From: Nanobdellati archaeon
Lineage (GTDB): Archaea > EX4484-52 > GLR71
Direction: 5' to 3'
Assembly: GCA_019429005.1 (NCBI GenBank)
Contig: JAHYJR010000001.1
Location: 195,232 to 259,231 of the forward strand
Length of the DNA: 64,000 bases
In this document: positions 1 to 64,000 of the stretch, in pieces
Numbering within the stretch: position 1 is the stretch's first letter
Layout of the letters: the number at the start of each line of letters is the position of its first letter
Notes under the pieces: model-generated
What the model saw: the letters and a program-made list of their open reading frames with translations, nothing else
The model's database searches: none
Told to the model about the DNA's origin: nothing
Program-made: the position numbers and the translations under genes

Positions 1-274
1 ACTAACAATAATACTCTTTTTGGTATACCTAAGATTGATTCATTTATGGCACGAATAGATCTTGAGTAATTGTGTGTTATAGATTACATTTTGCATTTTG
101 ATTTAGGATTTATAATTCTGTGTATGTTATGTACAAACGAATATTTCAATTATTTCTAAGTTATATTAATTCTTAAAAATAAAATTAACAGTTAGATTAA
201 TACTTAAATTAATAATTTATCGTTAAATTAATAGTAACTATTTAACATTTTAATGTGAATATAGGTATTATACG

Positions 275-1612
275 ATGTGTGTGATTATTATGTCTTCTCA
301 ACAATTAAAAAAAATTCTTGATGATTTGAAAATAGTTATCGGTTCAAAAATCGTTGTTAAAACAAAAGATACTATTTATGAAGGTATTCTTATGCCTCGT
401 TCTGAGCTTTCAGATCAAAACACAATTGTTATGAAACTTGATAATGGATATAATGTAGGGATTCTGTATACTAAAGATGTTTCAATACAAGCCTCTAAAA
501 CCAAAGCTATTGTGAGAACTTTAGGTAAACAGAAACAAGTAAATCAGAAATTCGATCCCAAAAAACCAAAGATTTCTCTTGTATCAACAGGGGGCACAAT
601 ATCTGCGCGTGTTGATTATAAGACGGGTGGTGTTTATTTCCTGATGGACCCTGAAGAAATTCTTTCAGGTGTACCCGAACTTAAAGATATAATTAATCTT
701 GACAGTATAAAAAGTCCTTTTAAGGTAGGTAGTGAAGATATGTCACCAAAGGATTATATAGTTCTTGCAAAAACCATAGCAAAAGAGCTAAATTCTGGTG
801 CAGATGGTGTTATTGTAACACATGGTACTGATACACTTCATTATACGAGTGCTGCATTATCTTTTATGCTTAGGGATCTTTCAAAACCCGTCGCTCTTGT
901 TGGTGCTCAAAAATCCTCAGATCGAAGTAGTTTTGATGGTGCAATTAATCTAATCTGTGCTGCACGGTATGTTGCAAGTGATATGGCTGGTGTTGCTGTT
1001 GTTATGCATGGTAGTCTTAATGATGATTATTGTCTTGTAACGCCCGGTACTAAAGTTCGTAAGATGCATACTTCAAGACGTGATGCATTTAGGCCTATAA
1101 ATGCATTGCCTATTGCAAAAATTTGGCATGATGGTAAATGTGAGATAATTGATAAGGCTTATAAGAAAAAGTCAGATTCAAAAGTTACGCTTGATGCAAA
1201 GTTTGAGGATAAAGTTGCGATTGTGCATACCTATCCTGGTGCGAAAACGGACATTTTAGATTTTTATGTTGCTAATAGGTATAAAGGTATTGTGATTGGT
1301 GCAACTGCTTTAGGTCATGTGCCTTCATCATGGCTATCTTCATTAAAAAAAATGATTGATGCTGGTATTTCTGTTGTTATTGCGTCTCAGACTTTATATG
1401 GTAGTACACATCCTCATGTATATAGACAGCTTATTGAATTGGATAATATTGGTGTTATTTTTGTTAAGGATATGCTTCCAGAAGTTGCTTATATAAAATT
1501 AGGATGGGTTCTTGCACATGTTACAAAATCTGATGATGTTAAAAAGATGATGCTTGAAAATTATGCAGGTGAATTTACAACGTGTTTAACGCTTAATATG
1601 TTCCTTTATTAA
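275..1612 (+). CDS. gatD: Glutamyl-tRNA(Gln) amidotransferase subunit D (asparaginase-like domain)
   Basis: 445 aa. Asparaginase-type motifs TGGTIS and HGTDT; length and domain order typical of archaeal GatD. Alternative start at 290 (MSSQQ...). Confidence 0.88.
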   Translation: MCVIIMSSQQLKKILDDLKIVIGSKIVVKTKDTIYEGILMPRSELSDQNTIVMKLDNGYNVGILYTKDVSIQASKTKAIVRTLGKQKQVNQKFDPKKPKISLVSTGGTISARVDYKTGGVYFLMDPEEILSGVPELKDIINLDSIKSPFKVGSEDMSPKDYIVLAKTIAKELNSGADGVIVTHGTDTLHYTSAALSFMLRDLSKPVALVGAQKSSDRSSFDGAINLICAARYVASDMAGVAVVMHGSLNDDYCLVTPGTKVRKMHTSRRDAFRPINALPIAKIWHDGKCEIIDKAYKKKSDSKVTLDAKFEDKVAIVHTYPGAKTDILDFYVANRYKGIVIGATALGHVPSSWLSSLKKMIDAGISVVIASQTLYGSTHPHVYRQLIELDNIGVIFVKDMLPEVAYIKLGWVLAHVTKSDDVKKMMLENYAGEFTTCLTLNMFLY

Positions 1613-1635
1613 GATTTATGTTAATATTATAACAA

Positions 1636-1651
1636 TGTGTCATATGACACA
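1636..1651. promoter_or_regulatory. Perfect 16-bp palindrome TGTGTCATATGACACA, 12 bp upstream of the HD-like gene start
   Basis: Seen directly in the sequence. A near-identical palindrome TTGTGTCATTTGACACAA recurs at 39805-39822. Confidence 0.4.
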
Positions 1652-1662
1652 AAGGTGATTAT

Positions 1663-2250
1663 ATGATTGATAATGCAATAGAAAATACGCAAATATTTGT
1701 GTCTAAAAAGATGGGTCAAGACCCACTTTTTGGGTATCTTCATGCTGAGCGGGTTCGTATGAATGCACTTAAGCTTGCTGAAACGTTAGGTGGTAATAAA
1801 CAAATTGTTCAGATTGCAGCACTTTTTGATGATATATCTTTTAATAAAAATAATGTTGAGACTCATGCTATTGAAAGTGCCAATATCGCTAAGACATTTC
1901 TTGAACACGAACTTAAATTTCCAACCGTTAAAATTAATGCAATCTTGAATATAATAAAAAAACATGAGCGACGTGTGTGGTCTGAGGATTTTAAACCTGA
2001 AACTCTTGAAGAAAAAATTGTATTTGATGCTGAAGTGATGGAACGTGTGTCTGCACTTGGTTTTGTCAAATTTATACATACTGCTGGTACTCTTAATTTT
2101 AATAGTCGGGAATTGATAAATCTGCTTAATGATTTTATTGAAAATAATTATTCAGCTATATTTTTTGACGAGACTAAGAAACATCTTGAATGGGATTATA
2201 GGCTTGTTGGTACAATGCTTAAGAATATTAAGACTGAATGTGAATTTTAA
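1663..2250 (+). CDS. HD-domain-like hypothetical protein (putative phosphohydrolase fold; the HD dyad appears as F-D-D)
   Basis: 195 aa. Has H..R and AALFDDI motifs resembling an HD domain, but the canonical HD is replaced by DD. Sits between gatD and gatE. Confidence 0.4.
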   Translation: MIDNAIENTQIFVSKKMGQDPLFGYLHAERVRMNALKLAETLGGNKQIVQIAALFDDISFNKNNVETHAIESANIAKTFLEHELKFPTVKINAILNIIKKHERRVWSEDFKPETLEEKIVFDAEVMERVSALGFVKFIHTAGTLNFNSRELINLLNDFIENNYSAIFFDETKKHLEWDYRLVGTMLKNIKTECEF

Positions 2251-2265
2251 GTTATTGGTGTATAT

Positions 2266-4140
2266 ATGGTATCTCACGATTATAAAAAACTAAATTTCAA
2301 ATGTGGTTTGGAATTTCATCAAGCTCTTGATACTGGAAAATTATTTTGTTCTTGTTCAAGTAAACTTTCTGAAGAATTGTTTGTTACTTCAGTTGAGCGT
2401 CGTCTTAGGCCTGTTGCTGGTGAAACAGGAAATGTGGATCCTGCAGTTCTTTTTGAATCCTTTAGGGACCGATCTTTTGTTTATAATATATATGCAGGTG
2501 AATCTTGTCTTGTTGAGTTGGATTGTGAACCTCCGCACCCCGTAAACGCATTGGCTTTCGATGTTTCACTTAAGATTGCTTTGATGCTTAATCTTGATAT
2601 ACCTCATGAAATATTTTTTATGCGTAAGACTGTTAATGATGGTTCAGCAACATCTGGATTTCAAAGAACTGCTTTAATAGGTACTGGTAATATGAATTCA
2701 ATAATAAAAAGTTCATTTGGTGATGTGCATATAGAAAATATGAGTCTTGAAGAGGATGCTTCAAAAATAGAAAAACGTGAAGGTGCTAAGGTTTATTATT
2801 CTTTAAGTCGTTTGGGTATACCTCTTGTTGAAATAGGTACTGCACCTGAGATAAAAACACCTGAACATGCTTTAGATATTGCAAAAATTATAGGTACTTT
2901 TTTGAGATCTTTTAATGAAATTAAACGTGGTATTGGGACTATACGTCAAGATGTGAATATCTCAATCGCTGGTGGTGAACGGATTGAAGTTAAAGGTTGG
3001 CAAGATTTAAATAAATTACCGCGTTTGATTGAGAATGAAGTTTCAAGACAAATTTTTTTAATTGAATTTAAGAATTATTTGGTCGAGAAAAACTTCACTG
3101 AACTAAAAACGAATTCAGTGTGTGATGTGACTGATATATTCAAGACTTCAAAATCTAAATTAGTATCTCGGATGTTATCTGGTGATTCTGTTGTTCTCTC
3201 TCTTAAACTTGAAAACTTCAGTGAACAATTAAAACGTGATGTCTGTGTTGGTAAGACTTTTGGTAAGGAATTAGCTGAGTATGCTATGGCTTATGGTGTT
3301 AAGGGTATGATCCACAGTGATGAAGATCTTTCAAAATATGGTCTTGAAACTGAATTCAAAACACTTTCAAAATATCTTGACGCGAAAAAGAATGATCTTG
3401 TTTTAATTATAATTGAATCTGAATCTGTTGCAAAAAAAGCGATAAATTCTGTAATAGATCGTATTAATTATTGTCTTGTTGGTGTTCCTAAAGAGACTAG
3501 GGTACCAAATCATGTGCTTGCAACGACTAGTTATGCAAGACCCTTACCTGGTTCAGATCGTATGTATCCTGAAACTGATGTCGCATCTATTGTTATTGAT
3601 TCAATTACACTTAACAAAATTTCAAAAATGCTTCCCGAAACTCTTGATGCTAAACGGCAGCGTTTTGAGGCTAATTTAGGTATTAATGTAGAATTAGTGA
3701 ATGCGTTAATATCTTCTAAATATTTGTATCTTTTTGACATTTTATCTTCAAAATATGCACCTGTTGCAAAAGAAATTGCAAACTGTTTTGTGAATACTCT
3801 TTTTGATTTAAAATCTCGTGAAAATCTTGATATTGCTTTATTGGATGATATCTTTTTTGATGAGCTTTTTAGTCTTTTGATAAAACAAAAAATTAAAAAA
3901 GCAATAATTCCTTATATCTTGTCTGAAAAGATAAAAACACCTAATAAAACCATTTTAGATATATTAAGTGGTGTCGAAACAGTCTCTGATGTGGAAGTAC
4001 TATCTGTAATCAAAAAGTTGATTTCAGAAAACAAAGATGTATCAAAAAATGCGATAATGGGTATGGTTATGGCTAAGCTTCGTGGCAAAGTTGATGGAAA
4101 AGTTGTTTCTGATTTGGTTTTGAAACAATTTCAAAACTAA
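2266..4140 (+). CDS. gatE: Glutamyl-tRNA(Gln) amidotransferase subunit E
   Basis: 624 aa. N-terminus MVSHDYKKLNFKCGLEFHQ..L.TG.KLFC.C is the characteristic GatE start; length matches. GatB/YqeY-like C-terminal region. Confidence 0.88.
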   Translation: MVSHDYKKLNFKCGLEFHQALDTGKLFCSCSSKLSEELFVTSVERRLRPVAGETGNVDPAVLFESFRDRSFVYNIYAGESCLVELDCEPPHPVNALAFDVSLKIALMLNLDIPHEIFFMRKTVNDGSATSGFQRTALIGTGNMNSIIKSSFGDVHIENMSLEEDASKIEKREGAKVYYSLSRLGIPLVEIGTAPEIKTPEHALDIAKIIGTFLRSFNEIKRGIGTIRQDVNISIAGGERIEVKGWQDLNKLPRLIENEVSRQIFLIEFKNYLVEKNFTELKTNSVCDVTDIFKTSKSKLVSRMLSGDSVVLSLKLENFSEQLKRDVCVGKTFGKELAEYAMAYGVKGMIHSDEDLSKYGLETEFKTLSKYLDAKKNDLVLIIIESESVAKKAINSVIDRINYCLVGVPKETRVPNHVLATTSYARPLPGSDRMYPETDVASIVIDSITLNKISKMLPETLDAKRQRFEANLGINVELVNALISSKYLYLFDILSSKYAPVAKEIANCFVNTLFDLKSRENLDIALLDDIFFDELFSLLIKQKIKKAIIPYILSEKIKTPNKTILDILSGVETVSDVEVLSVIKKLISENKDVSKNAIMGMVMAKLRGKVDGKVVSDLVLKQFQN

Positions 4141-4200
4141 TTTAATTTTATATTGATATTTTTTAAAATAAGAACTATACTATAAAAAGGATAATTTAAC

Positions 4201-5373
4201 TTAGAAATTTAAACAGTTAAATTCTGTTTTCAAATCTTTTATTTTTTGATTTAATACTGTGTCTGTTATGTCTTGACTGTACTTGATTATTTCCGTAATC
4301 TTTTTATTGAATTCTTTAATAATCTGGGTTATTGGATGTTCTGCATATGTTTCTGTTTTGGTTGTTTTTGGTTCTAAATATGTGGGTTTTTGTGTTTCTT
4401 GTTCTTCTTCATCTTCGTTTGTATTTTTGATTGTATATAGTTCTTCGTCATCGATTCGGTTAGTACCTATTCTATGTGCATTTTGTGTATTTGATGTTTT
4501 TGGGTCCTTATAGTGTATTTTTGGATGTGTGTCTGTTGTTGTAGTATTTATGTCTGTTATATATTCTGTATTTATATTTGTTTCTGGATTTTTAATCGCA
4601 TTATATAGGTCTTCAGCATAAGTGTTTGTAAATTTATTTTTATATTTTGTAATTGTAGTTTTAAAATCTTTTACAGATCTGATTGTGTCATTAAAACGTT
4701 TTCGTCCAAGGTTTATATTACCCTCTCCGATTATATCATATAGGCTTTTTACAACCGTTTCATATTTTTCATAAAGTGTATTTGTTATGTTGTGTTTATT
4801 GTTTGCTTTTTGCACTATTGTTGCATCACCTTCTGCAATAAGTTTATTGAATTTTTTATCTATGTATGGGAGTATGTCTGCTTGTTGAGCATGTACTAAT
4901 TCGTGTGTTTTTACAGAGTCTTTATATTTTGTATCTGTTATTGAGGGGTCTAAGTATATTGAGATATGATCTGGTTTTATTTCAGTACCATTTAGTTTAT
5001 ATTTAATCTCTGTAAGACCTACTGTATTTGATGGCAATCTTGCAATTGTGTAATCTAATTCTGTAACGTCATATTTATGTTCTTTTGGTGTGTGTTTTAA
5101 TGTTTTTAGGTATCTTTCAGCTAAGTCAAATATATTATAATCTGGTTTGTTTGTTGTTGTATATTGTTTTAATATCTCTGTATTGTATTCGGGTTGTGTG
5201 TCTGTAATATATTTAGGTTGTATGTCTGTGATGTATTTTGGTTTTGTGTCTATTAAATATGGTGCTTGTTTGTTTGATATACCTAAATCTATTGTGTGTG
5301 TATCTGTTTTGTATTGTATTTGGGGAGCTACTATATATGCTGATTTCAAATCACTTAAATACATAAATAACAC
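4201..5373 (-). CDS. Thr/Asn/Lys-rich hypothetical protein with an HExxH-x19-E (gluzincin-like) motif; possible Zn metallopeptidase
   Basis: 390 aa. THELVHAQQ...(19 aa)...AEGDAT has the spacing of thermolysin-type zincins. Internal short repeats KYITDIQP/KYITDTQP. No recognisable signal peptide. Confidence 0.4.
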   Translation of the reverse strand: MLFMYLSDLKSAYIVAPQIQYKTDTHTIDLGISNKQAPYLIDTKPKYITDIQPKYITDTQPEYNTEILKQYTTTNKPDYNIFDLAERYLKTLKHTPKEHKYDVTELDYTIARLPSNTVGLTEIKYKLNGTEIKPDHISIYLDPSITDTKYKDSVKTHELVHAQQADILPYIDKKFNKLIAEGDATIVQKANNKHNITNTLYEKYETVVKSLYDIIGEGNINLGRKRFNDTIRSVKDFKTTITKYKNKFTNTYAEDLYNAIKNPETNINTEYITDINTTTTDTHPKIHYKDPKTSNTQNAHRIGTNRIDDEELYTIKNTNEDEEEQETQKPTYLEPKTTKTETYAEHPITQIIKEFNKKITEIIKYSQDITDTVLNQKIKDLKTEFNCLNF

Positions 5374-5570
5374 CTGATTTTTGTTAAAGTTAAAATTAGT
5401 TATATATATTTCATATTTATTTAATTTTATAAATATTTGTTAAATATTTGTGCTAACTCTCACAAAAATATGCTAGTTTTTAGGGTATTTTTTAACAGAT
5501 TAGCACGCTTGCTAACGTTTTATATCTAATACTGTATTTTTATTATTTTTTTGTCTGTTTTTTTATTTGT

Positions 5571-6623
5571 GTGAGACCAAACCTTTATTTAAACTGCGTT
5601 CTAAGATTATGTATGGTATTTAAGCATCTTGTCTTTTGGATTTCAGGAATTTTTGGAACTTCAAGGCCTGTGGTATACAAGGATGAGCTTGATGCTATTG
5701 TTGAAACTGTTGTGGGTGGGTTTTCAAAGATTAATTTACGTATTTCTCAAAGTGATAATGAACTTAGTCTTTTGAGACAATCTGTGCTTCAGACACAACA
5801 AATACCAATTAGTGTGAATCTTCCTCAATTAGATAGCCTTATTATGGGTTATTCTACGATTTCAGAACGTGTTCATGTTGTTGAGTCTAATAAAGATGTT
5901 ATTAGTAATAAATTATTTATTTTAGAATCGACGCTCTCGTCTCGTATTGATTCTATTGTGTCTCAAAAACTAGAATCTATGGGCTCTAGTACCATTTCCG
6001 GTTCTTTAACAACACCTCAAATACTTGAATCTTTGCGTGCTCTAGAATCTTCTGTAAATCATATTAAATCTGAGTTAGTTACACGTTCAACTGTTGAATC
6101 TAACAACGTTACAACACCTAACAACAACGTTACAACAGCAAATAACAATGTTACAACACCTAACAACAACGTTACAACACCTAATAACAACGTTACAACA
6201 CCTAATAACAATGTTACAACACCTAATAAGAACGTTACAACAGCAAATATGTCGTTTGATGATGATTTGACTGCACAAGACGATGTTTATGGGGGTTCCG
6301 TTGACTTTGGTCAGGGTGTACAAAACGTGTCTGGGCCAAAAGCTTTTGGTTTTAAACCTACTCGTACGGTTGTCACTTCGCGTAATATGAATAAAGTACT
6401 TGTTTCATCCTTAATACCTGTTTTTAATGAGCTTTTAAATGCTGAGAAATTTTTATCTTACTCTGAATTGTCTAAACGTCTAAATAAAAAAGAAGCAACG
6501 GCAAGAGCTTATGTTAATGCTTTGAAAACTTATGGTGTTTCTATTGATGAACAGACTGTTTCTAACGGGCGTAAGCTTGTAAGGCTTGCAAAGGATGTTG
6601 TGCGTAAATATCTTATTCCTTAA
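5571..6623 (+). CDS. Hypothetical repeat protein: coiled-coil N-region, 7 x NVTTPNNN tandem repeats, basic C-terminal domain
   Basis: 350-aa ORF, true start uncertain. Seven perfect or near-perfect 24-nt repeats at about 6102-6250. C-terminal 60 aa are helical and basic, possibly DNA-binding. Confidence 0.5.
   Translation: MRPNLYLNCVLRLCMVFKHLVFWISGIFGTSRPVVYKDELDAIVETVVGGFSKINLRISQSDNELSLLRQSVLQTQQIPISVNLPQLDSLIMGYSTISERVHVVESNKDVISNKLFILESTLSSRIDSIVSQKLESMGSSTISGSLTTPQILESLRALESSVNHIKSELVTRSTVESNNVTTPNNNVTTANNNVTTPNNNVTTPNNNVTTPNNNVTTPNKNVTTANMSFDDDLTAQDDVYGGSVDFGQGVQNVSGPKAFGFKPTRTVVTSRNMNKVLVSSLIPVFNELLNAEKFLSYSELSKRLNKKEATARAYVNALKTYGVSIDEQTVSNGRKLVRLAKDVVRKYLIP
6102..6250 (+). repeat. 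24-nt tandem repeat, 7 copies (aacaacgttacaacacctaat and variants) inside the coding region
   Basis: Seen directly in the sequence. Encodes (N)NVTTP/ANN repeats. Confidence 0.9.
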
Positions 6624-6642
6624 GATGTAATTCTTTATAGTT

Positions 6643-6775
6643 CCTGCTGTTATAACAGCAGGTTGTTATTCAATAACATTGTTATAACATTGTTATAACA
6701 CTATTTAATCAATATCTATAGTCTTATTTAATTATCTATACTGTTATAACACAGAATAACATTGTTATAACAGCT
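6643..6775. repeat. Array of GTTATAACA sites (5 exact plus 1 variant), beginning with a perfect 20-bp palindrome CCTGCTGTTATAACAGCAGG
   Basis: Seen directly in the sequence. The palindrome lies 20 bp after the stop of the repeat-protein gene; further copies fall within 130 bp. Confidence 0.6.
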
Positions 6776-8485
6776 ATAGAGACTACTGTTTTATATATCT
6801 TTCAACGTGTTTTTCATTAGTTAGGGGTTTATTAGTCACTGAAGCTTCATTGAACTTTTTTTTGAATTCACTGAAACTTCACTGCACTATAAAACTAAAA
6901 TATGTTTTTTGTGTGTGGGTGTTTTTATCGTTTTATAATCTTTTTGTTTTGCGTTTCCCTCTATTTCTATTGTTTTTTTCTGTTTTTTTGATCTGTTAGA
7001 ATCTTTGGGTTTGTGTATGTGTGTGTGTGTATGTGTTTGGATTTTGTTATTTGTGTTATTTTGGGTGGTGTCTATTAGTCTATGTTCTGTTATAATTTTC
7101 TACAAAAATAACCACTTTTTGTGAGGGTTAAACTTTTGTTTATTTATGTTGTTTGAATTTAGCTTTCTTATGGTCTTTATTGGCTCTTTTAGGTCTCCGT
7201 TTGTCTCGATTGTGGCATTTATTTTGTTTAACTCTATATTATTTAGTATTTCTTTGTCTTTTGCCCCCCCCCTTTAGTATTCTCATTTGATTTCGTTTAT
7301 TTTTCATTTAGATTTCAGGATCTTTTGTTTTCATTTTTTTTTGTCTATTTTTTTCAATTACTATCAATTTTCAGAATATTTGTTTTTATCTCTATTTTTG
7401 GCTTTTTTTTGTTATAACTCTCACATTTATATCTTATTTTATCCTAATTTGGGTTTATTTCCTGTTTTTATCTAATTTAAGCCTTTATCTGTAATCTAAA
7501 TCTATCTCTATTGTTGTATTTTCGTTGTGTTTAAGTCTTTTTAGAAAAAAATAGTTACTTTTGTTCCTTAGTTATCCTTTAGTCTGACACATCTTAACGT
7601 TTATCATGTATATCTTAGCGTTTAGTACTTTGTTTTTGTATTCCTGGTATCTGTCTCTTATTGTTCTGCGTTTCTATTATATCTCTTGAATTCTGCTCTA
7701 TATAGTACGTATTTTTTAATCGTATTATATTGCTATATTTACTGTATTTACTCTATATTGCTAGTGGTTTTTATGCTCTTTTTATTGTTTATTTTTGTAT
7801 CCTTATTTAATCTTGCTAGCACACTCTTTGGGGGTATATTTGTTTAACACAGATTTTTTATTTTACTATTTTTTTATTTTGCAGACTTTATTCACACATT
7901 TCACATTTTATTTAAATAGCTTCTGAATCTCTTTCAAATTAGACCTTAACTCTCACATTTAGTGGCTCATTTTATTTGTCTTTCTTTTTGAATTTGGGGT
8001 TTTTAAGTGTTTATTGTGCTGTTTTAACGCACTTTATACTATTTAGATTTTATTGTATTCTGCTGGTTTTTTAAAATGCTTTATATCTTTATAACACACC
8101 CGTTTTTAGGTTTTTTCCTTTCAAATGTGTATATGCCTACTGTTAAGCTCTATTTCTGTTAAATTAGATCTTGTCCTATTATATTTAGATTGTCTTATAG
8201 TTTCATAGTTTTGATATATCTTTTAAATACTACATATTATAAAACTCAATTTATACCAATAGACAAGCATATCTTTATATTGCTATATCACTAAATAAAT
8301 GGTTGTTTTATTGTCTATTGTGCTTAATAATACAGCTTATTTGGAGACAATAGCCCAAAATATGCAATCTTAGGCAAGAACTTAGTTATTTTGGCCTTTT
8401 CACGGCACAAAAATTCACAATTTTTTCATATTAGGTTTCTTTTAACTCTCTCTTTTTTTATTTTTTAAAATTCAGAACTTAGGCA

Positions 8486-8893
8486 CTAGGGTGTATCAGA
8501 TTCTGTATTATAGTTATATTTCTTTGCGCTAAACGCTTTTACTGCAAGCACTATGCTTTCAAAGAAACGTTCACATCTGTTTGATAGTTTATAATAATCA
8601 CGTTCTTTTGTTTCTATTAGACCTATGCCAATAAGTTTGTTTATCATGCTGTAATATGTTGTTTTGGATATATTGTGTTCCTTACAATATATATCCCAAT
8701 TGGACCTATCAAAAACACCATTATTACCTTTTTGTCTTAGTTCTTTTAGGAATGTATAGGCATGATCTGGCAGCATTACATTTTTTGAACCTCTATATAA
8801 CAGGCTCATAAGGCTTTCAAAATCAGGGGTTTCAAGCGGTTTTACAGATATTGTCGTGTGGTATCTTCTAGGTTTTTTTGTATCCATAATCAA
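8486..8893 (-). CDS. Small putative DNA-binding protein (winged-helix-like)
   Basis: 135 aa. The segment ISKTTYYSMINKLIGIGLIETKERDYYKLS resembles an HTH recognition helix plus wing. A TTAGGCACTA array lies upstream. Confidence 0.4.
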   Translation of the reverse strand: MIMDTKKPRRYHTTISVKPLETPDFESLMSLLYRGSKNVMLPDHAYTFLKELRQKGNNGVFDRSNWDIYCKEHNISKTTYYSMINKLIGIGLIETKERDYYKLSNRCERFFESIVLAVKAFSAKKYNYNTESDTP

Positions 8894-9223
8894 TCACATT
8901 GATTTTTTGTTTTTTCTTGTTTTTATGTATTCCTATATTATGTAGAATGGATTGGTTTTATTTTTGTCTAGAAAAAATACACCATTCTGATATGTATCTG
9001 AATACACAACACTCGTACAAAACCCCCTTGATTACTAGCCTAAACATGGCAAAAATAGCGAAGCTAGTATGTTTAGTTTAGTTATATTAGAATAATGTAG
9101 TGTTACTAAGGTATATACAAATAAAAGTATAATGATATAGTAAGATATTTTATATCTTATATATTAGACTATCTAAATACATATATATCTATATTACAAT
9201 GTATATACTGTACAATGTATAAG

Positions 9224-9391
9224 TTAGGCACCAATATTGTTTTTGTTAGGCACTAAAAAGTAGGGTTGTTAGGCACTATTTTTGTTTTTTTAGGTTATAA
9301 AATTCATTTAGATAATACGTATTTTTGTATGCTATCTGTAATTTAATGTGTATTGTTTATGTATGTTTGAATAATATGTAGTTAGGCACTA
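9224..9391. promoter_or_regulatory. Cluster of four TTAGGCACTA/TTAGGCACCA sites (9224, 9246, 9269, 9382) between two wHTH genes
   Basis: Exact 10-mer repeats spaced 22-23 bp. Further copies at 8479 and 16266. An exact 10-mer is expected about 0.1 times in this window by chance. Confidence 0.45.
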
Positions 9392-9472
9392 GACAGGTTC
9401 TTATTTAGCCCTTTTAATCAAAATTTAAGAAAAAACAGACTTTTTAGGCTAAAAATAAACAAAAAAACGATA

Positions 9473-9757
9473 TCACTTAAGCTTTTTCATCACTTTTTCA
9501 AAATCTTTAGCATATTCAGAACCTTTTTCAGTCAGTTTTATGTATTTTATACGACCTACTTTTTCAAAAGAAACAATACCTTTTTTCATGAAAAGCTCAA
9601 GTATCTTTACTGTATGTGAATATGTGCAATCTGTTATTTTTGCAAGTGTTGATGCATATACACTTTCATTCTTAATACGTAATGCTAATAGTATTTGAAC
9701 GGGTTTTGCGTGTAAAAAGAGATCACATAATTCTTCATTTTCTTTAACCATATTCAA
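9473..9757 (-). CDS. Winged-helix transcriptional regulator (ArsR/TrmB-like fold)
   Basis: 94 aa. YASTLAKITDCTYSHTVKILELFMKKGIV...GRIKYIKLTEKG is a typical HTH plus wing. Confidence 0.55.
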   Translation of the reverse strand: MNMVKENEELCDLFLHAKPVQILLALRIKNESVYASTLAKITDCTYSHTVKILELFMKKGIVSFEKVGRIKYIKLTEKGSEYAKDFEKVMKKLK

Positions 9758-9867
9758 ACCACCATTAGATAATTGTTAGTATTCTTACTATAAATATCTT
9801 TTTGATTTGATGTATATATACCTGCTGTTAAATATATATTGTTGTACAGTTGTTCGGCAATTGACTT

Positions 9868-10308
9868 TTAATCAATATAATGCGAATCCAATTCCTTTGT
9901 TTTAACATTTGGTAGTTGGAATGGTGGTGGAAGATTAATCTGTGTTGCATTTATAAGTGCTGTTACAGATGCTTTTGCAAGAATGTTATTAAGTATAGGG
10001 ATTATTATTTTTTTATCGATTTTTTTATCTGTTGTCCAGGTTTTAATAATATCTTCTGTTCCTTTTTCATATATAACACGTCCTCTTATTTTAATACCTG
10101 CAATTTCGCTATCATCTAATATATATGTTGTTATATGTTCAAAAAAGACAATAGCATTATATTCATTTATTGTGCTTTTAGAATTAGTATCTTTCTTTAT
10201 AATTGGTTTGACATCAACAATATTAGCATGACTATTAATTTTTATGTTGCCTTTGATATCTCTTTTTTTCCCACAATTTATGCTATCTATGAATGTTTTT
10301 AGGATCAT
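9868..10308 (-). CDS. Hypothetical protein
   Basis: 146 aa, no recognised motifs. Start overlaps the stop of the upstream 60-aa ORF (ATGA), which suggests translational coupling. Confidence 0.4.
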   Translation of the reverse strand: MILKTFIDSINCGKKRDIKGNIKINSHANIVDVKPIIKKDTNSKSTINEYNAIVFFEHITTYILDDSEIAGIKIRGRVIYEKGTEDIIKTWTTDKKIDKKIIIPILNNILAKASVTALINATQINLPPPFQLPNVKTKELDSHYID

Positions 10309-10487
10309 TGTGTATCTACCTTTGATTTTTTATTTTTTTCAATCTCTTGAACAACCTTTGCCATATCAAAGCTGCCACGTTTTCCAAGGTATCTAATGAC
10401 TTTCTGTTTGGATGTTTTGTTTTCCCACGTGTTCTCTACAAGATACCAATACTCATGACCTTTTATAATTTTTTTTCTAATAAACAT
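10305..10487 (-). pseudogene. 60-aa ORF resembling the N-terminal motif of IS1634/IS4-family transposases (possible remnant)
   Basis: KGHEYWYLVENTWENKTSKQKVIRYLGKRG recalls the K-G-x-x-Y-x-Y-L-V-E-S-x-R-x-x-G-K-x-x-Q-x-x-x-x-Y-L-G signature at IS1634 transposase N-termini. Recognised from memory, not searched. Confidence 0.25.
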
Positions 10488-10536
10488 TGGGGGTCTATAT
10501 CTCCAATATACTTTATATTTTAGATTATTGCCTATT

Positions 10537-10764
10537 TTAGATAATTGCGTGGTATTTCAGTATGACAAATGCGATATATATTATCAATGTGAACATAAAC
10601 ACAAGTTCAATAATTTCTGAAATATTAAGTTCATTTAGACTTTTTTGAATCTTATTTTGCGTTTTTTCAACTTTTTTAACACTTTTGATTATTTCTACAG
10701 CCTTTGGCTTAGTTGTTTTTACAACGTTATTTTTTGTAGTTTTTGCAGTTTTTTTAACAGCCAT
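10537..10764 (-). CDS. Small Lys-rich protein with C-terminal transmembrane helix
   Basis: 75 aa. Basic N-terminal half (KKTAKTTKNNVVKTTKPK), then a hydrophobic C-terminal helix. Confidence 0.35.
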   Translation of the reverse strand: MAVKKTAKTTKNNVVKTTKPKAVEIIKSVKKVEKTQNKIQKSLNELNISEIIELVFMFTLIIYIAFVILKYHAII

Positions 10765-10868
10765 GTAAACACCAATTCTATTTAGATTTTATCTGTATTT
10801 AAGTTTATCTCTATTATTGTTTTTTAGAAAAAAAGGATTATGGAACTATTAAACTAAAAATAGTTCCT

Positions 10869-11537
10869 TTATTTTTTAAGTGATTCTTTTATCATACTAA
10901 TTAATGTTTTATCTAGTTTTTGAGGTTTACCAAGTACAGAACCATATATTTTGTCAAGTTCTTTATATTTTTCATCACAAATGTCTATAATTGTGGTAAG
11001 TGTTTCAACATAAGTCTTTAACGTTCTCCCATTATGTTTGTTATTTATATTTTTTTGAAATTCTGTTGTGTTTGCGAGTATACCCATAAGCATATTTTTT
11101 GCAATGAATTTACGTGATTCTAAAAGGTATACGGTTTTATCAACGTATTCATCAATATTTTTTATAACAACATCTTTATCTTCATAATGCTCGTTTAGAG
11201 TTTCTACAACGTGTGTTTTTATGTTATTTACTGAATCATATATTTGATCTAAAGTCCATAATGTTTTATATTTGTTAGATTCTTGTTTTCCTGTCGCATT
11301 TAAACAACTATAATCAATTACACTATCACTCGCATCAAGACCTTCCTTTTGATATGCTTTTGCGACATTATTACTATATGTAGAACTTTCTTGTGGTCTA
11401 TTATCAAGATATGTTTCAACACTTTTATCAGTAATTTTTTTGATGGCTCGCTCTTTATGCCCTTCAATGTAACCAACTGACATTAATACTGCTGAAACAA
11501 CTGTCAATATAGAGATAGTTAATGTAATAATTTCCAT
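10869..11537 (-). CDS. Hypothetical membrane-anchored protein
   Basis: 222 aa. N-terminal TM helix (ITLTISILTVVSAVLMSVGYI); remainder hydrophilic, no motifs recognised. Confidence 0.45.
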   Translation of the reverse strand: MEIITLTISILTVVSAVLMSVGYIEGHKERAIKKITDKSVETYLDNRPQESSTYSNNVAKAYQKEGLDASDSVIDYSCLNATGKQESNKYKTLWTLDQIYDSVNNIKTHVVETLNEHYEDKDVVIKNIDEYVDKTVYLLESRKFIAKNMLMGILANTTEFQKNINNKHNGRTLKTYVETLTTIIDICDEKYKELDKIYGSVLGKPQKLDKTLISMIKESLKK

Positions 11538-11640
11538 TTAATCCACAGTATAAAATTAGTATTTAGTAGTTTATATATTTTATAGGTGATTTGAACTTGA
11601 AATATCATATATTTATCTTTAAATCTTTTAGAAAAAGGAA

Positions 11641-11713
11641 TAGTCCCGCCAGGATTCGAACCTGGGTCTAGAGATCCAGAGTCTCTTATGCTTGGCCTCT
11701 ACATTACGGGACT
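11641..11713 (-). tRNA. tRNA-Gln (anticodon CUG)
   Basis: Cloverleaf read by hand. Acceptor AGTCCCG/CGGGACT; anticodon stem AGAGA/TCTCT with loop CTCTGGA; T-arm CCAGG-TTCGAAT-CCTGG. CCA not encoded. Confidence 0.85.
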
Positions 11714-11756
11714 TTAGTACGGTAGTTTTATTTACTATAAAAAGTATTAAATAAGT

Positions 11757-12590
11757 ATGGTTATGATTCAAAAATCTGATGGCGTTGTTGAAGCTCTTGA
11801 TATTAAAAAAACAAGACATAGTTGTATTCGCGCAGGTGCAACAGAACAGATGGCTGATGAGATTATGAAGGTTGTTTTATCAAAAATAAATGATGGTGAT
11901 AGTACAAAAAAAATAAGGACTATAATATATGATGAATTACATAAGCGTGAAGATACTTTAGCGCATAGGTATGATCTTAAATATGCACTTTCTAGGCTTG
12001 ACCCTACAACAAGTCAATTTGAGAAATACATAACTAGACTTTTTTCTTATTTCGGTTATGAGACAAAGCATAGTCCCGTACCCAAACCTATGGGTCATTG
12101 CACAGATCACGAAATTGATGTATTTATGAAAAATTCTGAAGGTATAAAATTCATAGAATGTAAGCATCATTTTCATTATTATCGTGATACCGGTCTTGAT
12201 GTGCCAATGCGTGTCTGGGCTAGACTTCAAGATCTTCAAGATGGTTTTAAAAGCGGTCGTAAAAATTCATTTAATTTTAAAGGCGCATGGGTCATCACAA
12301 ACACAAAATTATCAGGGTATGCAATAAGGTATGCAACTTGTAAGAAAATAGAATATCTGGCCTGGAATCAACCTAAAGGTAATGGTTTGAATGATTACAT
12401 TGAAAAAGTGAAGGCCTATCCGTTAACCATAGTACCTTTGAATGATTATGATCGTGTGAAACTTGCTGCTGAAAACATAATAGATATTAAGGATTTTGTT
12501 GCAGCCGACCCTGATAAATTATTAAAATCGGGTATATCAAACGCGAAATCAGAGAAAGTACGTCGTTTTATATATAAATTGACAGAGTGA
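11757..12590 (+). CDS. ATP-cone domain protein fused to an Mrr-like (PD-(D/E)xK) restriction-endonuclease catalytic domain
   Basis: 277 aa. N-terminus VMIQKSDGVVEALDIKKTRHSCIRAG fits the ATP-cone consensus VIKRDG..E.F...KI. Central region FEKYITRLFSYFGYET...D-HEIDVF...ECKH fits Mrr_cat D...(D/E)xD...(E/Q)CK. Confidence 0.6.
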   Translation: MVMIQKSDGVVEALDIKKTRHSCIRAGATEQMADEIMKVVLSKINDGDSTKKIRTIIYDELHKREDTLAHRYDLKYALSRLDPTTSQFEKYITRLFSYFGYETKHSPVPKPMGHCTDHEIDVFMKNSEGIKFIECKHHFHYYRDTGLDVPMRVWARLQDLQDGFKSGRKNSFNFKGAWVITNTKLSGYAIRYATCKKIEYLAWNQPKGNGLNDYIEKVKAYPLTIVPLNDYDRVKLAAENIIDIKDFVAADPDKLLKSGISNAKSEKVRRFIYKLTE

Positions 12591-12595
12591 TGTAA

Positions 12596-12624
12596 AAGGG
12601 TCTGGTTTTTAATTTTAGACCCTT
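12596..12624. terminator. Hairpin AAGGGTCT-N13-AGACCCTT between convergent genes
   Basis: 8-bp perfect inverted repeat seen directly, followed by T-rich tracts on both strands. Confidence 0.4.
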
Positions 12625-12642
12625 GCACATACTCAATTAAAA

Positions 12643-12966
12643 TTATTTATATTTATGCCGAGTGGAATGATTTTCCATATACTCCATTAGTTGTGATATA
12701 ACAGTTTTATTTGGCTTTTTTAAAAGTAATTCTTGTGTTTTTGCTGTTTTTCCAATGTATTTATTAATGTCTTCAATGGTTATGTTTGTATCTGCCATGG
12801 CTTCTGATATTTCTGTAAGTTTATCACGAAGATCATCTGTTCTAGTTATTTTTGTTAGGTCTAGGGAATTTAATGCTAGATAGGTTTCTGCAAACAGCTC
12901 AGGTCTCGTGTATACCGTACCTTTAGAACTTGTAACATTCTCAGGCAAGTCCTGTACAAAATCCAT
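12643..12966 (-). CDS. Hypothetical protein
   Basis: 107 aa, acidic, no motifs recognised. Confidence 0.35.
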   Translation of the reverse strand: MDFVQDLPENVTSSKGTVYTRPELFAETYLALNSLDLTKITRTDDLRDKLTEISEAMADTNITIEDINKYIGKTAKTQELLLKKPNKTVISQLMEYMENHSTRHKYK

Positions 12967-13126
12967 GATGTTCTTTATAATCTTGTGTTTTTGTGTATCT
13001 ATATCTAAAACTCTTTAATCAAAAATATCTACCGTATATAACCTATTGATAACACCGTTTAAATAAATACTGATGTTTAGCTGCAGAATCCCAAAACTTT
13101 AAAAAATCCCCTTGTGAATTATATAT

Positions 13127-13600
13127 ATGGCTAAACATAAGAAAAAATCTGAAAGTTCAAATGGTAAATTTACATTGATTGTTATTGCTATATTCATATT
13201 ATCTACTGTTGGCTCAATTATGCTATCCTCACCAGCAAATACAGGGACTGAAATCGCGTATCCCGAATCTGCTGTTATCGACAGGCAGTTTACACAAGGC
13301 GAATTTACAGCAATAAGACAAAGTGGTCTTGTAGCAATCATTTTTTCATCAGATATTTGTATTGAAAACTGTGATCTTATGCTTATGGACCTTGAGCGTA
13401 CTGTACAGAAATATTCTCCATATGTGTTTATGTCAAGAACCTATAATGCATCTGCACCAATAACGCTTATAAGTTATTCTGCTATAGAAGAATTTGAGAC
13501 TTTTAATCAAACTGTTATTGATGAAGTAATATGTCAATCGCTATATATTGACCCTGCAGAAAAATCAAAATATTGTCTTCCTTTAGCATTTAAGCAATAG
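13127..13600 (+). CDS. Hypothetical membrane-anchored protein
   Basis: 157 aa. Basic N-terminus followed by a TM helix (FTLIVIAIFILSTVGSIML). Overlaps the 3' end of alaS by 18 nt on the opposite strand. Confidence 0.35.
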   Translation: MAKHKKKSESSNGKFTLIVIAIFILSTVGSIMLSSPANTGTEIAYPESAVIDRQFTQGEFTAIRQSGLVAIIFSSDICIENCDLMLMDLERTVQKYSPYVFMSRTYNASAPITLISYSAIEEFETFNQTVIDEVICQSLYIDPAEKSKYCLPLAFKQ

Positions 13601-16225
13601 GTTTTCAGTATCTTTAATTTCTTTTTTGAATCGTTTTATAGTATTTATCAGAACGTCTTTTTGAACTTTTATAAGGGTGCATATTGTAGATATCATTTCA
13701 TCATCAGATAAATCTGTTTTTTGATTTTCTGTTGATTCATATTCTCTTTTTGCTTTATCTATTTGGATTTTTATTGTCGCTCTAAGCTGTACTGCTTTAT
13801 CTTTATCAGTTGTTTCAATGTGACTGGCATAGCCAAGAATGTTCTTTACTTTATTTACAGATTTCCAGTAATTAAAAAGGTGTTTTGTTGCATCTAATGT
13901 TTCCATTTTGTCTTTAACACCAATCTCTTTTACATATTCTTCAAGCATATTACTTGTGTCTGTTATGTTATCTTCAACACTATTTCCCGCCACAAATTCA
14001 ATTCTTACGATACCATCTTGTATCTTTTTTGTGCCTAAAATCTTGATCTTTCCAATATCCTTTGTATTTGTGCAGTGTATACCGCCACAAGCTTCAGCAT
14101 CATATTTTCCGACTTCAACAATTCGAATGATTTTTCCAGGTGGTGCACCGCCTTGATATATTCTAAAACCATGTTTTTCTTCAGCATCCTGTCGTGACAT
14201 AAACTGTGTTTTAATTGGTATTGCCTCATAAATTATTTTATTTGCTGTATCTTCAATCTGTTTTAGCTCTTCAGCACTGATTTTTTTATAATGCGTAATA
14301 TCTAGACGTGATTTTTTAATACCTTTATTCGCACCACCCTGCCAGACGTGGTCACCAAGAACTAGTTTTGCACTTGCACCTAGAATATGTGTTGCTGAGT
14401 GCATCTGTGCTAAAGTCTTACGTCGCACAGCATTAATAACACCTACAACTTGTGCGTTTAAGCTAAAGCTTTTAATGTCCTCAACTTCATGCAAAACAAC
14501 ATCTTGTACTTTTTCAACATTTATGACTTTTTTATCATTTAATGTTCCGCTATCGTATGGCTGACCACCACCTGTCGGATAAAACAATGTTTTATCTAAA
14601 ACAAGCCACTTGTTATCTATTATATCTATGATTTTTCCACTAAATTCCATTTTTTCAGGTGATTCGTAATAAAGCATATCTGTTTTATCAATACCTTTGA
14701 CATCAACTGTAACTTTTTTAGTTCTAAGTGGTGCTTTCTGATGTTTTTCAGACAATTTTGAATAGAATTCTCCAGGGATTTTGATTTCAAGATGTTTAGT
14801 TCTTGCAACATTTTCAATAAGTTCTGGTGTAATTCCTTGAGATTCGTAAAGTGTCATAAGTGTATTTTTATCAAATTTATTTTTTTTGTCAATCATCGTA
14901 TTGATGATTCTTTTTGCGTTTGTCAATGTTTTTGTATACTTGCTTTTTTCACTTTCAACAATCTTTTTCATGTTTTCAATATTATCTTCAAGCTCAGGGA
15001 ACATAGGTTTTAAGTATTTAGCATGACCTTGTGCAATATCCATAAGTTCAAAATCCCATGCATTCCTGTTTATGAAATCAAGAGATCTTCGCAATAATAC
15101 CCGTAAATTATAACCACCACCAACATTAGATGGTATGCCACCATCCGTTGTTGCAAAAAGAAGTGTTCTTGCATGGTCTGCTACCGCATAAAGGTTTTGT
15201 AATGGCTCAAAATCATCTTTCATTTCTTTGACAGTCACACCAACATGTTTTGCAGCATTTGCCATTGCTTTGTTTATGTCTTGAACCTCGTCTAGGTTAA
15301 GGGATCCTGCAATTTTTGAATATTTAGCAAATTTTTCTTCATTGACTTTAATCCCTGTCGATTTTTTCATTTTGTTTGTAACGGGACCAAAAAGAGAATC
15401 ATATGATGCTGAAGTTCCATTTGAGAACCATACTAATCTTTCAAGCCCCCATCCGACATCTACAACCTTTGTATCAAGTTGTTCATAACCAGCACCATTA
15501 TTATTTTTTTGGAACTGCATAAATACCGAATTGACAAGTTCAAGGCCTCTTGAGAATGTTTCAATACAAGGTCCGAATGCAGAAAAATCAGGCATTGCCC
15601 AGATATCTTCAATGTATACAAGTTCTTTTTCAGGTATACCCATTGCCTTTGTTAAGAAATTAAAATTAAGGTCTATGCATCTGTCTTTAAAATATCCAGT
15701 TTCAGGATATCCAAAAGCATGTTGTCCTGCCATAACAAAAGAAGTTAAATGTCGTCCTGTTACACCAACATTGGGTATGTCTGGGAATCTTAAGCATACT
15801 TGCGGTACAACTAGTGGATTTGCAGGGTATTCAAAGCTCATCTTTCCATTATCAAGTCTTTGAAAATCTTGTATTGATGCAATTGTAAAATATAAGTCAG
15901 GTCTCCATCTGTCTACAACAGGATACCGTGGTATTGATGTATGTCCATTTTTTTTGAAGAATTTCTCAAAAAGTTTCCATGTTTCAATATAATCCCATTT
16001 TTGTTTTGTTATGGTGTCTCCAATAAAATCATAATCTTGACATGGTGTATCTGCACAATATTTTCTTTCAGTATCAAGTGTCCAAAATACTTTACTACAT
16101 TTTGAGCATGTTTTTCGCACAAAACCTCTCTCTTTGAATAGTTCAATCTGGTAATGTTTTTTCCAGTCTTTTGAAAATTCATTTTTAAGGTCTTTTTTGG
16201 TAAGCATAAGATAACACCAATTCAA
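13583..16225 (-). CDS. alaS: Alanine--tRNA ligase (archaeal type)
   Basis: 880 aa. Archaeal AlaRS N-terminus with CSKCSK zinc motif, HSATH editing-domain motif, C-terminal DHHA1-like region. Confidence 0.93.
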   Translation of the reverse strand: MNWCYLMLTKKDLKNEFSKDWKKHYQIELFKERGFVRKTCSKCSKVFWTLDTERKYCADTPCQDYDFIGDTITKQKWDYIETWKLFEKFFKKNGHTSIPRYPVVDRWRPDLYFTIASIQDFQRLDNGKMSFEYPANPLVVPQVCLRFPDIPNVGVTGRHLTSFVMAGQHAFGYPETGYFKDRCIDLNFNFLTKAMGIPEKELVYIEDIWAMPDFSAFGPCIETFSRGLELVNSVFMQFQKNNNGAGYEQLDTKVVDVGWGLERLVWFSNGTSASYDSLFGPVTNKMKKSTGIKVNEEKFAKYSKIAGSLNLDEVQDINKAMANAAKHVGVTVKEMKDDFEPLQNLYAVADHARTLLFATTDGGIPSNVGGGYNLRVLLRRSLDFINRNAWDFELMDIAQGHAKYLKPMFPELEDNIENMKKIVESEKSKYTKTLTNAKRIINTMIDKKNKFDKNTLMTLYESQGITPELIENVARTKHLEIKIPGEFYSKLSEKHQKAPLRTKKVTVDVKGIDKTDMLYYESPEKMEFSGKIIDIIDNKWLVLDKTLFYPTGGGQPYDSGTLNDKKVINVEKVQDVVLHEVEDIKSFSLNAQVVGVINAVRRKTLAQMHSATHILGASAKLVLGDHVWQGGANKGIKKSRLDITHYKKISAEELKQIEDTANKIIYEAIPIKTQFMSRQDAEEKHGFRIYQGGAPPGKIIRIVEVGKYDAEACGGIHCTNTKDIGKIKILGTKKIQDGIVRIEFVAGNSVEDNITDTSNMLEEYVKEIGVKDKMETLDATKHLFNYWKSVNKVKNILGYASHIETTDKDKAVQLRATIKIQIDKAKREYESTENQKTDLSDDEMISTICTLIKVQKDVLINTIKRFKKEIKDTENLLLKC

Positions 16226-16298
16226 TATTTAGATTTCGGTATTAAGTTATTTAACTTTATCTAAGTTAGGCACTAATAAATTTTTAAGGTTTATCAAA

Positions 16299-16841
16299 CT
16301 AATTTTTAACAAATTTTTCAAAGATATCTTTATTTTTAACTTCAGGATGGAACATAAGGCCATAGATATCTTTTGTTTTATGTTTTATAGCATGGACACA
16401 ATTCTTTGATTCCGCTAAAATATCAAAGTTTGTTGAGGGTATTACTGAATAACTATGAAGGCTGTATGCATTAAATTTTCCAGAAAACAAAGAATTTTTC
16501 TTTTTTGTATTAACTTCAACAAGACCAATTTCTGTGCAAGGCTTAAGGGTTGAGCCAAATACGAGCGCGATAATTTCCATACCTGCACAGATTCCAAGCA
16601 TAGGTTTATCGTAATTGGTTATCCAACTGAATTTATCAATATCATCAATAAATCTGTTATCTTTAAGATTTGCTCCAGATAGAATTATTTTATCTGTTTT
16701 ATCTATATCTTTGTCCTTTATTTCAGAATACTGTAGGACCCTAAAATCCGTTTTATCTTTTATTACAGACACAATAGGCTGAATAAATTCATAAGCTTCT
16801 AAAGAATCTTTTTTATGGTTCATATCAACAATCAATATCAT
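16299..16841 (-). CDS. Class I glutamine amidotransferase (GMP synthase subunit A-like)
   Basis: 180 aa. Catalytic GICAGME (nucleophile Cys) and LMFHPEV (His-Glu) motifs. Confidence 0.7.
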   Translation of the reverse strand: MILIVDMNHKKDSLEAYEFIQPIVSVIKDKTDFRVLQYSEIKDKDIDKTDKIILSGANLKDNRFIDDIDKFSWITNYDKPMLGICAGMEIIALVFGSTLKPCTEIGLVEVNTKKKNSLFSGKFNAYSLHSYSVIPSTNFDILAESKNCVHAIKHKTKDIYGLMFHPEVKNKDIFEKFVKN

Positions 16842-17539
16842 TTATCAACCAGCTCCACAGATTTGATTATGAATATGCCCGAATTGTCTTTTGCGTTTTT
16901 TTCAAAGTCTGTAAGTACTATTCGTTTCTTGAAGAACGGTGCATCAAGAACGGTGGTCTCAAGTTCACCACCTTCACCTGCAGGATTTATTTCATATTTG
17001 GCTTGTAATACAACAAGCTTTGCTATAATATTTTTATCTATTTTTTGCCCTAGCCAACTTTCGTCTAGAGGATATGCAAAGATACCAGAAATAATTATAT
17101 TGTATTTATTTTCAACAAGTTCATTTAGAAGTTCTACCTGATCTTTCATCCAGAGCGGATTTATGCATTTCAAGTTTAACTTATCACATATAATCTCTAT
17201 CCTTTTTGATTGATAAACAGATTGTATTGTGCCAGTTACGATTCCATTTAACTTGTATATTTTTTTTGCTTTTTTTATCGCATTCTCAAGATCTTCTAGT
17301 TCTTTTTCTTTTATACCTTCAGTTTCGACTTTTAAAAGTGGGATACCTATTGCTTCAGCTTGAAGGTCTGTAATATGGATGTTTGGCGTATGAAACATAT
17401 AGCTTTCCTTATTTTTTGAGACAATTGCTATAAGACATACTACTGTTTCTTTTTTCATAGCTATATCTAACGCATATGTTGAATCCTTGCCACCTGAAAA
17501 CAGAACACCGAGTTTCATAAGATAATAATTGATAGGCAA
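16838..17539 (-). CDS. PP-loop ATPase of the MJ0570/Dph6 family (diphthine--ammonia ligase-like)
   Basis: MKLGVLFSGGKDSTYAL PP-loop; about 225 aa with EGGE motif. Likely true start at 17518 (MKLG...). Confidence 0.65.
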   Translation of the reverse strand: MPINYYLMKLGVLFSGGKDSTYALDIAMKKETVVCLIAIVSKNKESYMFHTPNIHITDLQAEAIGIPLLKVETEGIKEKELEDLENAIKKAKKIYKLNGIVTGTIQSVYQSKRIEIICDKLNLKCINPLWMKDQVELLNELVENKYNIIISGIFAYPLDESWLGQKIDKNIIAKLVVLQAKYEINPAGEGGELETTVLDAPFFKKRIVLTDFEKNAKDNSGIFIIKSVELVDK

Positions 17540-17659
17540 TCATTTAATCTTTTTTGTTAATGTTGCTCAGTTTGGTTTAGAAATGAACTCTTAGAAAAAA
17601 ATTGTTAAAAAAAAATAAAATAAAGATGACAAACAAAGTTGTCATCTAAAGTGATGTAT

Positions 17660-17950
17660 TTAACCGAAAAGTGCTCCAAGTCCAGCTGCTGCTTCTTCAG
17701 GTTTCTTTTCTTCTACTTTAGCTTCTACTTTAGCTTCAGCCACAGGTGCTGCTGCTGTAGGTGCTGCTGTAGCGACTGCTGAAGTTTTAATAGCATCTTC
17801 TATATCAACACTTTCAAGTGCTGCTACAAGAGCTTTAATTCTAGAATCGTCTGCTTTTACACCAGCTGCGTCAAGAACTTTCTTAACTGCTGCTTCATCA
17901 ACTTTATTTCCAGATGCATGTAATAACATTGCTGCGTATATATATTCCAT
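17660..17950 (-). CDS. rpl12: 50S ribosomal protein P1 (L12)
   Basis: 96 aa. Ala-rich hinge and conserved C-terminus GLGALFG. Confidence 0.9.
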
Positions 17951-18006
17951 TTATTTCTCCTCCTTTTTTAAATTATCTTATAATTATTCTTTGGTTGAAT
18001 ATGTTT

Positions 18007-18975
18007 TTAACCGAAAAGTGCTCCAAGACCTACTGTTACATCTTCAGGTTTATCTTCTTCGTGTTTTTCTTCTTTTTTCTCTTCAATTTTTGCTTCTTCA
18101 ATTGGTGCTGCCGTTGCAATTTGTATACCACCCCTTGCATCATCAGGCAATCTTGACGATACAGACATCATCTGTGCATATGCTTTCGGTATAATTGATT
18201 TGATTGTTTCTTTATTTAAAACACCTGAATTTATAGCAAGATTTAATGTATCTGTGTGTGCTTTTCCAATCAGAAGTGCTATTACATCTTTAGTTGGGTA
18301 TGCTGCATTAAATGCAAGATTAAATGACCATTTGTAAGCATTTTGTATGTTTGTTCTATATTCAGCTTGATTAATATCGAGCGTATCTTTCATGAATATG
18401 ATTCCATCTTCATAAGCTGCAACAAGGTTAAGGCTAATCATAACTGGTTTGATTCCAAGTTGCATTAATATGCTAGCAAGTGATGATGAAATCTCGTCTC
18501 CTTCGCTTGCGACTTTTGAATCTTCAGTTATTGTTATTATAGGCCCTTGTATTCTTGCTTTAATTTTTGCCTTTTGAAGTTCACCTATTATAGGACCTGG
18601 TGTCAGTTTTGTATCTCCTTTTGGAATCACTAATTCTTTAGGTGCTTTTTCTCCAGCTTTTAAGTATGTTGCGACTTTACTTTTATTTATTTTTTGAAAT
18701 AATTTGAAAGGGTTTTCATTACTTAATATTATACCTGGATTTTCTATGTTTAGTTTGTTTAATTCAGCTATATTATCTTTTTTAACACCCCCAATAGATC
18801 TTGTAAGTATACATTTTTTTGCGATTTTTATATCTGCTGTACCTCGAAGTTCTTGTCGTATCATGTGTAACTGTGCAGCTGGTAATTTATGCAGATCAAC
18901 CATACCAATAATCTTATGATTAGATATAGCTTTCTTAATCTTTTCAGTTTCTTTGATTTTCCATTCTTGTACCAT
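18007..18975 (-). CDS. rplP0: 50S ribosomal protein uL10 (P0)
   Basis: 322 aa. Acidic tail ending GLGALFG. Position upstream of P1 in the conserved L11-L1-L10-L12 operon. Confidence 0.9.
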   Translation of the reverse strand: MVQEWKIKETEKIKKAISNHKIIGMVDLHKLPAAQLHMIRQELRGTADIKIAKKCILTRSIGGVKKDNIAELNKLNIENPGIILSNENPFKLFQKINKSKVATYLKAGEKAPKELVIPKGDTKLTPGPIIGELQKAKIKARIQGPIITITEDSKVASEGDEISSSLASILMQLGIKPVMISLNLVAAYEDGIIFMKDTLDINQAEYRTNIQNAYKWSFNLAFNAAYPTKDVIALLIGKAHTDTLNLAINSGVLNKETIKSIIPKAYAQMMSVSSRLPDDARGGIQIATAAPIEEAKIEEKKEEKHEEDKPEDVTVGLGALFG

Positions 18976-18989
18976 TTAGCTCAATCCCT

Positions 18990-19634
18990 TTAATATTTAG
19001 ATACGTCTATTTTTGCCGCATTGCTCATAGTTAATTTTAAATAAATTGATTTTATGTTATGTTCTTGCGACGGTAATTTATTTTTAACTACATTTATAAC
19101 AGCTTTTGCATTTTCTTCAAGATCTTTGTTGTCCATGCTTTCACTTCCAATTTGGCAGTGTATTACAGGTGCTTTATCTGTTACATTTACGACTATTGTA
19201 TTTTTTAATTTATTAATCATAGCTGCTGGATCTGCTTGTGGTGGCATTGGTCTAGGCATTTTACCCATTGGACTCATGTATTTACCAAAGCTTTTACCTA
19301 TATTTGCCATAAGCTGTGGTTCTGCGATAAAGAAATCAATTTCTCTTACAAGTTTCTTAATTGCTGTTTTATCTTTTTTATATTTATCAAGACTTTTTTC
19401 ATCAATTGTTATATCAGCGATACCTTTTGCTTTTGAAATTAGTTCAGTTCCTATAACACAGATTTTTGCAGGTTTACTTCTTCCTTTTGGAAGTAAGACA
19501 TCTTCTCTAAATCTGTTTTCAACTTTTTTAAAGTCCATGCCTTTAAGATTTATTGCAAGGTCTACAGATTGTATGAAATTTCTTTCTTTTTTATTCTTTT
19601 TCAAGTTTTCAATAATCTTGTTTATTTCACTCAT
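18990..19634 (-). CDS. rpl1: 50S ribosomal protein uL1
   Basis: 214 aa, uL1-like sequence. Operon position between L11 and L10. Confidence 0.88.
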   Translation of the reverse strand: MSEINKIIENLKKNKKERNFIQSVDLAINLKGMDFKKVENRFREDVLLPKGRSKPAKICVIGTELISKAKGIADITIDEKSLDKYKKDKTAIKKLVREIDFFIAEPQLMANIGKSFGKYMSPMGKMPRPMPPQADPAAMINKLKNTIVVNVTDKAPVIHCQIGSESMDNKDLEENAKAVINVVKNKLPSQEHNIKSIYLKLTMSNAAKIDVSKY

Positions 19635-19650
19635 ATTTATGACCTATCAA

Positions 19651-20370
19651 TTATTTTTTTGCTTCTTTCCTTGAACCTTCTTTTGGAACCATTCTATCTA
19701 TTACAGTTTTAGATATCCCTGCTTCTTTAAGTTTATGTTTTATATCTGATGCGGATTTATTTTTCATTTTTTCAAGGATTTCAACAACTTTAATTTCTTC
19801 ATCAGCATGTTGTTTTTTAATCGTTTCAGCAAATGTTTTTCGTTCTCCTTCTATTATTTTAAGTTCATCTTCAGAAAGTTCAGTCTTTCCAGATTCAATC
19901 TTTTGATCATATAAACCTTCATTGATTTCTTTTGTGATTACTTGTGGTGTTTTATCTTCAATTAAAATACCCATTGTAACACAAGTTCCAATAACTGTTT
20001 TTACTGCAGATTTGAGTGTTTTTGCACCCATTGATTCTTGTTTCATCTTTGCGATTTTTATTGCTTGTTCAATCTTCATATCTGCTACATTTTCAGTTCC
20101 AGCCATACCTGATGCTTTTTCAAGGTTAAGTTCTTTTTTGATTAATTCAGATACTGATGGTGCACCAACTTCGATTTTAAACTCTTTTGTTTCTGTATCA
20201 ATTTTGACAAGGACAGGTACTTTCATACCCTTAAAAGCTTCTGTTTTTTCATTTATTGTATCAATAACAGCTTTTATATTTACACCCATTGGTCCTAATG
20301 CAGGGCCTAATGGTGGTCCTGCAGATGCTTTTCCGCCATCAACTATTGTTTCGATTATTTCTTCACTCAT
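19651..20370 (-). CDS. rpl11: 50S ribosomal protein uL11 with about 75-aa Lys/Glu-rich C-terminal extension
   Basis: N-terminal 160 aa are classical L11 (GGKASAGPPLGPALGP..GVN). ORF continues to 239 aa; archaeal L11 is usually about 160 aa. Confidence 0.85.
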   Translation of the reverse strand: MSEEIIETIVDGGKASAGPPLGPALGPMGVNIKAVIDTINEKTEAFKGMKVPVLVKIDTETKEFKIEVGAPSVSELIKKELNLEKASGMAGTENVADMKIEQAIKIAKMKQESMGAKTLKSAVKTVIGTCVTMGILIEDKTPQVITKEINEGLYDQKIESGKTELSEDELKIIEGERKTFAETIKKQHADEEIKVVEILEKMKNKSASDIKHKLKEAGISKTVIDRMVPKEGSRKEAKK

Positions 20371-20393
20371 TATGTTACACCATGAAATATGTT

Positions 20394-20825
20394 TTAATTG
20401 CTAATCTTCTTTAGAAGATCAATTTTAATTGTAATTGGTATTGGAACGACAGCTTCAATCAGTTCAATTTTTGCTTCTCTTTTTTGTTCATTTATTCTTG
20501 TGATTTTCGCTTTTTCTCTTTTAAATGGACCACCCATAACTTCAACAAAGTCTCCTTCTTTTATAGTGATTTCAACAGTTCTCTCTTCGAAATATGTGTT
20601 TAATGTCTCAACTGACACTTCTTTACTGATAACACCCCTTATGTGTGGTATTGTTTTTATAAATGCTTCCATCTCTTCTTGGTTTTCGCCTTCAACAAAA
20701 AAATATCCTTTAATTTCTGCGGGACTAATTATAGCTTGTATTATACCCTCATCAGTTTTTTTAAGGTCTATTGAATCTATTGCAGTCTTTTCACGCCCTA
20801 CTGTAGTTCGTACTGTTAATATCAT
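20394..20825 (-). CDS. spt5: Transcription elongation factor Spt5 (NusG homologue)
   Basis: 143 aa. NGN domain plus KOW (GDFVEVMGGPFK). Conserved position next to L11. Confidence 0.85.
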   Translation of the reverse strand: MILTVRTTVGREKTAIDSIDLKKTDEGIIQAIISPAEIKGYFFVEGENQEEMEAFIKTIPHIRGVISKEVSVETLNTYFEERTVEITIKEGDFVEVMGGPFKREKAKITRINEQKREAKIELIEAVVPIPITIKIDLLKKISN

Positions 20826-20846
20826 GAGAGATCACATTTTTATTTT

Positions 20847-21017
20847 TTAAAAGATGCCTGTTATCATTGCAAAAATATATATAACAAAACCAACAAGACC
20901 TATTAACAAAATACCAATGCCTGTGATTTTTATAGACATAGACAATTCTGCTTTTGAAGGTTTTTTTGTAATATTTAATACTCTTTTAAAATCCTTGAGT
21001 TTGTTTTTTATGGACAT
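20847..21017 (-). CDS. secE: Protein translocase subunit SecE (Sec61-gamma)
   Basis: 56 aa, below the ORF-track cutoff. Sequence MSIKNKLKDFKRVLNITKKPSKAELSMSIKITGIGILLIGLVGFVIYIFAMITGIF has a single TM. Conserved secE-nusG-L11 arrangement. Confidence 0.6.
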   Translation of the reverse strand: MSIKNKLKDFKRVLNITKKPSKAELSMSIKITGIGILLIGLVGFVIYIFAMITGIF

Positions 21018-21141
21018 TGTTATCACAGAATAAGCTCTCTTCTACCTAAGTAGTGATACGAGCTGACTTGTATATTTTTATAGACAATATATCTTTATAT
21101 ATTTTACTAATATTTTGATATTTTTGAAAAATATATGGATT

Positions 21142-22266
21142 TTATATAAAATCTATACCTAATTCTTTTTCAATTTCTTTTTGTTCTTCTTTTCTAAATG
21201 AATGTTCTGAACCAAAAATCTGCGGACTTTTAACACCTGTTACGATTATCATAGCTCTTAAAGTATCTCCGAGATCTCTTTGTATTTGAGCACCCCATAT
21301 AATTTTTGCATCTGGTGATAATCTTGTAGAGACTGCATTTACTACAGATTGACTTTCTTTAAGTGTTAAATCAGGACCTCCTGTAATATTAATAAGTGCA
21401 CCATCTGCACCATCTATATCAACATCAAGTAGTGGGTTTGCAAGAGCTTTTTGTACTGCTTCTTCTGCTCTGTTTTCGGTATCACTTTGACCCATACCAA
21501 TCATAGCAAGACCACCTTCACTCATAACAGCTTTAATATCTGCAAAATCAAGGTTAATCAAACCGGGTTGTGTAACAAGTTCAGTTATTCCTTTTACTGC
21601 ATTTACAAGAATCTCATCTGCGACCTTGAATGCTGTATCAATTGATACATCAGGAACAATACTTAATAATTTATCATTTGGTATAACAATAAGTGTGTCT
21701 GCAACAGGTTCAAGTTTTCTTAAACCATCTTTAGCATTTATTTGTCTTTGTTTACCTTCCATTGAAAATGGTAATGTTACGATTGCGATTGTAAGTGCAC
21801 CAACTTTCTTGGATATTTCTGCTATAACTGGTGCAGCACCAGTACCTGTACCGCCTCCAAGACCACAAGTTATAAAGACCATATCAGAGTGTTCAAGAAG
21901 TGCTTTAATTTCATCTCTACTTTCTTTTGCAGAAGCTTCACCTTTTTTTGGATCAGCACCAGCACCAAGACCTTCTGCGATTTCTTTACCTAAAAGTATT
22001 TTTTGATCTGCATCAGTATATAATAAATCTTGTGCGTCTGTATTAAGTGCTATAATCTCAGCACCCTTTATACCAATTTGTGACAATCTCTCAATTGTGT
22101 TATTTCCAGCACCACCGACACCCAAAACTTTTATTTCAGCAAGCCTATTGTCTAGGAGCTTTTTTAATTCAGAATCAATTGCATGAAGTTTTTTCGTATC
22201 TTTCTTCCTATCTTTATTTAAGATATCATCATTTTCATTAATAATTTTTTCCATTAAATCCACCAT
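21142..22266 (-). CDS. ftsZ: Cell division GTPase FtsZ
   Basis: 374 aa. Tubulin signature GGGTGTG; overall FtsZ architecture. Confidence 0.93.
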   Translation of the reverse strand: MVDLMEKIINENDDILNKDRKKDTKKLHAIDSELKKLLDNRLAEIKVLGVGGAGNNTIERLSQIGIKGAEIIALNTDAQDLLYTDADQKILLGKEIAEGLGAGADPKKGEASAKESRDEIKALLEHSDMVFITCGLGGGTGTGAAPVIAEISKKVGALTIAIVTLPFSMEGKQRQINAKDGLRKLEPVADTLIVIPNDKLLSIVPDVSIDTAFKVADEILVNAVKGITELVTQPGLINLDFADIKAVMSEGGLAMIGMGQSDTENRAEEAVQKALANPLLDVDIDGADGALINITGGPDLTLKESQSVVNAVSTRLSPDAKIIWGAQIQRDLGDTLRAMIIVTGVKSPQIFGSEHSFRKEEQKEIEKELGIDFI

Positions 22267-22393
22267 TTGTTCCTATTCGTAAATTATGATAATTATATAC
22301 CACTTAATGGTTTTTAAAACTATTTAAACATTTCTTGTTTTATATCTAAATTGTTTATCTTGTGGTACTATTATTGTTTATTTTTTATATATC

Positions 22394-23059
22394 CTATACT
22401 GTTTTTTTATAAATTTCAACAAACTCAATCTTTTTGATATCTGATATATATTGTATAATCTTATTTGCAGTCATATTTTTTAGTTCAGGAGTTGTTTTGA
22501 TTGTATTTGGTATTATGATTTTTGCACTTTTATCTACGATTTCAACATCAACTTCTGCCGAAATATAATATGATACTATTGCTTTAATTTGTTCTTTTGT
22601 ATCTTTAATTTGTTCGTTTATTTTGATGTCGTAGATTAATGTTTTTTCAGCAAGCGGGTGATTGAAATCAATTTTAACTCGTCCGCTATTTACACTCAAA
22701 ATGTGACCACGTTGACCATTACCTAAATCTAAGTATTTTCCTGGAATGGGGTTTACGCCCTGTTTTTTGAAGTCTTTCATATTAAATACTTTTGTTAATT
22801 CTGGATTTCTTTGACCAAACGCATTTTCAGGCTTAAGTTCAATTGTCTTTTTATCTCCAATTTTCATATTTTTCATTTCTGCTTCAAGACCTTTGAGTAT
22901 GAATCCACCGCCAATTATTATTGTTATTGGGCCATATTTCATAGTTGGATTATAAATTTCATTTTCTTTTGCGATTTTTTCGTCTGTAAGATCAAAAATT
23001 TTACCTGTTTCTTTGACAGTTCCAACATATTCGATGCTTATAAAATCGTTATCTTTCAT
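22394..23059 (-). CDS. FKBP-type peptidyl-prolyl cis-trans isomerase (archaeal long form with IF insertion)
   Basis: 221 aa. FKBP N-domain (FISIEYVGTVKETGKIFD) and C-terminal domain. Confidence 0.78.
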   Translation of the reverse strand: MKDNDFISIEYVGTVKETGKIFDLTDEKIAKENEIYNPTMKYGPITIIIGGGFILKGLEAEMKNMKIGDKKTIELKPENAFGQRNPELTKVFNMKDFKKQGVNPIPGKYLDLGNGQRGHILSVNSGRVKIDFNHPLAEKTLIYDIKINEQIKDTKEQIKAIVSYYISAEVDVEIVDKSAKIIIPNTIKTTPELKNMTANKIIQYISDIKKIEFVEIYKKTV

Positions 23060-23200
23060 GTAAAATCACTTAATCATTTAGAATTTGTAGTTATTTAATG
23101 ATATAATATTATTAAAAGTATCTAAAAATTTTATATATCTTCTTATATTCATTTAATTTCAGCAATATTTAAAAAGTTTAATTATATTATAATTGTTTTA

Positions 23201-23458
23201 ATGGGATCAAAAGCTGATGACTGGATATCTGGAATAGATGTTGTATCACAACAGAATATAAAGAATTTGTTGACACTTATTATACAGCATAGACCCCATT
23301 ATGAGAATTCAAAAGATCCAGCAGTTTCTCAGTTATGGTTTGTTGCAATCGAATTGTTTTCACGTATCGAAATCTTAGAAAAACGTATAGAATCTCTTGA
23401 AAATTTGAAAAGCAGACCTTACGATCTGAGTTTACTTGATACTTTGGATAATTATTAA
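23201..23458 (+). CDS. Small hypothetical protein
   Basis: 85 aa ORF, no motifs; intergenic otherwise. Confidence 0.3.
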   Translation: MGSKADDWISGIDVVSQQNIKNLLTLIIQHRPHYENSKDPAVSQLWFVAIELFSRIEILEKRIESLENLKSRPYDLSLLDTLDNY

Positions 23459-23490
23459 GTGTAGTTAGTATAAGTTTTTATAGTTATAGA

Positions 23491-24774
23491 TTGAATATCT
23501 ATTTAGTGATATGTATGTTAAACAATACAAATAATTCCCTTTGCAATGATGCTAAATCGCAGCTTGAAGCTGCATATACTTACATTAATGTAAAAGCTAA
23601 TATAAAAAACATTTTGTCAGTACCAAAAGAAAGTCTTGAGGTATCAATACCTGTAAAGATGGATTCTGGTGATGTTAAAATCTTTAAAGGTTATCGTGTT
23701 CATTATGATAATTCACGTGGACCTTATAAAGGTGGAATTAGGTTTCATCCTGGTGTGTCTTTAGATGAAGTCACTGCACTTTCTTTTTGGATGACATTCA
23801 AATGTGCTGTTGTAAATATACCCTTTGGTGGCGGTAAAGGTGGCGTTATTGTTGATACTAAATCGCTTTCAAAAGGCGAAATTGAACGATTAAGTCGTGG
23901 CTATATTACTGCAGTTTCAGATTTTATTGGTCCCGATAAAGATATACCTGCACCTGATGTCTATACAAATCCGCAAATAATGGCATGGATGGCAGATCAA
24001 TATGGTATACTTAAAGGTGTACCTACGCCTGCAATAATAACAGGTAAACCTATTGAATTTGGAGGTTCCATTGGTCGCTCTGACGCAACAAGTCAAGGTG
24101 GCCTTTATGTTATAGATAGTGCTGTTAAAGTTCTAGGTTTGGATAAGAATAAGCTTACTGTTGCGGTCCAAGGTTTTGGTAATGCAGGTTATAATATTGC
24201 AAAACTGATGTATAATTCAGGATATAATGTTGTTGCTGTGAGTGATTCAAATGGTGGTATTTATTCAGATAAATGGTTTAATCCAGAACAGATAATGGAT
24301 ATAAAAAATTTATCTGGAAGTGTTACTGCTGCTGCAATTGGCGATATTAAAAAGATAACGAATGAAGAACTTCTTGAACTTGATGTTGATATACTTATTC
24401 CTTCTGCCTTAGAGGCACAAATAACAAAAGATAATGCAAATAATATCAAGGCAAAGATTATACTTGAGCTTGCAAATGGTCCAATAACGCATGAGGCTGA
24501 TAAGATTCTTGATAAGAAAGGCATTTTTGTTATACCTGATATTTTAGCAAATGCTGGTGGTGTGACTGTAAGTTATTTTGAATGGGTTCAGAATCGAACA
24601 GGTTATTATTGGGATATTGATACTGTGCATAAGAGGCTTGAAAAAATAATGGTTGCATCATTCAATGATATTTATTCTAATTGTAATAAACATGATATCA
24701 GTTTAAGGACTGCGGCGTATGTACTTGCTCTTGAGCGTATAACAAAAGCAATTGATGCTAGAATGCATGTTTAA
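23491..24774 (+). CDS. gdhA: Glutamate dehydrogenase (Glu/Leu/Phe/Val dehydrogenase family)
   Basis: 427 aa. Catalytic motif NIPFGGGKGGV; NAD(P) Rossmann motif GFGNAGYN. Confidence 0.9.
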   Translation: MNIYLVICMLNNTNNSLCNDAKSQLEAAYTYINVKANIKNILSVPKESLEVSIPVKMDSGDVKIFKGYRVHYDNSRGPYKGGIRFHPGVSLDEVTALSFWMTFKCAVVNIPFGGGKGGVIVDTKSLSKGEIERLSRGYITAVSDFIGPDKDIPAPDVYTNPQIMAWMADQYGILKGVPTPAIITGKPIEFGGSIGRSDATSQGGLYVIDSAVKVLGLDKNKLTVAVQGFGNAGYNIAKLMYNSGYNVVAVSDSNGGIYSDKWFNPEQIMDIKNLSGSVTAAAIGDIKKITNEELLELDVDILIPSALEAQITKDNANNIKAKIILELANGPITHEADKILDKKGIFVIPDILANAGGVTVSYFEWVQNRTGYYWDIDTVHKRLEKIMVASFNDIYSNCNKHDISLRTAAYVLALERITKAIDARMHV

Positions 24775-24783
24775 GTCTTGTTT

Positions 24784-24806
24784 AGGGTTTTTAAAACCCT
24801 TTTTTT
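24784..24806 (+). terminator. Hairpin AGGGTTTT-T-AAAACCCT followed by a T6 run, just after the gdhA stop
   Basis: Perfect 8-bp inverted repeat plus T-run, seen directly. Confidence 0.45.
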
Positions 24807-24856
24807 CTTTATTGTAAAATCTTATTATTTATAAAATTGAAATACGAATATAACTT

Positions 24857-25462
24857 ATGATTAAAGCAATCATATTTGATTTTGATGGTGTTATCCATGA
24901 CACTTTTGAGTTTCATAGGTCTAAGCTAAAAGCATTTACGGGCAATGATATCTCTGAAAAGAATTATAAGGATATTCATGATGGTAATTTTTATGATTCT
25001 AAATGTGATGTGCTTTTAGATACAGATTGGGCTGGTTATATAACGTTCATACATCCTGAACAGTCAACAATGAAGATAACAGATGAGATTCGTCAAGTCT
25101 TAATCGAATTAAACCAAAAATATGAATTGTTTATAATCTCATCTGGTTCTGCTAAAAATATTTCAGATTATCTAGGTAACAACGGTATCTCAAATATATT
25201 TACAGAGGTTCTAGGTTTTGAAAATCATAGATCCAAAATCAACAAATTTAAAATGTTATTTGATACGCATGGGTTGTGTCATGATAACTGTATATTCATA
25301 ACAGATACTTTAGGCGATATACTTGAAGCTAACAAGGTTGGTGTTGAGACGGTTGCAGTTGATTTCGGGTTTCATAGTCGTGAACGGTTAGAGAAAGGCA
25401 ATCCCTATAGGATAATTTCTAGATTTAGTGAATTAGGACCTATTGTTGATGCTGGTTTTTGA
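24857..25462 (+). CDS. HAD-superfamily hydrolase
   Basis: 201 aa. Motif I IIFDFDGVIHDT at the N-terminus. Confidence 0.7.
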   Translation: MIKAIIFDFDGVIHDTFEFHRSKLKAFTGNDISEKNYKDIHDGNFYDSKCDVLLDTDWAGYITFIHPEQSTMKITDEIRQVLIELNQKYELFIISSGSAKNISDYLGNNGISNIFTEVLGFENHRSKINKFKMLFDTHGLCHDNCIFITDTLGDILEANKVGVETVAVDFGFHSRERLEKGNPYRIISRFSELGPIVDAGF

Positions 25463-25577
25463 TGTTTGGATATTAATTAAATCCTATTTTTTAATAATAA
25501 TATTAATTCTGTTTTCCCTTATAATATATAATATCTTAAATCAAAATTAACTTATCAATTAAACTTTGTGATTAAAA

Positions 25578-25817
25578 ATGATTGAAATTATCGGTATCTT
25601 GGGCATGTTTCTTATACTTAGCGCATTTTTATTAGATGAGCTTAACACAAAAATAGACAGGGATTCGGTCTTATATAATGTTATAAACTGTGTCGGTGCT
25701 GCGTTTTTGACATATTACGCATATAGTATAAACAGTATACCTTTTATTGTGCTTAACGTTATCTGGTTTGCTGTAGCCTTAATAAAACTGATAGGGATTG
25801 AAAAAAAGAGATTATAA
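25578..25817 (+). CDS. Small membrane protein (2 predicted TM helices)
   Basis: 79 aa, two hydrophobic helices. Confidence 0.35.
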   Translation: MIEIIGILGMFLILSAFLLDELNTKIDRDSVLYNVINCVGAAFLTYYAYSINSIPFIVLNVIWFAVALIKLIGIEKKRL

Positions 25818-28691
25818 AATCTCAATCCCTGGTTTTCCAGGTTCAGCTCGTTTTGCTTTGTCTGATTTGGATTTATCTGAATTTTCTATTTGTATATTGC
25901 ATTTCAATTCAGCTTCTAAAACCTTTTTCGCTTCATTAAGTATGTTTATTTCATTTTCTTGAGTCAATTCATATTTTTGTAATGAATGTATCTCTTTTGT
26001 AAGGTTTGAGATATATTTGACTGTTAAATCTCCTTGTTTTCTAGCTTCAACATTTTTCATTACAATTGGTATTAATCCCTTTGCATTATTTTTATTGTCA
26101 AAGACTAAATCTCTAACCGTAAATTTCCATAACGGGCTGATGTATATGTTTATTTGTTTAGTTTCAATTCTAACTTGTTTTTTTATATTATGAATATCTT
26201 CTATAACAGTATCAACAAAATCCATCATATCTATTGATTTTGTATCTATCTTTTTGTTTTTTGTTTTAGGCCATTCTGCTTTTGCTACAAAACCCTTATT
26301 TTGATAGATTTCAAAAAGTTCTTCACAAATATGTGGTATTATAGGAGATAATGTTATAATCCATGTGTTAATGATTTCATTTAGTATTTGTTTTTCATCA
26401 TCATTTGCACGTTTTTCAAATGCCGAAATTAGATTATATATATCAAAAATAATTATTTGTGCATATTTTTGTAAATCAAAAGATTCAATATTTGATTCTG
26501 CATCAATTATTTTTTGTGTAAACCGTGATACTAACGCTTTCACATTTGTAGTTTGCTTAATTTTCACATTATTATTATTATTATTATAATATTTTTGTAT
26601 CAGACTTGTAATTTTATCAATATGTTTTTGTGTTTTTTCAACTTCAATTTCTCTCCAATCAACAGAAGATGCAAATCCTGCTGATGTTAAAATATATAAT
26701 CTGAAGACATCAGCACTATATTTCCTTATTGTTTTTATCAATGGAAGTACATTACCTTTTGATTTACCCATTTTTGAACCTTCAACAGTTACAGGTTCCA
26801 GTAATGTTATTGTTTTTGGCCATTTGTTTTTTGGGAAAATTGCAGTATGATGGAATATAAAAAAACTAAGATGGTTTGATATGTGCATAATTGCAGTATG
26901 TCTATGGTCTAGAGGATACCAATAATTGAATTCATCTTGCATCTCTTTTAATATTGTTTCATTAATACCTGTTTTTTTAGAAACCTCTTTTATTGCACCT
27001 TTGTTAAGAAACACATAATCGAATAATTCAATATTTAATTTATCTGAAGGTATCTTGTTCTCTTTAATTTTATTTATTATTGTATAAAATGCCATATATA
27101 TTGTAGAATCACTTAAAGCTTCAATTATCCAGTTTGTATCAAACGGTAATTTTGTTCCAAGACCTCTTTTTCTAGCAGTAGGTCTTTTATCAAGCCAATT
27201 AAATACATTTTCAAAAAATGTCCGATATTTTGAAGGCGTAATATTCATATTATTCAAGCAGTCAAACGCATCTTTTTTCCAAGTACCTTGATTGAAATTT
27301 AAGAACCATTGATCATCAAGAATATGTACTATGACATCACCACCGCATCTGCATTTAATAGTGGGTGTGATAGGTCTGTAAAATTTATCAATTTTATTAG
27401 TTTTATTGAGTTTTTCTATAACTTTCTCTTTTGCATCTGCGACTTTTAGACCTTTGAAATCTTCACATTTATCATTTAATATTCCTTTATAGAATTCGTC
27501 TTTGTATATTTTTTCAGTTGCAAGTTTTAATTTATCAGAATTTTGATTTTTTATCTCAAATTGTTCAATCGCTTCTTTTGCAGGAAAATCTGTATATCCT
27601 TCAAGATTTATAATTTGTATAATTTTTATGTTATCAATATCTTCTTTTTTAAATCCATATTGTTTTTGTGTTTTAACATCTTTCTTAAAATCCATTAATG
27701 CAATATAATCAAATGGTGCATGAGCTGGTACTGAATAGACAACTCCCGTTGCATTGTCATCATCAACAAATGTTGCTGGAAGTATTATGATATCTCGATT
27801 ATTTATTGGCGTTTTGCATTTATCTCCAATAAGTTCTTTACCTTTGAATTCTTCAAGAATTTTAACGGTTTTATCTTGATATTCTAGTTTAGATGCTGCT
27901 TTTTTGCTTATGTACCAAATGTCATCATTTATTTTGACTTTTACATAAGTAGCTTGCGGATTAATCCAGATATTTGTAACACCATAAACAGTTTCTGGTC
28001 TTAATGTTGATGCAACAAGATATCCGTCTTTGTAAGGGTACTTTATGCAAGTATATTCCTGAATCGCCAAATCAATCTCATCACCACTTAAGATATCATC
28101 TTCACCAACAGCATTTTGATCATTTAAACAGAATAATATTGGATATTTTCCTTTTTCTAAATAATTTTTATCTTTAAGTTTATTGAATTGCCACGTTACA
28201 AAAGCATTGTATTCTGTATCTCCTGTTGTGAAACTCCGTCTCCAGTCAATACTTGTTCCAAGTTCATCAAAACCCGTTTTAAATGTTTTTGCAAAATAAT
28301 TTACAATATTCCATGGTTCTTTAAAGCTTTCAACAATTTTTTTGACGTCATCTTTATTTTTTGTATCTAATGCAACATATTCTGTAAAACGCGTTTTTAT
28401 TATTTTATCATTATTTTGTATTCCTCTTGATATTGCAAGAACGGGTGTTCCTGTTATATGGAATGCCATCGGGAATAAAACATTATAACCTTTAAGTCTT
28501 TTGTATCTTGCAAAGGCGTCACCACATGTAAAGGTTCTTCCATGACCTATGTGTTGTGGTCCATTTGTGTATGGATATGGCACGGTTATGAAATATTTTT
28601 TCTGGTTGAAGATAGGGTTTGCTTCAAAAACTTTTTCTTTTGCCCATTTATCTTGCCATTTTTTTTCAATTTTTTTAAAATCCATACTCAT
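25812..28691 (-). CDS. leuS: Leucine--tRNA ligase (archaeal type)
   Basis: 959 aa. HIGH-region variant (NGPQHIGHGRTF), KMGKSKGN (KMSKS), CP1 editing insertion. Confidence 0.93.
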   Translation of the reverse strand: MSMDFKKIEKKWQDKWAKEKVFEANPIFNQKKYFITVPYPYTNGPQHIGHGRTFTCGDAFARYKRLKGYNVLFPMAFHITGTPVLAISRGIQNNDKIIKTRFTEYVALDTKNKDDVKKIVESFKEPWNIVNYFAKTFKTGFDELGTSIDWRRSFTTGDTEYNAFVTWQFNKLKDKNYLEKGKYPILFCLNDQNAVGEDDILSGDEIDLAIQEYTCIKYPYKDGYLVASTLRPETVYGVTNIWINPQATYVKVKINDDIWYISKKAASKLEYQDKTVKILEEFKGKELIGDKCKTPINNRDIIILPATFVDDDNATGVVYSVPAHAPFDYIALMDFKKDVKTQKQYGFKKEDIDNIKIIQIINLEGYTDFPAKEAIEQFEIKNQNSDKLKLATEKIYKDEFYKGILNDKCEDFKGLKVADAKEKVIEKLNKTNKIDKFYRPITPTIKCRCGGDVIVHILDDQWFLNFNQGTWKKDAFDCLNNMNITPSKYRTFFENVFNWLDKRPTARKRGLGTKLPFDTNWIIEALSDSTIYMAFYTIINKIKENKIPSDKLNIELFDYVFLNKGAIKEVSKKTGINETILKEMQDEFNYWYPLDHRHTAIMHISNHLSFFIFHHTAIFPKNKWPKTITLLEPVTVEGSKMGKSKGNVLPLIKTIRKYSADVFRLYILTSAGFASSVDWREIEVEKTQKHIDKITSLIQKYYNNNNNNVKIKQTTNVKALVSRFTQKIIDAESNIESFDLQKYAQIIIFDIYNLISAFEKRANDDEKQILNEIINTWIITLSPIIPHICEELFEIYQNKGFVAKAEWPKTKNKKIDTKSIDMMDFVDTVIEDIHNIKKQVRIETKQINIYISPLWKFTVRDLVFDNKNNAKGLIPIVMKNVEARKQGDLTVKYISNLTKEIHSLQKYELTQENEINILNEAKKVLEAELKCNIQIENSDKSKSDKAKRAEPGKPGIEIL

Positions 28692-28799
28692 TTAAGACAC
28701 CTTATGTTTGGTTTATCTATGGATATTTTTAAAATTATTGTTGTTGATGCTTAGAAATTGTTGAATATGTATTATTTAGGGCTAGGCGAGATTTTAGAT

Positions 28800-29642
28800 T
28801 TATAATCCGTATTTTTTATTGAATCTCGTAATTTTTTGATTAAATCGTTCTGTTTCTTTATCATTTAACATTGTATGTATGGTTTCAAGCCTATCTTTTG
28901 CAGTTTCATATAATTTTAAATCTTGTTCCTGTTTTTTTTGCATATAGCCTAATTCCATTTCAAATCTACTTTTATCTACAGATTGTTTTAGTTCTTGTGA
29001 GGTTGGTGTGGTGTCGCCTATATAGTTATTTAAACTTGGTACTTTTTCAACTTGTTCAAGTTTATATTTAATAGCATTTATGTCATTTTTTTGTTTTTCA
29101 AGTGTATTTAATGTAATTTTTATTTCTCTTTCTACTCCATAGTGTGTGCTTTTTAATTGTTCTTCTTTTAGTTTTGGGTTATTTATGATTGTATCTAAAT
29201 CACCAAGATAATTTTCTGCTGCTTTTTCTTTTTGTTCAAGTTCGGATTGATAAATCGCTTGCTTACTCTGTAGAGAATCTAGTCCGGCCTGAACTGCCTT
29301 TTTAGCGTAACAATCTACCGTTTTGTTTTTATATTGTATACCCTGTTGATTTAGTTCTATATTATCTTGACGCTTCAATTTTTCATAACCTGATGTTGGC
29401 AGTTCTTGTTTTCCCGCATATTTTTCAGCTTTTTGAACTGTTTGATTGTATGAACTTTCAGCTTTTTGTAATTCAATAAGTGCACCATTAAAAGTTCTAT
29501 TTGCTGTATTATTTTCTATAGATAACTCTTCAGCACGTTTTTTTTCATTATTAATTCCCAAAAAGCCTACCGAAACAATAATGGTTAAGGTTACAGAAAC
29601 AATTTGCATAATTTCAACAAATACCAATTCAAGTGATGTCAT
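28800..29642 (-). CDS. Membrane-anchored coiled-coil protein
   Basis: 280 aa. N-terminal TM helix, then long heptad-like Q/E/K-rich region. Confidence 0.4.
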   Translation of the reverse strand: MTSLELVFVEIMQIVSVTLTIIVSVGFLGINNEKKRAEELSIENNTANRTFNGALIELQKAESSYNQTVQKAEKYAGKQELPTSGYEKLKRQDNIELNQQGIQYKNKTVDCYAKKAVQAGLDSLQSKQAIYQSELEQKEKAAENYLGDLDTIINNPKLKEEQLKSTHYGVEREIKITLNTLEKQKNDINAIKYKLEQVEKVPSLNNYIGDTTPTSQELKQSVDKSRFEMELGYMQKKQEQDLKLYETAKDRLETIHTMLNDKETERFNQKITRFNKKYGL

Positions 29643-29818
29643 AGAAAAATATTGTATTGTTTAGTATATATATTTTATTATAGTTTATCTAAAAGAATTC
29701 ATCAGGTGCGGTTTAATCTTATATACTTTTAATGTTAAATAATTTACATCAGTATTAGTTAAATATTTAAATCATAAGCGTACATTAATTTTATATTAAT
29801 AAATCGGTGTTTTATTTT

Positions 29819-30592
29819 ATGGGTCGTGTAATCTGTCTTGTATCGGGTAAAGGTGGTGTTGGAAAAACTACACTTGCGTCCAATATAGCTATGGCATTAA
29901 ATAATTTTGGAAAAAATACAGTTGTCATTGATACAAACCTTACAACACCAAATTTAGGTTTTCATCTTGGTGTACCACTTTATCCTAAAACCTTTCATGA
30001 TGTTTTGAATGGTACAGCTACTTATGAAGAAGCAACTTATACACATCCTTCAGGTCTTAGAGTTATGCCTGCTGGAATATCTTTAAGAGATCTTAAAAAT
30101 ACAAATTTATCACAGATGGATAACGTTGTTCTCGATATTGCAGATAACCATGACATTGTAATTCTTGACGGTGCTGCAGGTCTTGGAAAAGAAGGTAAGG
30201 CGAGTTTAAGTGCAGCAGATGAAGCTCTTATTGTAACAAATCCACAGCTTCCATCAGTTACAGATGCTCTTAAGACAATAAAAATCGCAGAAGAGCTTGG
30301 TACAAAAATACTTGGTGTGGCTTTAAATCGTTCAAAAAATCATCCTTCCGAATTATCACAAAATGAAGTTGAAGCACTTTTAGGTTATCCGGTTATTTCA
30401 ATTATACCTGATGAGAATCATATTATAGACAGTCTTGCAGCAAAGACGCCTATTGTGGCATTCAAACCAAACACACGTTCAGCTCAAGAGATAAAGAAAC
30501 TCGCTGCATGTTTAATCGGTATTGATTATGACATCCCTGTTCAGAAAGAATATGGATTGTTTTCTAGAATTTTTGGTTTTCTTAAAGGTTAA
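29819..30592 (+). CDS. minD: MinD/ParA-family ATPase (archaeal MinD homologue)
   Basis: Deviant Walker A VSGKGGVGKTT. About 257 aa from the second Met; the ORF could also start at 29807. Confidence 0.85.
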   Translation: MGRVICLVSGKGGVGKTTLASNIAMALNNFGKNTVVIDTNLTTPNLGFHLGVPLYPKTFHDVLNGTATYEEATYTHPSGLRVMPAGISLRDLKNTNLSQMDNVVLDIADNHDIVILDGAAGLGKEGKASLSAADEALIVTNPQLPSVTDALKTIKIAEELGTKILGVALNRSKNHPSELSQNEVEALLGYPVISIIPDENHIIDSLAAKTPIVAFKPNTRSAQEIKKLAACLIGIDYDIPVQKEYGLFSRIFGFLKG

Positions 30593-30718
30593 GTTTTTAG
30601 TTTAACTTTTTTTTAAAACATTTTAGTTTTTGTATTATACTAAAACCTTATTTTCCTATGTTAGTTAATGCATTCAGTGCTAAAAATGCTGCAATAATTA
30701 ATCCCGAAAACAATAATA

Positions 30719-30814
30719 GTAAAGAAACATTGCTAACTATATCAGTTTGTTATCACAAGTATTATAATAATGCCGATTAAGAGGTAAAGAAACATTGCTA
30801 AAGATATCAGTTTG
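30719..30814. repeat. Two 31-bp direct repeats (GTAAAGAAACATTGCTAA[CT/AG]ATATCAGTTTG, 29/31 identical) 65 bp apart in the minD / E1-like intergenic region
   Basis: Seen directly. Overlaps a 48-aa minus-strand ORF (30749-30895). Confidence 0.5.
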
Positions 30815-30980
30815 AGCGAAAAAATAACTAAGCACTAACATTATGCTTGACAAAGTTGTTAAAGACCAATTTTGAGATATAGACTCTTTAGACATAAGTT
30901 ATAATGGTTTTTTTTTGTATAAATATTTGTTTATCAAAATTACACCCCACAAATTTAAACCTAAACAACCAATTTATCCT

Positions 30981-31997
30981 ATGCAAGACACAAATAAAGA
31001 CCTTGAACGTTACACAAGACAGATGATACTTAAAGGCTTTTTTAAGAAAGATCAGCTAAAGCTTCAAGGATCAAAGGTTGTAATCATTGGTCTCGGTGCC
31101 TTAGGGTCTGTCGCGTCAGAACTTATACTGCGCGCAGGTGTGAAGAATCTAGTTCTTGTGGATAGGGATTTTGTCGAGCGTAGTAATCTGCAAAGACAAC
31201 TATTATACGCAGAAAAGCATGTTGGTATGCCAAAGCCAAATGCTGCAAAAGAAGTCTTAAATCAAATTGATACATCTGCTAATATCTCCATATTCGTTAC
31301 AGATATTAATTCCTCAAACATAGAATCCATCGTGAATAAATGTGATCTCATACTTGATTGTACAGATAATATGGAAACTCGTTTTTTGATAAATGATGTT
31401 AGCCTAAAACATAACATTCCATGGATTTATGCTGCAGCTGTGGGTTTTCAAGGAACAACATTTAATATTATACCAGGAAAAACAGCTTGTCTAAGATGTG
31501 TTTTCAGCAAAGTACCACAAGGTCTTGATACATGTGACACGGCAGGCATCCTTTCAACTGTATCTGTATCAATCTCAGCATTACAAGTCACAGAAGCACT
31601 AAAAATCCTCACACAAAAACAATTTTCAAAAGATATGATATATTACGATGTATGGAATCAAACATTTGAACATTCTAAACTATTGAAAAACAAATCCTGT
31701 CCAGCTTGTAATAATATTTATGAGTATCTTGATAAAAAAGAACATTCAAAGACAATAACGTTATGTGGTCGTGGTGCTTACCAGATTATACCTAAGGATG
31801 CTATAAAATTAAATATAGAACTATTGGCTGATAAGCTTTCAAGATTAGGTTCTGTAAAATCATTTAAACCACATCTGATACATTTTAAATTAGAAGATAA
31901 AGCCCTCTCTATTTTTTCAGATGGTCGTGCAATAATAAAAGGTGCAAAAAGTATTTCAGATGCTCGAAGTCTTTATTCTAGGTTTGTTGGCAATTAA
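30981..31997 (+). CDS. E1-like ThiF/MoeB/HesA-family adenylyltransferase with about 100-aa C-terminal extension
   Basis: RYTRQ...L.G....Q.KL....V.IIGLGALGS nucleotide-binding motif; CxxC pairs (CLRC, CPAC) for Zn. ORF-track start 30915 is probably too early. Confidence 0.75.
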   Translation: MQDTNKDLERYTRQMILKGFFKKDQLKLQGSKVVIIGLGALGSVASELILRAGVKNLVLVDRDFVERSNLQRQLLYAEKHVGMPKPNAAKEVLNQIDTSANISIFVTDINSSNIESIVNKCDLILDCTDNMETRFLINDVSLKHNIPWIYAAAVGFQGTTFNIIPGKTACLRCVFSKVPQGLDTCDTAGILSTVSVSISALQVTEALKILTQKQFSKDMIYYDVWNQTFEHSKLLKNKSCPACNNIYEYLDKKEHSKTITLCGRGAYQIIPKDAIKLNIELLADKLSRLGSVKSFKPHLIHFKLEDKALSIFSDGRAIIKGAKSISDARSLYSRFVGN

Positions 31998-32044
31998 AAT
32001 CAATATAGCTATAATTTATAAAATTATAATCTTAATTCACTTCC

Positions 32045-32722
32045 ATGGCAAAAGAATTATCAAAAGTATCTAAAAATAAATCCGTTAAGTTAGTGTCATT
32101 AATATCGGGCGGTATTGATTCGCCGGTTGCAACCCACCTTATGCTTAAAAAAGGTGTTGACTTAGTTTTTGTACATATGGATAACAGACCGTTTATAGAT
32201 GATAGGCCTTTGAATAAAGTAATGTCTTTACTTGAGCATCTTGCAAAATTACATAAAAAAGATTTGAAGTTATATGTTGTACCTCATGGTCCAAATCAGT
32301 CTTTGTTTGCATCTTCATGTGATCGAAAACTTACCTGTGTTCTTTGCAGGCGTATGATGTATCGTGTTGGAGAAAATGTTGCTAAATTAGAGAATGCTGA
32401 TGCGATTTTAACAGGTGAAAGTTTAGGTCAAGTTGCAAGTCAAACGCTTGATAATCTATTTGTTGAGAAACAAAGTATCGCTACAAGGGTTTTAAGTCCA
32501 TTAATTGGTTTTGATAAGGAAGAGACAATAAAAATCGCAAAAGAGATTGGCACATATGAAATATCTATACTTCCTGGAGAATGTTGTAGTCTTACACCGC
32601 TTTATCCTGAAACTCATGCAAATTTGAAATATGTAGAATCTGAGGAATCTAATATTGATATAACATCTTTACTTGATGAATCTGTTAGTAACGCAAAGAT
32701 TATTACAATCAAGTTTAAGTGA
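32045..32722 (+). CDS. PP-loop ATP pyrophosphatase, ThiI-like (no THUMP domain)
   Basis: 225 aa. SGGIDSPVA PP-loop as in ThiI; Cys cluster C-x6-C-x2-C and CC suggest Fe-S or a persulfide carrier. Confidence 0.55.
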   Translation: MAKELSKVSKNKSVKLVSLISGGIDSPVATHLMLKKGVDLVFVHMDNRPFIDDRPLNKVMSLLEHLAKLHKKDLKLYVVPHGPNQSLFASSCDRKLTCVLCRRMMYRVGENVAKLENADAILTGESLGQVASQTLDNLFVEKQSIATRVLSPLIGFDKEETIKIAKEIGTYEISILPGECCSLTPLYPETHANLKYVESEESNIDITSLLDESVSNAKIITIKFK

Positions 32723-32749
32723 TTGTTATAATTATTATTTGATGAATGT

Positions 32750-34162
32750 GTGTTGGGTTATATGGGTTCTAAAACAAAAAATCAAAAATACCTTAAACCA
32801 AAATCAAACACATCCTTAAATCTAAACTGGAATCATCTGAGTTATCTTATTTTTATCATATCAACACTATTTTTTATTATCCAACGGTATATGGGTCCTC
32901 AATGGGATTTTCTTGTATATGTTTCAAATGCAAAATACCTTTTTGATGGAGGAACTTATTTTGAATGGTGTCGTTCGCCAATGATCTCTGTGATTATGTA
33001 TCTTTTAAGTTTCGTCGGTTGGACTTTATCAGAATATTTTTATCTTATATTTGTATCTATTTTATTTTTTGTTGCGACTGGAAAATTTGCAGAAAAATGG
33101 AATCTAGATAAAAACCTATTTTATCCTTTATCAATGTCATTTTTTGTCTTATTTTTTGGTGCTTCAAACGGTACCGAAATATTATCTGTATCTTTTCTAT
33201 TACTCTTTTTTGCATACATTGAAACAATTTTAGCAGGAGGTTTTATAGCATTAGCATTTTTATCCAGATACACTGTGATAACTTTAGTACCATTTTTGTT
33301 GTTGCAACGAAATATCAAAAAGATATTCTTATCATCTCTGTTATTTTTATTGATTTTATCGCCATGGTTTTTGTATAATTTTTATATGACTGGAAATCCT
33401 TTAATGAGCGTTATTGATTCTTATTCTCTGAATGTTAAGTATCGTCTTGAATACATGATGCATCCTCAAAACATCAATCATTTTGTGCAAGTTGTAGGTT
33501 TATTGGCGCCCCTTTTTATTATGGGTCTTTATAAATCATTTAGATCTTTAATCTCAAAAGCATCATCTTTTAAAGATATTATTGTCTCTGGATTGAAAAA
33601 TGTTTATTATAGGGATGCGGTTATGTTTATCTTCTTTATTATGACAGTATATTACTATCTTGGCACACCATTTAAAGTCGAAAGATATCTTTTTAATCTG
33701 ATAATACCTGTGACTTATTTTTCAGTTAGGTATTTATCTTCATTTGATTCAAATAAAATAAAATTATTTTTATACCCTATTGTTACATTAAATTTAATTG
33801 TAGCATTATTAATTCTGTTTGTTACAATACCTTACACAACTCAATTTTTATCAGACGATTATTTAGATATTAAGGATTGTCGTCTAATATCAAATGCATG
33901 GGCTCCTTTAAATTATCGTGATTTTGTGTCAGAACCTGCTCCAAACCCGACAAAACTTTTAGAAAATATTGATAACGGTTACATGTTCCTATATTTTAAA
34001 TCAATTGGTGAACCGGAATATATGTTAGATTCAAATTATACAAAACAGTTACCTATAATACGCGAAGCTGACAAATATATAATATTTGGCACAGGTGTTT
34101 GTTTGAATCGGCTCGATAAATATGAACATTTGTATCTAAGGTCAATTGGTGTATTACCATGA
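32750..34162 (+). CDS. Polytopic integral membrane protein (possible GT-C-type glycosyltransferase)
   Basis: 470 aa with about 11 hydrophobic helices. Its stop overlaps the start of the next gene (ATGA). Confidence 0.45.
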   Translation: MLGYMGSKTKNQKYLKPKSNTSLNLNWNHLSYLIFIISTLFFIIQRYMGPQWDFLVYVSNAKYLFDGGTYFEWCRSPMISVIMYLLSFVGWTLSEYFYLIFVSILFFVATGKFAEKWNLDKNLFYPLSMSFFVLFFGASNGTEILSVSFLLLFFAYIETILAGGFIALAFLSRYTVITLVPFLLLQRNIKKIFLSSLLFLLILSPWFLYNFYMTGNPLMSVIDSYSLNVKYRLEYMMHPQNINHFVQVVGLLAPLFIMGLYKSFRSLISKASSFKDIIVSGLKNVYYRDAVMFIFFIMTVYYYLGTPFKVERYLFNLIIPVTYFSVRYLSSFDSNKIKLFLYPIVTLNLIVALLILFVTIPYTTQFLSDDYLDIKDCRLISNAWAPLNYRDFVSEPAPNPTKLLENIDNGYMFLYFKSIGEPEYMLDSNYTKQLPIIREADKYIIFGTGVCLNRLDKYEHLYLRSIGVLP

Positions 34163-34791
34163 TACTTGAAGAATTTTATGCGTTAATGTCACATAAGGAT
34201 TGTGGTGAGTGTGGATTTTCTAGTTGTAGGACCTTTGCACGAAAACTAATACGGAAAACTTCAAAAATAGAGGGTTGTAAACATCTTAATATTGGTGCAT
34301 CTAAGCAGATTAACGAAATTCTTAAATGTAAAAAAATAATTCTTACAAAAGTATCAATGACTGGTAAAGGTATGCTTGTATTGCAACCTTGTCATTCTAA
34401 AGGTAAGCGTATGGCTGAATTCCAGATTAAACCATATAATGATCTATTTGGTGTATTTGATCTTGAAGCACTTAATACTTGTATCTCTAGTTGTAAGGAT
34501 TTTACAGATATAAAAAAATCTATAAATCTTGGTGTAATAACATTTTCATATTTTGAAAAGAAAGTGTTTGTATTTTCAAGCGGTCTTGTTAGGGTAAAAC
34601 AAGCAAAAAGTCAAGAAGATATATTAAATGCATCTGGATTTATACTGGAAAAAATAATTGGTTCTCTGATACTTGATGATGATGAACTCCTTTTAGAACA
34701 CAAAAGTTTTGATTCTGATTTATTTGAAAATTCAGTCTGGTATCTTTTAAACCTCAAACGGGAAGGTACAAAAATAAAGGATTTAATTTAA
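34159..34791 (+). CDS. Fe-S cluster domain protein (C-x2-C-x4-C-x16-C)
   Basis: 210 aa. N-terminal DCGECGFSSC...(16 aa)...C matches the putative Fe-S binding FeS-domain pattern. Translationally coupled to the upstream membrane protein. Confidence 0.5.
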   Translation: MILEEFYALMSHKDCGECGFSSCRTFARKLIRKTSKIEGCKHLNIGASKQINEILKCKKIILTKVSMTGKGMLVLQPCHSKGKRMAEFQIKPYNDLFGVFDLEALNTCISSCKDFTDIKKSINLGVITFSYFEKKVFVFSSGLVRVKQAKSQEDILNASGFILEKIIGSLILDDDELLLEHKSFDSDLFENSVWYLLNLKREGTKIKDLI

Positions 34792-34793
34792 AC

Positions 34794-36011
34794 CTATTTG
34801 AAAAATTCAATAGCTTCAAGAACCTTTTCTGCAAATAATGTAATCTCATTTTTAGTATTATAATAATATGCAGATGCTCTTGCAGATCCCGCAATCTTAT
34901 TTTTATTAAACCATGAATGTACGCAATGTGCACCTGAACGTATCATTATATTTGCAGATTCATCAAGTATCATTGCAATATCGTGCGGACTTATTCCTTC
35001 TACATAGAAACTGAATATTCCACCTCTTTGTGTTGAATCAGATGGTCCTATTATATTGACTTTATCTCTAAGCAGTCTTGTTGCAATATTGTTAAGCATG
35101 ATTTCATGATTTTGTATGTTTTCAATACCAATTTTGGTAAGGTAATCTATTGCAGCACCTAAACCTATTATTCCAGGATAATTTTGTAATCCTGCCTCAA
35201 ATTTCTCTGGAAGTGGACTTAATTTATATGAATCATATGTGGTATCAATTACAGTGTCACCACCGACAATAAATGGATCCATCTTTTCAAGCAATTCCTG
35301 TTTCCCATATAATACACCAACTCCATTTGGTCCGCTCATCTTATGTGATGACATAGCAAAGAAATCAACATTAAGTTTAGTGACATCAATTCTTTGGTGT
35401 GGTGTGCTTTGTGCACCGTCAAGCATCACAAGAGCACCATAGTCATGTGCAATCTTTATGATTTCTTTTGCAGGTATAGTGTATCCATCAATATTTGATG
35501 TATGTACCATGCTTACAAGTTTGACCTCTTTTGACATTATGGATTCAAATGTGCTTAAGTTAAACGTATTATCTTTATTTGATTCTATAATTTTATAATT
35601 TATGTTAGCGTTTTCTTTTAATTTAAGCCAAGGCATAAGGTTTGAATTATGTTCTTTATCTGTTGTTATTACAATATCATTCCTTTTAAGACCTAATGAA
35701 TTTGCCACAAGGTTTATGCTTTCAGTTGTGTTTTTTGTAAAGATTATTTCAGAATTATTTTTTGCTCCTAAAAAAGTTTTGGTCTTATCTCGTGCAGAAT
35801 CAACTTGTTCTGTCACGATTCTTGCGAATTTATGTGTTGACCTTCCAGAACATGCAGGATATTCATTATAATATTGATTCATAGCATCAATGACTTGTTT
35901 TGGTTTAAGTGTCATGCATGCATTATCGAGATATACTATTGGTTTATTATTAATTTTTCTTTCAAGTACTGGGAAATCTTTACGAATTTGATTAATGTTC
36001 ATAGCAATCAC
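34794..36011 (-). CDS. Cysteine desulfurase (class V aminotransferase, SufS/NifS-like)
   Basis: 405 aa. PLP-lysine motif SSHKMSGP, N-terminal IYLDNA, C-terminal active-site region RSGAHC. Confidence 0.85.
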   Translation of the reverse strand: MIAMNINQIRKDFPVLERKINNKPIVYLDNACMTLKPKQVIDAMNQYYNEYPACSGRSTHKFARIVTEQVDSARDKTKTFLGAKNNSEIIFTKNTTESINLVANSLGLKRNDIVITTDKEHNSNLMPWLKLKENANINYKIIESNKDNTFNLSTFESIMSKEVKLVSMVHTSNIDGYTIPAKEIIKIAHDYGALVMLDGAQSTPHQRIDVTKLNVDFFAMSSHKMSGPNGVGVLYGKQELLEKMDPFIVGGDTVIDTTYDSYKLSPLPEKFEAGLQNYPGIIGLGAAIDYLTKIGIENIQNHEIMLNNIATRLLRDKVNIIGPSDSTQRGGIFSFYVEGISPHDIAMILDESANIMIRSGAHCVHSWFNKNKIAGSARASAYYYNTKNEITLFAEKVLEAIEFFK

Positions 36012-36091
36012 AAGTTATAACACTGTTATATTTTATACGTTACTTTAAATAATTTTTTATTGATTCGCGTCCTAATACTCTTTGTGAGTGT

Positions 36092-36595
36092 ATGCAATCT
36101 GAAATCTTTTATAGTATCTTACCGTTAAGAACAGCGTTTATGGACAGTTTTATGCATCTTTTAACTGAAAGTTATCTTATATTGATACCTCTATTAATTT
36201 TATATTTTGCATACAAAAAAGATAAGAGCGTCATACCGCTTATAGTTGCAATTCTTTTGACTGTATCTGTTGTAACAATTATTAAGACTGTAGTTGCAGA
36301 ACCAAGACCTTGTGATGTGTTATTGGAATTATATCCTGATGGTTGTACAGATACGGGATATTCATTCCCTAGCAGACATACAGCAATAGTCTTTAGTGTT
36401 TTACCCTTTTTTGTAGGAAATGTATTTTATTTTATAGTATATGGTTTGTATGCTTTATTTGTTGCTTTAACCAGAGTTTATTTTGGTCTTCATTATCCTA
36501 CAGATATTATCGCCGGCATGATTTTTGGTTATCTGATTGGATATTTTTGTATTAAACATAAAGAAAAGATTGATTCTATTTTTAATATATACTGA
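36092..36595 (+). CDS. PAP2-family phosphatase (membrane)
   Basis: 167 aa. PAP2 motifs K..EPRP, PSRH, RVYFGLHYPTDI. Confidence 0.7.
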   Translation: MQSEIFYSILPLRTAFMDSFMHLLTESYLILIPLLILYFAYKKDKSVIPLIVAILLTVSVVTIIKTVVAEPRPCDVLLELYPDGCTDTGYSFPSRHTAIVFSVLPFFVGNVFYFIVYGLYALFVALTRVYFGLHYPTDIIAGMIFGYLIGYFCIKHKEKIDSIFNIY

Positions 36596-36680
36596 AGAGG
36601 GTCGTATTGAAATTACAAAAACTTATGACCTTGTAACTAAAAATTGTATAACAAATATTACACCTAAGGCGTAGGATAAT

Positions 36681-37907
36681 TTAATTTTTAATTATCCTAA
36701 CACTTTTTATTCCTTGTTCTGTTACGCTATCGATTTCAATGGTAGCGTTTCTTAATTTAATTTTTTCGCCTTTTTTAGGAATCTTTTGAAGTTTATGTAT
36801 TATGTATCCTGCAATTGTATCAAAATGATCATCTTTTAATTTAAGATTTAGGTATCGATTTACTTTTGAAATTGGTGCTTTTGCGTCAACTTCACTAATT
36901 TTATTATTTATTTTTTTGATAAATATGCTTTCACCCTTACTTTTATCAAATACATCTCCTACAATTTCATTTAATATATTCTCAACTGTTACAAGACCCG
37001 AGACATAACTGTGTTCATCTACAATAATAACTAATGGTTGTTTTTTATCTTCAAATTCTGTTAATAATGTATCAATCTTTTTAGATTCTGGTACAAAATA
37101 TGCTGGTCTTATTATTTTTTTGATTAATATATCTATATCTTTTTTTTCAATATATTTTAAAGTGTCATCAATATCTAATATACCGAGAATTACATTTGTA
37201 TTTCCTGAATATACTGGATATTTTGAATGTTTTGATTTTACAATTATATGAATATTATCTTTTATTTTTGTTTCGCCATCAATGAAGGTTATATCTACTT
37301 TTGGTGTCATAATATCTACAACTTTAGTGCCTTTAAATTCAAGTATATTATGCATCATTTCAGCAGTTTCTCTATTTAAAATACCTTCATTTTTACCAAT
37401 TGTTACAATTGTTTTTAGTTCATCTTCAGACAGTTCTATTTCATCTTTTGATCCTAGTATTTTAAGGACAAAATTTGATATATTTTCAAAAAATTTAGTA
37501 ATGGGATATAATACGTTTGAAAGTAATTCAATCGGTTTTGCTATATTTAATGCAATAAATTCACTATTTTGCGTTGCAATTGTTTTTGGGATAATCGCAC
37601 CAAAAACAAGCAATAAGAATGTCATAACACCTGTTGAGATTCCGACTCCAATTGAACCGAACAATTCTGTAAAAATAATTGTTGCAAGGGCTGTTGCACT
37701 TATGTTTACAATATTATTTCCAAAGAGTATTGTGATTAGAATCTTATGTGGATTTTTTTTGATTTCGTATAGTGTGTCTGCGCCTTTTTTTTCTTCATGG
37801 AGCAATGTTTTTGCTTTAATCATGTTTATTGACATAATAGATGCTTCTATGGCTGAGAATAAACTTGATAATATTATTAATATAATTAATATAATATATT
37901 CTATCAT
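36681..37907 (-). CDS. CNNM/CorC/HlyC-family transporter (DUF21 TM domain, CBS pair, CorC_HlyC C-terminal domain)
   Basis: 408 aa. Four N-terminal TM helices, two CBS repeats, C-terminal transporter-associated domain. Confidence 0.82.
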   Translation of the reverse strand: MIEYIILIILIILSSLFSAIEASIMSINMIKAKTLLHEEKKGADTLYEIKKNPHKILITILFGNNIVNISATALATIIFTELFGSIGVGISTGVMTFLLLVFGAIIPKTIATQNSEFIALNIAKPIELLSNVLYPITKFFENISNFVLKILGSKDEIELSEDELKTIVTIGKNEGILNRETAEMMHNILEFKGTKVVDIMTPKVDITFIDGETKIKDNIHIIVKSKHSKYPVYSGNTNVILGILDIDDTLKYIEKKDIDILIKKIIRPAYFVPESKKIDTLLTEFEDKKQPLVIIVDEHSYVSGLVTVENILNEIVGDVFDKSKGESIFIKKINNKISEVDAKAPISKVNRYLNLKLKDDHFDTIAGYIIHKLQKIPKKGEKIKLRNATIEIDSVTEQGIKSVRIIKN

Positions 37908-38079
37908 AAAAGGACGCCTTTATTACCTGTTATTTAATAGATTATCTTCAGTTTGTATATATATTAATCTGTTTTATCTTATGTTCTATATTTTTTAAAA
38001 AGAAAATGTTAGTTTTTGTTATAGATATATTTATACAATAATTTTAAAGAGGATTGAAAAAATTATTGAAGAAAAAATA

Positions 38080-39528
38080 TTATTTTTTTCTCCATTTGAC
38101 GCCTGAATCTGAATCTTCAAGAATAATCCCGACCGCAGTTAATTGATTTCGTATTTTATCAGCCTTTTCAAAATCTTTTTCAGCTCTTGCAAGTTCTCGT
38201 GCATCAACAAGTATTTTTATGTTATCTTCAAGAATATCCTCTGCCTGTAATGTAATTATGCCAAAGATTGTATCTATTTTTTTGAAAAGTTCAAACACTA
38301 GGTGTGCATCCTTTTCACTTATGCTCTTTGTATGCATGGCTTTTTTTACATATGTGACAAAATTAAAAAGTTCAGCAAAAGCTTTAGCTGTATCAAGATC
38401 ATCATCCATCGCATCTTCAAACGTGTTTTTAAATATCTCAAGAGTATCTTTTAATTCTGTATTGTCTTTGATATCTGTTTTATAGTCTTTTAGATTTATC
38501 ATAAAATTATTCAGATTCTCAACCGTATTTTTAGCTTGTTCTAGCGATTTATCTGTAAGGTTAAGTGCGGTTCTATATGGTACTGATATCAGCATGTATC
38601 TTAATGTTAATGGACTGTATCCTTTTTTCTCTATATCTTTTAATGTATAGAAATTTCCAAGTGATTTGCTCATCTTTGTTCCATTTACAAGAAGATGTCT
38701 TAAATGCATCCAATAATTTACAAAACGTTTACCTGTAGCACCTTCAGTTTGTGCTATCTCACATTCATGGTGTGGGAATATATTGTCTTCAGCACCTGTG
38801 TGTATATCTATAGTATCACCTAAATATTTAGTCGCCATAACGGAACATTCTATATGCCATCCTGGGTATCCAACACTCCACGGACTTTCCCATGTCATAA
38901 TATGTTTAGGGCTATTTATCCAAAGTGCAAAATCAAATTGGTTCTTTTTATCTTTATTGAATTCAACCCGTCCGCCAGACCCTGCTTTAAGTTTATCTAT
39001 GGTATTTCCAGAAAGTTTTCCATAATCTTTGAATTTTGAAACATCATAATATACGGATCCATTAGCGTTATAGGCATAACCTTTATCAATTAGTATCTTT
39101 ATCATTTCAATGATTTCTTTAATGTGTTCACTTGGTTTTGGTCTTACATCCGGTTCTTTTAAACCAATCTTTTTTGAATCTGCTAAAAATTCTTTTGTAT
39201 AATAATCTGCAATATCCCAAACTGTTTTGTTTTCTCTTTTTGCTGCTTTTTCCATTTTATCTTCTCCAAGGTCCGAACTTATGACTTCATCTTCTGTCAT
39301 ATGCCCGACATCAGTAAAATTCATGACTTGTTTGACTGTATAGCCTCTGTATTCAAGATATCGTCTTATAAGGTCTGCAAAAGTGTATGCTCTTAAATTA
39401 CCTACATGCGCATAATCATATACTGTAAGACCACAATTATACATTGTCGCAATACCTTCTTTTTGCGTTTTAAAGTCTTCTTTTTTTCTAGTCATGGTGT
39501 TATAGAACTTAATTGCCATACATATCAA
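38080..39528 (-). CDS. cysS: Cysteine--tRNA ligase
   Basis: 482 aa. HIGH motif (YDYAHVGN), KMSKSLGN, Zn-binding Cys/His. Confidence 0.93.
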   Translation of the reverse strand: MICMAIKFYNTMTRKKEDFKTQKEGIATMYNCGLTVYDYAHVGNLRAYTFADLIRRYLEYRGYTVKQVMNFTDVGHMTEDEVISSDLGEDKMEKAAKRENKTVWDIADYYTKEFLADSKKIGLKEPDVRPKPSEHIKEIIEMIKILIDKGYAYNANGSVYYDVSKFKDYGKLSGNTIDKLKAGSGGRVEFNKDKKNQFDFALWINSPKHIMTWESPWSVGYPGWHIECSVMATKYLGDTIDIHTGAEDNIFPHHECEIAQTEGATGKRFVNYWMHLRHLLVNGTKMSKSLGNFYTLKDIEKKGYSPLTLRYMLISVPYRTALNLTDKSLEQAKNTVENLNNFMINLKDYKTDIKDNTELKDTLEIFKNTFEDAMDDDLDTAKAFAELFNFVTYVKKAMHTKSISEKDAHLVFELFKKIDTIFGIITLQAEDILEDNIKILVDARELARAEKDFEKADKIRNQLTAVGIILEDSDSGVKWRKK

Positions 39529-39551
39529 CCCTATATTTTTTAAAAATAAAA

Positions 39552-39625
39552 AGCGGAAGGAGAGATTCGAACTCCCGGAAAACCGATCTGCAGTCGGTCA
39601 CATTAGACCACTCTGTCACTTCCGC
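39552..39625 (-). tRNA. tRNA-Cys (anticodon GCA)
   Basis: Hand-folded. Acceptor GCGGAAG/CTTCCGC; anticodon stem ACCGA/TCGGT with loop CTGCAGA; T-loop TTCGAAT. Lies 23 bp downstream of cysS. D-arm pairing imperfect. Confidence 0.78.
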
Positions 39626-39804
39626 ATGTTGAACAATTTATAAAATGTATTATTCTTTATTGTAATTATTATTTTAAGCCTATATTTTTTTATATTCATC
39701 GTATTAGACTTATTAGAATTTTATGGTATTCTTATAGAACTTTTCAGGTATTTTTTAAACCTTGTTTTTATTGTTTATACTAATGTATCAATAAAATTTA
39801 AGTT

Positions 39805-39822
39805 TTGTGTCATTTGACACAA
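39805..39822. promoter_or_regulatory. Palindrome TTGTGTCA-TT-TGACACAA (second copy of the 1636 motif)
   Basis: Seen directly. Located in the 296-bp intergenic region between adkA (3' end) and tRNA-Cys (5' side). Confidence 0.35.
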
Positions 39823-39921
39823 GAATATATGTTTGTACTGTAACTAATCTTACACCTATTAGAATTAATCTATTCTATTTTTTATCAATTTTAGAATTGT
39901 TATTTTCAATTTGATTTATCT

Positions 39922-40491
39922 TTAATCTAAGATTTTTGCAAGCTTTTTTGCTGTTTCAATTGATTTATCTTCTTTATTTGTAATAATTGTAAGTATTGCA
40001 TCTGTGAACATAGAATATGCAGCACAAAAAGATCTATTTAATTCTTGATGTCTTTTAATTGCTATAATACTATCATTATCTCGTTTACGATTACTATCGT
40101 TTTGTCTACGTTTAATTATATCTTTTTCATCTGATTCGATAATGACTATAGTTTTAGGTATTAGGTGTGTAAGGATATCTATTGGTAATCCTGGAAGATA
40201 ACCGTTTGGTGTTTCAATTGTACTGTGTGTGTCTAGTATTATATTTGATATTTCTGATGCTTTAGATATATTTTTTGCTGCAAGTACTTGAATTGTTTTT
40301 TGTGTCTCATTATTTAATTTTCTCATATCATCTCTTGTTTTTACAAGACTCTCTTTTTTAGCTATGTTAAACATTTCAGTTCCGAACGTTTTGATTATAT
40401 ATTTATTTTTTGTAAGGTTCATAGCATCATTTATAACTCTGCTTTTACCCACACCTGGAATTCCTGTAACAATAATAATTTTATTTTCCAT
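39922..40491 (-). CDS. adkA: Adenylate kinase, archaeal type
   Basis: 189 aa. P-loop TGIPGVGKS at the N-terminus, archaeal AdkA-like. Confidence 0.82.
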   Translation of the reverse strand: MENKIIIVTGIPGVGKSRVINDAMNLTKNKYIIKTFGTEMFNIAKKESLVKTRDDMRKLNNETQKTIQVLAAKNISKASEISNIILDTHSTIETPNGYLPGLPIDILTHLIPKTIVIIESDEKDIIKRRQNDSNRKRDNDSIIAIKRHQELNRSFCAAYSMFTDAILTIITNKEDKSIETAKKLAKILD

Positions 40492-40965
40492 ATAAAGTCA
40501 CATTTATATTTTAAACTACTATTAAGAACTATGTTTTGTTACATATATATCTTTATTAAGTTCTGTTAACCAAGTATGATTAGGTTATTATTTATGGATT
40601 CTTGGCATGCACTTGAACTAAAAAAACAGAAAACTCTTTTTGGTTTTAACAAAAAAGAAAAATCTACATCAGAAAATTCTGATGTTTCTAAATCCTAAAA
40701 ATAACTTATACCAGTTTTTTATTTTTTTTAAAAAAATAGTTTCTTTTTAATCCGTTTTTATAATCTGTCGCTTTGAAATTCAATAATTTTATTAATTCTT
40801 TTAACTTCATTAAAATTTCCAAGTGCAAGCATTTGTTTTTTCATCATTTCTAATTGGTCTCTTGAAATAGATATCACCCTCTAATTTATACATTTTTTTA
40901 AACCTTTTCGTGGATTTAAAGAAAAAGTTAGATAACGTTAGTATATAGTATACAAAAAAGTATAT

Positions 40966-41005
40966 ATAACCACACGATTAATACGTTTATATATTTTGTG
41001 GTTAT
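40966..41005. terminator. Hairpin ATAACCACA-N22-TGTGGTTAT immediately 3' of pheT
   Basis: 9-bp perfect inverted repeat seen directly, flanked by T-rich sequence. Confidence 0.3.
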
Positions 41006-41006
41006 T

Positions 41007-42671
41007 TTATTTTTCAGATTTAAATTCTAGTTCTAGAACAACAACAGGCACGTCAATATCCCAGTTTGATATAACTTTGGGATGTAATGCACCTATAATT
41101 CCAATTTTTTTATTATCAACAATTATCTTAGCACCCCTACCTTCCATAAAGTATGGTTTATCACACTCTTCAAATCTATATTTGATTCCAATGTTTTCAA
41201 GAAGTCTTTCTGTAACTGCTTTAATCTCAGTATAATCTGAATCACTATGTGCGGTTACAGCTGCAAGATGTAATCGCTGTTTTGTTCTTGTATCTGTTTT
41301 TACATCTGGTTTGATCACATAATCAATATCAAACAATTTTTGTGGGTATTCTTTATGCTTATTGTTTGACAATGATTTGAGTACACTTGGTATTAACCAA
41401 GAACGTATCATATTGAAACTTTTTTCAGTTGATTCTCCAAGGTTTACATGTGGTTGTTCGGAAATATTCATTTTGTTATATTGTTCTTCTTTATTTGTTA
41501 TTACAAGTGTAAGACTTTCTTGATATCCAAAACCAATCATTTGTTCTTGTACTGTTTCTTTAAGTTTGGATTCTTCAGTTGTCCCACCTGTTGTCACAAC
41601 TAGGGGTATAACCATTTCAATATTTTCAAAGCCATATGCTCTCGCGACATCATCAGCTATATCAACATCATGTAATATATCGGTCCTATATGGTGGAATA
41701 AGTATCGTTAGTATGGTTTTATCTATATTTATGACATCATAGCCCATTTGCTCAAGGTATTTTTTCATTTTTTTTGCATCAATATTGATACCTATAAGTT
41801 TATTTACATAATCTACACTAATTTTTCTTGTTTCAGGAGTAAGATCTGGTGTAGTAATAGTTTTGTCTGCGTATTCTATATCCATTGAATATATTTTTCC
41901 ACCCATATCTGAAAATATTGTTACAAGTATATTGAGTATTACTTTTAGTGCGTTTAAATCACTACCACTGCATTCTATAAATATTTCTTTGGTATCTTCT
42001 GTAACTCTTCCACGTTTTTGTGAATTGATTATTGGTGGCATTGAAAGGATCTCATTGTTTGAATCAATAAATATAGGGTATTGTTTATGTTCTCTCAAAA
42101 GATGTGCATATTTCTGGCCTGTTGGATGTTTATCAAGTATCTCATATCCATTAAGTTCTTTATCAGATTCAAGTGGTACAAATCTGATATCTTTTGGATC
42201 TTTTGCAATATAATGGATTGGTAGTTTTATTTTTTCAAATGGATATATTCCTATTGCTGCTTTTTTTCTACCTCTTGCAAATGTTGCATGAAGTTTTTCT
42301 TGTACCCATATAAGTTCTTTTATTTTTTTATCATCAAATTCAAGACCTTTGACAATTGCTGCAACTGTATAAGGTCTTACATTTTTAGTTGATTTATCAA
42401 CTATAACTTTTTCTCCGGATTTAGTTATTTTGTATTCTTTAAGTCCCGTTTCTATACTCATATAACTTTTAAGTGCTCTTGCAAGACCATAAGTTGATAC
42501 CATATCAGGACGTTCTGCTGTGATATCAATTTTAAGTTCATCACCATCAATATCATCTAGTTCCATACCTAAATTAAATAAATTCTCTTCAAGTTCTTTG
42601 GTTGTTATATTTTTTCCAAGTAGTTTCTGTATTTTTGATAATTGTGTGTCAAGTGTAACCATTGTATTCAC
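41007..42671 (-). CDS. pheT: Phenylalanine--tRNA ligase beta subunit (archaeal)
   Basis: 554 aa. B3/4 and B5 domain arrangement, archaeal PheT length. Directly downstream of pheS. Confidence 0.9.
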   Translation of the reverse strand: MNTMVTLDTQLSKIQKLLGKNITTKELEENLFNLGMELDDIDGDELKIDITAERPDMVSTYGLARALKSYMSIETGLKEYKITKSGEKVIVDKSTKNVRPYTVAAIVKGLEFDDKKIKELIWVQEKLHATFARGRKKAAIGIYPFEKIKLPIHYIAKDPKDIRFVPLESDKELNGYEILDKHPTGQKYAHLLREHKQYPIFIDSNNEILSMPPIINSQKRGRVTEDTKEIFIECSGSDLNALKVILNILVTIFSDMGGKIYSMDIEYADKTITTPDLTPETRKISVDYVNKLIGINIDAKKMKKYLEQMGYDVINIDKTILTILIPPYRTDILHDVDIADDVARAYGFENIEMVIPLVVTTGGTTEESKLKETVQEQMIGFGYQESLTLVITNKEEQYNKMNISEQPHVNLGESTEKSFNMIRSWLIPSVLKSLSNNKHKEYPQKLFDIDYVIKPDVKTDTRTKQRLHLAAVTAHSDSDYTEIKAVTERLLENIGIKYRFEECDKPYFMEGRGAKIIVDNKKIGIIGALHPKVISNWDIDVPVVVLELEFKSEK

Positions 42672-44147
42672 CTATATCTCTCTTTTTGGAACTTTGTAAG
42701 TTCTCAACCATTCTAAATCACATGTTGGTCCAAGTAAATCATGTATACTGTTTTTATTATATACAAGCATAGCAAGTCTTTCTGGTGACAAACCCCATGC
42801 AATAACTGGAACATCTATATTGAATGGTTCAAGTGCTTCAGGTCTGAATATACCTGAATTTATAAGTTCTATCCATTTACCAAGACCTTCATGGTATGCG
42901 AATGCTTCCATACTTGGTTCAGTATATGGGTTGTATGTAGGTTTAAATTTGATTTTGTCTATTCCAAATTTGGAATAGAATTCTTTTATACTGCTTTTAA
43001 GGTTTCCAAGTGTCAAGTCTTTATCCATAATTAATCCTTCTACTTGGAAAAATTCAGCACCATGTGTTGCATCAAGTGCCTCATTTCTAAAAACTCTATC
43101 TATACAAAAATATTTTGCAGGTGGTTTTATTTTTTCAATTCCAAAATATCTGAATGTTGTTGCAGTTGTATGTGTTCTAAGCAAGACTTTTTTTGCTTCA
43201 TTATCATCCCATGCATAGCCATAACCCTTTGAACCACATTTACCTCCGGTTGTATGTACATTCTTAACCTTATCTACAATTTTTTTATCTGGAAGGTCTC
43301 CGATTAATGGTAAATGAAAAGTGTCTTGTGCTTCTCTTGCAGGATGATCTTGAGGTATAAACATTGAATCCATGCACCAAAACGCAGTCTCAACAAGTGG
43401 TCCATTCATCTCTTTAAAACCCATCTCAACAAACACATCTCGTATACGGTTCATTATAACTCTAAGTGGATGTTTTCGTCCATTATACATTTTTGCAACA
43501 GGTGCAACTACATTATATTTTCTAAAAGTCACATTTTTCCATTCACCTGTTGTAAGGTGCTTTGGTGTGAGTCTGCTAATTTCCTTTACAAGTTTAGTTT
43601 CATCTGCAACTTTTAATCCAATAGCAGTAGCTTTAATTGTTCTTATTGTCCTAAATGTGGATTTAATGAGAGATCTTTTTGTAAGTGTATCAATCATTTT
43701 TGAATCTATTTTGATGCCTTTTTTAATATTTTCAAGTGCGTCTTGAATAATATCTTTAGTTTTAAGGTATTTTTTACCAGTATCTGTTGCAACTACAAGA
43801 TTATTTTTATCTTTTTGTATGTCGATAAGACCTTGTTTTTTTGCAAAACCGACACCAACATTTTTATCTTTAATTTTAATCTTTTCAAGTTCTAGGCCAT
43901 TACCTATAGCTATAAGAATTTGACGTTCTGGAAGTCCATTTTTAATTATATTTACGCCTTTATCCGAAAGGTCTAAAACTAATTTATCTTCTTCTTTAAC
44001 ATTTGTAAGTTTTAATTTTGAAAGTGTCATACTAGCACGTATTACTGCAGCTTGGTCAATATCTGTTATATCATTAAGACAGATATCATTTTTTTCAAGA
44101 AGTTTCTTTAATAAAAGTATTTCATGGTACTGAAGATTGTATTTCAT
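42672..44147 (-). CDS. pheS: Phenylalanine--tRNA ligase alpha subunit (archaeal)
   Basis: 491 aa. Class II motifs: motif 2 FRNE..D..H..EF.Q.EG and motif 3 GLSPERLAML. Confidence 0.9.
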   Translation of the reverse strand: MKYNLQYHEILLLKKLLEKNDICLNDITDIDQAAVIRASMTLSKLKLTNVKEEDKLVLDLSDKGVNIIKNGLPERQILIAIGNGLELEKIKIKDKNVGVGFAKKQGLIDIQKDKNNLVVATDTGKKYLKTKDIIQDALENIKKGIKIDSKMIDTLTKRSLIKSTFRTIRTIKATAIGLKVADETKLVKEISRLTPKHLTTGEWKNVTFRKYNVVAPVAKMYNGRKHPLRVIMNRIRDVFVEMGFKEMNGPLVETAFWCMDSMFIPQDHPAREAQDTFHLPLIGDLPDKKIVDKVKNVHTTGGKCGSKGYGYAWDDNEAKKVLLRTHTTATTFRYFGIEKIKPPAKYFCIDRVFRNEALDATHGAEFFQVEGLIMDKDLTLGNLKSSIKEFYSKFGIDKIKFKPTYNPYTEPSMEAFAYHEGLGKWIELINSGIFRPEALEPFNIDVPVIAWGLSPERLAMLVYNKNSIHDLLGPTCDLEWLRTYKVPKREI

Positions 44148-44162
44148 ATAATCATCCTTTTC

Positions 44163-44405
44163 TTAATTTATCATTTTGTAGCTTCCAAAAGTATAAAGTA
44201 CTGACACCTTCCTTTTTAACATTTCTAATGCATCATTTATATCTTTTTGTGTTTGTCCTGATTCAATTTTTGTTTTAAGCACATATTCTACTAGTTTCAT
44301 CCTTTAAGCTATCAATTCAAGAATCTTATTATTGATTGTATCAATATATACTCGCACCTCTTCAAGGCTCACATATTTTTTTTGTTGGTTTTTAATCTCT
44401 GTCAT
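44163..44405 (-). pseudogene. AroQ-type chorismate-mutase-like ORF interrupted by an in-frame TAA
   Basis: Minus-strand reading MTEIKNQQKKYVSLEEVRVYIDTINNKILELIA-[TAA]-RMKLVEYVLKTKIESG... parallels archaeal chorismate mutase (IDEIDNKILKLIAERNSLAKDV). The stop replaces the conserved Glu of the LIAER motif; a single G-to-T change would explain it. Confidence 0.35.
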
Positions 44406-44655
44406 ATAAATCACAATTTAAATTTATTAATTTTAAAGCTATGGCTATAATTAAAAGTTCTTATAAAAATGTCTATTAGTAATGTCTTTATAGCTAAATC
44501 TAAGAAAACGTATACAGGTGCTTTTATGCTTGTATAAATTGGTGGTACATCACATCACGTATTAAATTATTTTGGTTTAAACTTTTTAAATGTTGTTTTG
44601 TTTGAAAAGACTAAGTTTTATAAAATATTTGTAGTAATTATATTTAGGTATATTT

Positions 44656-45099
44656 ATGAGTGATTTAAAAGCAGATTTCCACATATTAACTTTTATCAAA
44701 GAACAAGGTTATTCTGTAGGATTACAGACACTAAATAGTAGGGGTAAACGCTATACTCTCAAAAATTTTGATGATACTTATTTAGTAGTAGAACATGATT
44801 CCGATTTAAAGCAAATTATGCCAATTGAAAATATGCTTAAAATTATATTTAATACAGATATTTATTCTCGAGATGAATTAATCTTGGCTTTTGAAGCTAA
44901 TTATGAGATGTTTAAGGATTTAACCAAATCAGAATTTATAAAACCTCTTATAAATGAAAATATTCATTTTAAAACAATCAGTTCAAGTGAGTATGAGGGT
45001 CTTTTGATTGACGCAGATTCTCGCGGTCTATTAATTGATATATATAATGCTGAACCTGTATATGTCTTTAACCATGATATCCAATCGATTTATTTTTAA
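44656..45099 (+). CDS. Hypothetical protein
   Basis: 147 aa, no recognised motifs. Confidence 0.35.
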   Translation: MSDLKADFHILTFIKEQGYSVGLQTLNSRGKRYTLKNFDDTYLVVEHDSDLKQIMPIENMLKIIFNTDIYSRDELILAFEANYEMFKDLTKSEFIKPLINENIHFKTISSSEYEGLLIDADSRGLLIDIYNAEPVYVFNHDIQSIYF

Positions 45100-45122
45100 G
45101 AAGATTATTTGATTTTGAGATT

Positions 45123-46241
45123 TCAATCTTTAACCAAAAATTTATCAAGAACATCTTTTGCTTTTTCACGTTTTTCTTGGTGCTTTTCAAGAAATTTAAC
45201 AACGCGTTCAGAAAGGTCTTTTTTACATTCACCACAAAGTATTTTACCCTCTTTACAAGCTTTTTGTCGCTTTTCAAGTTTTGCATCATTTTCTTCAAAA
45301 ATAAATTTGAAATAACTGAATACAGAACAGATTTCTGAATTTCCACCCTTTTTTCTTTGTTCTTCAATACTTGCTTGACCGCCTGTAAATGCTGACATTA
45401 CTTTCTTTTTTGCAGTTTTCAAATCATCTGTTGTAAATATGGCTGAATCTGGTTTTGATGCAGACATCTTGCCACCTTCAACAAGTCCAGGCATAAACAT
45501 TCCTTGAACTGATGCTGGTTTATAATATCCTAATTTAGGCATAACATCTCTTGCAACTCTGAAATGCGGATCCTGGTCTATAGCATGTGGTATTAGGCAA
45601 GGTATGTTTTTACCTTGTTCTACCGATTCAAGAAATGCAGGTACTGCTTGCATGCTTGTGTAAAAAATCTGCCCCACATTCGTATCGTTTCCAAAACCAA
45701 ATGTTGCTTTTGCTGTTGAGAATGTTATCTTTTTGGCAACTCGGGTTGCATGATAATAAAATGTTTTTGCATTATCGTAATCAGAATATATCTTAGTCTT
45801 CTTTGGATTGAATCCAAGCGCAATGACATCAAGTGCATTCTCATATGCAAAATGTTTTGTGGTTTCAATATCTAATTTGCTGTTTGTTAAGAATTTTTCA
45901 TCATCGGTCATTTGAAAAAACAATTTAACATCAAATTTATCTTGTAACCATTTTGTTAAAAACCATGGAAATAAATGACCTAAATGTGTATTTCCAGATG
46001 GACCACGTCCTGTATACAAAAAGAATTTGTTGCCTTTTTCATATTCATCAAGTATCCAGTTAAGGTCACGGTGTGCAAAAAATAAATTTCGTCTTAAGGT
46101 TGGATGAAGTTCTCCAGTATGTTTTTTAATTCTTTCTAATAACTTTTTATCTATAATTTGTACACCGAAATCTTTTACAACTTTATCATAATCTATATCT
46201 CCAGTGACTTCCCAGGGTGTTACTTTGAATTCTTTTGACAT
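45123..46241 (-). CDS. trpS: Tryptophan--tRNA ligase (archaeal type)
   Basis: 372 aa. Class I motifs: GRGPSGNTHLGHL (HIGH region) and KMSASKP (KMSKS). C-terminal Cys cluster (CSVF...C..C..CGEC). TyrRS cannot be fully excluded. Confidence 0.75.
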   Translation of the reverse strand: MSKEFKVTPWEVTGDIDYDKVVKDFGVQIIDKKLLERIKKHTGELHPTLRRNLFFAHRDLNWILDEYEKGNKFFLYTGRGPSGNTHLGHLFPWFLTKWLQDKFDVKLFFQMTDDEKFLTNSKLDIETTKHFAYENALDVIALGFNPKKTKIYSDYDNAKTFYYHATRVAKKITFSTAKATFGFGNDTNVGQIFYTSMQAVPAFLESVEQGKNIPCLIPHAIDQDPHFRVARDVMPKLGYYKPASVQGMFMPGLVEGGKMSASKPDSAIFTTDDLKTAKKKVMSAFTGGQASIEEQRKKGGNSEICSVFSYFKFIFEENDAKLEKRQKACKEGKILCGECKKDLSERVVKFLEKHQEKREKAKDVLDKFLVKD

Positions 46242-46272
46242 TGTATCACATTGATATGTTATTTAATTCTCA

Positions 46273-46842
46273 TTATTCAAGAACTTCATAAGTTGCTTTG
46301 AAACGCTGTATAACTGTTATTACAGAAAGTATTGCTATCATGTATAATGCATATGTAAGTGATGCACTGAACACATATGTACTTATAGCTCCAACAAATA
46401 ATATCACATGACGTCCTGCACGTCCAAGGACACCCCCATACATTCTTTTTTCAGTTAATGCTTGAGCTTGTGTTCCCATGTAAGATACAAGAAGTAATGT
46501 TACAAGTGCTATATATGCGATATCTGAATTAATCATTGGGTTATATGCTATACCCATAAATATGATTATGTCTGCAACTCTGTCAAATGTATGGTCTAAA
46601 AAATCCCCTTTTTTTGATGGTATGCCATTTTTCGCAACTTCACCATCTAAAACATCAAGAAAACCGTTAAGTCCAAGAAATATTGCAGCGGGTATGAAAT
46701 TACCTTTAAAAAATAAGTATCCTGAAAAGATTCCAGCAAGTAATGATGCAATCGTAATTCTATCAGGGTGTACATCAATTATAAATGGTGTCATTATTCG
46801 ATTTCTTAAAGTTTTTTTTTTAGAATTTGTAATTTTTATCAC
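46273..46842 (-). CDS. CDP-alcohol phosphatidyltransferase
   Basis: 189 aa, polytopic. Signature D-x2-DG-x2-AR-x8-G-x3-D-x3-D (LDVLDGEVAKNG...GDFLDHTFDRVAD). Confidence 0.8.
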   Translation of the reverse strand: MIKITNSKKKTLRNRIMTPFIIDVHPDRITIASLLAGIFSGYLFFKGNFIPAAIFLGLNGFLDVLDGEVAKNGIPSKKGDFLDHTFDRVADIIIFMGIAYNPMINSDIAYIALVTLLLVSYMGTQAQALTEKRMYGGVLGRAGRHVILFVGAISTYVFSASLTYALYMIAILSVITVIQRFKATYEVLE

Positions 46843-46902
46843 CGGTACAAATAAGTTTATTTAAAATTATTTAAATCATTATTTTTATAAATCTATTAAA
46901 GC

Positions 46903-46937
<35 letters not shown>

Positions 46938-46976
46938 GTGATTATTAATAATATTTAGTTATACAAGGTTTTCCAA

Positions 46977-48506
46977 ATGTCAGTAAAGAAAAAAGACAAT
47001 AAATTTCAAGAACAGTTTATATCATTCTTACAACAGAAAGGTTTTATCTGGGGTCCTGAACCTGAATTATATGGGGGTCTTGCAGGTTTCTATACATATG
47101 CACCACTTGGAAAACGTCTGAAAAATAATGTTGAAAATCGTATTCGTTCAGTCTTCCAAAAAAATGATATGTGGGAAGTTGAATGTCCGACAATTATGCA
47201 GAAAGAGGTTTGGCAAGCATCAGGACATTTAGATAATTTTACAGATCCTTTGGTTGCTTGTTCAAAATGTAATGCTTCATTTCGTGCTGATAAACTTATA
47301 GAAGAGAAATACGATGACGTTGTTGCAGATGCATTTAGCGAAAAAGAACTTCTTGATTTTATAAATGATAAAAAAATAAAATGTCCTGTTTGTGGTTCTC
47401 AATTTATTCAAGAGATTAAGCAACATAATCTGATGATGAAAACCACAATCGGCACAAAAATTGAAGCATATAACCGACCAGAAACTGCTACAACAACATA
47501 TCTTCCATTTATTCGTTATGTAGATTATTTTAGGAAAAAAATACCCTTTGGTGTTTTCCAGATCGGAAAAGCTTATCGAAACGAGATTTCACCAAGACAG
47601 CATGTGCTTCGGATGCGCGAATTTACGCAAGCTGAAGGTCAGATGTTTATCTTTAAAGAGCAGAAAAATAATTTTGAAAGGTATGATTTAATTAAAGAGT
47701 CAAAATTACCTCTTTGGTCACACCAATTACAAGACACTTCGAAAGAACCTAAAATGATATCAGTTTCAGATGCAATGAAAAAAGGTTATCTAAAGAATCA
47801 GGCATATGCATGGTCTGTTAATTTAGCATATACACTTTTTAGAGAAATCGGAATTCCTGAAGAATATATAAGGCTTCGTCAGCATACGCCTGGAGAGTTA
47901 GCATTTTATGCAGATGATGCATGGGATCTTGAGATTAAGACAAACAGTTTTGGTTGGGTTGAATGTTGTGGTATTCATGATAGAACTGATTATGATTTAA
48001 CTCAACATGCAAAAGCATCAGGTAAAAAGTTAGAAGCTTTAGATGAGAATAATGAAAAGACAGTTCCAAATATTCTTGAGATTGCTTTTGGAACAGACCG
48101 ACCTGTATTTGCTCTTCTTGATATAACATATAATCAAGCAGAGGATCGGACTGTATTATTTGTACCTTATAATCTTGCACCAATACAAGTTGCAGTATTA
48201 CCACTTGTAAAGAGAGATGGTCTTGACACAATTGCAAAAGAGTTGTTCAATAAATTGAACGGTAAATTCATTGCATATTATGATGAGGGTGGTTCTGTTG
48301 GTCGGCGTTATGCAAGGATGGATGAGAAAGGTACTCCTTATATAATTACAACAGATACTGATACACTTACAGATAATAGTGTCACAATTCGTGATCGTAA
48401 TTCAACAAAGCAAATAAGAATCCAGCTTGAAGATGTGCCTGATGTTCTTGATAATTTGTTTTCTAGTAAGAAACAATTTGAAGATTTAGGTAAAATTATA
48501 GAGTGA
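46977..48506 (+). CDS. glyS: Glycine--tRNA ligase (archaeal/eukaryotic alpha2 type)
   Basis: 509 aa. N-terminal YGGLAGFYTYAPLG (GlyRS motif 1), class II core, C-terminal anticodon-binding domain. Confidence 0.88.
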   Translation: MSVKKKDNKFQEQFISFLQQKGFIWGPEPELYGGLAGFYTYAPLGKRLKNNVENRIRSVFQKNDMWEVECPTIMQKEVWQASGHLDNFTDPLVACSKCNASFRADKLIEEKYDDVVADAFSEKELLDFINDKKIKCPVCGSQFIQEIKQHNLMMKTTIGTKIEAYNRPETATTTYLPFIRYVDYFRKKIPFGVFQIGKAYRNEISPRQHVLRMREFTQAEGQMFIFKEQKNNFERYDLIKESKLPLWSHQLQDTSKEPKMISVSDAMKKGYLKNQAYAWSVNLAYTLFREIGIPEEYIRLRQHTPGELAFYADDAWDLEIKTNSFGWVECCGIHDRTDYDLTQHAKASGKKLEALDENNEKTVPNILEIAFGTDRPVFALLDITYNQAEDRTVLFVPYNLAPIQVAVLPLVKRDGLDTIAKELFNKLNGKFIAYYDEGGSVGRRYARMDEKGTPYIITTDTDTLTDNSVTIRDRNSTKQIRIQLEDVPDVLDNLFSSKKQFEDLGKIIE

Positions 48507-48510
48507 ATTT

Positions 48511-48932
48511 ATGCAATCAATACGTTTAAGATATCAAGAAGTTGAAGATGCAGAACGTTTTTTGAGATTATAACTAAATAAGATTTCAAATATCAAATTA
48601 TACCTGTAAAGACTGTTGAAGATGAGATTGATTTTTTAAAGCTTAATGATGAAAAGCGAAAAAATAATTTTGAATATAATTATTCAATAATGTATGACGA
48701 TATTCTTGTAGGTAGTTGCGGTATTAAGATTGATCAACATAATACTCATATTTGTAGTTTAGGTTTTTTTGTTGACGAAAACTATTGGGGTAAAGGTATT
48801 GCAACATATGTTGTACCTCTACTTGAGCATATTTGTTTTGAAGAGTTGGGCATTAAACGAATTGAAATAAGGATGTATGTTGAAAATAAAGTAAGTGAGA
48901 AAGTTGCAATAAAGTGTGGTTATACGCAATAA
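48511..48932 (+). pseudogene. GNAT-family N-acetyltransferase, frameshifted in a T6 run
   Basis: ORF 48511-48573 (MQSIRLRYQEVEDAERFLRL*) continues in the +2 frame from about 48582 (..VKTVEDEIDFLKL...GKGIAT...) to 48932. GNAT acetyl-CoA motif NYWGKGIATYVV in the second part. Shift point near cgttttttgag at 48556-48566. Confidence 0.5.
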
Positions 48933-49123
48933 TGTGTGATGAAAAAAGCAATAAAACTTGGAAATGAGTTTGTTGATGCTTATCTTTATGCTAAGGTTAA
49001 GGTGTGATTATATCTAATTTTTGAAGATGTTTTTATTCCGTTTCTCTGTTTTTGTTATACTTGATTGTTTCATACACCTATTTTTTTAAAATCTTAAGTG
49101 ACTATTTTACGAAAAATATATAT

Positions 49124-49462
<339 letters not shown>

Positions 49463-49501
49463 ATCGTTATAAAAAAATGTAAAATATCTTTAGTTGATTG
49501 T

Positions 49502-50350
49502 ATGAAACAAAACATTAATAATCATCTCAGTATAATGACAATTTTATTAAGAAAATGTAATTTATATTGTGATCATTGTTCTTCTAATTCTTCGTTTAAA
49601 CGTGAAGGTTTTGTTAATACTGATGATATTTTAAACATATTGGAAGCTTTTGCGCCATATGCCAAGAAAAAACAGCATCTTGTTAGTGGAGGGGAACCAA
49701 CATTACATCCAGATTTACATTATGTATTATCTGCTTCAAACGATTTGGGTTATAAGACATCAGTTGTGACTAATGCGTCTTGGATTGATCTTGATGATAT
49801 GGGTAAGACTGAAAGATTTTTTTATGACACTTTTCCTGAAGATTTAAAGATAACATCATCTTTTGATCTGGAGCATTTCAAGGAAGATCCAATGCTTCTC
49901 CAAAGATTATCTGTTTTACATGATTTAACACATAATCGCAATAAAATTACTATTGATGGTGCATATAATGGCGTTAACGGTATAAAGAAAATACAGTCTT
50001 ATTTAGACGAAACTACATTTGATTATATGTTGATTCCTATGCAGAGTATGGGGCGGGCAACAAATTTAGTAAATCAGAATATTTTAGATAATAATAAATT
50101 ATCTTGTCCTAAAGGTGATAAGAAAGGGTTTGTTATCACTGATGATGGTGTATATTATTGCTTAAGGACTGCTCTTACTTCAAATCCTTGTTTTAAACTT
50201 TCAGATAGTTATGATGTGGAAGAAATATTACATGCTTTGGATTGTTTCAATTCATCTTCAATAAACAGTTCAATCGTATCATTATATGATAATTTATCGC
50301 CTCAAGAGATTATTGATAATTATCATTATCCTTGTGATTTATGCGAATAG
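49502..50350 (+). CDS. Radical SAM protein with C-terminal Cys-rich region (possible SPASM/twitch auxiliary cluster)
   Basis: 282 aa from MKQNINNH.... CNLYCDHC equals CxxxCxxC at residues 19-26; GGEP motif; C-terminal cysteines C..(CPKGD)...YYC......C and terminal CDLC. Confidence 0.72.
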   Translation: MKQNINNHLSIMTILLRKCNLYCDHCSSNSSFKREGFVNTDDILNILEAFAPYAKKKQHLVSGGEPTLHPDLHYVLSASNDLGYKTSVVTNASWIDLDDMGKTERFFYDTFPEDLKITSSFDLEHFKEDPMLLQRLSVLHDLTHNRNKITIDGAYNGVNGIKKIQSYLDETTFDYMLIPMQSMGRATNLVNQNILDNNKLSCPKGDKKGFVITDDGVYYCLRTALTSNPCFKLSDSYDVEEILHALDCFNSSSINSSIVSLYDNLSPQEIIDNYHYPCDLCE

Positions 50351-50704
50351 GATTAACTAACTAAATTTTATAGCCATACCCTGTTATTTTTTAAATAATT
50401 TTTATATTATAACTGTGAGTGTCCCTATCTAGACAATCTATATATTTATGTAACCATAAACGGTTATTATGTTTAAAAAATAATACCAAAATAGTTTAAG
50501 TTTATTTTTGATTGTTGCTTTTATCATAGGTATGTTATAATAAAAAACCTAAATTATTCTGTTTCCTTGTTTATGATAATCTTTTTTACATTGGTAGGTC
50601 TCATTTTTGCTTTAAATTCAAAGAACTTAACCCAATAAAATATAGGTCTTTTTTAGACTCTATCCAAATAGTCTATCTCTCTCTATTTAGCACTAAATAA
50701 TATT

Positions 50705-50902
50705 ATGCTCAAAAAACAATCTCAAATCGGTTTAAGTCTATTTTTAATAGGTATCGGTGCGTTGATTATTGGTTATGATCTACTAAAAAACCTAAATAGT
50801 TCTGTTTCTTTGTTTATAGCATCAATCTTTGTATTAATCGGTATCGCTTTATTCTTAAATTCTAAAAAACCGTTAAGGCTTCAAACAAAAATCAAGGTTT
50901 GA
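50705..50902 (+). CDS. Small 2-TM membrane protein
   Basis: 65 aa, two hydrophobic helices. A truncated paralogous copy lies upstream at about 50531-50646. Confidence 0.4.
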   Translation: MLKKQSQIGLSLFLIGIGALIIGYDLLKNLNSSVSLFIASIFVLIGIALFLNSKKPLRLQTKIKV

Positions 50903-51455
50903 TCCTTTCAATCCTATAATATGTTGCATCGCCTTCTTCATCAACAACAGCAAGAAGTGCTCTTGCACGTATGTTTTGGCTAAGTCTAACATATCGAGAC
51001 CATTCTTGATATGAACTTGTATAGTTCTCAGGTACTGCATGGACATTAAATTTTGTATGTTCTTTAAGGTCTTTTGAACCGCCTTTATACGGATTAACAC
51101 CTCTATCATAAACTCTAAAATGTGTTCCAAATTTAAATCCCGATTTAACTATATAACCACGATTTCTAAGGTCTCTATAGACAATATATTTATGTGCAAA
51201 CTCTTTGTCTATTTTACATGCAATCGAATAAAATGTCTTTATATCAATTTCTTTTTTAGCTTTCATTAAGACCATATGTTCTCTTTCAAGAAGAATCATG
51301 GTCTCTTCGAGACTAAGAAGGAGGTATTTTATTTTTTCTTCTTCAATAATTTTACCGAAATATTTTTCCTGGAATATAGGATTCCATTCTTTTTCATTCC
51401 ATATAACTACTTTGTTTTCAAGAAGTTCTGCAGTGACTATTGTGTTTTCAACCAT
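50892..51455 (-). CDS. endA: tRNA-splicing endonuclease
   Basis: 187 aa. Catalytic region YRDLRNRGYIVKSGFKFGTHFRVY and ..ALLAVVDEEGD match the EndA catalytic domain. Confidence 0.88.
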   Translation of the reverse strand: MVENTIVTAELLENKVVIWNEKEWNPIFQEKYFGKIIEEEKIKYLLLSLEETMILLEREHMVLMKAKKEIDIKTFYSIACKIDKEFAHKYIVYRDLRNRGYIVKSGFKFGTHFRVYDRGVNPYKGGSKDLKEHTKFNVHAVPENYTSSYQEWSRYVRLSQNIRARALLAVVDEEGDATYYRIERIKP

Positions 51456-51486
51456 TTAAACCACTTGCGTTTTATATTTTTAGATA

Positions 51487-51560
51487 TGGGGCCAGCGTGA
51501 TTTGAACACGCGACACCTAGATCTTCAGTCTAGTGCTCTCCCAGGCTGAGCTATGACCCC
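51487..51560 (-). tRNA. tRNA-Phe (anticodon GAA)
   Basis: Hand-folded. Acceptor GGGGTCA/TGGCCCC; D-arm GCTC-AGCCTGGGA-GAGC; anticodon stem CTAGA/TCTAG with loop CTGAAGA; T-arm GCGTG-TTCAAAT-CACGC. CCA not encoded. Confidence 0.88.
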
Positions 51561-51569
51561 ATATGAATA

Positions 51570-51645
51570 TGGCGCCCCGGGCAGGACTCGAACCTACGAC
51601 CTCGTGATTAACAGTCACGCGCTCTACCTACTAAGCTACCGAGGC
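51570..51645 (-). tRNA. tRNA-Asn (anticodon GUU), CCA encoded
   Basis: Acceptor GCCTCGG/CCGGGGC with discriminator G plus CCA; D-arm GCTT-AGTAGGTA-GAGC; anticodon stem CGTGA/TCACG with loop CTGTTAA; T-loop TTCGAGT. Confidence 0.88.
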
Positions 51646-51702
51646 ATAAAGCATTATTTCTAGGCATATTTTTATAAACCTATCTAGATAATGCATTTAA
51701 TT

Positions 51703-52791
51703 TTACTCTATAAAATCTTGTGCTGCTATTTTTTTTGGAAGGTATTCGTTTGCTACAAAATCAAGACTTTTGCTTGCAAGAGCTTGCTGTTCTATTCTGA
51801 CACCTTTTTCAATCATAGTTGTAATTTCTTTTGTCCATTCTTTTGTTTTGAACCATTCATACTTCAAAAGTTGTTTTGCACGTGTTTTATCTACATCTTT
51901 GAGTTTTTCTGTAACTTTTTGTAAACCGTATGTTTCAATATCTGCCATAGTCATACCAATGAATTTTGCAGATGGTGTTGCAAGTCTTCTTGATTCGTAT
52001 GCAAGATTAACAGAGCCTGTCTTTACAACAGAATGGATATAATATCCCCAAGGATCACCATCTGTATATGTATATACTGGCAGTTTAAGTCTCTCATGCA
52101 TTATATGTATAAGTCGTCTTGCACCTCTTGCAGCCTGACCTCCAAGACCTATTAAAATTGCATGATTTTTAATATGGAATTTTTCTTCAACAAGTCTATC
52201 TACCATAGCTTTTGTTTCAACTACAAGTATGTATTTTGCATTACAACTTACAAATTCATAATCATCTACAATAGATGGTATTGAAAGACCCGATTTACCA
52301 AGTTTTGAACAATCAATTAAGTCACCCATATCTTTTATGACAATCTCACCAAAAAGGTTTCCTTTACTGTCTGCTTTAAGATGTAGGTGTTCTCTTAATG
52401 AATCAAGCATAGTCTCAAGATCTTCTATCAAAGGATCTGATTCAGTCTGACCTTCAAAAGTATTTTCTTTTGTACCTGGAATAGTATGTTTTAATTCATA
52501 ATAAAGTTCTCTGATACTTGCTGATTTACCCATTTCAAGAAGTTCTTTACATTTTTCAGCAATCATCATGCTTTGCATAAATTTTCTTGTATGTGCAATA
52601 TTTAGAAAATTACGTGATGTTCTTTTATCTCCAAGGAATAAGTAACCCAATTTACTATCAAAATGTACATTTGAAAATGATCTTAAAGGGAGTGTAATTG
52701 AAGGGTCTATTGTTGCTTCTATATCTTTTACTAGCCTTTCAGCATTCTGTTTTATTTTTGCAATTATTTCTTTATCAGTATCAAGTTCCAT
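51703..52791 (-). CDS. top6A: DNA topoisomerase VI subunit A (Spo11-like)
   Basis: 362 aa. Winged-helix/CAP region with catalytic Tyr, then Toprim domain. Immediately downstream of top6B. Confidence 0.88.
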   Translation of the reverse strand: MELDTDKEIIAKIKQNAERLVKDIEATIDPSITLPLRSFSNVHFDSKLGYLFLGDKRTSRNFLNIAHTRKFMQSMMIAEKCKELLEMGKSASIRELYYELKHTIPGTKENTFEGQTESDPLIEDLETMLDSLREHLHLKADSKGNLFGEIVIKDMGDLIDCSKLGKSGLSIPSIVDDYEFVSCNAKYILVVETKAMVDRLVEEKFHIKNHAILIGLGGQAARGARRLIHIMHERLKLPVYTYTDGDPWGYYIHSVVKTGSVNLAYESRRLATPSAKFIGMTMADIETYGLQKVTEKLKDVDKTRAKQLLKYEWFKTKEWTKEITTMIEKGVRIEQQALASKSLDFVANEYLPKKIAAQDFIE

Positions 52792-52805
52792 ATCATATCA
52801 CCCTT

Positions 52806-54575
52806 TTATATTTCATCATCATCATCTTCTGGTTTGTCTCCAAATGTATCTTTTGGACTAGTTTCTTCATCTTCATCATTAAACAGTTCTATTCCTTTAC
52901 CTTTCATACTCACTGTTGTATCTCCAATTTTTTCAACTATAAGTTTTTGAAGATTTTTATTTATTGTTTCAGCGTCATGCCCTGTAATACCACTAAGTAC
53001 TTCAGCAAGTTCTGCAGCATAGGTTTCGAAAGTTTTCTTTCGTGATTCGGCAAGTCCGACTTTCTTCTTTTTTGATACATATTGAGATAGTTTTCTTGCA
53101 GCCTCTTGTAAAGCTAGTTTAAGTTCTTTTAATATAGGAGGGTATGATGCGATAGCTTCTTTACCTTCGGATGTATAAGGTACCCATACTGATGCAAGAT
53201 GAACTGAGATTATCAAAGGTCCTGTTGGTATAGAACCAGAGCTTTGTGATAAACTATATCTTTTCCATTCCATCTGTATTATTGATTTTGTTATAGCACA
53301 AGCAGATTGTTCATAAAGTAGGGGCATTTTATTTGCATATCTTATGATTTTTGCATTACCTTCTTTTTCTATATCACCACCGAAACCCATTGCAACTTCA
53401 ACAAGGAACGGATGGCCTTTATAAACCATAGGTGGTCTGCTAACAACTGCAAGAAATTCAGGATGTAATTCTTTTTTAAGCCCTTCTTTCATTGAACTTT
53501 CACCAATAGGTGATAAGCAATCTGTTGGCGGTTTTTGTAATTTTGAGAGTGCAATTTGATCAAGTATACTTTCAGCTTCATCACGAGTTACTGTTCTTGG
53601 ACTGACTTTCGGGTCAACTCCTGCATCCGTACATATCTGTACTGCAGTTCCACGACCAATTCTTGAAAAATCTGTTGTAAGGAATCCTGTAAGATTTCGC
53701 GATTTTGTCATTTTAAGCATTCTTATGAAAAGACCAAGTTCAATACCTTTTGGATGTGGTTTAATGTCTTTTGCAAGTGGTGGAAGCGTTTCAACAACTC
53801 TTTGATATTCATGTTGTTTACCTGTTGGATCAATAAATACGATTTTTGCATAGGGATTTATTATTGCGCTCTGTTTTATGTATTCTTCAATACCTTGTTT
53901 TCCTTTTGTGTATTTTCCTTTAACATCTAATTCAATTCTTACTCCATGACCGTCACCCATAAGTACATTTTCAGATAAAATATCAGGTTCATTTCGTGTG
54001 GTATCTATATGAATTTCATACACGTTTATTTTTCCATCATTTATCCGTGAATAGACTTTTGTTGGTTTTCCTGTTGTAAGCTGTGCATATAAAACAGATG
54101 CAGATATACCAATACCCTGTTGCCCTCTTGATTGTTTAAGGTTAAATTTACCTCCATACAGAAGTTTTCCAAAAACCTTACCAACATTAGCTTTTACAAT
54201 ACCTGGACCATTGTCTTCAATAATAATCTTAAACTTATTTGCGCCAAGATCCTTTAATTCAACATATATGTTAGGTAATATTCTCGCATCTTCACATGCA
54301 TCAAGTGAATTATCAACTGCTTCTCTAACACAGGTTAAAAGTGATTTTTGAAGGTTTTCAAAACCAAGAAGATGTTTATTTCTCTCAAAGAATTCTGCAA
54401 TTGATATTTCTCTATGTTGTTTTGCAAGTTTATCTGCTATGGTTGTTCCAATTGTTGGTTCTATATCATCGTCATCATCATCAAATTGGTTTGTTAAATC
54501 AGTTACATCTTCTGTTTCTGTATTCAATTCACTTTCATTATCTACCATTTCTTCTTCGTTTTCATCTTCAGACAT
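52806..54575 (-). CDS. top6B: DNA topoisomerase VI subunit B (GHKL ATPase)
   Basis: 589 aa. Bergerat fold motifs EAVDNSLDA and DNGPGI; transducer domain; acidic N- and C-terminal tails. Confidence 0.88.
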   Translation of the reverse strand: MSEDENEEEMVDNESELNTETEDVTDLTNQFDDDDDDIEPTIGTTIADKLAKQHREISIAEFFERNKHLLGFENLQKSLLTCVREAVDNSLDACEDARILPNIYVELKDLGANKFKIIIEDNGPGIVKANVGKVFGKLLYGGKFNLKQSRGQQGIGISASVLYAQLTTGKPTKVYSRINDGKINVYEIHIDTTRNEPDILSENVLMGDGHGVRIELDVKGKYTKGKQGIEEYIKQSAIINPYAKIVFIDPTGKQHEYQRVVETLPPLAKDIKPHPKGIELGLFIRMLKMTKSRNLTGFLTTDFSRIGRGTAVQICTDAGVDPKVSPRTVTRDEAESILDQIALSKLQKPPTDCLSPIGESSMKEGLKKELHPEFLAVVSRPPMVYKGHPFLVEVAMGFGGDIEKEGNAKIIRYANKMPLLYEQSACAITKSIIQMEWKRYSLSQSSGSIPTGPLIISVHLASVWVPYTSEGKEAIASYPPILKELKLALQEAARKLSQYVSKKKKVGLAESRKKTFETYAAELAEVLSGITGHDAETINKNLQKLIVEKIGDTTVSMKGKGIELFNDEDEETSPKDTFGDKPEDDDDEI

Positions 54576-55111
54576 TAAAATTCACCTTCAGTATTTTTGA
54601 TATTTTCAAGATATTTATAAACATTTTTAATCTCTTTATGATTTAATATCATTTCAATAGCATGTTTTGCTTTTGCAACTTCATCTATATGTCCAAGTAC
54701 AGAAATCGTTTTTCCATATACTGCGATTTTTGCACCTGTAAATCGTTCAATATTTTTTTTAACTTTACCACCCGTTCCGATAAGTCTAGCTTTAACACGC
54801 GATAATGTATTTTTGTTTTTTCCAAGCATTGATTCAATAGATATAACGAGGAGATCTGTATCATCTTTTGAAAGTCTTTTTATTTCACTCAAATTAAAGC
54901 CCCGTGTGATTGCTAAAACGCCTTTTTTTGCTTTCCATACATTAAAACCGTCTTCACTACTAATTGTAACTATACCTGTTTCTTCAATATGTATTTTACA
55001 CATGAATTCTTTTTCAATCTCAATTTTTGTATGGCCTTTATCACCTATAAGTATACCAATTCTTGATGGTGATATTCGGACTGTATCTATAATCATTTTA
55101 TACTTCTCCAT
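54575..55111 (-). CDS. KH-domain RNA-binding protein (two KH domains; Dim2/Pno1-like partner of RIO kinase)
   Basis: 178 aa. IGILIGDKG and IGTGGKVKKNIE GXXG-type KH loops. Stop overlaps the top6B start (TAATG). Confidence 0.78.
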   Translation of the reverse strand: MEKYKMIIDTVRISPSRIGILIGDKGHTKIEIEKEFMCKIHIEETGIVTISSEDGFNVWKAKKGVLAITRGFNLSEIKRLSKDDTDLLVISIESMLGKNKNTLSRVKARLIGTGGKVKKNIERFTGAKIAVYGKTISVLGHIDEVAKAKHAIEMILNHKEIKNVYKYLENIKNTEGEF

Positions 55112-55213
55112 ATTTATTTATAACCTTTTATTTGTTCAATATAAAAATCTTTGTATCTTACTTTAAATTTTTGGTTACTAAAAAAATAAAAGCCTATCTA
55201 TATAAGATTTATT

Positions 55214-56314
55214 ATGGTTACTGGAAATTTATTAAATTGTATTACTGATGCATGTGTTTTTATAGAAAAATTATCATCAAAAAAGATTTGTATTGTTTAT
55301 CATGATGATTGTGATGGTGTATCTTCAGCAGCTCTTCTCGTTAAGTATCTCTCAAAAGATAATGATATTGAAACAGTTTCTGTACGAAATGCTCCATCTA
55401 TAACTGAAGATCTTATGTCAATTATATTAAGTAAAAAACCCGATGTTGTTATTATTGCAGATTTTGCTGGAGGTATTGATATTTCAGCAAAAACATTTAG
55501 TGAAAATGGAATATTTACTCTTGTGTTAGATCATCATGTTCCAGGAATTTATTTATTTCACGAAGATGTTATTTATTCAAATCCTCGCCTTGAAAATTTA
55601 TCAATGCCAGCATCTTCATACATTTACGAGATTTTATCTAATATAATTAATATGGATGAGTATCTTTGGATTGCTGCAGCTGGAACTATAGCTGATTTCG
55701 GTGCATCGGAAAGACCTGATCTTGTAAAGGCTTGTATAAAACGTTACCCTGATCTTTTTGAATACGATGGTCTTGATAATTCAAAGTTATTTGATACCTC
55801 TTTTGGTTTAATTCCAAATAGTGTGAGTTATGCAACTGTGTGGGGTGGATATAAGGGTGCCGAATTTGCTCTTAAATGCATGCTTTCATGTAATACGCCT
55901 TATGAATTTATTTCAAAAAAAAATGATGATCTTAAAAAATTATTTGAGAATTATACTGATGTTGAGTCCGAGATTCTAAAGAATGTTGATTTGTTTCGGA
56001 AACAACATAAGACTCAAGGTAAAGTCAAATACATGGTTATTGAATCAGGATATCAAATAAAATCGATAATTTCAACAATTGTTTCTCCTAAAGAAACTGC
56101 TTATGTCTTTATAGTTATACAGGAAAAAGGTAACGAAATGTCTATGTCTTTAAGAAATCAATCTGGTGATTATAATCTTAATAACATAATACAGCTTGCG
56201 TCAAAAGATATTGATGCACATGGTGGTGGGCATCCAAAAGCATCTGGGGCTGTTGTTTCAAAGAAAGATTATGGTACTTTTTTAGAAAATCTGTTGAATT
56301 TAATAAACGGTTAA
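55214..56314 (+). CDS. DHH-family phosphoesterase (RecJ-like/nanoRNase-like, DHH plus DHHA1)
   Basis: 366 aa. Motifs HDDCDGVSS, LVLDHH, and C-terminal GGGH (DHHA1). Confidence 0.72.
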   Translation: MVTGNLLNCITDACVFIEKLSSKKICIVYHDDCDGVSSAALLVKYLSKDNDIETVSVRNAPSITEDLMSIILSKKPDVVIIADFAGGIDISAKTFSENGIFTLVLDHHVPGIYLFHEDVIYSNPRLENLSMPASSYIYEILSNIINMDEYLWIAAAGTIADFGASERPDLVKACIKRYPDLFEYDGLDNSKLFDTSFGLIPNSVSYATVWGGYKGAEFALKCMLSCNTPYEFISKKNDDLKKLFENYTDVESEILKNVDLFRKQHKTQGKVKYMVIESGYQIKSIISTIVSPKETAYVFIVIQEKGNEMSMSLRNQSGDYNLNNIIQLASKDIDAHGGGHPKASGAVVSKKDYGTFLENLLNLING

Positions 56315-56324
56315 AATTTATTAA

Positions 56325-57053
56325 TTAATCAGCTATGATAAATTCATACAAATCAGTTTCATTTGTTTCAACACCTAACGAATTAAAATATTTGACAATA
56401 TTTTTTACATCTCGTTTAAGAAATGTTTTTACTTGTGGATGGTTTTTGAGTACTGATTGTCCCATGTCTATAAAGACTGGTTTTTCATCTCTTACAAGTA
56501 TATTGTATTGACTTAAATCTGCATGAACTAGATCAGCATCTTTAAAGAGTATTCTCATCATTTCTTTTACTTCATTAAAAAATACAGTAGGATCTTCAAG
56601 AATTGTTTTTGATAATTGGTTTGCAATCTGTCCTCCATCTTCAATCATATCCATTATAAGAACATTATTACGTACACAGCGTGTTTTTGGAACACTTAGA
56701 CCCACAGAATGTGCTTTTTCAAGATTTCGCATTTCTTTTTGACACCAAGTTTCTACAATTTTTCGTTTGGTTTTACCAATTTTTACAAATCTGTTATCGC
56801 CTTGTATATATTGCATCATATTTGTAAAACTTGATGTAGCTATCATATAAATTTTAATTATAACTGTATTTCCATTCAAATCTTTTCCAAGAACGATTTT
56901 ACTTTCTTTTCCCGATTTAATTATGCCCATAACTTCATTTATACATTTTTTATCTATCATTTTACCTAAGGTATCTATCGTCAGTTTATCATAGATATAT
57001 GATCTAATTTTTCGATCTTTATCTGCACGTTTTTGTTCAGCCATATGTCTCAT
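56325..57053 (-). CDS. rio1: RIO-type serine/threonine protein kinase
   Basis: 242 aa. RIO domain motifs: catalytic LVHADLSQYNILV and metal-binding IDMGQSV. Confidence 0.88.
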   Translation of the reverse strand: MRHMAEQKRADKDRKIRSYIYDKLTIDTLGKMIDKKCINEVMGIIKSGKESKIVLGKDLNGNTVIIKIYMIATSSFTNMMQYIQGDNRFVKIGKTKRKIVETWCQKEMRNLEKAHSVGLSVPKTRCVRNNVLIMDMIEDGGQIANQLSKTILEDPTVFFNEVKEMMRILFKDADLVHADLSQYNILVRDEKPVFIDMGQSVLKNHPQVKTFLKRDVKNIVKYFNSLGVETNETDLYEFIIAD

Positions 57054-57085
57054 CTTGGCATTTTTAGAAAAAATATAGGCATTAT

Positions 57086-57454
57086 TTAATGCCCTTCGAG
57101 ATTTTTAAGATATCCTTTTTCTTGGAGTTGCGGTACTTGATATTTTGTATATTTATATATTATATCTCCACGTTCATCACTTTGTACATCCCAAGGGACT
57201 ACAATAACATAGGTTTCTTCTCTAAGCCACATTCTTTTTCGGTATTTTCCAGGGACTCTACAAATTCGAATTTTTTTATCACTACAAACAACTCTTAATT
57301 TACCAAAACCTAACCTTTGTTCTATGATTCCTAGTAATTCATTATTTCTCGGTGTTCTGACTCTTTGCGGTAAAGTAGGATCTACAGTTGTAATCTTTTT
57401 TTTATTCTTATTAATTGCAGGTTTGAATGTTTTTTTATATATTAAAATCACCAA
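57086..57454 (-). CDS. eif1a: Translation initiation factor 1A (aIF-1A)
   Basis: 122 aa. S1-like OB fold; sequence RVRTPRNNELLGIIEQRLGFGKLRVVCSDKKIRICRVPGKYRK is a classical eIF1A. Confidence 0.9.
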   Translation of the reverse strand: MVILIYKKTFKPAINKNKKKITTVDPTLPQRVRTPRNNELLGIIEQRLGFGKLRVVCSDKKIRICRVPGKYRKRMWLREETYVIVVPWDVQSDERGDIIYKYTKYQVPQLQEKGYLKNLEGH

Positions 57455-58153
57455 TTATTTTTTTTTATCTGTAATCGCTATTGTTGTCCGATGTACTTCT
57501 TTTCCGTCTATTTGACCATATATTTTATATGAATCTTTAAGTACCATATCATATTTTTCATGAAGTTCTCGTGCAATCTTATTTGTAACTTTTTTTGATC
57601 CCATCTTGAAATCATAGCCATTAGGGATTTTTTCACAACTTAAAATAAATGAATTGCGTATTTTTTTACTATATTCAAGTGTTCTTTGTTCTATATATTC
57701 TTTAATTTCTTTGTTTTTATTAATCTTTCCTCTAAGTTGTATTGTTGCTTCAAAATATCCACTTTTAAGTCTTGTGCATTCTGGACAGAATGTTGTTATT
57801 ATTGTCAATATTTTTTTTTTCTCATCAAAAAATCCGGATTTTTCACCAGTTATTGTTATGTAGATCTTAACTTTTCCAGTAACATATTGCATTTGTGAAA
57901 GGTCATAATCCATATTAATTTTTGTATCTTTTTCAGCTTTAATATTATCATTAAGGTATTTATCTATTGCTTTTTTTAATGAATCTTTGATAACCCATCT
58001 GTTTTTTTCAAAAAGTTTACCACAGTTACAGATTTCAAGTCTAAGCGGTTCATTTACAACAAACAATTTTTTATGTTCATTATAACATTCATAACATAAT
58101 GAATCTATTAGTTTATCAGTATCTTTACCACATTTAGGACAAAATTTTCTCAT
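57455..58153 (-). CDS. NMD3-like zinc-ribbon protein (ribosomal export protein NMD3 family)
   Basis: 232 aa. N-terminal FCPKCGK...LCYECY double CxxC as at NMD3 N-termini, with further CxC/CxxC pairs. Shorter than typical archaeal NMD3. Confidence 0.45.
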   Translation of the reverse strand: MRKFCPKCGKDTDKLIDSLCYECYNEHKKLFVVNEPLRLEICNCGKLFEKNRWVIKDSLKKAIDKYLNDNIKAEKDTKINMDYDLSQMQYVTGKVKIYITITGEKSGFFDEKKKILTIITTFCPECTRLKSGYFEATIQLRGKINKNKEIKEYIEQRTLEYSKKIRNSFILSCEKIPNGYDFKMGSKKVTNKIARELHEKYDMVLKDSYKIYGQIDGKEVHRTTIAITDKKK

Positions 58154-58324
58154 ATAATTAATAATTTTGTTTATTTCTTTTTAATTTTTTCTATAAAAAA
58201 AAATAATATGTATAAAATAATTATATTTTTAATTTAATATTTAATCTAATAATTATGTTGGTAATTTGAATTATTTCTATTAATTATCTGATCAATAGAA
58301 TTATAACCTATTTTGGTTAAATTA

Positions 58325-58618
58325 TCAAATTTTAAAAATAATAATATGTTTATGTCCACAGGTTGTGTGTGCATCATTTTTATTGATTATTTTTATATTA
58401 GAAAGTGCATTAATTATTTTGTTACCTGTAATATTTGCACTAAAACACGTTTCAATAGCCAAAAGAATCTCTTCAATTGTTGCAGATTCACCCAAATAAA
58501 AATGTTCATCTATTGAAAGAACTATATTATTTTCTTCAAAAACTAGACCAATAAGATCTTTATCACAAACAGCAATAATTGTTCCTTGATCAGTATTATA
58601 AGTCTTTAAGAAAAACAT
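58325..58618 (-). CDS. Conserved hypothetical protein downstream of aIF2-beta (DUF424-like position)
   Basis: 97 aa, no catalytic motifs. Small conserved ORFs often follow aIF2-beta in archaeal genomes. Confidence 0.3.
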   Translation of the reverse strand: MFFLKTYNTDQGTIIAVCDKDLIGLVFEENNIVLSIDEHFYLGESATIEEILLAIETCFSANITGNKIINALSNIKIINKNDAHTTCGHKHIIIFKI

Positions 58619-58621
58619 AAC

Positions 58622-59053
58622 TTAACCAACCTTTGAGATTGGTCTTTTAGCACCACAGGCCATACATTTCATAAAAGTCTGTTTACCTTCTTTCATTATC
58701 TTTGTATCGGGTTTCTTACATTCATGACATAGAACAAAGTCAGTAACATATCTTTTGAATTTTGTGTTTACCATATTTCCAGTTAATTTACCTTTAAATA
58801 TGATTTTTTGTCGTTCTATAGTTCCGGGACTTGCAAGTTCTTTTCCAAGATATTTTATAATGTCTTTAGGATCTCTATATATTATTTTTGAAACTTCTAA
58901 AAGATTTGATACTTCAGTTTTAGAACCAACAATAATTGTTTTTAATATTGGCATTTCGAATCGTTCTTTCGTATATGATTCTTCTGGAATCTGTTTTATA
59001 CATTTTTCTAACAGTTTGTTGTAATCATATTTTTCGTTTAGATTCTTATCCAT
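58622..59053 (-). CDS. eif2b: Translation initiation factor 2 beta subunit (aIF-2 beta)
   Basis: 143 aa. C-terminal C4 zinc ribbon CHECKKPDT...CMACGA and conserved central region. Confidence 0.9.
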   Translation of the reverse strand: MDKNLNEKYDYNKLLEKCIKQIPEESYTKERFEMPILKTIIVGSKTEVSNLLEVSKIIYRDPKDIIKYLGKELASPGTIERQKIIFKGKLTGNMVNTKFKRYVTDFVLCHECKKPDTKIMKEGKQTFMKCMACGAKRPISKVG

Positions 59054-59110
59054 AATAAAGCACCTTTAGTATATAATGTAAGTATATAATGTAGTATTGT
59101 AACTATAATT

Positions 59111-59797
59111 TTATATATCTAATAAACTTATAATGATATCCTTTACCTCATTGAGATTATTAATTACGGTATAAGCTCCATAGTGCATAAGGGTTGATTT
59201 ATCATCAATTCCACTTAAGATGCCAATTGTGAGCATGCCTGCTTTTATCCCCGCAATAATATCATTTTGAGTATCTCCTATAACTAAGCATTCTTTGGGA
59301 GTGAAACCCATTTTTTCAGCACATAACAGAAATATGTCTGGTTCAGGTTTTCCATACGTTACATATTCAGGTGTGATTATATAGTCAAAAAGTATTTTAT
59401 TTTGTTTAAGTATATTTTCTGCAGTAATTGTAGGTGTACCTGTCCCAATTGAAGTTTTTAATCCTTGTTCTCGTAACCATTTGACTAGATATATATTGTT
59501 TTTACTTATTGTGTCTTTTGTAATTATAAGATTATTGAATTTTTGTATTAGTTTTCGATTCATTTCATCTATATTAGGTGTGTCTTCATTAGTGTTTTTA
59601 TGATATTTATTAACAACCTGTTTTAAAATATCAATGGCAGAAATACCATAATAATGATAAATTTCCGAATCTGTAATGTTTAGACCAATCTCAGTAAACA
59701 CGGTTTGATATGCTTCAAGGTATATTGAATTTGTTTCAGACAGTGTGCCGTCAAGATCAAATATAACGGCTTTGATTTTTGTTTTTTTAGGTTTCAT
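59111..59797 (-). CDS. HAD-superfamily hydrolase (beta-PGM/phosphoglycolate phosphatase-like)
   Basis: 228 aa. Motif I VIFDLDGTL; motif III/IV GDTQNDI. Confidence 0.75.
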   Translation of the reverse strand: MKPKKTKIKAVIFDLDGTLSETNSIYLEAYQTVFTEIGLNITDSEIYHYYGISAIDILKQVVNKYHKNTNEDTPNIDEMNRKLIQKFNNLIITKDTISKNNIYLVKWLREQGLKTSIGTGTPTITAENILKQNKILFDYIITPEYVTYGKPEPDIFLLCAEKMGFTPKECLVIGDTQNDIIAGIKAGMLTIGILSGIDDKSTLMHYGAYTVINNLNEVKDIIISLLDI

Positions 59798-59839
59798 ACT
59801 CTTTAAGACCTTTTAAAATTATATAGATTTTTATGTTTT

Positions 59840-60652
59840 TTAAAGAACCCGTAAATTCCCAGCTCTTGGTTCATAACAAGTGCCATCTTCAAGAAGTGCT
59901 TCAATAATTTTTTCAGCTTCTTTTTCAGTAAGTCGCGATTTTTCAATTACGGTGTCATAATCAGCACCATTTCCAGAATCTTCTGTATTAATAATTTCAA
60001 TTATTTTCATTCGGGGTGTTATATTTTTTGTTTCAATTTCGTCTTTTATTGCTTCAAAATTCTCATTTTCACAATTAATTAAGGTTTTTGTTTGATTATT
60101 ATCTTTTTTTTGAGTTTTAATGATTTTAATTTGTTTTTCTTCTGTTTCTCTTTTTGGTTTAGACTCTGTTTTAATTGTATTTTCAATATTTTCTTTAGCA
60201 TTTTTCTCGTGAATTATATTTTTAGAACTTTTATTTTCTATAATTTCAACATTATTTAGATAGGGGTTTATGCTTTTTGCAATCTCAAGTTTTCGTAATG
60301 TTTCAAGATTTGGATTCTTCACTTCAACAATAATTTCAGGTTGTATATAGACTTCATCATTCCATTTTTTTATTTTTCCAATAACTTCTATAATATATCC
60401 TTTATTAATATTTTTGATTTTATCTAAATCACTAAATAGTTTACATTGTATTGTTTCTGACCCATCATCAATTGTAATTGTTGCATATCTCCCATCATTT
60501 GAGATATATTTGTTTATGAGTGTACCAAGAACTCGTACACGGTAAACAGATTCACCTGTTATATGTTTTATAAAATCTATGTTATTATTATCTTTTTCAC
60601 ATTTGTTCTGGAGAATATCCTTGATACGTATTTTTTTTGATGGATGTTGCAT
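59840..60652 (-). CDS. OB-fold protein with C-terminal winged-helix (RPA-like or MCM-associated)
   Basis: 270 aa. Central OB-like region (VRVLGTLINKYISNDGRYATITIDDGSETIQCKLF), acidic linker, C-terminal IIEALLEDGTCYEPRAGNLRVL. This resembles the MCM C-terminal wH of the next gene (IITKLKNDGELFEPRNGKIKKV). Confidence 0.45.
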   Translation of the reverse strand: MQHPSKKIRIKDILQNKCEKDNNNIDFIKHITGESVYRVRVLGTLINKYISNDGRYATITIDDGSETIQCKLFSDLDKIKNINKGYIIEVIGKIKKWNDEVYIQPEIIVEVKNPNLETLRKLEIAKSINPYLNNVEIIENKSSKNIIHEKNAKENIENTIKTESKPKRETEEKQIKIIKTQKKDNNQTKTLINCENENFEAIKDEIETKNITPRMKIIEIINTEDSGNGADYDTVIEKSRLTEKEAEKIIEALLEDGTCYEPRAGNLRVL

Positions 60653-60669
60653 AAAATCACATTATTTTT

Positions 60670-62700
60670 TTAAACTTTTTTGATCTTACCATTTCTAGGT
60701 TCAAAAAGTTCACCATCATTTTTTAATTTGGTTATTATTTCTTCAATTTTAGCATCACTATCTGCAATACCTTCTTCTTGAGCTCTTGCAATGATATCTT
60801 CTTTATCTACCATTTTATCTAGACTTTCTTCAGTAAGTTCATCAATTATTCTCAATATATCAATAATCTTACCTCTCTGGCTTGTTGTTGTACCTGAAGA
60901 CATTCTATCTATATCAAACTTACCTGTCTCAGGATCAATACCAACTTGGTTAAGACAATATGTTAATAGTCTTATCGCTTTATCTGCATCTTTTGCAAGC
61001 ACTTTTTCTGAAAGTCTAACACGTGCATTTGCTTCAGAAAGTCTTACAAGTGCTTCAAGTTGTCTTGCCGTCAAAGGTACTGCAGATCGTTCATCATCAG
61101 AACCATTCTGATTACGTATATCAACATAAAATTTTTGAATCTTATCTGTTGCGCCTTTTGTTAATTTTGGACTACAATTTTTTCGTGAATATGCAATAAA
61201 TTTTCGTAACATATCTGTCTCAATTGGCGGTTTATCACTTGTAGGATTTTCATGTAGTTTCAGTATGTGTTTAGCAATTCGCGTATCGACTTCTCTATTT
61301 GGTATGTCTTTAATTGGAAATATCAAATCAAAACGACTTATCAATGTATCTGGAAGATTTATCTGGTCTGGTATTGGCATCATTGTATCAAAACGCCCAA
61401 ATTTAGGATTTGCAGCTGCAAGAATGATTGTTTTACAACTTAATGTTGCCTGGATTGTTGCTTTTGATACTGTAACTGTCTGTTGTTCCATAGCTTCATG
61501 CATAGCACTTCTATCATTATCACTCATCTTATCCATTTCATCTATTGCTGCAAGACCGTTGTTTGCAAGAACCAATGCACCAGCTTCAAGAGACCAACCA
61601 CCTGTAAATTCATCTTTTACAACAGCTGCTGTAATACCCGCACCACTTGCAGATTTACCCACAATATATTTTCCTTTAGGTGCCAAATCAGACACATATT
61701 TAAGCATTTGACTTTTACCTGCACCAGGGTCTCCTATAAGTAACATATGGATATCTCCACGGGTTCTAACACCATCTGATCTGACTTTTGTAACGCCGCT
61801 GAAAAGTTGTAATGATATTGCTTCTTTAATTTGAAGATGCCCTTCTATGGATGGTGCTATAGAATATTTTAATTTATCATAGATATCCTTATCTGCTGCC
61901 ATTTTCTTAATTAGTTTCTCCTCTTCTTTAGTGATTATTATATCTTCAAATTCTGTAACAATTGTTTCTAGGTAATTAGCTTCAAGATATATATCTCTTT
62001 TTTTTGTTTCTTTACCCTGTTCAATCCTTATTGGAACATCTTTGATTATACCTGTTATACTAACTTCATTTCCAGGCACAACCTTTTTTTGGAATGTTGG
62101 GTCAACAAGATCATTTCTAAGGTATACTCCAATTTTTCTAGCTTGTTGTCCGCCTTCAAGCATACCCGGGTTTTCTTCAACAACAATTCTTTGTAAATCT
62201 ACAAGTCGTCTGTCTGTCAATTCAAATCCTCGCCTGTTTCCACATTCGCACATGTAAGGCTGTATTAGGTTTGGTTTTGATTGGATCAATGTTATAGTTT
62301 GGCTACATGCAGGACATTCAAATATTGCAACAGTGATTTCTGGACGTACTTCACTTGCTTGTTTGATTAGACCTTTAATTGCAATAAATTTGTTTATGTG
62401 TTTACTTCTGATATTCTTGATTGGTACCATTTCTGAATTTGGTATGTTTGTAAACCGTACTGCAATTTTTTCTGAAAGTTCTTCATCGCCAATATCAATG
62501 TTCGCTATGGCTTCATCAGCTGCTAGCAGACATTCTTCAGGTTTTTCAAGAAAATAATCTGCAAGTTCAGGGTCAAAACTCTCAAAATCTTCAAAATCAA
62601 CAACAATAGGGTTTACTGATTGTACAGCTAGGATTAGTTGTTTATAATAGATATCGCTAAAAAAAACTTCAAATTTTCGTAATATATCTGAGTAGTCCAT
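60670..62700 (-). CDS. mcm: Minichromosome maintenance (MCM) replicative helicase
   Basis: 676 aa. Zn motif (CPACS...C.CG), Walker A GDPGAGKSQ, Walker B IDEMDKM, arginine finger SRFDL, C-terminal wH. Confidence 0.93.
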   Translation of the reverse strand: MDYSDILRKFEVFFSDIYYKQLILAVQSVNPIVVDFEDFESFDPELADYFLEKPEECLLAADEAIANIDIGDEELSEKIAVRFTNIPNSEMVPIKNIRSKHINKFIAIKGLIKQASEVRPEITVAIFECPACSQTITLIQSKPNLIQPYMCECGNRRGFELTDRRLVDLQRIVVEENPGMLEGGQQARKIGVYLRNDLVDPTFQKKVVPGNEVSITGIIKDVPIRIEQGKETKKRDIYLEANYLETIVTEFEDIIITKEEEKLIKKMAADKDIYDKLKYSIAPSIEGHLQIKEAISLQLFSGVTKVRSDGVRTRGDIHMLLIGDPGAGKSQMLKYVSDLAPKGKYIVGKSASGAGITAAVVKDEFTGGWSLEAGALVLANNGLAAIDEMDKMSDNDRSAMHEAMEQQTVTVSKATIQATLSCKTIILAAANPKFGRFDTMMPIPDQINLPDTLISRFDLIFPIKDIPNREVDTRIAKHILKLHENPTSDKPPIETDMLRKFIAYSRKNCSPKLTKGATDKIQKFYVDIRNQNGSDDERSAVPLTARQLEALVRLSEANARVRLSEKVLAKDADKAIRLLTYCLNQVGIDPETGKFDIDRMSSGTTTSQRGKIIDILRIIDELTEESLDKMVDKEDIIARAQEEGIADSDAKIEEIITKLKNDGELFEPRNGKIKKV

Positions 62701-62849
62701 TAAAAATACATTCCTATTTAATTATTTTAAATCTACCTTATCGTTTTATGTTGATATATTAGATGTTGTCTGTTCTAGTTTATTTTTTTAACTGACTACT
62801 GAAGGTGTTAAGTTCATCAAATTGATATTAACTTAGAAATATGTGTTTA

Positions 62850-63413
62850 TCAAGATGACGTTAACGAATTGGTATCTTTATTCAGTTTTTCAAGCACAAT
62901 TTTTAATTTTCCAATCGCTTCATGTACCATTTCACTGCTTTTTCCACCAGTACATATAACTTTTCCAGATCTGAACAGTAAAAATACAACTTTTGGATCT
63001 AAAAATCTTAATACAAGACCGGGGAATTGCTCTGGTTCGTATTCAGTACCTTCGAGCGTGAATGCTATTTTATTTAGATTAAGTTCTTCTGCGACTTTTG
63101 TTGATGCGACCATATTATGGACTGTTATGTCTGAATCATGAGGTATTTCAATACCGATGGATCTTATGTCTTCAAGAAGTATATTTATAGCACTTGTTGC
63201 TTGTTCAGATGATTTTGTGCCTGTACATACAATTTTACCCGAATTAAATACTAATGCAGCAGATTTAGGTTCTTTGATTCTATATACAAGACCGGGGAAT
63301 TGTTCTGGTTCATATTCAGTACCTTCAAGTTCAAGGGATAATTGTGATAGTGGTATTTTTGTGTTTGTTGTGCATGATGCAACAACATTATGTATCTTTA
63401 TTTCCTCATCCAT
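62850..63413 (-). CDS. tbp: TATA-box-binding protein
   Basis: 187 aa. Two direct repeats (EYEPEQFPGLVYR / EYEPEQFPGLVLR). Confidence 0.93.
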   Translation of the reverse strand: MDEEIKIHNVVASCTTNTKIPLSQLSLELEGTEYEPEQFPGLVYRIKEPKSAALVFNSGKIVCTGTKSSEQATSAINILLEDIRSIGIEIPHDSDITVHNMVASTKVAEELNLNKIAFTLEGTEYEPEQFPGLVLRFLDPKVVFLLFRSGKVICTGGKSSEMVHEAIGKLKIVLEKLNKDTNSLTSS

Positions 63414-63565
63414 AATATCAGCTTAATTTGTATTTTAGAATATCTAAATTAGAGTATCTATTTTACATATATTTACTAATCTTTAAATTATGTCCGTTAT
63501 ATATGTGTGCACTCGAAGGTGAATACATTTTATTAAATTTCTTTGTTTTTATAGTTTATTCTTAT

Positions 63566-64000
63566 TTAACCTTTTTTTATAAGTTCTTTCCAATTTTGTC
63601 TATAATTATTGAATTTTTGATTAAATATTTCTTTTTTAGTTTCAGTTATATCTAATTCGAAAAATAGTTTTTTAAGTTCTTGCAATTTAGTCTCTTTATT
63701 TTCCTCAGAACACATATATTCTAATTCTATTATATACCCATAACCTTTTGTGTTATCAAGTGTAACTGTTACATTTTTCCATAAGTATATAAGACGTTTT
63801 CTAAACCATTGTATCTCTATTGAATATCCAAGTGTTTCAAATATATCCATCATGTTTTGATATTGCGTTTTTTCAATTATGACTTCAATTTCTTTTCGAT
63901 AGTCATCGTGTATTTGTCCATTTTTGAGTATTATTTTTGCATTCTTACAATTTTGTTGTAATCTTAAATCATTGTCACCCGTAAAATAAGTCGTCTTCTG
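63566..64000 (-). CDS. CYTH-domain protein (triphosphate tunnel metalloenzyme / class IV adenylate cyclase-like), 5' end beyond the window
   Basis: The minus-strand frame is open from 64000 to a stop at 63566; the track begins at an internal Met. C-terminal GYGYIIELE resembles the CYTH acidic strand. Weak call. Confidence 0.35.
   Translation of the reverse strand, partial: QKTTYFTGDNDLRLQQNCKNAKIILKNGQIHDDYRKEIEVIIEKTQYQNMMDIFETLGYSIEIQWFRKRLIYLWKNVTVTLDNTKGYGYIIELEYMCSEENKETKLQELKKLFFELDITETKKEIFNQKFNNYRQNWKELIKKG

Follow-up and report, generated by a model that had tools for sequence, protein, structure and literature searches.

A long ORF-free region of a DPANN archaeon and its counterparts in related loci: a probable chromosome-maintenance module

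What is the role of a stretch of 1862 nt that carries no gene in the genome of a DPANN archaeon? The question is raised by positions 6624-8485 of the DNA analysed here (64,000 nt of a contig from a Nanobdellati archaeon, hereafter referred to as the window), which are bounded by the stop codons of two convergent genes at 5571-6623 (+) and 8486-8893 (-). An earlier note had described this gap as an unusually long noncoding segment, and had proposed that it could be a heavily decayed gene, a large ncRNA or a replication or packaging region of an integrated element. The gap ranks first in length among the intergenic stretches of the window, the second being 579 nt.

Composition and strand bias of the gap

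Only one ORF of at least 60 aa lies inside the gap, as had been claimed (7287-7475 (+), 62 aa, TTG start). Codon-usage signal was absent from every frame of both strands of 6624-8485. The six-frame log-odds per codon across 6750-8400 were near or below zero, with a maximum of 0.06, and stop codons were abundant in every frame. The (GT)n tract, the C9 run and the many T runs listed in the earlier note were all present. Exact motif copies occur in the same order in independent assemblies (JGI, ENA, NCBI and Logan), and a mis-assembly of the gap therefore appears unlikely. The compositional features are as follows.

6840-8150 (+): T-rich ORF-free spacer, defined by composition, ORF, codon-usage and T-run counts, and holding the two tracts below
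7008-7037 (+): imperfect (GT)n tract (7012-7036 according to TRF)
7264-7272 (+): C9 run

The composition of 6840-8200 was A 0.20, C 0.14, G 0.13 and T 0.53. The description of this region as made almost only of T, G and C with very few A was thus an overstatement, since A falls to 0.11 in 6900-7100 only. Runs of five or more T numbered 31 on the plus strand and three on the minus strand, and the AT content of the gap was 73%, compared with 70% for the genome. No convincing internal periodicity was found in the T-rich spacer of the window (maximum z 4.2 over 500 lags). A-tracts were modestly enriched in the gap, with a residual z of about 3 at 7200-7400 only, and showed no helical phasing. The minus-strand composition of the gap resembles that of a T/K/N-rich ORF at 4201-5373.

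The gap contains the most negative AT skew among all 1360-nt windows of the 64 kb (those starting at 6781-6901), in agreement with the asymmetry claimed before. However, this asymmetry is not peculiar to the gap. On the plus strand, T exceeded A at third codon positions in 52 of the 53 genes of the window, regardless of orientation, and T likewise exceeded A in 19 of its 20 other intergenic regions (pooled AT skew -0.12). The plus-strand AT3 skew was about -0.3 in the five genes left of the gap, close to the values of the gap itself (-0.36 to -0.45). The excess of T over A is therefore largely regional. We suppose that it is mostly passive and would come from a region-wide mutational bias of the leading-strand type (T > A and G > C on the plus strand), which would be fully expressed where DNA lacks coding constraint and would thus make the skew of the gap strong. 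Long noncoding DNA of any kind looks strikingly skewed in genomes with a strong strand bias of the replication type, and skew alone is therefore weak evidence of function.

The module in related loci

The gap was compared with relatives, as the earlier note had proposed along with an Rfam scan. In seven other DPANN loci, some of them labelled Aenigmarchaeota, an orthologue of the gene at 5571-6623 (hereafter the anchor gene) was always followed by an ORF-free gap of 0.75-1.6 kb with the same order of motifs. The eight loci, including the window, come from independent assemblies and thus have in common a gene, a gap (0.75-1.86 kb) and a motif order, while the sequence itself diverges fast. Judged by these comparisons, the gap is a conserved noncoding module of a small DPANN group. 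The module comprises, in order, the anchor gene, an array of the motif M2, a fast-evolving pyrimidine-rich spacer, the motif M1, an AT/TpA island, a conserved block, a further M1, a convergent gene and arrays of the motif M3. In the window, these components were located as follows.

5454-5464 (+): M1 core TAACTCTCACA, ahead of the anchor gene in its divergent promoter region
5571-6623 (+): anchor gene; its predicted product is a DNA-binding protein of a rare family, in which a coiled coil and a disordered linker precede a C-terminal winged helix-turn-helix (wHTH) domain (AlphaFold2, Foldseek, database identity)
6101-6249 (+): seven tandem 21-nt repeats within the anchor gene, encoding NNVTTP, whose DNA AAYGTTACAACA is an M2-like site
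6149 and 6212 (+): TGTTACAACA within the anchor gene
6643-6772 (no strand): M2 cluster of TGTTRYAACA palindromes, with five exact TGTTATAACA at 6648, 6680, 6691, 6742 and 6763
6643-6662 (no strand): 20-nt perfect palindrome CCTGCTGTTATAACAGCAGG, part of the M2 cluster
6680-6700 (no strand): 21-nt M2 dimer, part of the M2 cluster
7120-7130 (-): inverted M1-like copy TAACCCTCACA
7415-7427 (+): M1 motif TAACTCTCACATT, exact copy
7947-7959 (+): M1 motif TAACTCTCACATT, second exact copy, from the motif map
8150-8300 (no strand): AT/TpA-rich island, positional counterpart of the island of the relatives; the T-skew ends here
8330-8455 (+): conserved terminal block ATATGCAATC...AAGAAC...GGCCTTTT..., which aligns across all eight loci
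8443-8455 (+): degenerate M1 TAACTCTCTCTTT at the end of the terminal block, from the motif map
8478-8486 (+): M3 copy with one mismatch
8486-8893 (-): convergent gene for a 135-aa wHTH protein, in the position held by xerA in six related loci
9223-9389 (+): M3 array, four exact GTTAGGCAC at 9223, 9245, 9268 and 9381

Between the closely related loci L081 and L083, identity is 80-90% in the genes but 40-68%, with indels, in the gap outside its motif islands; the gap thus retains its composition, length and motifs although its sequence changes. In the AT-rich loci, the plus strand carries 19-31 runs of five or more T and the minus strand 0-3. The gaps of L082 and L086 have a C-rich plus strand, and their flanking genes are without strand bias. 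The surrounding chromosomal neighbourhoods also recur, with a LeuRS-SecE-Spt5-L11-L1-L10 cluster and GatD/GatE; the context-1 loci are not independent samples, since they share common ancestry. A contig scan through GatE was uninformative on synteny, because the best relatives were distant (about 50% identical) and had no neighbouring gene in common with the window. Exact look-ups of GatE, of the 94-aa wHTH protein and of the database version of the anchor protein (P0001) found none on record. Small minus-strand ORFs of L087 (36 aa) and L089 (48 aa) were considered as genes and judged to reflect DNA-level conservation of the terminal block.

The anchor protein is 100% identical to P0001 (K0B02_00980, from a DPANN MAG), which begins at M15 (position 5613) and is 336 aa long. 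Its family is rare: a search of 1.84 billion proteins gave only 13 representative clusters at E ≤ 1e-30. The AlphaFold2 model predicts helices at residues 2-13 and 23-165, a disordered region at 166-250 and a confident wHTH domain at 259-334. This domain matched only generic MarR/ArsR/Fur-type wHTH folds in Foldseek and generic wHTH structures in the PDB, and the Pfam and NCBIfam matches were weak HTH ones. Pfam, NCBIfam, PDB and Foldseek searches did not relate the anchor protein to Rep, to ParB or to any other partition protein. Viral, plasmid and phage collections contained no relatives of the anchor protein, and a protein-alignment scan of metagenomes returned nothing. In all homologues, the gene contains M2 sites and the protein NVTT/NIVTT motifs, and in every related locus an M2 array lies behind the anchor gene, running from the linker past the stop codon. 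The DNA of the 21-nt repeats being M2-like, the M2 array of the window begins inside the part of the gene that encodes the disordered linker. This linker would thus be encoded by an array of the protein's own presumed binding sites, an unusual overlap of coding and cis-regulatory sequence. In L087, the M2 array consists of 126-nt tandem units, with an assembly gap within the repeats that makes the copy number uncertain.

All five exact TGTTATAACA copies of the 64-kb window fall in 6643-6772. The motif AACTCTCACAT was confined to loci of the anchor family among the 90 loci examined, M1 being absent from 80 unrelated archaeal loci, and M1 did not vary between loci even though the identity of their anchor proteins is only 30-47%. 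Five exact M3 copies were counted in the window, where chance alone would give 0.12, and inverted arrays of four to five M3 copies flank the module in the relatives. In the relatives, the last two M1 copies invariably enclose the AT island, which is 85-92% AT and exceeds the 99th percentile of each locus, whereas its counterpart at 8150-8300 is only weakly AT-enriched. M1 was ruled out as a dif site, because it is not palindromic, and as an ORB, because it lacks the TTCC core (consensus: PMC1904270). A 26-mer of the M2 dimer had no match in viral contigs; an M1 14-mer had at least 120 single matches there, which were judged to be due to chance and had no co-occurring motifs. A degenerate M2-dimer pattern matched at least 120 unrelated metagenomic contigs of all GC contents, and the M2 dimer alone is therefore not specific to the family. 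Among those contigs, only L255 encodes a distant anchor relative, and it has no gap. Literature searches with the M1, M2 and M3 strings gave irrelevant matches only.

Six of the seven related loci have xerA as their convergent gene, accompanied by a dif-like site. The XerA proteins of the relatives scored 277-281 bits against NF040815 (the NCBIfam XerA equivalog, cut-off 220 bits), and their best PDB match was Pyrococcus abyssi XerA (4a8e, E = 1.9e-55). A near-perfect 11-6-11 inverted repeat lies 40-70 nt upstream of xerA (ATGTCGCATAA-TATACA-TTATGCGACAC, also written ATGTCGCATAA-TATACA-TTATGCGAC; GTCGCGGAA-TCAACA-TTCCGCGAC in L082), which we take to resemble the bacterial dif sequence. In these six loci, the site adjoins the module upstream of xerA, outside the gap. 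The relatives therefore have both a XerA equivalog and an imperfect inverted repeat with TAA-N6-8-TTA, whereas neither xerA nor a dif-like 11-6-11 repeat was found anywhere in the 64-kb window. Likewise, no xerA was called within 8 kb in L086, which also lacks a dif-like site. By database names, a xerA of the window's own MAG was not among the top 120 XerA relatives. The 135-aa protein encoded in the window at the position of XerA is 63% identical to a 131-aa protein of L086 (AF_0843 family label) and matched Pfam TrmB weakly (E = 0.0055, below threshold).

Candidate functions of the module

The module is probably involved in chromosome maintenance. We tentatively favour, at somewhat less than an even chance, the reading that it is a protein-bound cis-element of a termination/dimer-resolution region, comparable to the dif boundary locus of Thermococcus. 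The wHTH anchor protein would dimerise through its coiled coil and coat the M2 array, and other wHTH proteins would bind M1 and M3. The bound proteins would build a large nucleoprotein structure in the replication-termination/dimer-resolution region, which could act as a boundary or roadblock for replication forks, for SMC-type complexes or for both. This reading draws on the conservation of the module, its link with xerA and dif, its chromosomal setting, the Thermococcus precedent and the polarity of the locus. As to polarity, the genes flanking the gap converge on it in all seven loci tested, and the plus-strand GC3 skew falls from 0.52 to 0.08 across the window locus (p = 0.002). The skew also falls in the relatives, from 0.49 to 0.32 in L081, 0.36 to 0.06 in L087, 0.48 to 0.18 in L089 and 0.33 to 0.06 in L331. 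Such a step down is the prediction for a frequent site of fork termination, while an origin predicts a step up. However, the step alters the magnitude of the skew with its sign unchanged, its left side in the window consists of five genes only, and the AT3 skew of the relatives has no consistent step. Other observations also weigh against the favoured reading: the window and L086 are without xerA and a dif-like site, the AT content of the gap is barely above that of the genome, its A-tracts are modestly enriched and unphased, and the context-1 loci do not count independently.

The iteron-like M2 arrays and the repeat-flanked AT island would suit an origin as well. The module could accordingly be an iteron-type replicator or centromere, with a wHTH protein as initiator or partition adaptor, M2 as iterons or centromere repeats and the M1-flanked AT/TpA island as an unwinding element. 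It would then either serve the chromosome as a non-Orc origin of its own or be a plasmid-like replicon that was captured, with its own xerA and dif for multimer resolution. Tandem and dispersed palindromic repeats do adjoin the gene of a DNA-binding protein, with 126-nt tandem units in L087, the island of the relatives does lie between the last two M1 copies, and plasmids typically carry a recombinase and its target site next to their replicator. We nevertheless regard this reading as unlikely, since the converging genes and the falling GC3 skew are the reverse of an origin, the M1 copies are direct rather than inverted repeats, and the anchor protein is unlike Rep, ParB or partition proteins and has no plasmid, phage or viral-contig relatives. 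Moreover, TTCCANNGGAAA (at most one mismatch) had two matches in the 64 kb, which is below chance, and none in the gap, and canonical ORB, mini-ORB and an orc1/cdc6 gene were not found in the window. A Pfam search of most window ORFs of at least 100 aa gave no Orc1/Cdc6 and did find MCM, TBP and Topo VI; in the relatives, there was no orc1/cdc6 call within 8 kb of the gap.

The near confinement of T5+ runs, an archaeal terminator signal, to the plus strand of the AT-rich loci could be explained in another way. The plus-strand T-tracts would be a zone that terminates transcripts of the anchor gene in one direction only. Transcription of the minus strand, which would escape termination, would give either a long purine-rich RNA without structure or an extended 3′ UTR for the convergent gene. 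The TATA-like sequences in which the M1-flanked island is rich, and the C-rich plus strand of the L082 and L086 gaps beside unbiased flanking genes, would fit such a transcript. However, the asymmetry equals the regional silent-site bias in the AT-rich genomes, so that no selection on a transcript is needed, and conservation outside the short motifs is poor. The Rfam 15 scan found only tRNAs at the gathering score, with a best E of 0.16 or worse in 6400-9500 and nothing in the related loci, and the folding of either strand was weak (about -0.11 kcal/mol per nt). Together with the fast divergence outside the motif islands, this lends no support to a large structured ncRNA, and we consider the transcript reading highly unlikely. 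Least probable, with a very small chance of being right, is that the gap is a mobile-element remnant or a set of decayed genes, that is, the eroded interior of an island of orphan genes extending from GatE to tRNA-Gln (4.2-11.6 kb). The orphan, low-complexity or small wHTH genes around the gap, the tRNA-Gln gene at 11641-11713, the mobile appearance of the L082 genes past xerA (HNH, PD-(D/E)XK and small ORFs) and the likeness to ORF 4201-5373 would agree with it. Nevertheless, the gap has no residual coding signal, and its ORF-free state and motif order are kept in the seven other loci within conserved chromosomal neighbourhoods, which speaks against the decayed gene suggested in the earlier note; tblastn of the neighbours' proteins against the gap likewise found no remnant of an integrase or of another protein. 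The window as a whole contains no integrase or integrase remnant and no tRNA att repeats, partial tRNA copies are absent from it and from the context-1 loci, and no relatives were found in viral, plasmid or phage collections. As for the replication or packaging region suggested in the earlier note, its placement in an integrated element is thus not supported, and the broader idea of a cis-acting region for chromosome replication or maintenance survives as the favoured reading.

We also consider it possible, if distinctly unlikely, that the locus belongs to an undescribed archaeal termination/fork-barrier system, in which a dedicated coiled-coil wHTH protein, with a disordered linker encoded by its own binding sites, would cover polar TGTTRYAACA-dimer arrays beside xerA/dif and set where forks stop. 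Such a system would be the source of the strand-bias step and a functional analogue of RTP/Ter or Tus/Ter. We know of no terminator protein or RTP/Ter-like system in archaea and, to our knowledge, nothing is known of how DPANN organise, terminate and resolve their small chromosomes. The locus supplies conserved cis-elements that can be tested (M1, M2, M3 and the dif-like site), candidate binding proteins and a strand-bias step.

Comparison with known systems

Among the bacterial terminus systems (Bacillus subtilis RTP/Ter, Escherichia coli Tus/Ter and MatP/matS), the likeness is a looser one: a winged-helix protein on paired terminus sites, which is putative here, and a strand-bias step that suggests fork ends. 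There is no kinship of sequence or fold with these systems beyond a generic wHTH. Iteron-type plasmid origins, centromeres such as F sopC and captured extrachromosomal origins such as Sulfolobus oriC3/WhiP (WhiP being a Cdt1 homologue) likewise have repeat arrays beside the gene of the presumed binder and an AT-rich island nearby. However, the anchor protein is not of the Rep, ParB or Cdt1 type, it has no mobile relatives, and the skew polarity is the opposite.

Chromosome-dimer resolution by Xer/dif has been described in archaea (Cortez et al. 2010, PMC2958812). The XerA equivalog of the relatives, with an 11-6-11 repeat (...ATAA-N6-TTAT...) upstream, resembles the arrangement in haloarchaea, where dif lies upstream of the xerA operon (PMC11840125); in Thermococcales, xerA is not adjacent to oriC (PMC2958812). 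The gap itself differs from dif in being a large repeat-bearing spacer beside it.

The closest known parallel appears to be boundary 1 of Thermococcus kodakarensis (Yamaura et al. 2025, PMC11840125). There, two convergent genes are separated by some 1.9 kb of AT-rich intergenic DNA that includes dif. The TrmB-like protein TrmBL2 binds this DNA, Smc-ScpAB is stalled by it, and the boundary survives the deletion of dif or xerA (PMC11840125). Compared with boundary 1, the relatives have dif beside the module, upstream of xerA, and the window has none; its gap is barely above the genome average in AT, and M1, M2, M3 and the dedicated coiled-coil wHTH gene are without a described Thermococcus counterpart. 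The shared features are a gene-free region of about 1.9 kb, convergent genes (the window and all seven relatives), an association with Xer/dif (the relatives), the predicted involvement of winged-helix proteins and, perhaps, DNA rich in A/T-tracts. A function independent of dif and XerA would also fit a window that keeps the module without both. If the parallel is true, archaea would in general have large noncoding regions coated with protein at their dimer-resolution locus, each lineage assembling them from parts of its own.

The ORF-free gap and its setting

A gap of 1862 nt (6624-8485) separates a plus-strand gene (5571-6623) from a minus-strand gene (8486-8893), which converge on it with their stop codons. 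It is the longest intergenic region of the window, the next longest being 579 nt. Its description as ORF-free in the earlier note was confirmed: the sole ORF of at least 60 aa is 7287-7475 (62 aa, TTG start), and stops are abundant in all six frames. A codon-usage log-odds scan, based on a model trained on 33 long window genes, found no frame-specific coding signal at 6750-8400; the genes flanking the gap scored 0.2-0.6 in the same scan. The reported (GT)n tract, C9 run and T runs were all found in the sequence, and runs of T5 or longer number 31 on the plus strand versus 3 on the minus strand. The region 6840-8200 has the most negative AT skew of the 64 kb. Its base composition (A 0.20, C 0.14, G 0.13, T 0.53) bears out the T-skew described previously, but “very few A” was an overstatement. 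At the left edge of this T-rich spacer, two 21-nt direct repeats, TCACTGAAGCTTCATTGAACT and TCACTGAAACTTCACTGCACT (6836-6890), jointly fold into a strong hairpin.

The window has a GC content of about 30% and carries archaeal housekeeping genes (GatD, GatE, AlaRS, LeuRS, Spt5-L11-L1-L10, FtsZ, Topo VI A and B, MCM and TBP). The gene to the left of the gap (the anchor gene) encodes a coiled-coil and winged-helix protein that is 100% identical to the hypothetical protein K0B02_00980 (P0001), from a 287-kb contig of a “DPANN group archaeon” MAG. Its family is tiny: of 1.84 billion representatives searched, 13 clusters reach E<=1e-30. In the AlphaFold2 model, a short helix at the N-terminus precedes long helices that together cover about 140 residues, and a disordered linker (166-250) leads on to a confident C-terminal winged helix (259-334). 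A Foldseek search with this model returned generic MarR/ArsR/Fur-type domains and nothing else. The downstream gene encodes a 135-aa protein that shares 63% identity with an AF_0843-family protein of L086, a related DPANN locus; its TrmB match was sub-threshold.

Upstream of the anchor gene, 4201-5373 (minus strand) encodes an orphan T/K/N-rich protein of 390 aa with short tandem peptide repeats (KPKYITD), an HELVH (HExxH) motif and no family match; the related locus L082 has a Peptidase_M10 gene at a comparable position. Elsewhere in the window, a gene for an ATP-cone domain fused to an Mrr-like restriction-endonuclease fold (11757-12590, plus strand) directly adjoins tRNA-Gln, and a long (ATT)n microsatellite (46900-46976) lies directly 5′ of a class II aminoacyl-tRNA synthetase gene (46977-48506). 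The kilobase 49001-50000 has the lowest GC content of the window (0.19) and its highest A-tract density. The radical-SAM ORF 49052-50350 shows an extreme plus-strand AT skew at third codon positions (AT3, -0.49), and its N-terminal part may be non-coding.

A recurrent module of anchor gene and motifs

Contigs encoding anchor-protein homologues provided seven informative loci: L081, L082, L083, L086, L087, L089 (with its duplicate L090) and L331. In all seven, no gene is called for 0.75-1.6 kb past the anchor gene, and the next gene lies on the opposite strand. None of the seven gaps contains a long ORF in any frame, and their plus strand is pyrimidine-rich (purine fraction 0.29-0.46). Three short motifs recur in constant order and orientation. 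M2 consists of TGTTRYAACA palindromes, often as 21-nt dimers; its array begins within the linker-coding part of the anchor gene, where it is spelled by NNVTT and NIVTT codons, and runs on past the stop codon, forming tandem 126-nt units in L087. M1 (TAACTCTCACATT) lies on the plus strand in every case, with the final copy directly against the convergent gene's stop codon. M3 (GTTAGGCAC) forms arrays of 4-5 copies; in the context-1 loci, those set between the LeuRS-SecE-Spt5-L11-L1-L10-L12 cluster and DUF192/GCD14, the arrays bracket the entire unit, in inverted orientation. The last two M1 copies invariably enclose an AT/TpA-rich island, whose 85-92% AT exceeds the 99th percentile of the respective locus, and the conserved block 3′ of the island aligns across all eight loci, including window 8290-8490. 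The window follows the motif order of the related loci.

Elements of the module in the window
6648-6772: M2 cluster, five exact copies, with no other exact copies in 64 kb
7415 and 7947, plus strand: M1
about 8150-8300: AT island, weak in the window
8443: degenerate M1, in the terminal block
9223-9389: M3 array, four copies

Both this anatomy and its conservation are directly established. In the close pair L081/L083, identity is 80-90% for genes but 40-68% for the gap, which carries many indels, and this divergence spares islands around M1. Thus, the module (anchor gene plus motif-bearing gap) conserves length, composition and short motifs, not overall sequence. AACTCTCACAT was absent from all 80 unrelated GatE loci.

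The linker repeats, NNVTTP or NNIVTT, correspond to AAYAAYRTTGTTACAACA in the window (6101-6249) and in the homologous genes of L081-L089. The disordered linker of a winged-helix protein is encoded here by tandem copies of its own presumed binding motif, and this overlap of coding sequence and cis-element array is kept in 12 of 12 aligned anchor homologues. A run of N (scaffold gap) lies inside the 126-nt tandem array of L087 (9361-9460), so M2 copy numbers are unreliable in these assemblies. The sole M3 copy (GTTAGGCAC) outside the locus, at 16265-16273, precedes the AlaRS start codon by about 40 nt; therefore, M3 may double as an ordinary operator.

Strand bias, xerA and chromosomal residence

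Of the 53 window genes, 52 have more T than A on the plus strand at third codon positions, in either gene orientation, and most have more G than C there. Other intergenic regions have T over A in 19 of 20 cases (pooled AT skew -0.12). This asymmetry between the strands spans the region and is of the leading-strand type. Across the gap, a step in magnitude with constant sign was directly observed, from AT3 of about -0.3 and GC3 of about +0.5 on the left (275-6623; five genes, one on the minus strand, within only 6.6 kb of flank) to about -0.12 and +0.08 in the genes from 8486 (Mann-Whitney: p = 0.001 for AT3, p = 0.002 for GC3). At -0.36 for the whole gap and -0.45 for its core, the AT skew is near the silent-site bias of the left flank, and the asymmetry noticed previously is therefore largely mutational strand bias in unconstrained DNA, a passive by-product. 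The T-skew stops at about 8150, the start of the conserved M1-island-block-M1 unit. GC3 also drops in relatives (L081, 0.49 to 0.32; L087, 0.36 to 0.06; L089, 0.48 to 0.18; L331, 0.33 to 0.06), again in magnitude at constant sign and with the context-1 loci mutually non-independent; the AT3 step is inconsistent among them. L082 and L086 show no regional bias, but the plus strand of their gaps is still C-rich. In each of the seven loci tested, the genes on both sides point towards the gap. The replication meaning of the skew is putative: if it is replication-associated, frequent fork termination would predict such a left-to-right GC3 step down, and an origin a step up.

Of the seven related loci, six encode a tyrosine recombinase in the convergent position. 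It scores 277-281 bits against the NCBIfam XerA equivalog model, above the cut-off of 220, and the nearest solved structure is that of P. abyssi XerA (4a8e, E 1.9e-55). Among the matches listed, the nearest relatives outside its own DPANN clade are Methanofastidiosa XerA proteins (50-54% identity; P0026, P0027, P0029 and P0034), other DPANN XerA proteins being more distant (about 43%). The most conserved feature of archaeal dif, the XerA target for chromosome-dimer resolution, is an imperfect inverted repeat containing TAA-N6-8-TTA (PMC11840125), through which dif-like sites were sought. A near-perfect 11-6-11 inverted repeat occurs 40-70 nt upstream of every xerA in the related loci.

Dif-like repeats upstream of xerA
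L081, 11153-11180: ATGTCGCATAA-TATACA-TTATGCGACAC
L083, 11280-11307
L087, 11354-11381: GTGTCGCATAA-TATAGA-TTATGCGACGT
L089, 11608-11635: same repeat as L087
L331, about 3844-3871: core identical to that of L087 and L089
L082, 10553-10576: GTCGCGGAA-TCAACA-TTCCGCGAC

The AT-rich version, GTCGCATAA-TATACA-TTATGCGAC, resembles bacterial dif. This xerA-dif linkage is directly established. The window has no recombinase, recombinase remnant or dif-like 11-6-11 repeat, and in L086 no xerA is called within 8 kb and a dif-like repeat is likewise absent. The module is therefore usually accompanied by xerA and dif, yet able to exist without both.

GatD-HD-GatE adjoins the module in the window, L082 and L086, and the Spt5-L11-L1-L10 cluster and LeuRS lie 10-18 kb to its right in the window; the context-1 neighbourhood is likewise conserved. 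Anchor-protein relatives were not found in viral contigs, plasmids or phages, no plasmid matched the gap DNA, and no partial copy that might serve as an att site exists for tRNA-Gln in the window or for tRNA-Met in the context-1 loci. M1 matches in viral contigs are isolated and due to chance. The locus is therefore judged resident and chromosomal, and the suggestion of an integrated element, which would also lack any recombinase trace in the window, is not supported.

Rival readings and a known counterpart

Judged from sequence, the feature is real and is best read as functional DNA, not decay. Drift with kept motifs fits putatively protein-bound DNA and is a poor match for a structured RNA or a pseudogene. 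The large ncRNA raised in the earlier note finds no support as a structured RNA, with no Rfam match and weak folding of either strand, and a decayed gene is at odds with the lack of coding signal in any frame and with the conserved ORF-free gap and motif order in relatives. Transcription of the spacer from the minus strand as an unstructured RNA may occur, and is kept as a candidate because oligo-T terminators are missing from that strand.

The proposal of a replication region fared differently in its parts. A canonical archaeal origin is not supported (no ORB core, no orc1/cdc6 gene, opposite polarity). An iteron-type replicator or centromere, suggested by the repeat arrays and by the AT island with repeats on both sides, stays a serious rival, although the anchor protein is unlike any Rep or partition family. 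We favour, with somewhat less than even confidence, a protein-bound cis-element of a termination/dimer-resolution region, which would work like the Thermococcus dif boundary; roadblock activity is putative.

The closest described counterpart of the module is “boundary 1” of T. kodakarensis, an AT-rich and A-tract-rich intergenic region of about 1.9 kb between convergent genes, which holds dif, is coated by the TrmB-like TrmBL2, stalls Smc-ScpAB and survives deletion of dif or xerA (PMC11840125). In haloarchaea, a dif-like site upstream of the xerA operon is also near a boundary (PMC11840125). Unlike in boundary 1, dif lies beside the module in relatives rather than inside it, AT content in the window is barely raised, and A-tract enrichment is modest and without phasing; the three conserved motifs and dedicated gene of the module have no described counterpart there. 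The two nevertheless have in common their size, convergent setting and Xer/dif link, together with winged-helix proteins, encoded by adjoining genes in the module, and an apparent independence from dif.

Follow-up and report, generated by a model that had tools for sequence, protein, structure and literature searches.

What does a dense cluster of short palindromes do between the end of a gene and a long gene-free stretch of a DPANN archaeal chromosome, and which protein would read it? We addressed this question in a window of 64 kb (i.e. the whole stretch of DNA analysed here), which is part of a DPANN archaeal chromosome of ~30% GC and in which the cluster is flanked by genes for GatD, an HD protein, GatE, AlaRS, Spt5-L11-L1-L10, FtsZ, LeuRS, topoisomerase VI and MCM. 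The way in which replication ends, dimers are resolved and chromosomes segregate is largely unexplained in archaea, especially in DPANN. The initial annotation of this DNA had proposed an operator or iteron array for a dimeric DNA-binding protein, or else a replication-origin element. For comparison, the homologous gene and its flanks were fetched from 12 other loci (30-50% GC, protein identity 29-45%); as several of these loci are close relatives, they were counted as ~7 independent lineages.

A conserved array of palindromic sites

The array opens 20 nt after the stop codon (6621-6623) of a plus-strand gene. Its first site, CCTGCTGTTATAACAGCAGG at 6643-6662, is identical to its own reverse complement, which confirms the perfect 20-bp palindrome reported in the initial annotation. 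Exact copies of the 8-mer core GTTATAAC begin at 6649, 6681, 6692, 6743 and 6764; the last four, together with the split variant TGTTATTCAATAACA (6664-6678), correspond to the four further cores and the single variant that had been described within 130 bp. The split variant is followed by two overlapping TGTTATAACATTGTTATAACA units (6680-6700) with an 11-bp period, the whole block (6664-6700) being delimited by site map and TRF. An 11-bp unit, ATAACATTGTT, repeated 2.5 times, was also retrieved by TRF at 6673-6700, and the tandem arrangement noted earlier holds as well. Two copies of a 13-bp palindrome, ATAACATTGTTAT, fall within the block at 6664-6700 and a third one lies at 6756. The last block (6742-6772), recovered by exact-match search, comprises two TGTTATAACA sites (6742 and 6763) with AATAACATTGTT in between. 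Core-to-core steps in the window are 32, 11, 51 and 21 bp, in agreement with helical phasing, whereas the steps found in relatives (27 and 38 bp) show no such phasing. Half-sites lie 5-7 bp apart, a distance that is unusually short for a wHTH dimer.

An AT-rich motif may be suspected of arising by chance or of occurring at similar density everywhere, a worry already expressed in the initial annotation and not borne out in this window. The 10-mer TGTTATAACA has five exact copies in the 64 kb window, all of them within 6648-6772 (at 6648, 6680, 6691, 6742 and 6763). The core GTTATAAC was observed seven times in 64 kb, where 1.6 copies are expected, and none of 100 shuffles reached this count. 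Under a Markov model of the local AT-/T-rich composition, 0.005 cores are expected per 133 bp, and no more than one was obtained in any of 3000 simulations. Because of this local expectation and because all the exact 10-mers are inside the array, a chance origin of the GTTATAACA cluster is excluded; AT-richness does not explain it.

The same sites were found at the same place in the related loci. In ten of them (L001-L003 and L006-L012), 68 of the 70 TGTTRYAACA sites lie between the start of the homologous gene and 2.8 kb past its end; when the window is added (195 kb in total), 75 of 78 sites belong to the locus, i.e. a 100-fold enrichment. Two further loci (L133 and L134), inspected by eye, display the same site pattern as the counted ones. 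The most divergent member, whose DNA has ~50% GC, carries five CTGTTRYAACA sites within the gene and three after the stop codon. Sites start 13-64 nt past the stop codon in every locus, read (C)TGTTRYAACA(G) and are often fused to TAACAWTGTT; in some relatives they recur through the following gap in modules of 127-260 bp. Wherever the contig of a relative extends far enough, a gene-free gap of 0.75-1.6 kb is found behind the homologous gene. The basic element is a pair of TGTT/AACA tetranucleotides whose orientation alternates with an 11-bp cycle, which yields both (C)TGTT-RY-AACA(G) and TAACA-W-TGTT. Such conservation leaves little doubt in our minds that the array consists of predicted protein-binding sites kept by selection.

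The neighbouring gene, its product and the sites within it

The array extends upstream of the stop codon. Inside the gene, a block at 6101-6249 on the plus strand (TRF and site map) consists of 7.1 copies of a 21-bp unit, TAACAACGTTACAACACCTAA, which encodes the peptide NNVTT(P/A)N and contains seven GTTACAAC sites in exact 21-bp phase. These sites read (C/T)GTTACAACA after TAACAA(C/T) and belong to the same family as those of the downstream array. The GTTATAACA cluster makes up the downstream half of a single conserved array that continues into the neighbouring gene, and the features formerly described as a 'repeat protein' and an 'iteron-like array' are one cis-element, comprising at least 12 sites in 0.7 kb, some within the gene and the others past its end. 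In several lineages, the spacing of the in-gene sites is likewise 21 bp or multiples of it, 21 being the smallest multiple of three near an integral number of helical turns. The in-gene 21-bp repeat sites had been missed by the initial annotation, to which they are an addition.

We further compared the in-gene sites with what synonymous codon choice would produce. The gene of the window contains seven motifs against 2.2 in synonymous-codon shuffles (p=0.001); the observed 8-mer count was reached in 0 of 2000 shuffles for two related genes (L002 and L009), and the 10-mer was in excess (p<0.01) for two others (L010 and L011). Among the linker units of eight genes, the first Asn codon is AAC in 25 out of 25 (background 0.22-0.72) and the Val codon is GTT in 25 out of 25 (background 0.18-0.48). 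The triplet N-N-V (AAC AAT GTT) alternates with N-I-V (AAC ATT GTT), which is its reverse complement, and Val is followed by T, A, I or V, roughly as GTT-RYA predicts, ACC, ATC and GCC codons being also present. In the alignment of 12 homologues, the peptide repeat is kept across the family and the remaining linker is not conserved. Since synonymous positions are frozen, as seen from the invariant AAC and GTT codons, the NNVTT peptide repeat is largely a translated DNA site, and selection inside the linker-coding region acts, as judged from these codon counts, at the DNA level. The locus provides a clean example of dual coding, in which selection on a predicted DNA binding site accounts for the conserved 'peptide repeat' of a disordered linker. 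It also calls for caution from annotators, as low-complexity repeats may not be protein features.

The gene itself (5613-6623, plus strand, as started at the ATG retained by NCBI, the ORF opening at a GTG at 5571) encodes a protein of 336 aa that comprises a coiled coil, a disordered linker and a C-terminal wHTH, and is the probable binder. Its product is 100% identical to P0001, a 'hypothetical protein' of a DPANN group archaeon MAG. The AF2 model contains helices at 2-13 and 23-165, disorder at 166-251 and a wHTH at 259-334, the latter with a pLDDT of about 90. Taken together, the 12-homologue alignment and AlphaFold delineate a conserved hydrophobic N-terminal helix (MVFVWLVNKIAGIF) followed by a coiled coil of ~140 residues, and the linker of ~85 residues with its NNVTT repeats is predicted to be disordered. 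Foldseek matched the C-terminal domain with wHTH of the MarR/ArsR/Lrs14 type, and a profile search against the PDB returned coiled coils and Lrp-type HTH only. No family was found for this protein in Pfam, NCBIfam or PHROGs, and no ATPase, helicase, primase or Rep domain was found in it. An exhaustive phmmer search over 1.84 billion cluster representatives retrieved only 15 relatives, all of which have the domain at the C-terminus of proteins of 135-351 residues (the shortest appears truncated), and a protein-pattern scan of the JGI metagenome collection retrieved none. The family is tiny and uncharacterised.

Within this family, the wHTH is the only well-conserved part. Its recognition-helix region (KEATARAYVN.LR) is conserved, as is the core of the site, and the coiled-coil/wHTH gene is the sole DNA-binding gene that adjoins the array in all loci. 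From this co-occurrence, we consider it fairly likely that the adjacent protein binds the array. Among the candidates put forward by the initial annotation, the strongest is the 'repeat protein' through its C-terminal domain, as this is a confident wHTH encoded by a DNA-binding gene that is always adjacent. The other candidates, i.e. the nearby small wHTH proteins (8486-8893 and 9473-9757), are linked to the array inconsistently across loci.

Chromosomal setting of the locus

The intergenic region of the window measures 1.86 kb (6624-8485), with a plus-strand gene on one side and a minus-strand gene on the other. It includes a gene-free spacer (6773-8485) that contains 51% T on the plus strand and 31 T-runs of at least five nucleotides against three A-runs, and in which no Rfam match and no ORF of at least 100 aa were found. 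Two copies of a conserved 13-mer, AACTCTCACATTT, were identified in the spacer by cross-locus comparison (7416-7428 and 7948-7960, plus strand), along with a degenerate third copy at 8444-8456; TAACTCTCACAT is exactly present in the gaps of all seven loci compared. Two further properties of the gap were considered and rejected: the T-tracts have no peak of helical periodicity above that of shuffles, and a search for non-coding RNA returned only tRNAs at Rfam gathering thresholds and noise at permissive ones.

To the right, a small wHTH gene (8486-8893, minus strand, 135 aa) occupies the place where most relatives have xerA; it has a weak TrmB match and a 63% identical homologue at the same position in L009. 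It is followed by a gap of 0.58 kb with four TTAGGCAC(Y)A repeats (9224-9389, plus strand, from a repeat search; one more at 8479), which form a right-hand bracket upstream of the minus-strand gene, and then by a second small wHTH gene (9473-9757). The ParA/MinD-like gene nearest to the array (29807-30592) is 23 kb off. An integrated element at tRNA-Gln was also considered and rejected, as neither an att-like direct repeat of this tRNA nor families of phage or plasmid origin were found and synteny is conserved.

In the relatives, the order of the elements begins with four or five GTGCCTAA repeats, followed by the coiled-coil/wHTH gene with its in-gene sites and by the post-stop array. Next come a mostly T-rich gap, two direct copies of TAACTCTCACATT and a minus-strand gene for an XerA-like tyrosine recombinase. 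Beyond xerA lie a canonical dif, one or two more TGTTRYAACA sites and four TTAGGCAC repeats. The dif of this clade is GTGTCGCATAA-N6-TTATGCGAC, i.e. an 11-6-11 structure with TAA-N6-TTA, and it was found ~70 bp upstream of the XerA-like gene in eight of the fetched loci (L001/L005, L003, L006-L008, L011 and L012), which represent ~3 lineages.

The window is arranged differently from most relatives on this side. No 28-bp dif-type site was found in 4140-11640, the clade dif consensus is unmatched anywhere in the 64 kb, and no XerA homologue was detected in the window by tblastn. The same arrangement exists in L009, in which the gene, the array and the gap are kept with neither xerA nor dif nearby. 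Since the window has the array without xerA and dif, the function of the array is independent of an adjacent dif. One of the relatives, L006, shares the gene order of the window (GatE ... gene ... gap ... 94-aa wHTH ... ATP-cone ... AlaRS), with xerA and dif in place of the 135-aa wHTH gene. Two other candidates were discarded: a dif within the array, as the nearest candidate (by eye) has a 5-bp spacer, which breaks the 11-6-11 rule, and a scan with spacers of 6-8 bp was empty; and a sequence resembling a dif half-site, TTATG(C/T)GTCA, which lies beside the sites in the L001/L003 lineage only and is not general.

Gene direction is a common feature of all these loci. In the window as in all relatives, the flanking genes point towards the locus from both sides, and about three quarters of the window ORFs to the right of the locus are on the minus strand. 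In L001, L003 and L010-L012, the Spt5-L11-L1-L10 cluster is on the plus strand to the left, and in the window it is on the minus strand to the right, always pointing at the locus whichever side it is on; such a switch of sides would be expected from inversions symmetric about a replication landmark. In the window, GC skew follows the gene strand and is for this reason uninformative on origin versus terminus. Because genes converge and dif and xerA are present in most relatives, here nine fetched loci of which several are closely related to one another, we infer that the landmark is probably of the terminus type rather than an origin.

Competing readings and a possible role at the terminus

The sites could be a plain transcriptional operator, i.e. 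they would only regulate expression, through an autorepression roadblock in or behind the coding region of the upstream gene, protection against convergent antisense transcription or control of xerA in the relatives. Palindromic sites and a wHTH of the MarR/ArsR type would suit such a role, as would a TATA-like archaeal box, TTTTATATATC, located past the array at 6791. In relatives, one or two sites precede xerA by ~150 bp and could play a secondary part in regulation, and Tus and RTP are both autoregulated via a site at their own gene (PMC10331603). However, the site map revealed no sites in the promoter region of the gene itself (5374-5612), and at least 12 sites over 0.7 kb, which relatives repeat in modules, exceed what an operator needs. 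A long coiled coil with a tethered wHTH is also atypical of a simple repressor. We consequently regard regulation as an unlikely explanation of the whole array.

More doubtful still is a replication origin with iterons, in which the coiled-coil/wHTH protein would be a non-Orc initiator having part of its sites in its own gene and the T-rich gap would unwind. The array does adjoin a long AT/T-rich gene-free stretch, and a 21-bp direct repeat exists, though it lies within a coding region and the downstream sites are palindromes. Phage lambda offers a precedent, as its O gene contains the binding sites of the O protein, in the portion coding for an inter-domain linker, which is where the sites of the putative binder are found here. 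The likeness to O/ori-lambda includes a peptide repeat that is a by-product of a DNA repeat and an AT-rich stretch nearby, whereas the units of the lambda iterons measure 19 bp and belong to a replicon origin, and the DPANN context consists of convergent genes and dif/xerA, with no replication genes. ORB clusters also occur within a coding gene at the oriC of Pyrococcus (PMC1904270).

Metagenomes add to this picture. Three spaced TGTTRYAACA sites were found at more than 120 loci in a scan of the JGI collection, none of which encodes the coiled-coil/wHTH family; they are mostly plain tandem repeats, with a few genuine irregular clusters. In L052 and L104, for instance, an AT-rich stretch next to a T7-gp4-like (phage) primase-helicase gene is bordered by CTGTTATAACAG-type arrays, and in this phage-like setting the origin idea is probably right. 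As unrelated DNA carries the same arrays, the palindrome is not diagnostic of the coiled-coil/wHTH protein.

At the locus studied here, several observations argue against an origin. The convergence of genes in all genomes, including that of Spt5-L11-L1-L10, is the opposite of known origins, and dif and xerA adjoin the array in most relatives. No Orc1/Cdc6 or AAA+ initiator was found among the ~40 window ORFs (Pfam) or within 8 kb of seven related loci, and no ORB or mini-ORB elements (TTCC..GAA) were found near the locus, the motif of the array being TGTTRYAACA and the TTCAYTGMA repeats at 6836-6888 being devoid of TTCC. The candidate binder has no ATPase, helicase or Rep domain. The origin of a mobile replicon is opposed by the flanks, which are chromosomal housekeeping genes (GatD/E, AlaRS and ribosomal proteins) in a synteny kept across lineages. 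Of the initial reading, the array of sites for a DNA-binding protein is retained, with a motif position kept across ~7 lineages, and the iteron or origin part is considered improbable.

It is about equally improbable that the array and the protein form accessory sequences for Xer recombination, which would filter synapsis or topology for XerA at dif in the manner of the ArgR/PepA sites of cer and psi. A site lies exactly 86 bp from the start of dif in five loci (three of which are close relatives), the main array being on the other side of xerA, and Cortez et al. proposed that an unidentified partner binds repeats around archaeal dif (PMC2958812). This explanation does not fit the window and L009, where the gene, array and gap persist with no xerA or dif nearby, and a distance of 1.3-2.5 kb separates the main array from dif, far more than for known accessory sequences.

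An element acting at the RNA level, with the palindromes as 3'-UTR hairpins or as the terminator of the upstream gene, is very improbable. The 20-bp palindrome followed by TTGTTATT was flagged as terminator-like by a consensus scan, and the 150 nt past the stop codon of the window fold at z=-5.8. The equivalent 150 nt in six relatives, however, have z values from -0.7 to -3.2 and unrelated structures, the common variants TGTTGTAACA and TGTTACAACA are not self-complementary, and the motif is also conserved within the coding region, with no Rfam match. Finally, a functionless product of chance or slippage in AT-rich DNA, to which the ~30% GC of the genome, the 11-bp and 21-bp tandem repeats of the array and the many metagenome matches that are plain tandem repeats might point, is practically dismissed by the local expectation of 0.005 cores, the recurrence at the same place in ~7 lineages (including one of ~50% GC) and the frozen synonymous sites.

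We favour the reading in which the array is bound by its own coiled-coil/wHTH protein and marks a terminus-type landmark, a statement that, taken as a whole, could equally well turn out right or wrong. The coiled coil would form a dimer or a higher oligomer, and the C-terminal wHTH domains, hanging on disordered tethers of ~85 residues, could bind TGTT/AACA half-sites in their various arrangements. By coating or bridging the array, the protein would build a dense nucleoprotein block of at least 0.7 kb that starts inside its own gene. This block may mark the dif/terminus landmark by organising, insulating, tethering or acting as a roadblock, which we rank first among its possible roles; tethering would perhaps involve the conserved N-terminal helix, its binding to a membrane or to a partner being pure conjecture. 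Autoregulation, ranked second, would be a by-product, as with Tus and RTP.

Several known systems share part of these features. MatP/matS of E. coli associates a short palindrome with a protein that has a DNA-binding domain and a coiled coil able to bridge, and is linked to the terminus; unlike the single dense local array of the DPANN locus, matS are single sites across ~800 kb, and MatP is of the ribbon-helix-helix type. RTP/Ter (Bacillus) and Tus/Ter (E. coli) have in common with our locus a DNA-binding protein gene beside its own site, and RTP is a winged-helix dimer. The core of E. coli Ter contains GTTGTAAC. This string, present in PMC4499146, is the same 8-mer as in the TGTTGTAACA of the relatives. 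For both Tus and RTP, a site bound by the protein adjoins its gene within the terminus region (PMC10331603). The DPANN sites are (quasi)palindromic and clustered in 1-3 kb, and their polarity is not consistent from one block to the next; Ter sites, by contrast, are few, polar and dispersed over the terminus in opposed orientation, and homology of Tus and RTP to the DPANN protein is limited to a generic wHTH (RTP).

ParB/parS, Noc/NBS and RacA/ram likewise combine clustered palindromic sites at a chromosomal landmark with an oligomerising or DNA-tethering protein. In Bacillus, the first parS lies within spo0J (parB), and the N-terminal membrane helix of Noc may be compared with the conserved hydrophobic N-terminal helix of the DPANN family. 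Nevertheless, the DPANN locus has no ParB fold, CTPase or adjacent ParA, its palindrome is of 10-12 bp against 16 bp for parS, and its landmark is dif-proximal, not origin-proximal as for ParB, Noc and RacA.

The archaeal case that comes nearest in setting is Thermococcus kodakarensis, in which the ~1.9 kb intergenic region of dif, between convergent genes, is a protein-dependent chromosomal boundary (PMC11840125). This SMC boundary depends on TrmBL2, a nucleoid protein of the wHTH type, and requires neither XerA nor dif (PMC11840125). Both loci display a large gene-free region, convergent genes, an association with dif (in the relatives for the DPANN locus) and a protein of the wHTH type. They differ in that the binder of T. 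kodakarensis is a nucleoid protein of high abundance that has neither a discrete palindrome array nor a linked gene, whereas the DPANN locus, known from its sequence, has a dedicated local coiled-coil/wHTH gene and a motif array, with no dif in the window.

No sequence-specific terminus protein of archaea or DPANN was found described in the literature searched. We tentatively suggest that this DPANN clade may possess a dedicated terminus system, whose protein would coat an array beside dif, an array partly written in linker codons, and would tether, insulate or block forks or SMC. If true, this archaeal system would be functionally comparable to MatP/matS, RTP/Ter or the TrmBL2 boundary, from which its discrete cis-element and its dedicated, locally encoded protein would set it apart. 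With a short motif, a candidate protein and a predicted dif/XerA pair within a few kilobases, the end of replication, dimer resolution and segregation in these archaea become a directly testable question.

The predicted dif site, xerA and the flanking repeats

The dif site predicted for this DPANN clade, the target of the XerA recombinase in dimer resolution, has the form (A/G)TGTCGCATAA-N6-TTATGCGAC(A/G)(C/T), bears a strong likeness to bacterial dif and precedes a XerA-like gene by about 70 bp. It was located in contigs carrying a homologous locus (L001 11153-11180, L003 11280, L006 4054, L007 6063, L008 3844, L011 11354 and L012 11608). Neither dif nor xerA was found within the 64 kb window, in which the position of xerA is taken by a gene for a 135-aa wHTH protein (8486-8893). 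Additionally, in the lineage of L001 and L003, a dif-arm-like TTATG(C/T)GTCA stands 2-4 nt 3' of the TGTTGTAACAG site in each repeat module of the gap (L001 9044 and 9269; L003 9046, 9279 and 9504). This arrangement, not seen in the other lineages, recalls the XerD-binding half-sites (XDS) of Bacillus.

In relatives, the whole locus is flanked by mutually inverted arrays of TTAGGCAC(Y)A repeats, each upstream of an inward-pointing gene. The coiled-coil/wHTH gene is preceded by four to five copies, xerA by four. The window retains the right-hand array only (8479, 9224, 9246, 9269 and 9382). A TGTTRYAACA site follows each copy at +15 in one relative (L009). The repeats are probably the operator set of a second regulator.

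Other features were recorded in the window. A 390-aa ORF (4201-5373, minus strand) between gatE and the array gene is abundant in Thr/Lys/Asp/Tyr repeats (KYITD, TDT) and matched no family; its coding strand is C-rich, in contrast to every other gene of the window. The GC minimum (0.23-0.25, at 48000-51000) coincides with a GC-skew sign change, surrounds a radical-SAM gene (49052-50350) and adjoins two tRNAs as well as the gene for a tRNA-splicing endonuclease.

The palindrome in other contexts

Two metagenome contigs of 33-35 % GC without this protein family carry CTGTTATAGCAG/CTGTTATAACAG arrays (L052 7060-7240; L104 2480-2665), between which an AT-rich stretch directly adjoins a T7-gp4-like primase-helicase gene. 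These arrays probably represent a phage replication origin, the same palindrome serving there as iterons.

The 8-mer GTTGTAAC also forms the core conserved among the Tus-bound Ter sites of E. coli. It is contained in the TGTTGTAACA sites of relatives and in the in-gene sites of the window (reverse complement). This match (string GTTGTAACTA in PMC4499146) is probably a coincidence, and is of note solely for the terminus context.

Repeats and strand asymmetry of the gene-free gap

In almost all related loci, two to three direct copies of the exact 13-mer TAACTCTCACATT lie in the gene-free gap; they are constant in strand across loci and more conserved than the palindromes. Exact copies occur in the window at 7416-7428 and 7948-7960, with degenerate ones at 8444-8456 and 5455-5467; among relatives, they were found in L001 (9796, 10218), in L006 (2285, 2789, 3122, with an additional inverted copy) and in further loci. 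The last copy directly adjoins the 3' end of xerA, and TGTGAG and a T-run come after the first in several lineages.

Four TTCAYTGMA repeats (window 6836-6888, spacing 10/21/11 bp) follow just after a TATA-like TTTTATATATC (6791) and include the palindrome TGAAGCTTCA, then a T7 run. Their likeness to mini-ORBs is superficial, the TTCC core being absent; they could correspond to a small RNA or another operator.

Strand asymmetry is extreme in the gap (window 6780-8485 and its equivalents in L001, L003, L006, L011 and L012). In all six, T makes up about 50 % of the upstream gene's strand, and runs of at least 5 nt number 19-31 for T versus 0-3 for A; helical periodicity was sought in the gap and none was detected. 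Such a gap would be expected to impose a one-directional block to archaeal transcription.

Follow-up and report, generated by a model that had tools for sequence, protein, structure and literature searches.

The copies of the 10-mer TTAGGCACTA in the analysed window, a 64-kb stretch of DNA from a DPANN archaeon, are probably operators of a 60-residue protein, denoted p60, which is encoded in the same gene cluster 0.9 kb from the sites and would act on them in trans, both in the region upstream of an AF_0843-like gene and at the alaS promoter. The pair formed by p60 and its site is widespread in DPANN archaea and apparently undescribed. Conservation of the sites, and their association with p60-family genes whether one starts from the motif or from the protein, are observed; binding by p60, the number of molecules bound and the sense of the effect, repression or activation, are inferred. 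To our knowledge, very little work has been done on how DPANN archaea regulate their genes; because they have not been cultured or are difficult to grow, their regulators have to be deduced from sequence. In the literature, we found nothing relevant on AF_0843, PF27297, PF20586, the motif or glycyl-tRNA synthetase (GlyRS) extensions in DPANN archaea. A very small putative DNA-binding module and a 12-bp site that is nearly constant across several DPANN lineages offer a testable pair, and knowing the DNA target of the module would clarify many unannotated proteins.

Sites and layout of the region

Motif counts refer to the 64-kb window and to homologous loci. The window contains five exact copies of TTAGGCACTA, all on the plus strand (8479, 9246, 9269, 9382 and 16266), and one variant, TTAGGCACCA, at 9224 on the same strand, just as the sequence-only reading had listed them. 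Base composition of the window predicts 0.11 exact copies, in agreement with the earlier figure of about 0.1, and the 11-mer GTTAGGCACTA was seen four times versus 0.017 expected; these k-mer statistics rule out a chance origin of the motif. On the gene strand it reads (G)TAGTGCCTAAC. The sites and their surroundings are:

9381–9391, minus strand: site s1, TAGTGCCTAAC, 82 nt downstream of the stop codon of the 94-aa winged helix-turn-helix (wHTH) gene
9268–9278, minus strand: site s2, TAGTGCCTAAC, first of three phased sites
9245–9255, minus strand: site s3, TAGTGCCTAAC, 23 bp from s2
9223–9233, minus strand: site s4, variant TGGTGCCTAAC, 22 bp from s3
8478–8488, minus strand: site s5, TAGTGCCTAAG, overlapping the TAG stop codon of the AF_0843-like gene
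16265–16275, minus strand: site s6, TAGTGCCTAAC, in the ~90-bp intergenic region upstream of alaS, adjoining an AT-rich TATA-like sequence
13583–16207, minus strand: alaS (archaeal alanine-tRNA ligase), candidate target gene of s6
9090–9222, no strand: AT-rich spacer that separates the phased sites from the conserved blocks further upstream of the AF_0843-like gene, with the same layout in L005
8929–9075, minus strand: conserved noncoding blocks upstream of the AF_0843-like gene, CTATTTTTG..AAYCAAGGGG..TGTRTATTCA plus a palindrome
7416–7956, minus strand: copies of a second motif, AAAT-GTGAGAGTTA (exact at 7416–7424 and 7948–7956, degenerate at 8436–8444)
9473–9757, minus strand: 94-aa wHTH protein (wHTH94), nearest solved relatives by sequence profile AF_1382 and AspA
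8486–8887 (gene 8486–8893), minus strand: 133/135-aa wHTH protein, AF_0843-like, Pfam PF27297 (AF_0843)

All six copies share a single orientation and are noncoding, the exception being the copy that overlaps a stop codon. Neighbouring sites of the upstream cluster are spaced by 22, 23 and 113 bp. Chance probably accounts for two further one-mismatch matches to TTAGGCACTA on the minus strand (14029 and 59181). At the one-mismatch level the count is 8 versus 3.5 expected, and at least 8 was reached in 3 of 100 shuffles, which is not significant alone; the signal lies in the exact copies, their one orientation, their clustering and their noncoding position, not in the one-mismatch count. The flanks of the copies cannot be aligned beyond ~12 nt, so that a longer dispersed repeat or a MITE containing the motif, the case that had earlier been named as counting against a site family, is ruled out. 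The repeat families D3, D5 and D6 extend it by only a few AT-rich bases.

Site s4 is identical to the alaS site in 16 of 17 bases (TAAGTTAGGCACYAATA; repeat families D3 and D5), and its variant form TGG is the common form in L005. The copy at 8479–8488 overlaps the TAG stop codon of gene 8486–8893, which agrees with the sequence-only reading, and a degenerate GAGAGAGTTA element is located ~30 nt beyond s5. From the copy at 16266 it is 41 bp downstream to the opening TTG of the alaS ORF (~40 bp in the earlier estimate) and 59 bp to the likelier start, an ATG at 16207 that has a GGTG Shine-Dalgarno-like sequence. A conserved BRE/TATA-like block follows ~150 nt downstream of the three phased sites. 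Near these sites is a noncoding region of 1.86 kb, unusually long for this compact window. The spacer contains the seventh least stable 100-bp stretch of the window, and the blocks upstream of the AF_0843-like gene include the palindrome ATTCT-N10-AGGAAT (8929–8948). The motif AAAT-GTGAGAGTTA is a site family separate from TTAGGCACTA. An Rfam scan of the window yielded only four tRNAs, with nothing above chance within 6500–9600.

The p75-p146-wHTH94-AF_0843 gene cluster is conserved and syntenic across lineages. In an alignment of the window with L005 and L004 (alignment A4), the GTGCCTAA cores are invariant at matching positions and the spacers between them have diverged, the pattern of conserved cis-regulatory protein-binding sites. 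The s2 core is invariant in both relatives; the counterpart of s3 is intact in L005 and degenerate in L004. Sites also occur shortly after the wHTH94 stop codon in L004 and L267, and 8–30 nt after the stop codon of the AF_0843-like gene in L004 and L005. Among clades A–D, the motif is confined to the clade of the window (clade A); clades B–D have WWWTGGGAA repeats at comparable positions. In 20 loci of clades B–D (205 kb), GTGCCTAA was seen twice versus 3.9 expected, and the p60 domain was not found. Of the relatives with this gene cluster, L004 has both p60 and the motif; L005 is a short contig that has the motif and ends before the p60 position. The sister genome L266 keeps p60, p146 and wHTH94 and lacks, at this position, the sites, the AF_0843-like gene and the long noncoding region.

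Co-occurrence of the sites with p60-like genes

The proposed binder is encoded close to the sites:

10305–10487, minus strand: p60, 60 aa, whose N-terminal ~37 residues (MFIRKKIIKGHEYWYLVENTWENKTSKQKVIRYLGKRG) constitute a widespread module

The AlphaFold2 model of p60 (pLDDT 92) comprises strands at residues 2–8, 11–22 and 25–35 followed by a helix at 42–59, that is, a three-stranded antiparallel sheet plus C-terminal helix. This topology is like that of AP2 domains and of integrase arm-binding domains; Foldseek ranked first a P4-like integrase arm-binding domain in complex with DNA, and the similarity was not significant. The module has ~820 cluster representatives and no match in the Pfam-A or NCBIfam libraries used. 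It is always N-terminal, and its fusion partners (HNH nuclease in P0264, Doc/Fic, ADP-ribosyltransferase and GlyRS, the last for example in L243) are those that one would expect of a module that targets DNA.

Metagenomes searched with nothing but the DNA motif, GTGCCTAA-N12-18-TRGTGCCTAA, yielded 120 loci. Among them, a p60-domain ORF was recognised (hmmsearch E 3e-9 to 1e-23) on ten unrelated contigs (GC 29–57%), and on nine of these at least one site lies within ~190 bp of its start codon. Three of these ten p60-like genes encode glycyl-tRNA synthetases with an N-terminal p60 domain and have 2–3 sites at their own promoters. On none of the ten contigs was a homologue of either wHTH protein found. 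In the reverse direction, all five loci fetched via p60 homologues contained sites. In three of the five the array immediately precedes the p60-like gene, and its last site falls between TATA box and ATG in two of these three. L270 and L271 have four and three sites, respectively, immediately before the p60-like gene, with no other GTGCCTA in 20 kb of either locus. One site in L269 is 6 nt before the ATG and three more are intergenic; the sites of L267 lie just after the wHTH94 gene and those of L266 at two promoters. Pooled, L266, L267 and L269 contain 10 sites versus 1.23 expected (Poisson 7e-7). A scan of viral contigs with a two-site pattern gave 120 matches, none with a p60-like gene, and was uninformative.

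A site at the p60-like gene's own promoter is present in L166, L168, L232, L243, L246, L269, L270 and L271. In seven loci the core of the nearest site begins 11–18 nt before the ATG, after a TATA box. Most DPANN genomes with the p60 module have the array just upstream of the p60-like gene, the last site being situated between the TATA box and the start codon 28–32 nt downstream of the TATA box. Archaeal repressors that keep polymerase from being recruited to a leaderless gene usually occupy this position, so that the p60 module may repress its own transcription in genomes with the TATA-site-ATG layout. One p60 molecule would bind each non-palindromic site, and the spacing of 21–25 bp, about two helical turns, would place the molecules on roughly one face of the DNA and allow cooperative binding. 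In the window, p60 would act in trans on the 4+1 sites that bracket the AF_0843-like gene and on the alaS promoter region.

Several observations argue against p60. The only motif match at the window p60 promoter is inverted and agrees in 8 of 10 positions (10526–10535), so that the window does not show the textbook arrangement for autoregulation. At least 330 nt separate the phased sites from the next start codon, a long distance for an operator in archaea. Transcription factor families do not usually keep a 12-bp site constant across homologues of 40–60% identity. L267 has no counterpart of the site upstream of alaS, and some copies of the motif in L168 and L186 fall within ORFs, where they are read in frame as VVPN or VVPK. 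Finally, the co-occurrence fits equally well a different factor that regulates p60-like genes.

Other candidate binders and functions

This last reading, in which another regulator binds the sites and controls p60-like genes together with alaS, glyS, cca and a small RNA, p60 being merely a target, appears unlikely. It agrees with the window p60 promoter having no good site, and 30 of the 40 metagenome loci with at least two full sites have no p60-like gene on the contig; in 11 of these 30 a site pair lies upstream of the promoter of a conserved non-coding RNA. Many of the p60-less contigs, however, are just 1–3 kb long, so that absence says little. The p60 module is moreover a plausible DNA-binding fold that is fused to nucleases and toxins like a targeting domain, and the sites at the promoters of three independent GlyRS genes with the N-terminal module fit autoregulation by the module.

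The sequence-only reading had seen in the copies a non-random protein-binding site family in a regulatory region, which holds, and had assigned it to an adjacent wHTH protein as an autoregulatory operator, which we consider very improbable; its idea that the sites regulate a nearby gene may be correct. The sites are located between the two wHTH genes, and both proteins are credible wHTH DNA binders (AF_0843-like model: wHTH, pLDDT 75, no significant PDB match). Yet the recognition helices predicted for the 135-aa AF_0843-family protein (SKTTYYxMINKL) and for the 94-aa protein (DCTYSHTVKIL) are invariant across clades A–D, including those in which the motif is absent and WWWTGGGAA is found instead. 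Neither protein was found on any contig retrieved by the motif, and in L269, L270 and L271 the sites have no called wHTH94- or AF_0843-like gene beside them. The sites are at least 330 bp upstream of the 135-aa gene start, and the promoter of that gene has a conserved palindrome of its own, ATTCC-N11-GGAAT. The element GTGAGAGTTA is conserved in all four clades having the long noncoding region, which makes it a better candidate site than TTAGGCACTA for the invariant wHTH proteins; together with the palindrome it can account for them. A site cluster need thus not belong to the nearest winged-helix genes, the obvious assumption.

Three direct repeats 22–23 bp apart that adjoin a 130-bp AT-rich stretch of low stability recall plasmid iterons and archaeal origin recognition boxes, and the phased sites could accordingly be iterons of a replication origin or centromere-like element. 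The nearby 1.86-kb noncoding region, a weak profile match of wHTH94 to the plasmid segregation protein AspA (E 1.6e-3) and orc1/cdc6 genes within ~1.5 kb of p60-like genes in L168 and L269 agree with such a role, which we nevertheless regard as quite improbable. No Orc1/Cdc6, Rep or ParA was detected among the scanned ORFs of the window or beside the noncoding region in relatives, and the sites show no sequence similarity to origin recognition boxes. All copies point in the same direction, unlike origin recognition boxes, which flank an unwinding element in opposite orientations. The AT-rich stretch ranks only seventh in the window, and GC skew tracks gene orientation, with genes converging on the region. 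The sister genome dispenses with the element although it keeps p60, p146 and wHTH94, and in other genomes the motif lies between TATA box and ATG of ordinary genes. An archaeal chromosomal origin (oriC) was rejected since no Cdc6 domain was found near the region in the scanned ORFs, the copies have one orientation and L266 lacks the region. For an iteron-type plasmid origin, phased repeats and the AT-rich stretch are present and no Rep-like protein was recognised. The location of the A. fulgidus origin proved uninformative as a lead for the AF_0843 family.

The content of the wHTH94-gatE interval varies: sites, AF_0843-like gene, noncoding region, p350 and p390 in the window; sites, a tyrosine recombinase and a 297-aa gene in L267; nothing in L266. 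Moreover, in clade B the AF_0843-like gene has the opposite orientation with respect to the genes around it. Given the best structural match of p60, to an integrase arm-binding domain, the sites might be arm-type recombination sites at the edge of a variable or mobile island, with p60 as an accessory arm-binding factor. This proposal is highly unlikely: that structural match was not significant, no attachment-site-like repeats flank the island, and among the scanned ORFs from gatE to tRNA-Gln the sole integrase-related match was Phage_int_SAM_4 in p222, far below threshold (E 0.019). The TATA-site-ATG layout in many genomes points instead to transcription control. An integrated element at tRNA-Gln (11641–11713) was likewise rejected, there being no significant integrase in the scanned ORFs and the cluster being conserved and syntenic.

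Known systems and a possible translation circuit

MDR1, LrpA and Phr are autoregulated archaeal repressors with operators between the TATA box and the transcription start. The homologous loci resemble them in that the nearest site follows directly after the TATA box, 2–10 nt before the ATG of the regulator, with further sites upstream. They differ in that the proposed binder is a ~37-residue three-stranded sheet module rather than an HTH or wHTH protein, that the sites are non-palindromic direct repeats and that those of the window are not at the regulator's own promoter. The topology of the p60 model is that of the N-terminal domains with which tyrosine recombinases (lambda, Tn916 and HPI/P4-like Int) bind arm-type sites, and of AP2/ERF domains; like arm-type sites, the sites here are ~10 bp long, asymmetric and directly repeated. 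The fusion of the module to an HNH nuclease (P0264) recalls bacterial AP2-HNH proteins.

Autoregulation of an aminoacyl-tRNA synthetase gene was reportedly described by Putney and Schimmel in 1981, the E. coli alanyl-tRNA synthetase binding its own alaS promoter to control transcription. Here too, aminoacyl-tRNA synthetase promoters (alaS in the window and the three GlyRS genes) have a putative protein-binding site; the difference is that in these archaea DNA would be bound by an added N-terminal module (GlyRS) or by a separate 60-aa protein (alaS). The candidate links to alaS, glyS, the CCA-adding enzyme gene and a new candidate small RNA suggest coordinated control of the translation machinery.

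A broader proposal, to which we give a rather low probability, is that the p60 module and the 12-bp site GTAGTGCCTAAC form a DPANN-wide circuit dedicated to translation, with a free factor and a GlyRS-fused form. In that case these symbionts with small genomes would have a direct feedback on transcription from tRNA charging or from translation capacity. The p60 domain would enable glycyl-tRNA synthetase to bind its own promoter. Genes such as alaS and that of the CCA-adding enzyme would be under the control of the free 60-aa factor, as would the conserved small RNA, which begins with an invariant 5' end, AUCACCUCUUUUU, similar to the 3' end of 16S rRNA.

The repeated motif and its gene setting

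A scan of the window yielded exact copies of the 10-mer TTAGGCACTA at 8479, 9246, 9269, 9382 and 16266 of the plus strand and the variant TTAGGCACCA at 9224, on the same strand as all five exact copies; on the strand of the neighbouring genes the motif reads TAGTGCCTAAC. Base composition predicts 0.11 copies of the 10-mer, and the claim of the sequence-only reading that its recurrence is non-random is thus borne out. The 11-mer GTTAGGCACTA occurs four times (0.017 expected). Other equally over-represented 10- and 11-mers lie within coding sequence or a coding tandem repeat, and the motif copies are all non-coding except for one that overlaps a stop codon. The spacings of 22, 23 and 113 bp, the overlap of one copy with the stop of the gene 8486–8893 and the copy upstream of alaS are as that reading had described them. 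It had also named a MITE or longer dispersed repeat as one alternative that would undo its interpretation; the surroundings of the copies share no flanks beyond ∼12 nt when aligned, and such an origin of the motif is therefore ruled out.

Features of the motif region, in minus-strand order, with the site at alaS last
Minus strand: p75, gene of a small membrane protein
10305–10487, minus strand: p60, gene of a 60-aa protein
Minus strand: p146
9473–9757, minus strand: wHTH94, gene of a 94-aa winged-helix (wHTH) protein
9381–9391, 9268–9278, 9245–9255 and 9223–9233, read on the minus strand: sites s1–s4, in the 579-bp spacer between wHTH94 and the AF_0843-like gene
8486–8887, minus strand: AF_0843-like wHTH gene
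8478–8488, read on the minus strand: site s5, overlapping the stop codon of the AF_0843-like gene, with a GTGAGAGTTA-like element ∼30 nt further on
6624–8485: non-coding stretch
16265–16275, read on the minus strand: site s6, in the alaS promoter region, identical to s4 at 16/17 bases

All genes across 8486–10764 lie on the minus strand. The 133-aa product of 8486–8887 belongs to Pfam PF27297 (named AF_0843) and is identical to a protein from a metagenome-derived genome of a DPANN-group archaeon; elsewhere the window encodes GatD, GatE, an archaeal AlaRS, ribosomal proteins L10, L1 and L11, and FtsZ. About 150 nt downstream of s4 lies a conserved block, C(T/C)AAAC..AAC(A/T)TA(T/C)(A/T)(A/G), which resembles a BRE/TATA promoter-like element. 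The non-coding stretch comprises 1.86 kb without a credible ORF and is strongly T-rich on the plus strand (AT skew −0.46), with genes converging on it from both sides; at the matching position in relatives the non-coding region measures ∼0.5 to 1.7 kb. Since p146, wHTH94, the AF_0843-like gene, the long non-coding region and an ATP-cone/Mrr-like gene are syntenic in many Aenigmarchaeota-like genomes, the cluster is not a strain-specific island. The position between wHTH94 and gatE is a variable hotspot: the entire segment is absent from the sister genome L266, L267 has in its place a gene for a tyrosine recombinase next to a 297-aa gene, and in clade B (L002, L016, L019, L020, L021) the AF_0843-like gene has the reverse orientation with respect to wHTH94 and the non-coding region. 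Contigs of several relatives terminate near the AF_0843-like gene or its non-coding region.

The motif distribution was established for the 64-kb window and homologous loci. Two relatives, L004 and L005 (78% and 82% identity in the AF_0843-like protein), carry the motif at matching positions, with four copies in L004 and three in L005, the latter spaced by 23 and 22 bp and followed by an AT-rich stretch; each has one extra copy directly past the stop of the AF_0843-like gene. In the three-way alignment with the window the GTGCCTAA cores are unchanged and the spacers divergent, indicating that the motif is a conserved footprint in one clade only, the window's own clade A. The more distant clades B, C and D (61–68% identity; 20 loci, 205 kb) contain only two GTGCCTAA (3.9 expected). 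At comparable positions in clades B and C (L007, L010, L013, L014, L002, L020, L021) TAGTGCCTAA is replaced by WWWTGGGAA repeats, some phased 26–31 bp apart, four of them consecutively, and some arranged as TGGGAA-N4-TTCCCA pairs; clade D has a few scattered copies, and TGGGAA is missing from the window's non-coding region.

These differences bear on the proposal of the sequence-only reading that one of the two flanking wHTH proteins binds the 10-mer. The predicted recognition helices of both, SKTTYYxMINKL in the AF_0843-like protein and DCTYSHTVKIL in wHTH94, are invariant in all clades, yet the clades differ in their repeats. A change of target from TGGGAA to GTGCCTAA is not expected of a protein whose reading head is invariant, which makes the flanking proteins poor candidates. 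The phased TAGTGCCTAAC sites lie at least 330 nt from the AF_0843-like start codon.

Co-occurrence of the motif with p60-family genes

Both the window and L004 have a p60 gene, none was found in clades B–D, and the motif has the same distribution (L005 is a short contig that ends before the p60 position). Metagenomes were scanned with a DNA-only pattern, GTGCCTAA-N12-18-TRGTGCCTAA, giving at least 120 loci, the sample from which the following proportions are drawn. By tblastn against the 120 loci listed, wHTH94, the AF_0843-like protein, p146 and AlaRS had no matches, and p60 matched in eight; an HMM of the p60 domain found ten (E 3e-9 to 1e-23). These ten contigs are unrelated to the window, range from 29 to 57% GC, and in 9/10 carry at least one site ∼190 bp or less from the start codon of the domain. 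The extended site consensus of the metagenome contigs is GTAGTGCCTAAC. In L166, L168, L232, L243, L246, L269 and L270 the core of the last site begins 11–18 nt before the ATG, past the TATA box, and the TATA-to-ATG distance of 28–32 nt fits a leaderless gene whose site falls between TATA box and transcription start. The motif also occurs in frame within ORFs of L168 (1217–1252) and L186 (contig end), with GTAGTGCCTAAC coding VVPN and a 24-bp tandem unit coding VVPKTRGG; these copies may be embedded sites or coincidence.

In the reverse direction, five loci were chosen through p60 homologues, without use of the motif, and sites were present in all five. Four sites in L270 and three in L271 lie directly upstream of the p60-like gene and are the only GTGCCTA within 20 kb of each. 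In L269 a single site precedes the ATG by 6 nt and three others are intergenic, L267 has sites 69 and 175 nt past the wHTH94 stop, and in L266 they lie where the CCA-adding enzyme gene begins and ahead of a gene for a 150-aa protein; pooled, the latter three loci contain ten GTGCCTAA (1.23 expected; Poisson 7e-7). Judged by sequence comparison in both directions, the motif is shown to be conserved and associated with p60-family genes.

The p60 module and its proposed role

The N-terminal ∼37-residue module of p60 recurs in 820 cluster representatives at E up to 1e-3, in proteins of 42 to more than 500 residues, and is N-terminal or close to it in almost all of the 150 best matches listed. Named sources are mostly Woesearchaeota, Aenigmarchaeota, Nanohaloarchaea and Nanoarchaeota, and C-terminal partners include Doc/Fic, ADP-ribosyltransferase, an HExxH-type (HELAH) segment, an HNH nuclease and GlyRS. 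No model in the Pfam-A and NCBIfam libraries used matches the module; two proteins containing it twice bear the precomputed label PF20586. In the GlyRS fusions (L243 8275–9909, L177 1546–3237, L171 2409–4172) it forms a ∼65-residue N-terminal extension; the promoter of each fused ligase carries two to three GTAGTGCCTAAC sites, and tRNA genes lie directly upstream. In two Woesearchaeota-like contigs (L168 1454–2683, L269 7334–8491) a p60-like gene adjoined by a ∼230-aa ORF lies within ∼1.5 kb of orc1/cdc6.

The AlphaFold2 model of p60 (pLDDT 92) comprises strands 2–8, 11–22 and 25–35 and a helix 42–59, the same topology as that of AP2 domains and integrase arm-binding domains. The top Foldseek match was the DNA-bound arm-binding domain of a P4-like integrase, at a non-significant E of 0.78, and assignment of the model to an AP2/integrase arm-binding-like fold class is suggestive only.

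We infer, from sequence, both the binding of p60 to the motif and the direction of its effect. One p60 molecule would bind each asymmetric TAGTGCCTAAC site, arrays spaced by about two helical turns could be occupied cooperatively, and a last site between TATA box and transcription start would lead to repression of the regulator's own gene. At its own promoter in the window p60 has only an inverted 8-of-10 match, ATAGGCAATA (10526–10535, minus strand), 39 nt upstream of its start codon and overlapping the p75 stop, which may be a degenerate autoregulatory site; the good sites, s1–s6, lie elsewhere.

The binder may instead be a different factor, with p60-like genes among those that it regulates: no p60 gene is seen in 30/40 listed metagenome loci with at least two full sites, although the contigs are in many cases very short. 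The sites could also be read as a replication origin or centromere element, given the AT-rich stretch adjoining the phased repeats, the long non-coding region nearby, the weak AspA similarity of wHTH94 and the proximity of p60-like genes to orc1/cdc6 in L168 and L269. Against this, every copy has the same orientation, no adjacent initiator or ParA gene was found among the scanned ORFs, the motif stands at ordinary promoters elsewhere, and L266 retains p60, p146 and wHTH94 but lacks the sites, the AF_0843-like gene and the non-coding region at that position. The variable content between wHTH94 and gatE, the recombinase adjoining the sites in L267 and the inverted AF_0843-like gene of clade B would suit recombination sites, but the scanned window ORFs have no significant integrase match and the window has no flanking attachment-like repeats.

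The literature was searched for the motif, the protein families and GlyRS extensions in DPANN, with no relevant result. Regulators with operator arrays are a well-known kind of system, and in function the nearest precedent is the repression by E. coli AlaRS of its own gene. Apparently new are the small sheet-type module, a near-unchanged 12-bp site across DPANN lineages, and the fusion of the module to a tRNA synthetase with sites at the synthetase's own promoter.

Other conserved elements and repeats

Two elements are conserved widely enough to be candidate sites of the wHTH proteins. AAAT-GTGAGAGTTA, preceded by an A-rich TATA-like stretch, recurs in one orientation in the long non-coding region that adjoins the AF_0843-like gene in clades A–D, far more widely than TTAGGCACTA (window 7416–7424, 7948–7956, 5455–5463 and, degenerate, 8436–8444; L002, L004, L005, L007, L008, L010, L011, L013–L016, L019–L021); it is a candidate site of an invariant-helix wHTH protein or a repeated promoter element. 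The palindrome ATTC(C/T)-N10-11-(A)GGAAT (window 8929–8948; L004, L005, L007, L010, L013, L014, L008) overlaps a TATA-like region that precedes the start codon of the AF_0843-like gene by ∼40 nt. Two more TATTCC half-sites lie upstream of it, and the arrangement resembles an operator bound by a regulatory dimer. By sequence profile wHTH94 is similar to AF_1382 (E 6e-8) and weakly to AspA, the segregation protein of pNOB8 (E 1.6e-3); the AF_0843-like model is a wHTH (pLDDT 75) with no significant match in the PDB.

In eleven metagenome contigs (L158, L184, L187, L202, L208, L217, L218, L236, L244, L247, L263) pairs of GTAGTGCCTAA sites lie 75–120 nt upstream of a strong BRE/TATA, CGAAAnnTTTAAATA, itself preceded by GTCATTTTTTAAGAGTAACA. 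A conserved ∼70-nt RNA candidate starts ∼22 nt past this TATA box; its invariant 5′ end, AUCACCUCUUUUU, resembles the 3′ end of 16S rRNA and is followed by a hairpin with compensatory changes in 7/15 pairs. No Rfam family matches the candidate, and the window does not contain it.

Within the window, the palindrome TGTTATAACA occurs five times in 125 bp (6648–6772; 0.15 expected) directly past the stop of a 350-aa ORF (5571–6623) whose C-terminus looks HTH-like, the first copy forming the loop of a terminator-like hairpin (6643–6662). Seven 21-nt tandem repeats within this ORF (6081–6269) code NNVTTP(N), and the neighbouring 390-aa ORF (4201–5373) is low-complexity and Thr-rich. The window's least stable DNA is ∼330 bp of pure A/T at 49130–49460, composed of (TTATTATTTTTA)n / (TTA)n simple repeats inside a mechanically called ORF (49052–50350); the radical SAM domain begins downstream of the repeat, and the true start codon therefore probably lies after it.

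Follow-up and report, generated by a model that had tools for sequence, protein, structure and literature searches.

The locus and its genomic setting

The gene under study lies on the plus strand at positions 11757-12590 of the window (the whole 64-kb stretch of DNA that was analysed), begins with an ATG and encodes a 277-aa protein comprised of an ATP-cone, a PD-(D/E)xK nuclease and an AF1548-like C-terminal domain; the coordinates match those of the original prediction. An identical protein is on record as K0B02_01020, a 'hypothetical protein' from a 287-kb contig of a DPANN-group archaeon MAG. The window, with a G+C content of approximately 30%, is ordinary core chromosome and carries the genes for GatD, GatE, AlaRS, LeuRS, CysRS, both PheRS subunits (alpha and beta), TopoVI-B and MCM.

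As the original prediction had noted, the gene adjoins a tRNA-Gln gene. This tRNA-Gln(CTG) gene (11641-11713, minus strand) is divergent from it and lies 43 nt upstream on the opposite strand. At least 12 related DPANN loci, among them that of a 76%-identical relative, likewise have a tRNA-Gln gene here, which therefore reflects conserved synteny and not an integration scar; it was rejected as an integration site or island edge on the same ground. Two small genes follow the nuclease, also as predicted. The nearer is a 107-aa ORF on the minus strand (12643-12966), and the second, on the plus strand (13127-13600), encodes a protein of 157 aa with a membrane anchor at its N-terminus. In the window, this second gene is 536 nt from the nuclease gene. 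Among related DPANN loci, 18 have its homologue on the strand of the nuclease, 12-84 nt downstream, which makes the membrane protein a likely operon partner. The 157-aa protein showed no Pfam match, only three homologues by word-index search and an AF2 model with a pLDDT of 42.8. The 107-aa ORF breaks the usual pairing of nuclease and membrane protein. As no homologue was found in any of 97 loci, the 76%-identical relative included, it is either a lineage-specific ORFan or not a gene.

The alanyl-tRNA synthetase gene (13583-16225, minus strand) is convergent and serves as a conserved synteny anchor. The neighbours in the window and in its closest relatives are the tRNA-Gln, the small membrane protein and AlaRS, and the order tRNA-Gln, nuclease, small membrane protein, AlaRS is kept in divergent DPANN genomes at 35-76% identity. 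Upstream, the genes at 8486-8893, 9473-9757 and 9868-10308 are syntenic in related DPANN loci; the only ORFs without homologues in related loci were the 107-aa ORF and a 222-aa ORF (10869-11537). The suggestion that the nuclease gene sits at the edge of an accessory interval was thus not borne out, given the synteny of the genes across 8486-10487 in related DPANN genomes and the conserved gene order on the other side.

Domain architecture of the protein

The N-terminal domain (aa 1-80; 11757-11996, plus strand) has the fold of an ATP-cone, with a beta-hairpin lid and a four-helix bundle. The Pfam ATP-cone model (PF03477) matched aa 3-68 above its curated threshold (26.4 bits, cut-off 25.8, E 1.1e-5), and a profile of the family matched NrdR at E 0.0015. 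The residues that contact nucleotide in E. coli NrdR (K53, S54, E59, F61, K65, S105 and I108; bioRxiv 10.1101/2025.03.28.645925) align with K6, S7, E12, L14, K18, T50 and I53 of the window protein. K6, K18 and T50 vary little or not at all within the family, and their conservation at NrdR contact positions indicates selection for ligand binding; G9 is also conserved. Position 14, aligned with NrdR F61, is leucine in the window protein and phenylalanine in 39 of the 42 homologues compared, and both this position and I53 are hydrophobic, matching F61 and I108 of NrdR. The arginine of the canonical KRDG motif of ATP-cones is replaced by serine or alanine in the family, with serine in the window protein and also in E. 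coli NrdR. ATP-cones have been described as switches that can be transferred between proteins and that respond to dATP/ATP by way of oligomerisation (PMC5794259).

The central domain (aa ~85-205; 12009-12371, plus strand) contains the restriction-endonuclease-like alpha-beta-beta-beta-alpha-beta core with a catalytic E...D...E-x-K arrangement. The catalytic residues are E89 (codon at 12021-12023), D121 (12117-12119), E134 (12156-12158) and K136 (12162-12164), all on the plus strand, and each is invariant in 42 of 42 diverse homologues, among which D159, H118, H138 and a T-N-T motif are nearly invariant. They align with D38, E51 and K53 of AF1548, the triad predicted for that protein (PMC1821046). 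The Pfam Mrr_cat model matched aa 86-199 below threshold (15.7 bits against a cut-off of 21, E 0.017), and AF1548 (PDB 1Y88) matched aa 91-268 at E 1.4e-18, or 2e-59 when the family profile was used. Judged from its sequence, the protein is an active-looking PD-(D/E)xK nuclease with an intact catalytic site. The call of an ATP-cone fused to a restriction-endonuclease-like catalytic domain in the original prediction was accordingly upheld by Pfam, by the AF1548 match and by the family profile.

A third domain, absent from the earlier description, is present at the C-terminus (aa ~210-277; 12384-12587, plus strand); it is all-helical and AF1548-like. The 1Y88 alignment extends through aa 268, and to profile position 277 with the family profile. 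The Pfam model AF1548-like_C (PF22357) matched aa 221-268 of the window protein weakly (E 0.15), and its match is precomputed for many relatives. A weak similarity to the N-terminal helix-hairpin-helix domain of Rad51 (E 0.39) was identified, and the C-terminal domain is possibly a helix-hairpin-helix-type DNA-binding module.

Relation to characterised proteins

AF1548 of Archaeoglobus fulgidus (Mrr_cat plus AF1548-like_C), a protein of solved structure, shares the nuclease core and the C-terminal helical domain; however, it has no ATP-cone, and the match begins at residue 22 of its 199. As a structural-genomics protein, AF1548 supplies a fold but no mechanism. The sensor domain is the one found in NrdR and in the ribonucleotide reductases (NrdA, NrdB, NrdD and NrdJ), although the cone of the window protein is shorter in two loops. 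The output differs: NrdR acts through a Zn-ribbon DNA binder and RNR through a reductase, whereas here the output is a nuclease. NrdR moreover carries its Zn-ribbon N-terminal to the cone, while the window protein starts directly with the cone.

The catalytic fold is held in common with Mrr-type (type IV) restriction endonucleases, and many relatives of the window protein are automatically named 'restriction endonuclease'. The Mrr-type enzymes, however, have an N-terminal winged-helix reader of modified DNA where the window protein has an ATP-cone; the Mrr_cat score is below cut-off, and the genomic context is housekeeping or metabolic and not that of restriction-modification. Can2, Card1 and Cdn1 (CARF), Cap4 (SAVED) and NucC are likewise ligand-gated PD-(D/E)xK nucleases, and by analogy the window protein may be gated too. 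CARF and SAVED domains read a dedicated second messenger, whereas the ATP-cone here would read housekeeping ATP/dATP, and the window protein, unlike these effectors, has no signal-generating partner, no defence-island context and no PADLOC match. The protein is thus not an Mrr-type restriction enzyme, not NrdR and not a PADLOC system. A nucleotide-gated nuclease, as originally suggested, remains the best mechanistic reading by analogy.

Size and spread of the family

Among 1.84 billion representatives searched with a profile there were 1,948 matches, with 555 representatives at 50% identity at E<=1e-30; the best 150 matches were nearly all ~265-295 aa and aligned end to end. A second search returned 2,418 clusters at 90% identity, most of which carry a precomputed ATP-cone plus Mrr_cat, with or without AF1548-like_C, under automatic names including 'restriction endonuclease', 'ATP cone domain-containing protein', 'ATPase', 'Holliday junction resolvase-like' and 'hypothetical'. 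At least 583 loci of the family were present in GTDB species genomes. The archaeal carriers include Aenigmat-, Nanohalo-, Undin- and Altiarchaeota, Bathyarchaeia and Nitrososphaera, and the bacterial carriers include Patescibacteria, Bacteroidota (with the cultured Altibacter and Leptobacterium), Actinomycetota, Gammaproteobacteria and Nitrospira. Databases have thus catalogued this architecture before. Our search of the literature on the ATP-cone together with nuclease, endonuclease, restriction endonuclease or Mrr, and on AF1548, found no functional study of it. The gene in the window is an ordinary member of this catalogued family, and the linkage to metabolism described below is the new part.

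Association with nucleotide-metabolism genes

Several gene orders place members of the family in operons with AMP phosphorylase (AMPpase) pathway genes. In Nitrososphaera, the order is e2b2 (R15P-isomerase-like, IF-2B), rbcL (RuBisCO large subunit), AMP phosphorylase-like gene and nuclease, with a 63-nt gap before the last. An Aenigmatarchaeota locus (L043) has e2b2 (IF-2B), AMPpase and nuclease, and in L028 a phosphoglycerate mutase (PGM) gene stands between AMPpase and nuclease, with IF-2B (e2b2) at the head; the same AMPpase, PGM, nuclease order, with e2b2 in front in some cases, recurs in L100, L101, L103 and L144. A metagenome scan seeded with the L028-type clade, an AMPpase-linked member, recovered this order in all close relatives for which upstream flank was available. 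In L034, an iPGM gene precedes the nuclease, and the pair is divergent from e2b2-rbcL-AMPpase. Among the bacteria, a Pontibacter plasmid carries a tight operon of nuclease, beta-CASP metallo-hydrolase, a thymidine-phosphorylase-family protein (497 aa, of the AMP-phosphorylase type) and a PRPP-synthase-like protein, and two Bacteroidota loci (L090 and L095) read ArsR, nuclease, P-type ATPase, AMPpase-like and PRPP-synthase-like, with or without a beta-CASP gene before the AMPpase-like gene.

Genes of deoxynucleotide metabolism are also found beside the nuclease. It lies directly upstream of RNR with a gap of 14-17 nt in L036 and L127 and precedes NrdR and RNR in L136, L145, L151 and L154; a divergent dCMP deaminase gene is situated 200-300 nt upstream in L108, L114 and L115. 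ScpB is directly upstream in L055, L116-L118 and L142, and SMC and ScpA lie further out. None of the RNR, NrdR-RNR, dCMP deaminase and ScpB links had been selected for by the way in which the metagenome scan was seeded.

Neighbours were counted within 5 kb of the nuclease in 135 deduplicated loci with usable flank. The most frequent were AlaRS (16 loci, all but one archaeal), AMPpase-like proteins (13), P-type ATPases (12), MnmA (11) and ScpB (10), followed by RNR and PP-loop thiolase-like proteins (8 each), R15P isomerase and PGM (7 each), beta-CASP proteins and dCMP deaminase (6 each) and NrdR (4). At least one gene of a strict nucleotide-metabolism set (AMP phosphorylase, R15P isomerase, RuBisCO, PRPP-synthase-like, RNR, NrdR and dCMP deaminase) was present in 26 of the 135 loci, often directly adjacent and on the same strand, a count that is inflated for AMPpase and for nucleotide metabolism because the scan started from an AMPpase-linked member. 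The nuclease was found together with deoA, e2b2 or rbcL in 13 of the 135, in several gene orders and clades, none of them the window or its closest relatives. The linked nucleases belong to at least two separated clades with differing gene orders, one archaeal (42-46% identity within the clade) and one made up of Nitrososphaera and bacterial members (47-60% identity). The original prediction had counted consistent placement of homologues in nucleotide-metabolism operons as evidence against its own reading; such placement proved recurrent, though not consistent.

The 64-kb window itself has no AMPpase, RNR or RuBisCO homologue, nor any other linked pathway gene, and the proposed role in this genome would accordingly follow from homology. 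A 625-kb MAG (QJJ-9_bin.46, locus L027) has both the AMPpase pathway and the nuclease, which there adjoins AlaRS.

Proposed role

Our preferred reading is that of an ATP/dATP-gated nuclease that supplies (deoxy)nucleotides; it is the leading possibility, which we hold tentatively and short of calling it probable. The proposal of nucleotide release comes from the partners, which make dNTPs (RNR and NrdR) or convert dNMPs (dCMP deaminase), degrade nucleic acid (beta-CASP), or break NMPs down to 3-phosphoglycerate and beyond (AMPpase, R15P isomerase, RuBisCO III and PGM).

The nuclease would be a cytoplasmic, single-copy and vertically inherited enzyme, in which an AF1548-type endonuclease with a possibly DNA-binding tail is placed under the control of the N-terminal ATP-cone. 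The cone would act as an adenine-nucleotide sensor, as in RNR and NrdR, and would switch states through ATP/dATP-dependent oligomerisation. The substrate, we infer, would be nucleic acid, probably DNA and possibly RNA, from which (deoxy)nucleotides would be released. [quoted passage not shown] Whether ATP or dATP (or ADP/AMP) is bound would set the nuclease on or off, and the cell's own nucleic acids would thereby be spared from over-degradation. An adenine-nucleotide gate against over-degradation has a precedent in the AMP pathway, according to a statement in PMC9563170 that cites Aono 2012.

Family members are the fourth gene of AMP pathway operons, or adjacent to them, in several archaeal clades, and sit with AMPpase-like genes in Bacteroidota. 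The literature on the pathway does not list the nuclease as a component, and papers on the CPR/DPANN RuBisCO context do not mention a nuclease. Several observations count against nucleotide supply: only about one fifth of the loci have a nucleotide-metabolism neighbour, the window and its closest relatives have other neighbours, and the AMPpase route takes ribonucleotides while the helix-hairpin-helix-like tail, itself a weak match, suggests DNA. The replaced KRDG arginine of the cone also counts against it, although E. coli NrdR shares that serine.

DPANN archaea and CPR bacteria lack nucleotide biosynthesis and, it has been proposed, subsist in part on nucleic acids that they scavenge and process via AMPpase and RuBisCO III. 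Undinarchaeota have been proposed to take up DNA, break it down with nucleases that are not specified and use the AMPpase pathway (PMC7414124), and the same has been proposed for the nanohaloarchaeal Nucleotidisoterales (PMC9563170); QJJ-9_bin.46 is one of the MAGs concerned. The nucleases that feed this route, and the means by which self-destruction is avoided, are unspecified in the literature consulted. A small (~280 aa), widespread family that is retained in a 625-kb genome and is repeatedly operonic with the AMPpase pathway, RNR/NrdR and dCMP deaminase is a concrete and testable candidate. In a more far-reaching version, which we consider rather doubtful, the family as a whole would be an unrecognised class of allosterically gated housekeeping nucleases whose ATP-cone reads ATP/dATP, as a measure of energy or dNTP status, and licenses the degradation of imported or surplus nucleic acid, as a regulated entry step to (d)NMP salvage and the AMPpase/RuBisCO III route. 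If this were true, the nuclease would be the salvage-side counterpart of RNR, with the same sensor in control. To our knowledge, ATP-cones are known experimentally only as switches of RNRs and NrdR, and an ATP-cone-controlled nuclease would carry that allosteric logic over to nucleic-acid degradation.

Alternative explanations

The original prediction had considered a part in immunity or abortive infection plausible. On this reading, the ATP-cone would sense an infection-induced change in ATP/dATP and unleash a non-specific nuclease. The fusion of a sensor to a nuclease is a common immune design, the core is similar to restriction enzymes of types IV and IIS as well as to the ligand-gated Can2, Card1, Cdn1, NucC and Cap4, one member is carried on the mobilisable Pontibacter plasmid beside an IS5 element, and a HEPN/nucleotidyltransferase pair lies upstream in L004. 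The nuclease protein nevertheless matched no family of PADLOC-DB 2.0 at E<=0.01, and its neighbours in the window showed only weak winged-helix similarities. ORFs were called in 84 homologue loci and the neighbours clustered; the 272 genes within two positions of 80 homologues included no recurrent defence family, and the defence-island association that was looked for in the neighbourhoods of homologues was not seen. The matches among these neighbours were sparse and generic (MnmA matching QueC, a Cas4-like nuclease, and single helicases, one of them UvrD, or AAA proteins). Neither IMG/VR nor a set of 50,697 phage records contained a homologue, and among 72,556 plasmids there were only two. 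Against defence also stand the core-genome synteny kept across DPANN genomes and the members themselves, which are full-length, without domain shuffling, and retained in genomes down to 625 kb. Defence was thus set aside as the leading explanation and is improbable. A sensor and nuclease beside a tRNA gene is not a defence island here, and a tempting misreading is corrected. A role in DNA repair or chromosome maintenance is less improbable, although still unlikely: a structure-specific or damage-processing nuclease would respond to ATP/dATP and thereby keep DNA processing in step with replication and dNTP levels. The succession of nuclease core and possible helix-hairpin-helix tail is that of XPF/Mus81/Hef, and ScpB/SMC, Cas4-like, Ogt and UDG genes are among the neighbours; however, such neighbours, linked to repair and segregation, occur in particular lineages only, there is no recurrent partner of the PCNA, helicase or recombinase type, and the operons with AMP phosphorylase, PGM, RuBisCO and PRPP-synthase-like genes would be left unexplained.

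Two further readings are weaker still. A tRNA- or RNA-directed nuclease tied to wobble thiolation of tRNA-Gln/Glu/Lys, for instance in tRNA turnover or quality control, would account for the divergently adjacent tRNA-Gln gene of the DPANN loci and for MnmA, the s2U34 synthase for these tRNAs, which immediately precedes the nuclease, on its strand, in 11 bacterial loci of CPR type (Saccharibacteria, Paceibacterota and related, and one binned as Nitrospira). In 8-9 archaeal loci a PP-loop protein like TtcA/TtuA/Ncs6 is encoded downstream in convergent orientation, AlaRS, CysRS and NFACT are found among the neighbours, and the related Can2 and Card1 cut RNA as well as DNA. Yet translation genes crowd the reduced genomes of DPANN archaea and CPR bacteria, so that adjacency carries little weight; in most cases the anticodon of the adjacent tRNA-Gln is CUG and thus no substrate for s2U34 formation, the PP-loop genes, in convergent orientation, do not share a transcript with the nuclease, and the C-terminal domain may resemble, if weakly, DNA-binding HhH modules. 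We regard this reading as distinctly improbable. The least probable, to the point that it was discarded, is a non-catalytic, NrdR-like nucleotide-sensing DNA-binding regulator that reuses the nuclease fold. It would combine an ATP-cone with a putative DNA-binding module, as NrdR does, and some members are directly upstream of RNR or NrdR, but the invariance of the four catalytic residues and the near-invariance of D159, H118, H138 and the T-N-T motif form the pattern of an active enzyme.

Other recurrent neighbours

Outside the nucleotide-supply model, P-type ATPases, MnmA, PP-loop thiolase-like proteins and ScpB are recurrent neighbours of the nuclease. The P-type ATPases, of both the Ca/Mg type and the heavy-metal type, are strong neighbours in bacteria, where they often overlap the nuclease stop codon, and other strong bacterial neighbours are superoxide dismutase (SOD), MgtC, DUF5676 and an ArsR-family regulator. 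Conceivably, the nuclease has a part in the homeostasis of Mg2+, adenylates or nucleic acids.

Possible links of the nuclease family to tRNA wobble thiolation

The ATP-cone nuclease family, represented in the window by the gene at 11757-12590 (forward strand), has three separate ties to the thiolation of the wobble uridine of tRNA-Gln, tRNA-Glu and tRNA-Lys. The gene for MnmA lies immediately 5' of the nuclease in 11 bacterial loci of the Patescibacteria (CPR) type (within the range L054-L082), and a PP-loop gene resembling TtcA/TtuA/Ncs6 is found downstream, in convergent orientation, in 8-9 archaeal loci (within the range L099-L144). The third tie is the tRNA-Gln gene itself, which adjoins the nuclease in DPANN archaea and is present in the window at 11641-11713. 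This recurrence could be a coincidence in genomes that are dense in translation genes.

Association with P-type ATPases in bacterial members

The bacterial members were repeatedly accompanied by co-directional P-type ATPase genes, the start of which was often overlapped. A P-type ATPase gene adjoined the nuclease in L050, L074, L076, L090, L095 and L096, and was present within 5 kb in 12 loci and within 10 kb in 15 loci. The ATPases were of two kinds, the Cation_ATPase_N/C type and the heavy-metal HMBD type. Genes for ArsR, Cu-oxidase, SOD, MgtC, YHS and DUF5676 proteins were sometimes close to the pair. The neighbourhood may represent a metal or Mg2+/adenylate homeostasis module.

Other neighbours of the homologues

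In several Patescibacteria (L072, L078, L082 and related CPR loci), a second PD-(D/E)xK nuclease, Cas4/RecB-like and with a C-terminal cysteine cluster, was located immediately 3' of the ATP-cone nuclease; no CRISPR context was visible around it in these loci. One DPANN relative (L004) carried a HEPN/nucleotidyltransferase (minimal NTase) pair directly 5' of its nuclease gene (6739-7630), the sole toxin-antitoxin-like neighbour observed among the nuclease loci. Two metagenomic loci, in which the ORF calling was crude, carried unusually long products upstream of the nuclease, resembling R15P isomerase in L101 (493 aa) and AMP phosphorylase in L144 (942 aa). These may be fusions of pathway-enzyme genes or ORF-calling artefacts.

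Genes surrounding the nuclease in the window

A conserved partner of the nuclease, found only in DPANN, is encoded at 13127-13600 (forward strand), with its 3' end overlapping the AlaRS ORF as listed by 18 nt. The protein has an N-terminal membrane anchor, is 151-196 aa long across DPANN, and contains conserved cysteines in the arrangement C-x3-C ... C ... C. It had no Pfam match, and its predicted structure was of low confidence (pLDDT 42.8).

The tRNA-Gln/nuclease pair is flanked by two reverse-strand ORFs, of 222 aa (10869-11537) and 107 aa (12643-12966), neither of which had detectable homologues among 97 related loci. At the site of the 107-aa ORF, the relatives have a gap of 12-84 nt or, in the closest relative, a different ORF of 62 aa. 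A 219-aa ORF occupies the place of the 222-aa ORF in L097, agreeing in position but not in sequence.

GatD (275-1612) and GatE (2266-4140), which form the archaeal Glu-tRNA(Gln) amidotransferase, are encoded with the tRNA-Gln gene ~7.5 kb downstream. The intervening genes for small winged-helix proteins are syntenic in related DPANN genomes.

Elsewhere in the window, the kilobase with the lowest G+C content (49001-50000; 0.188 versus ~0.30 elsewhere) overlaps an ORF of 432 aa (49052-50350). The genes for tRNA-Phe and tRNA-Asn are in tandem on the reverse strand (51486-51645), separated by 8 nt. The tRNA-Cys gene (39552-39625) shares the reverse strand with the CysRS ORF (38080-39528), and 24 nt separate the two.
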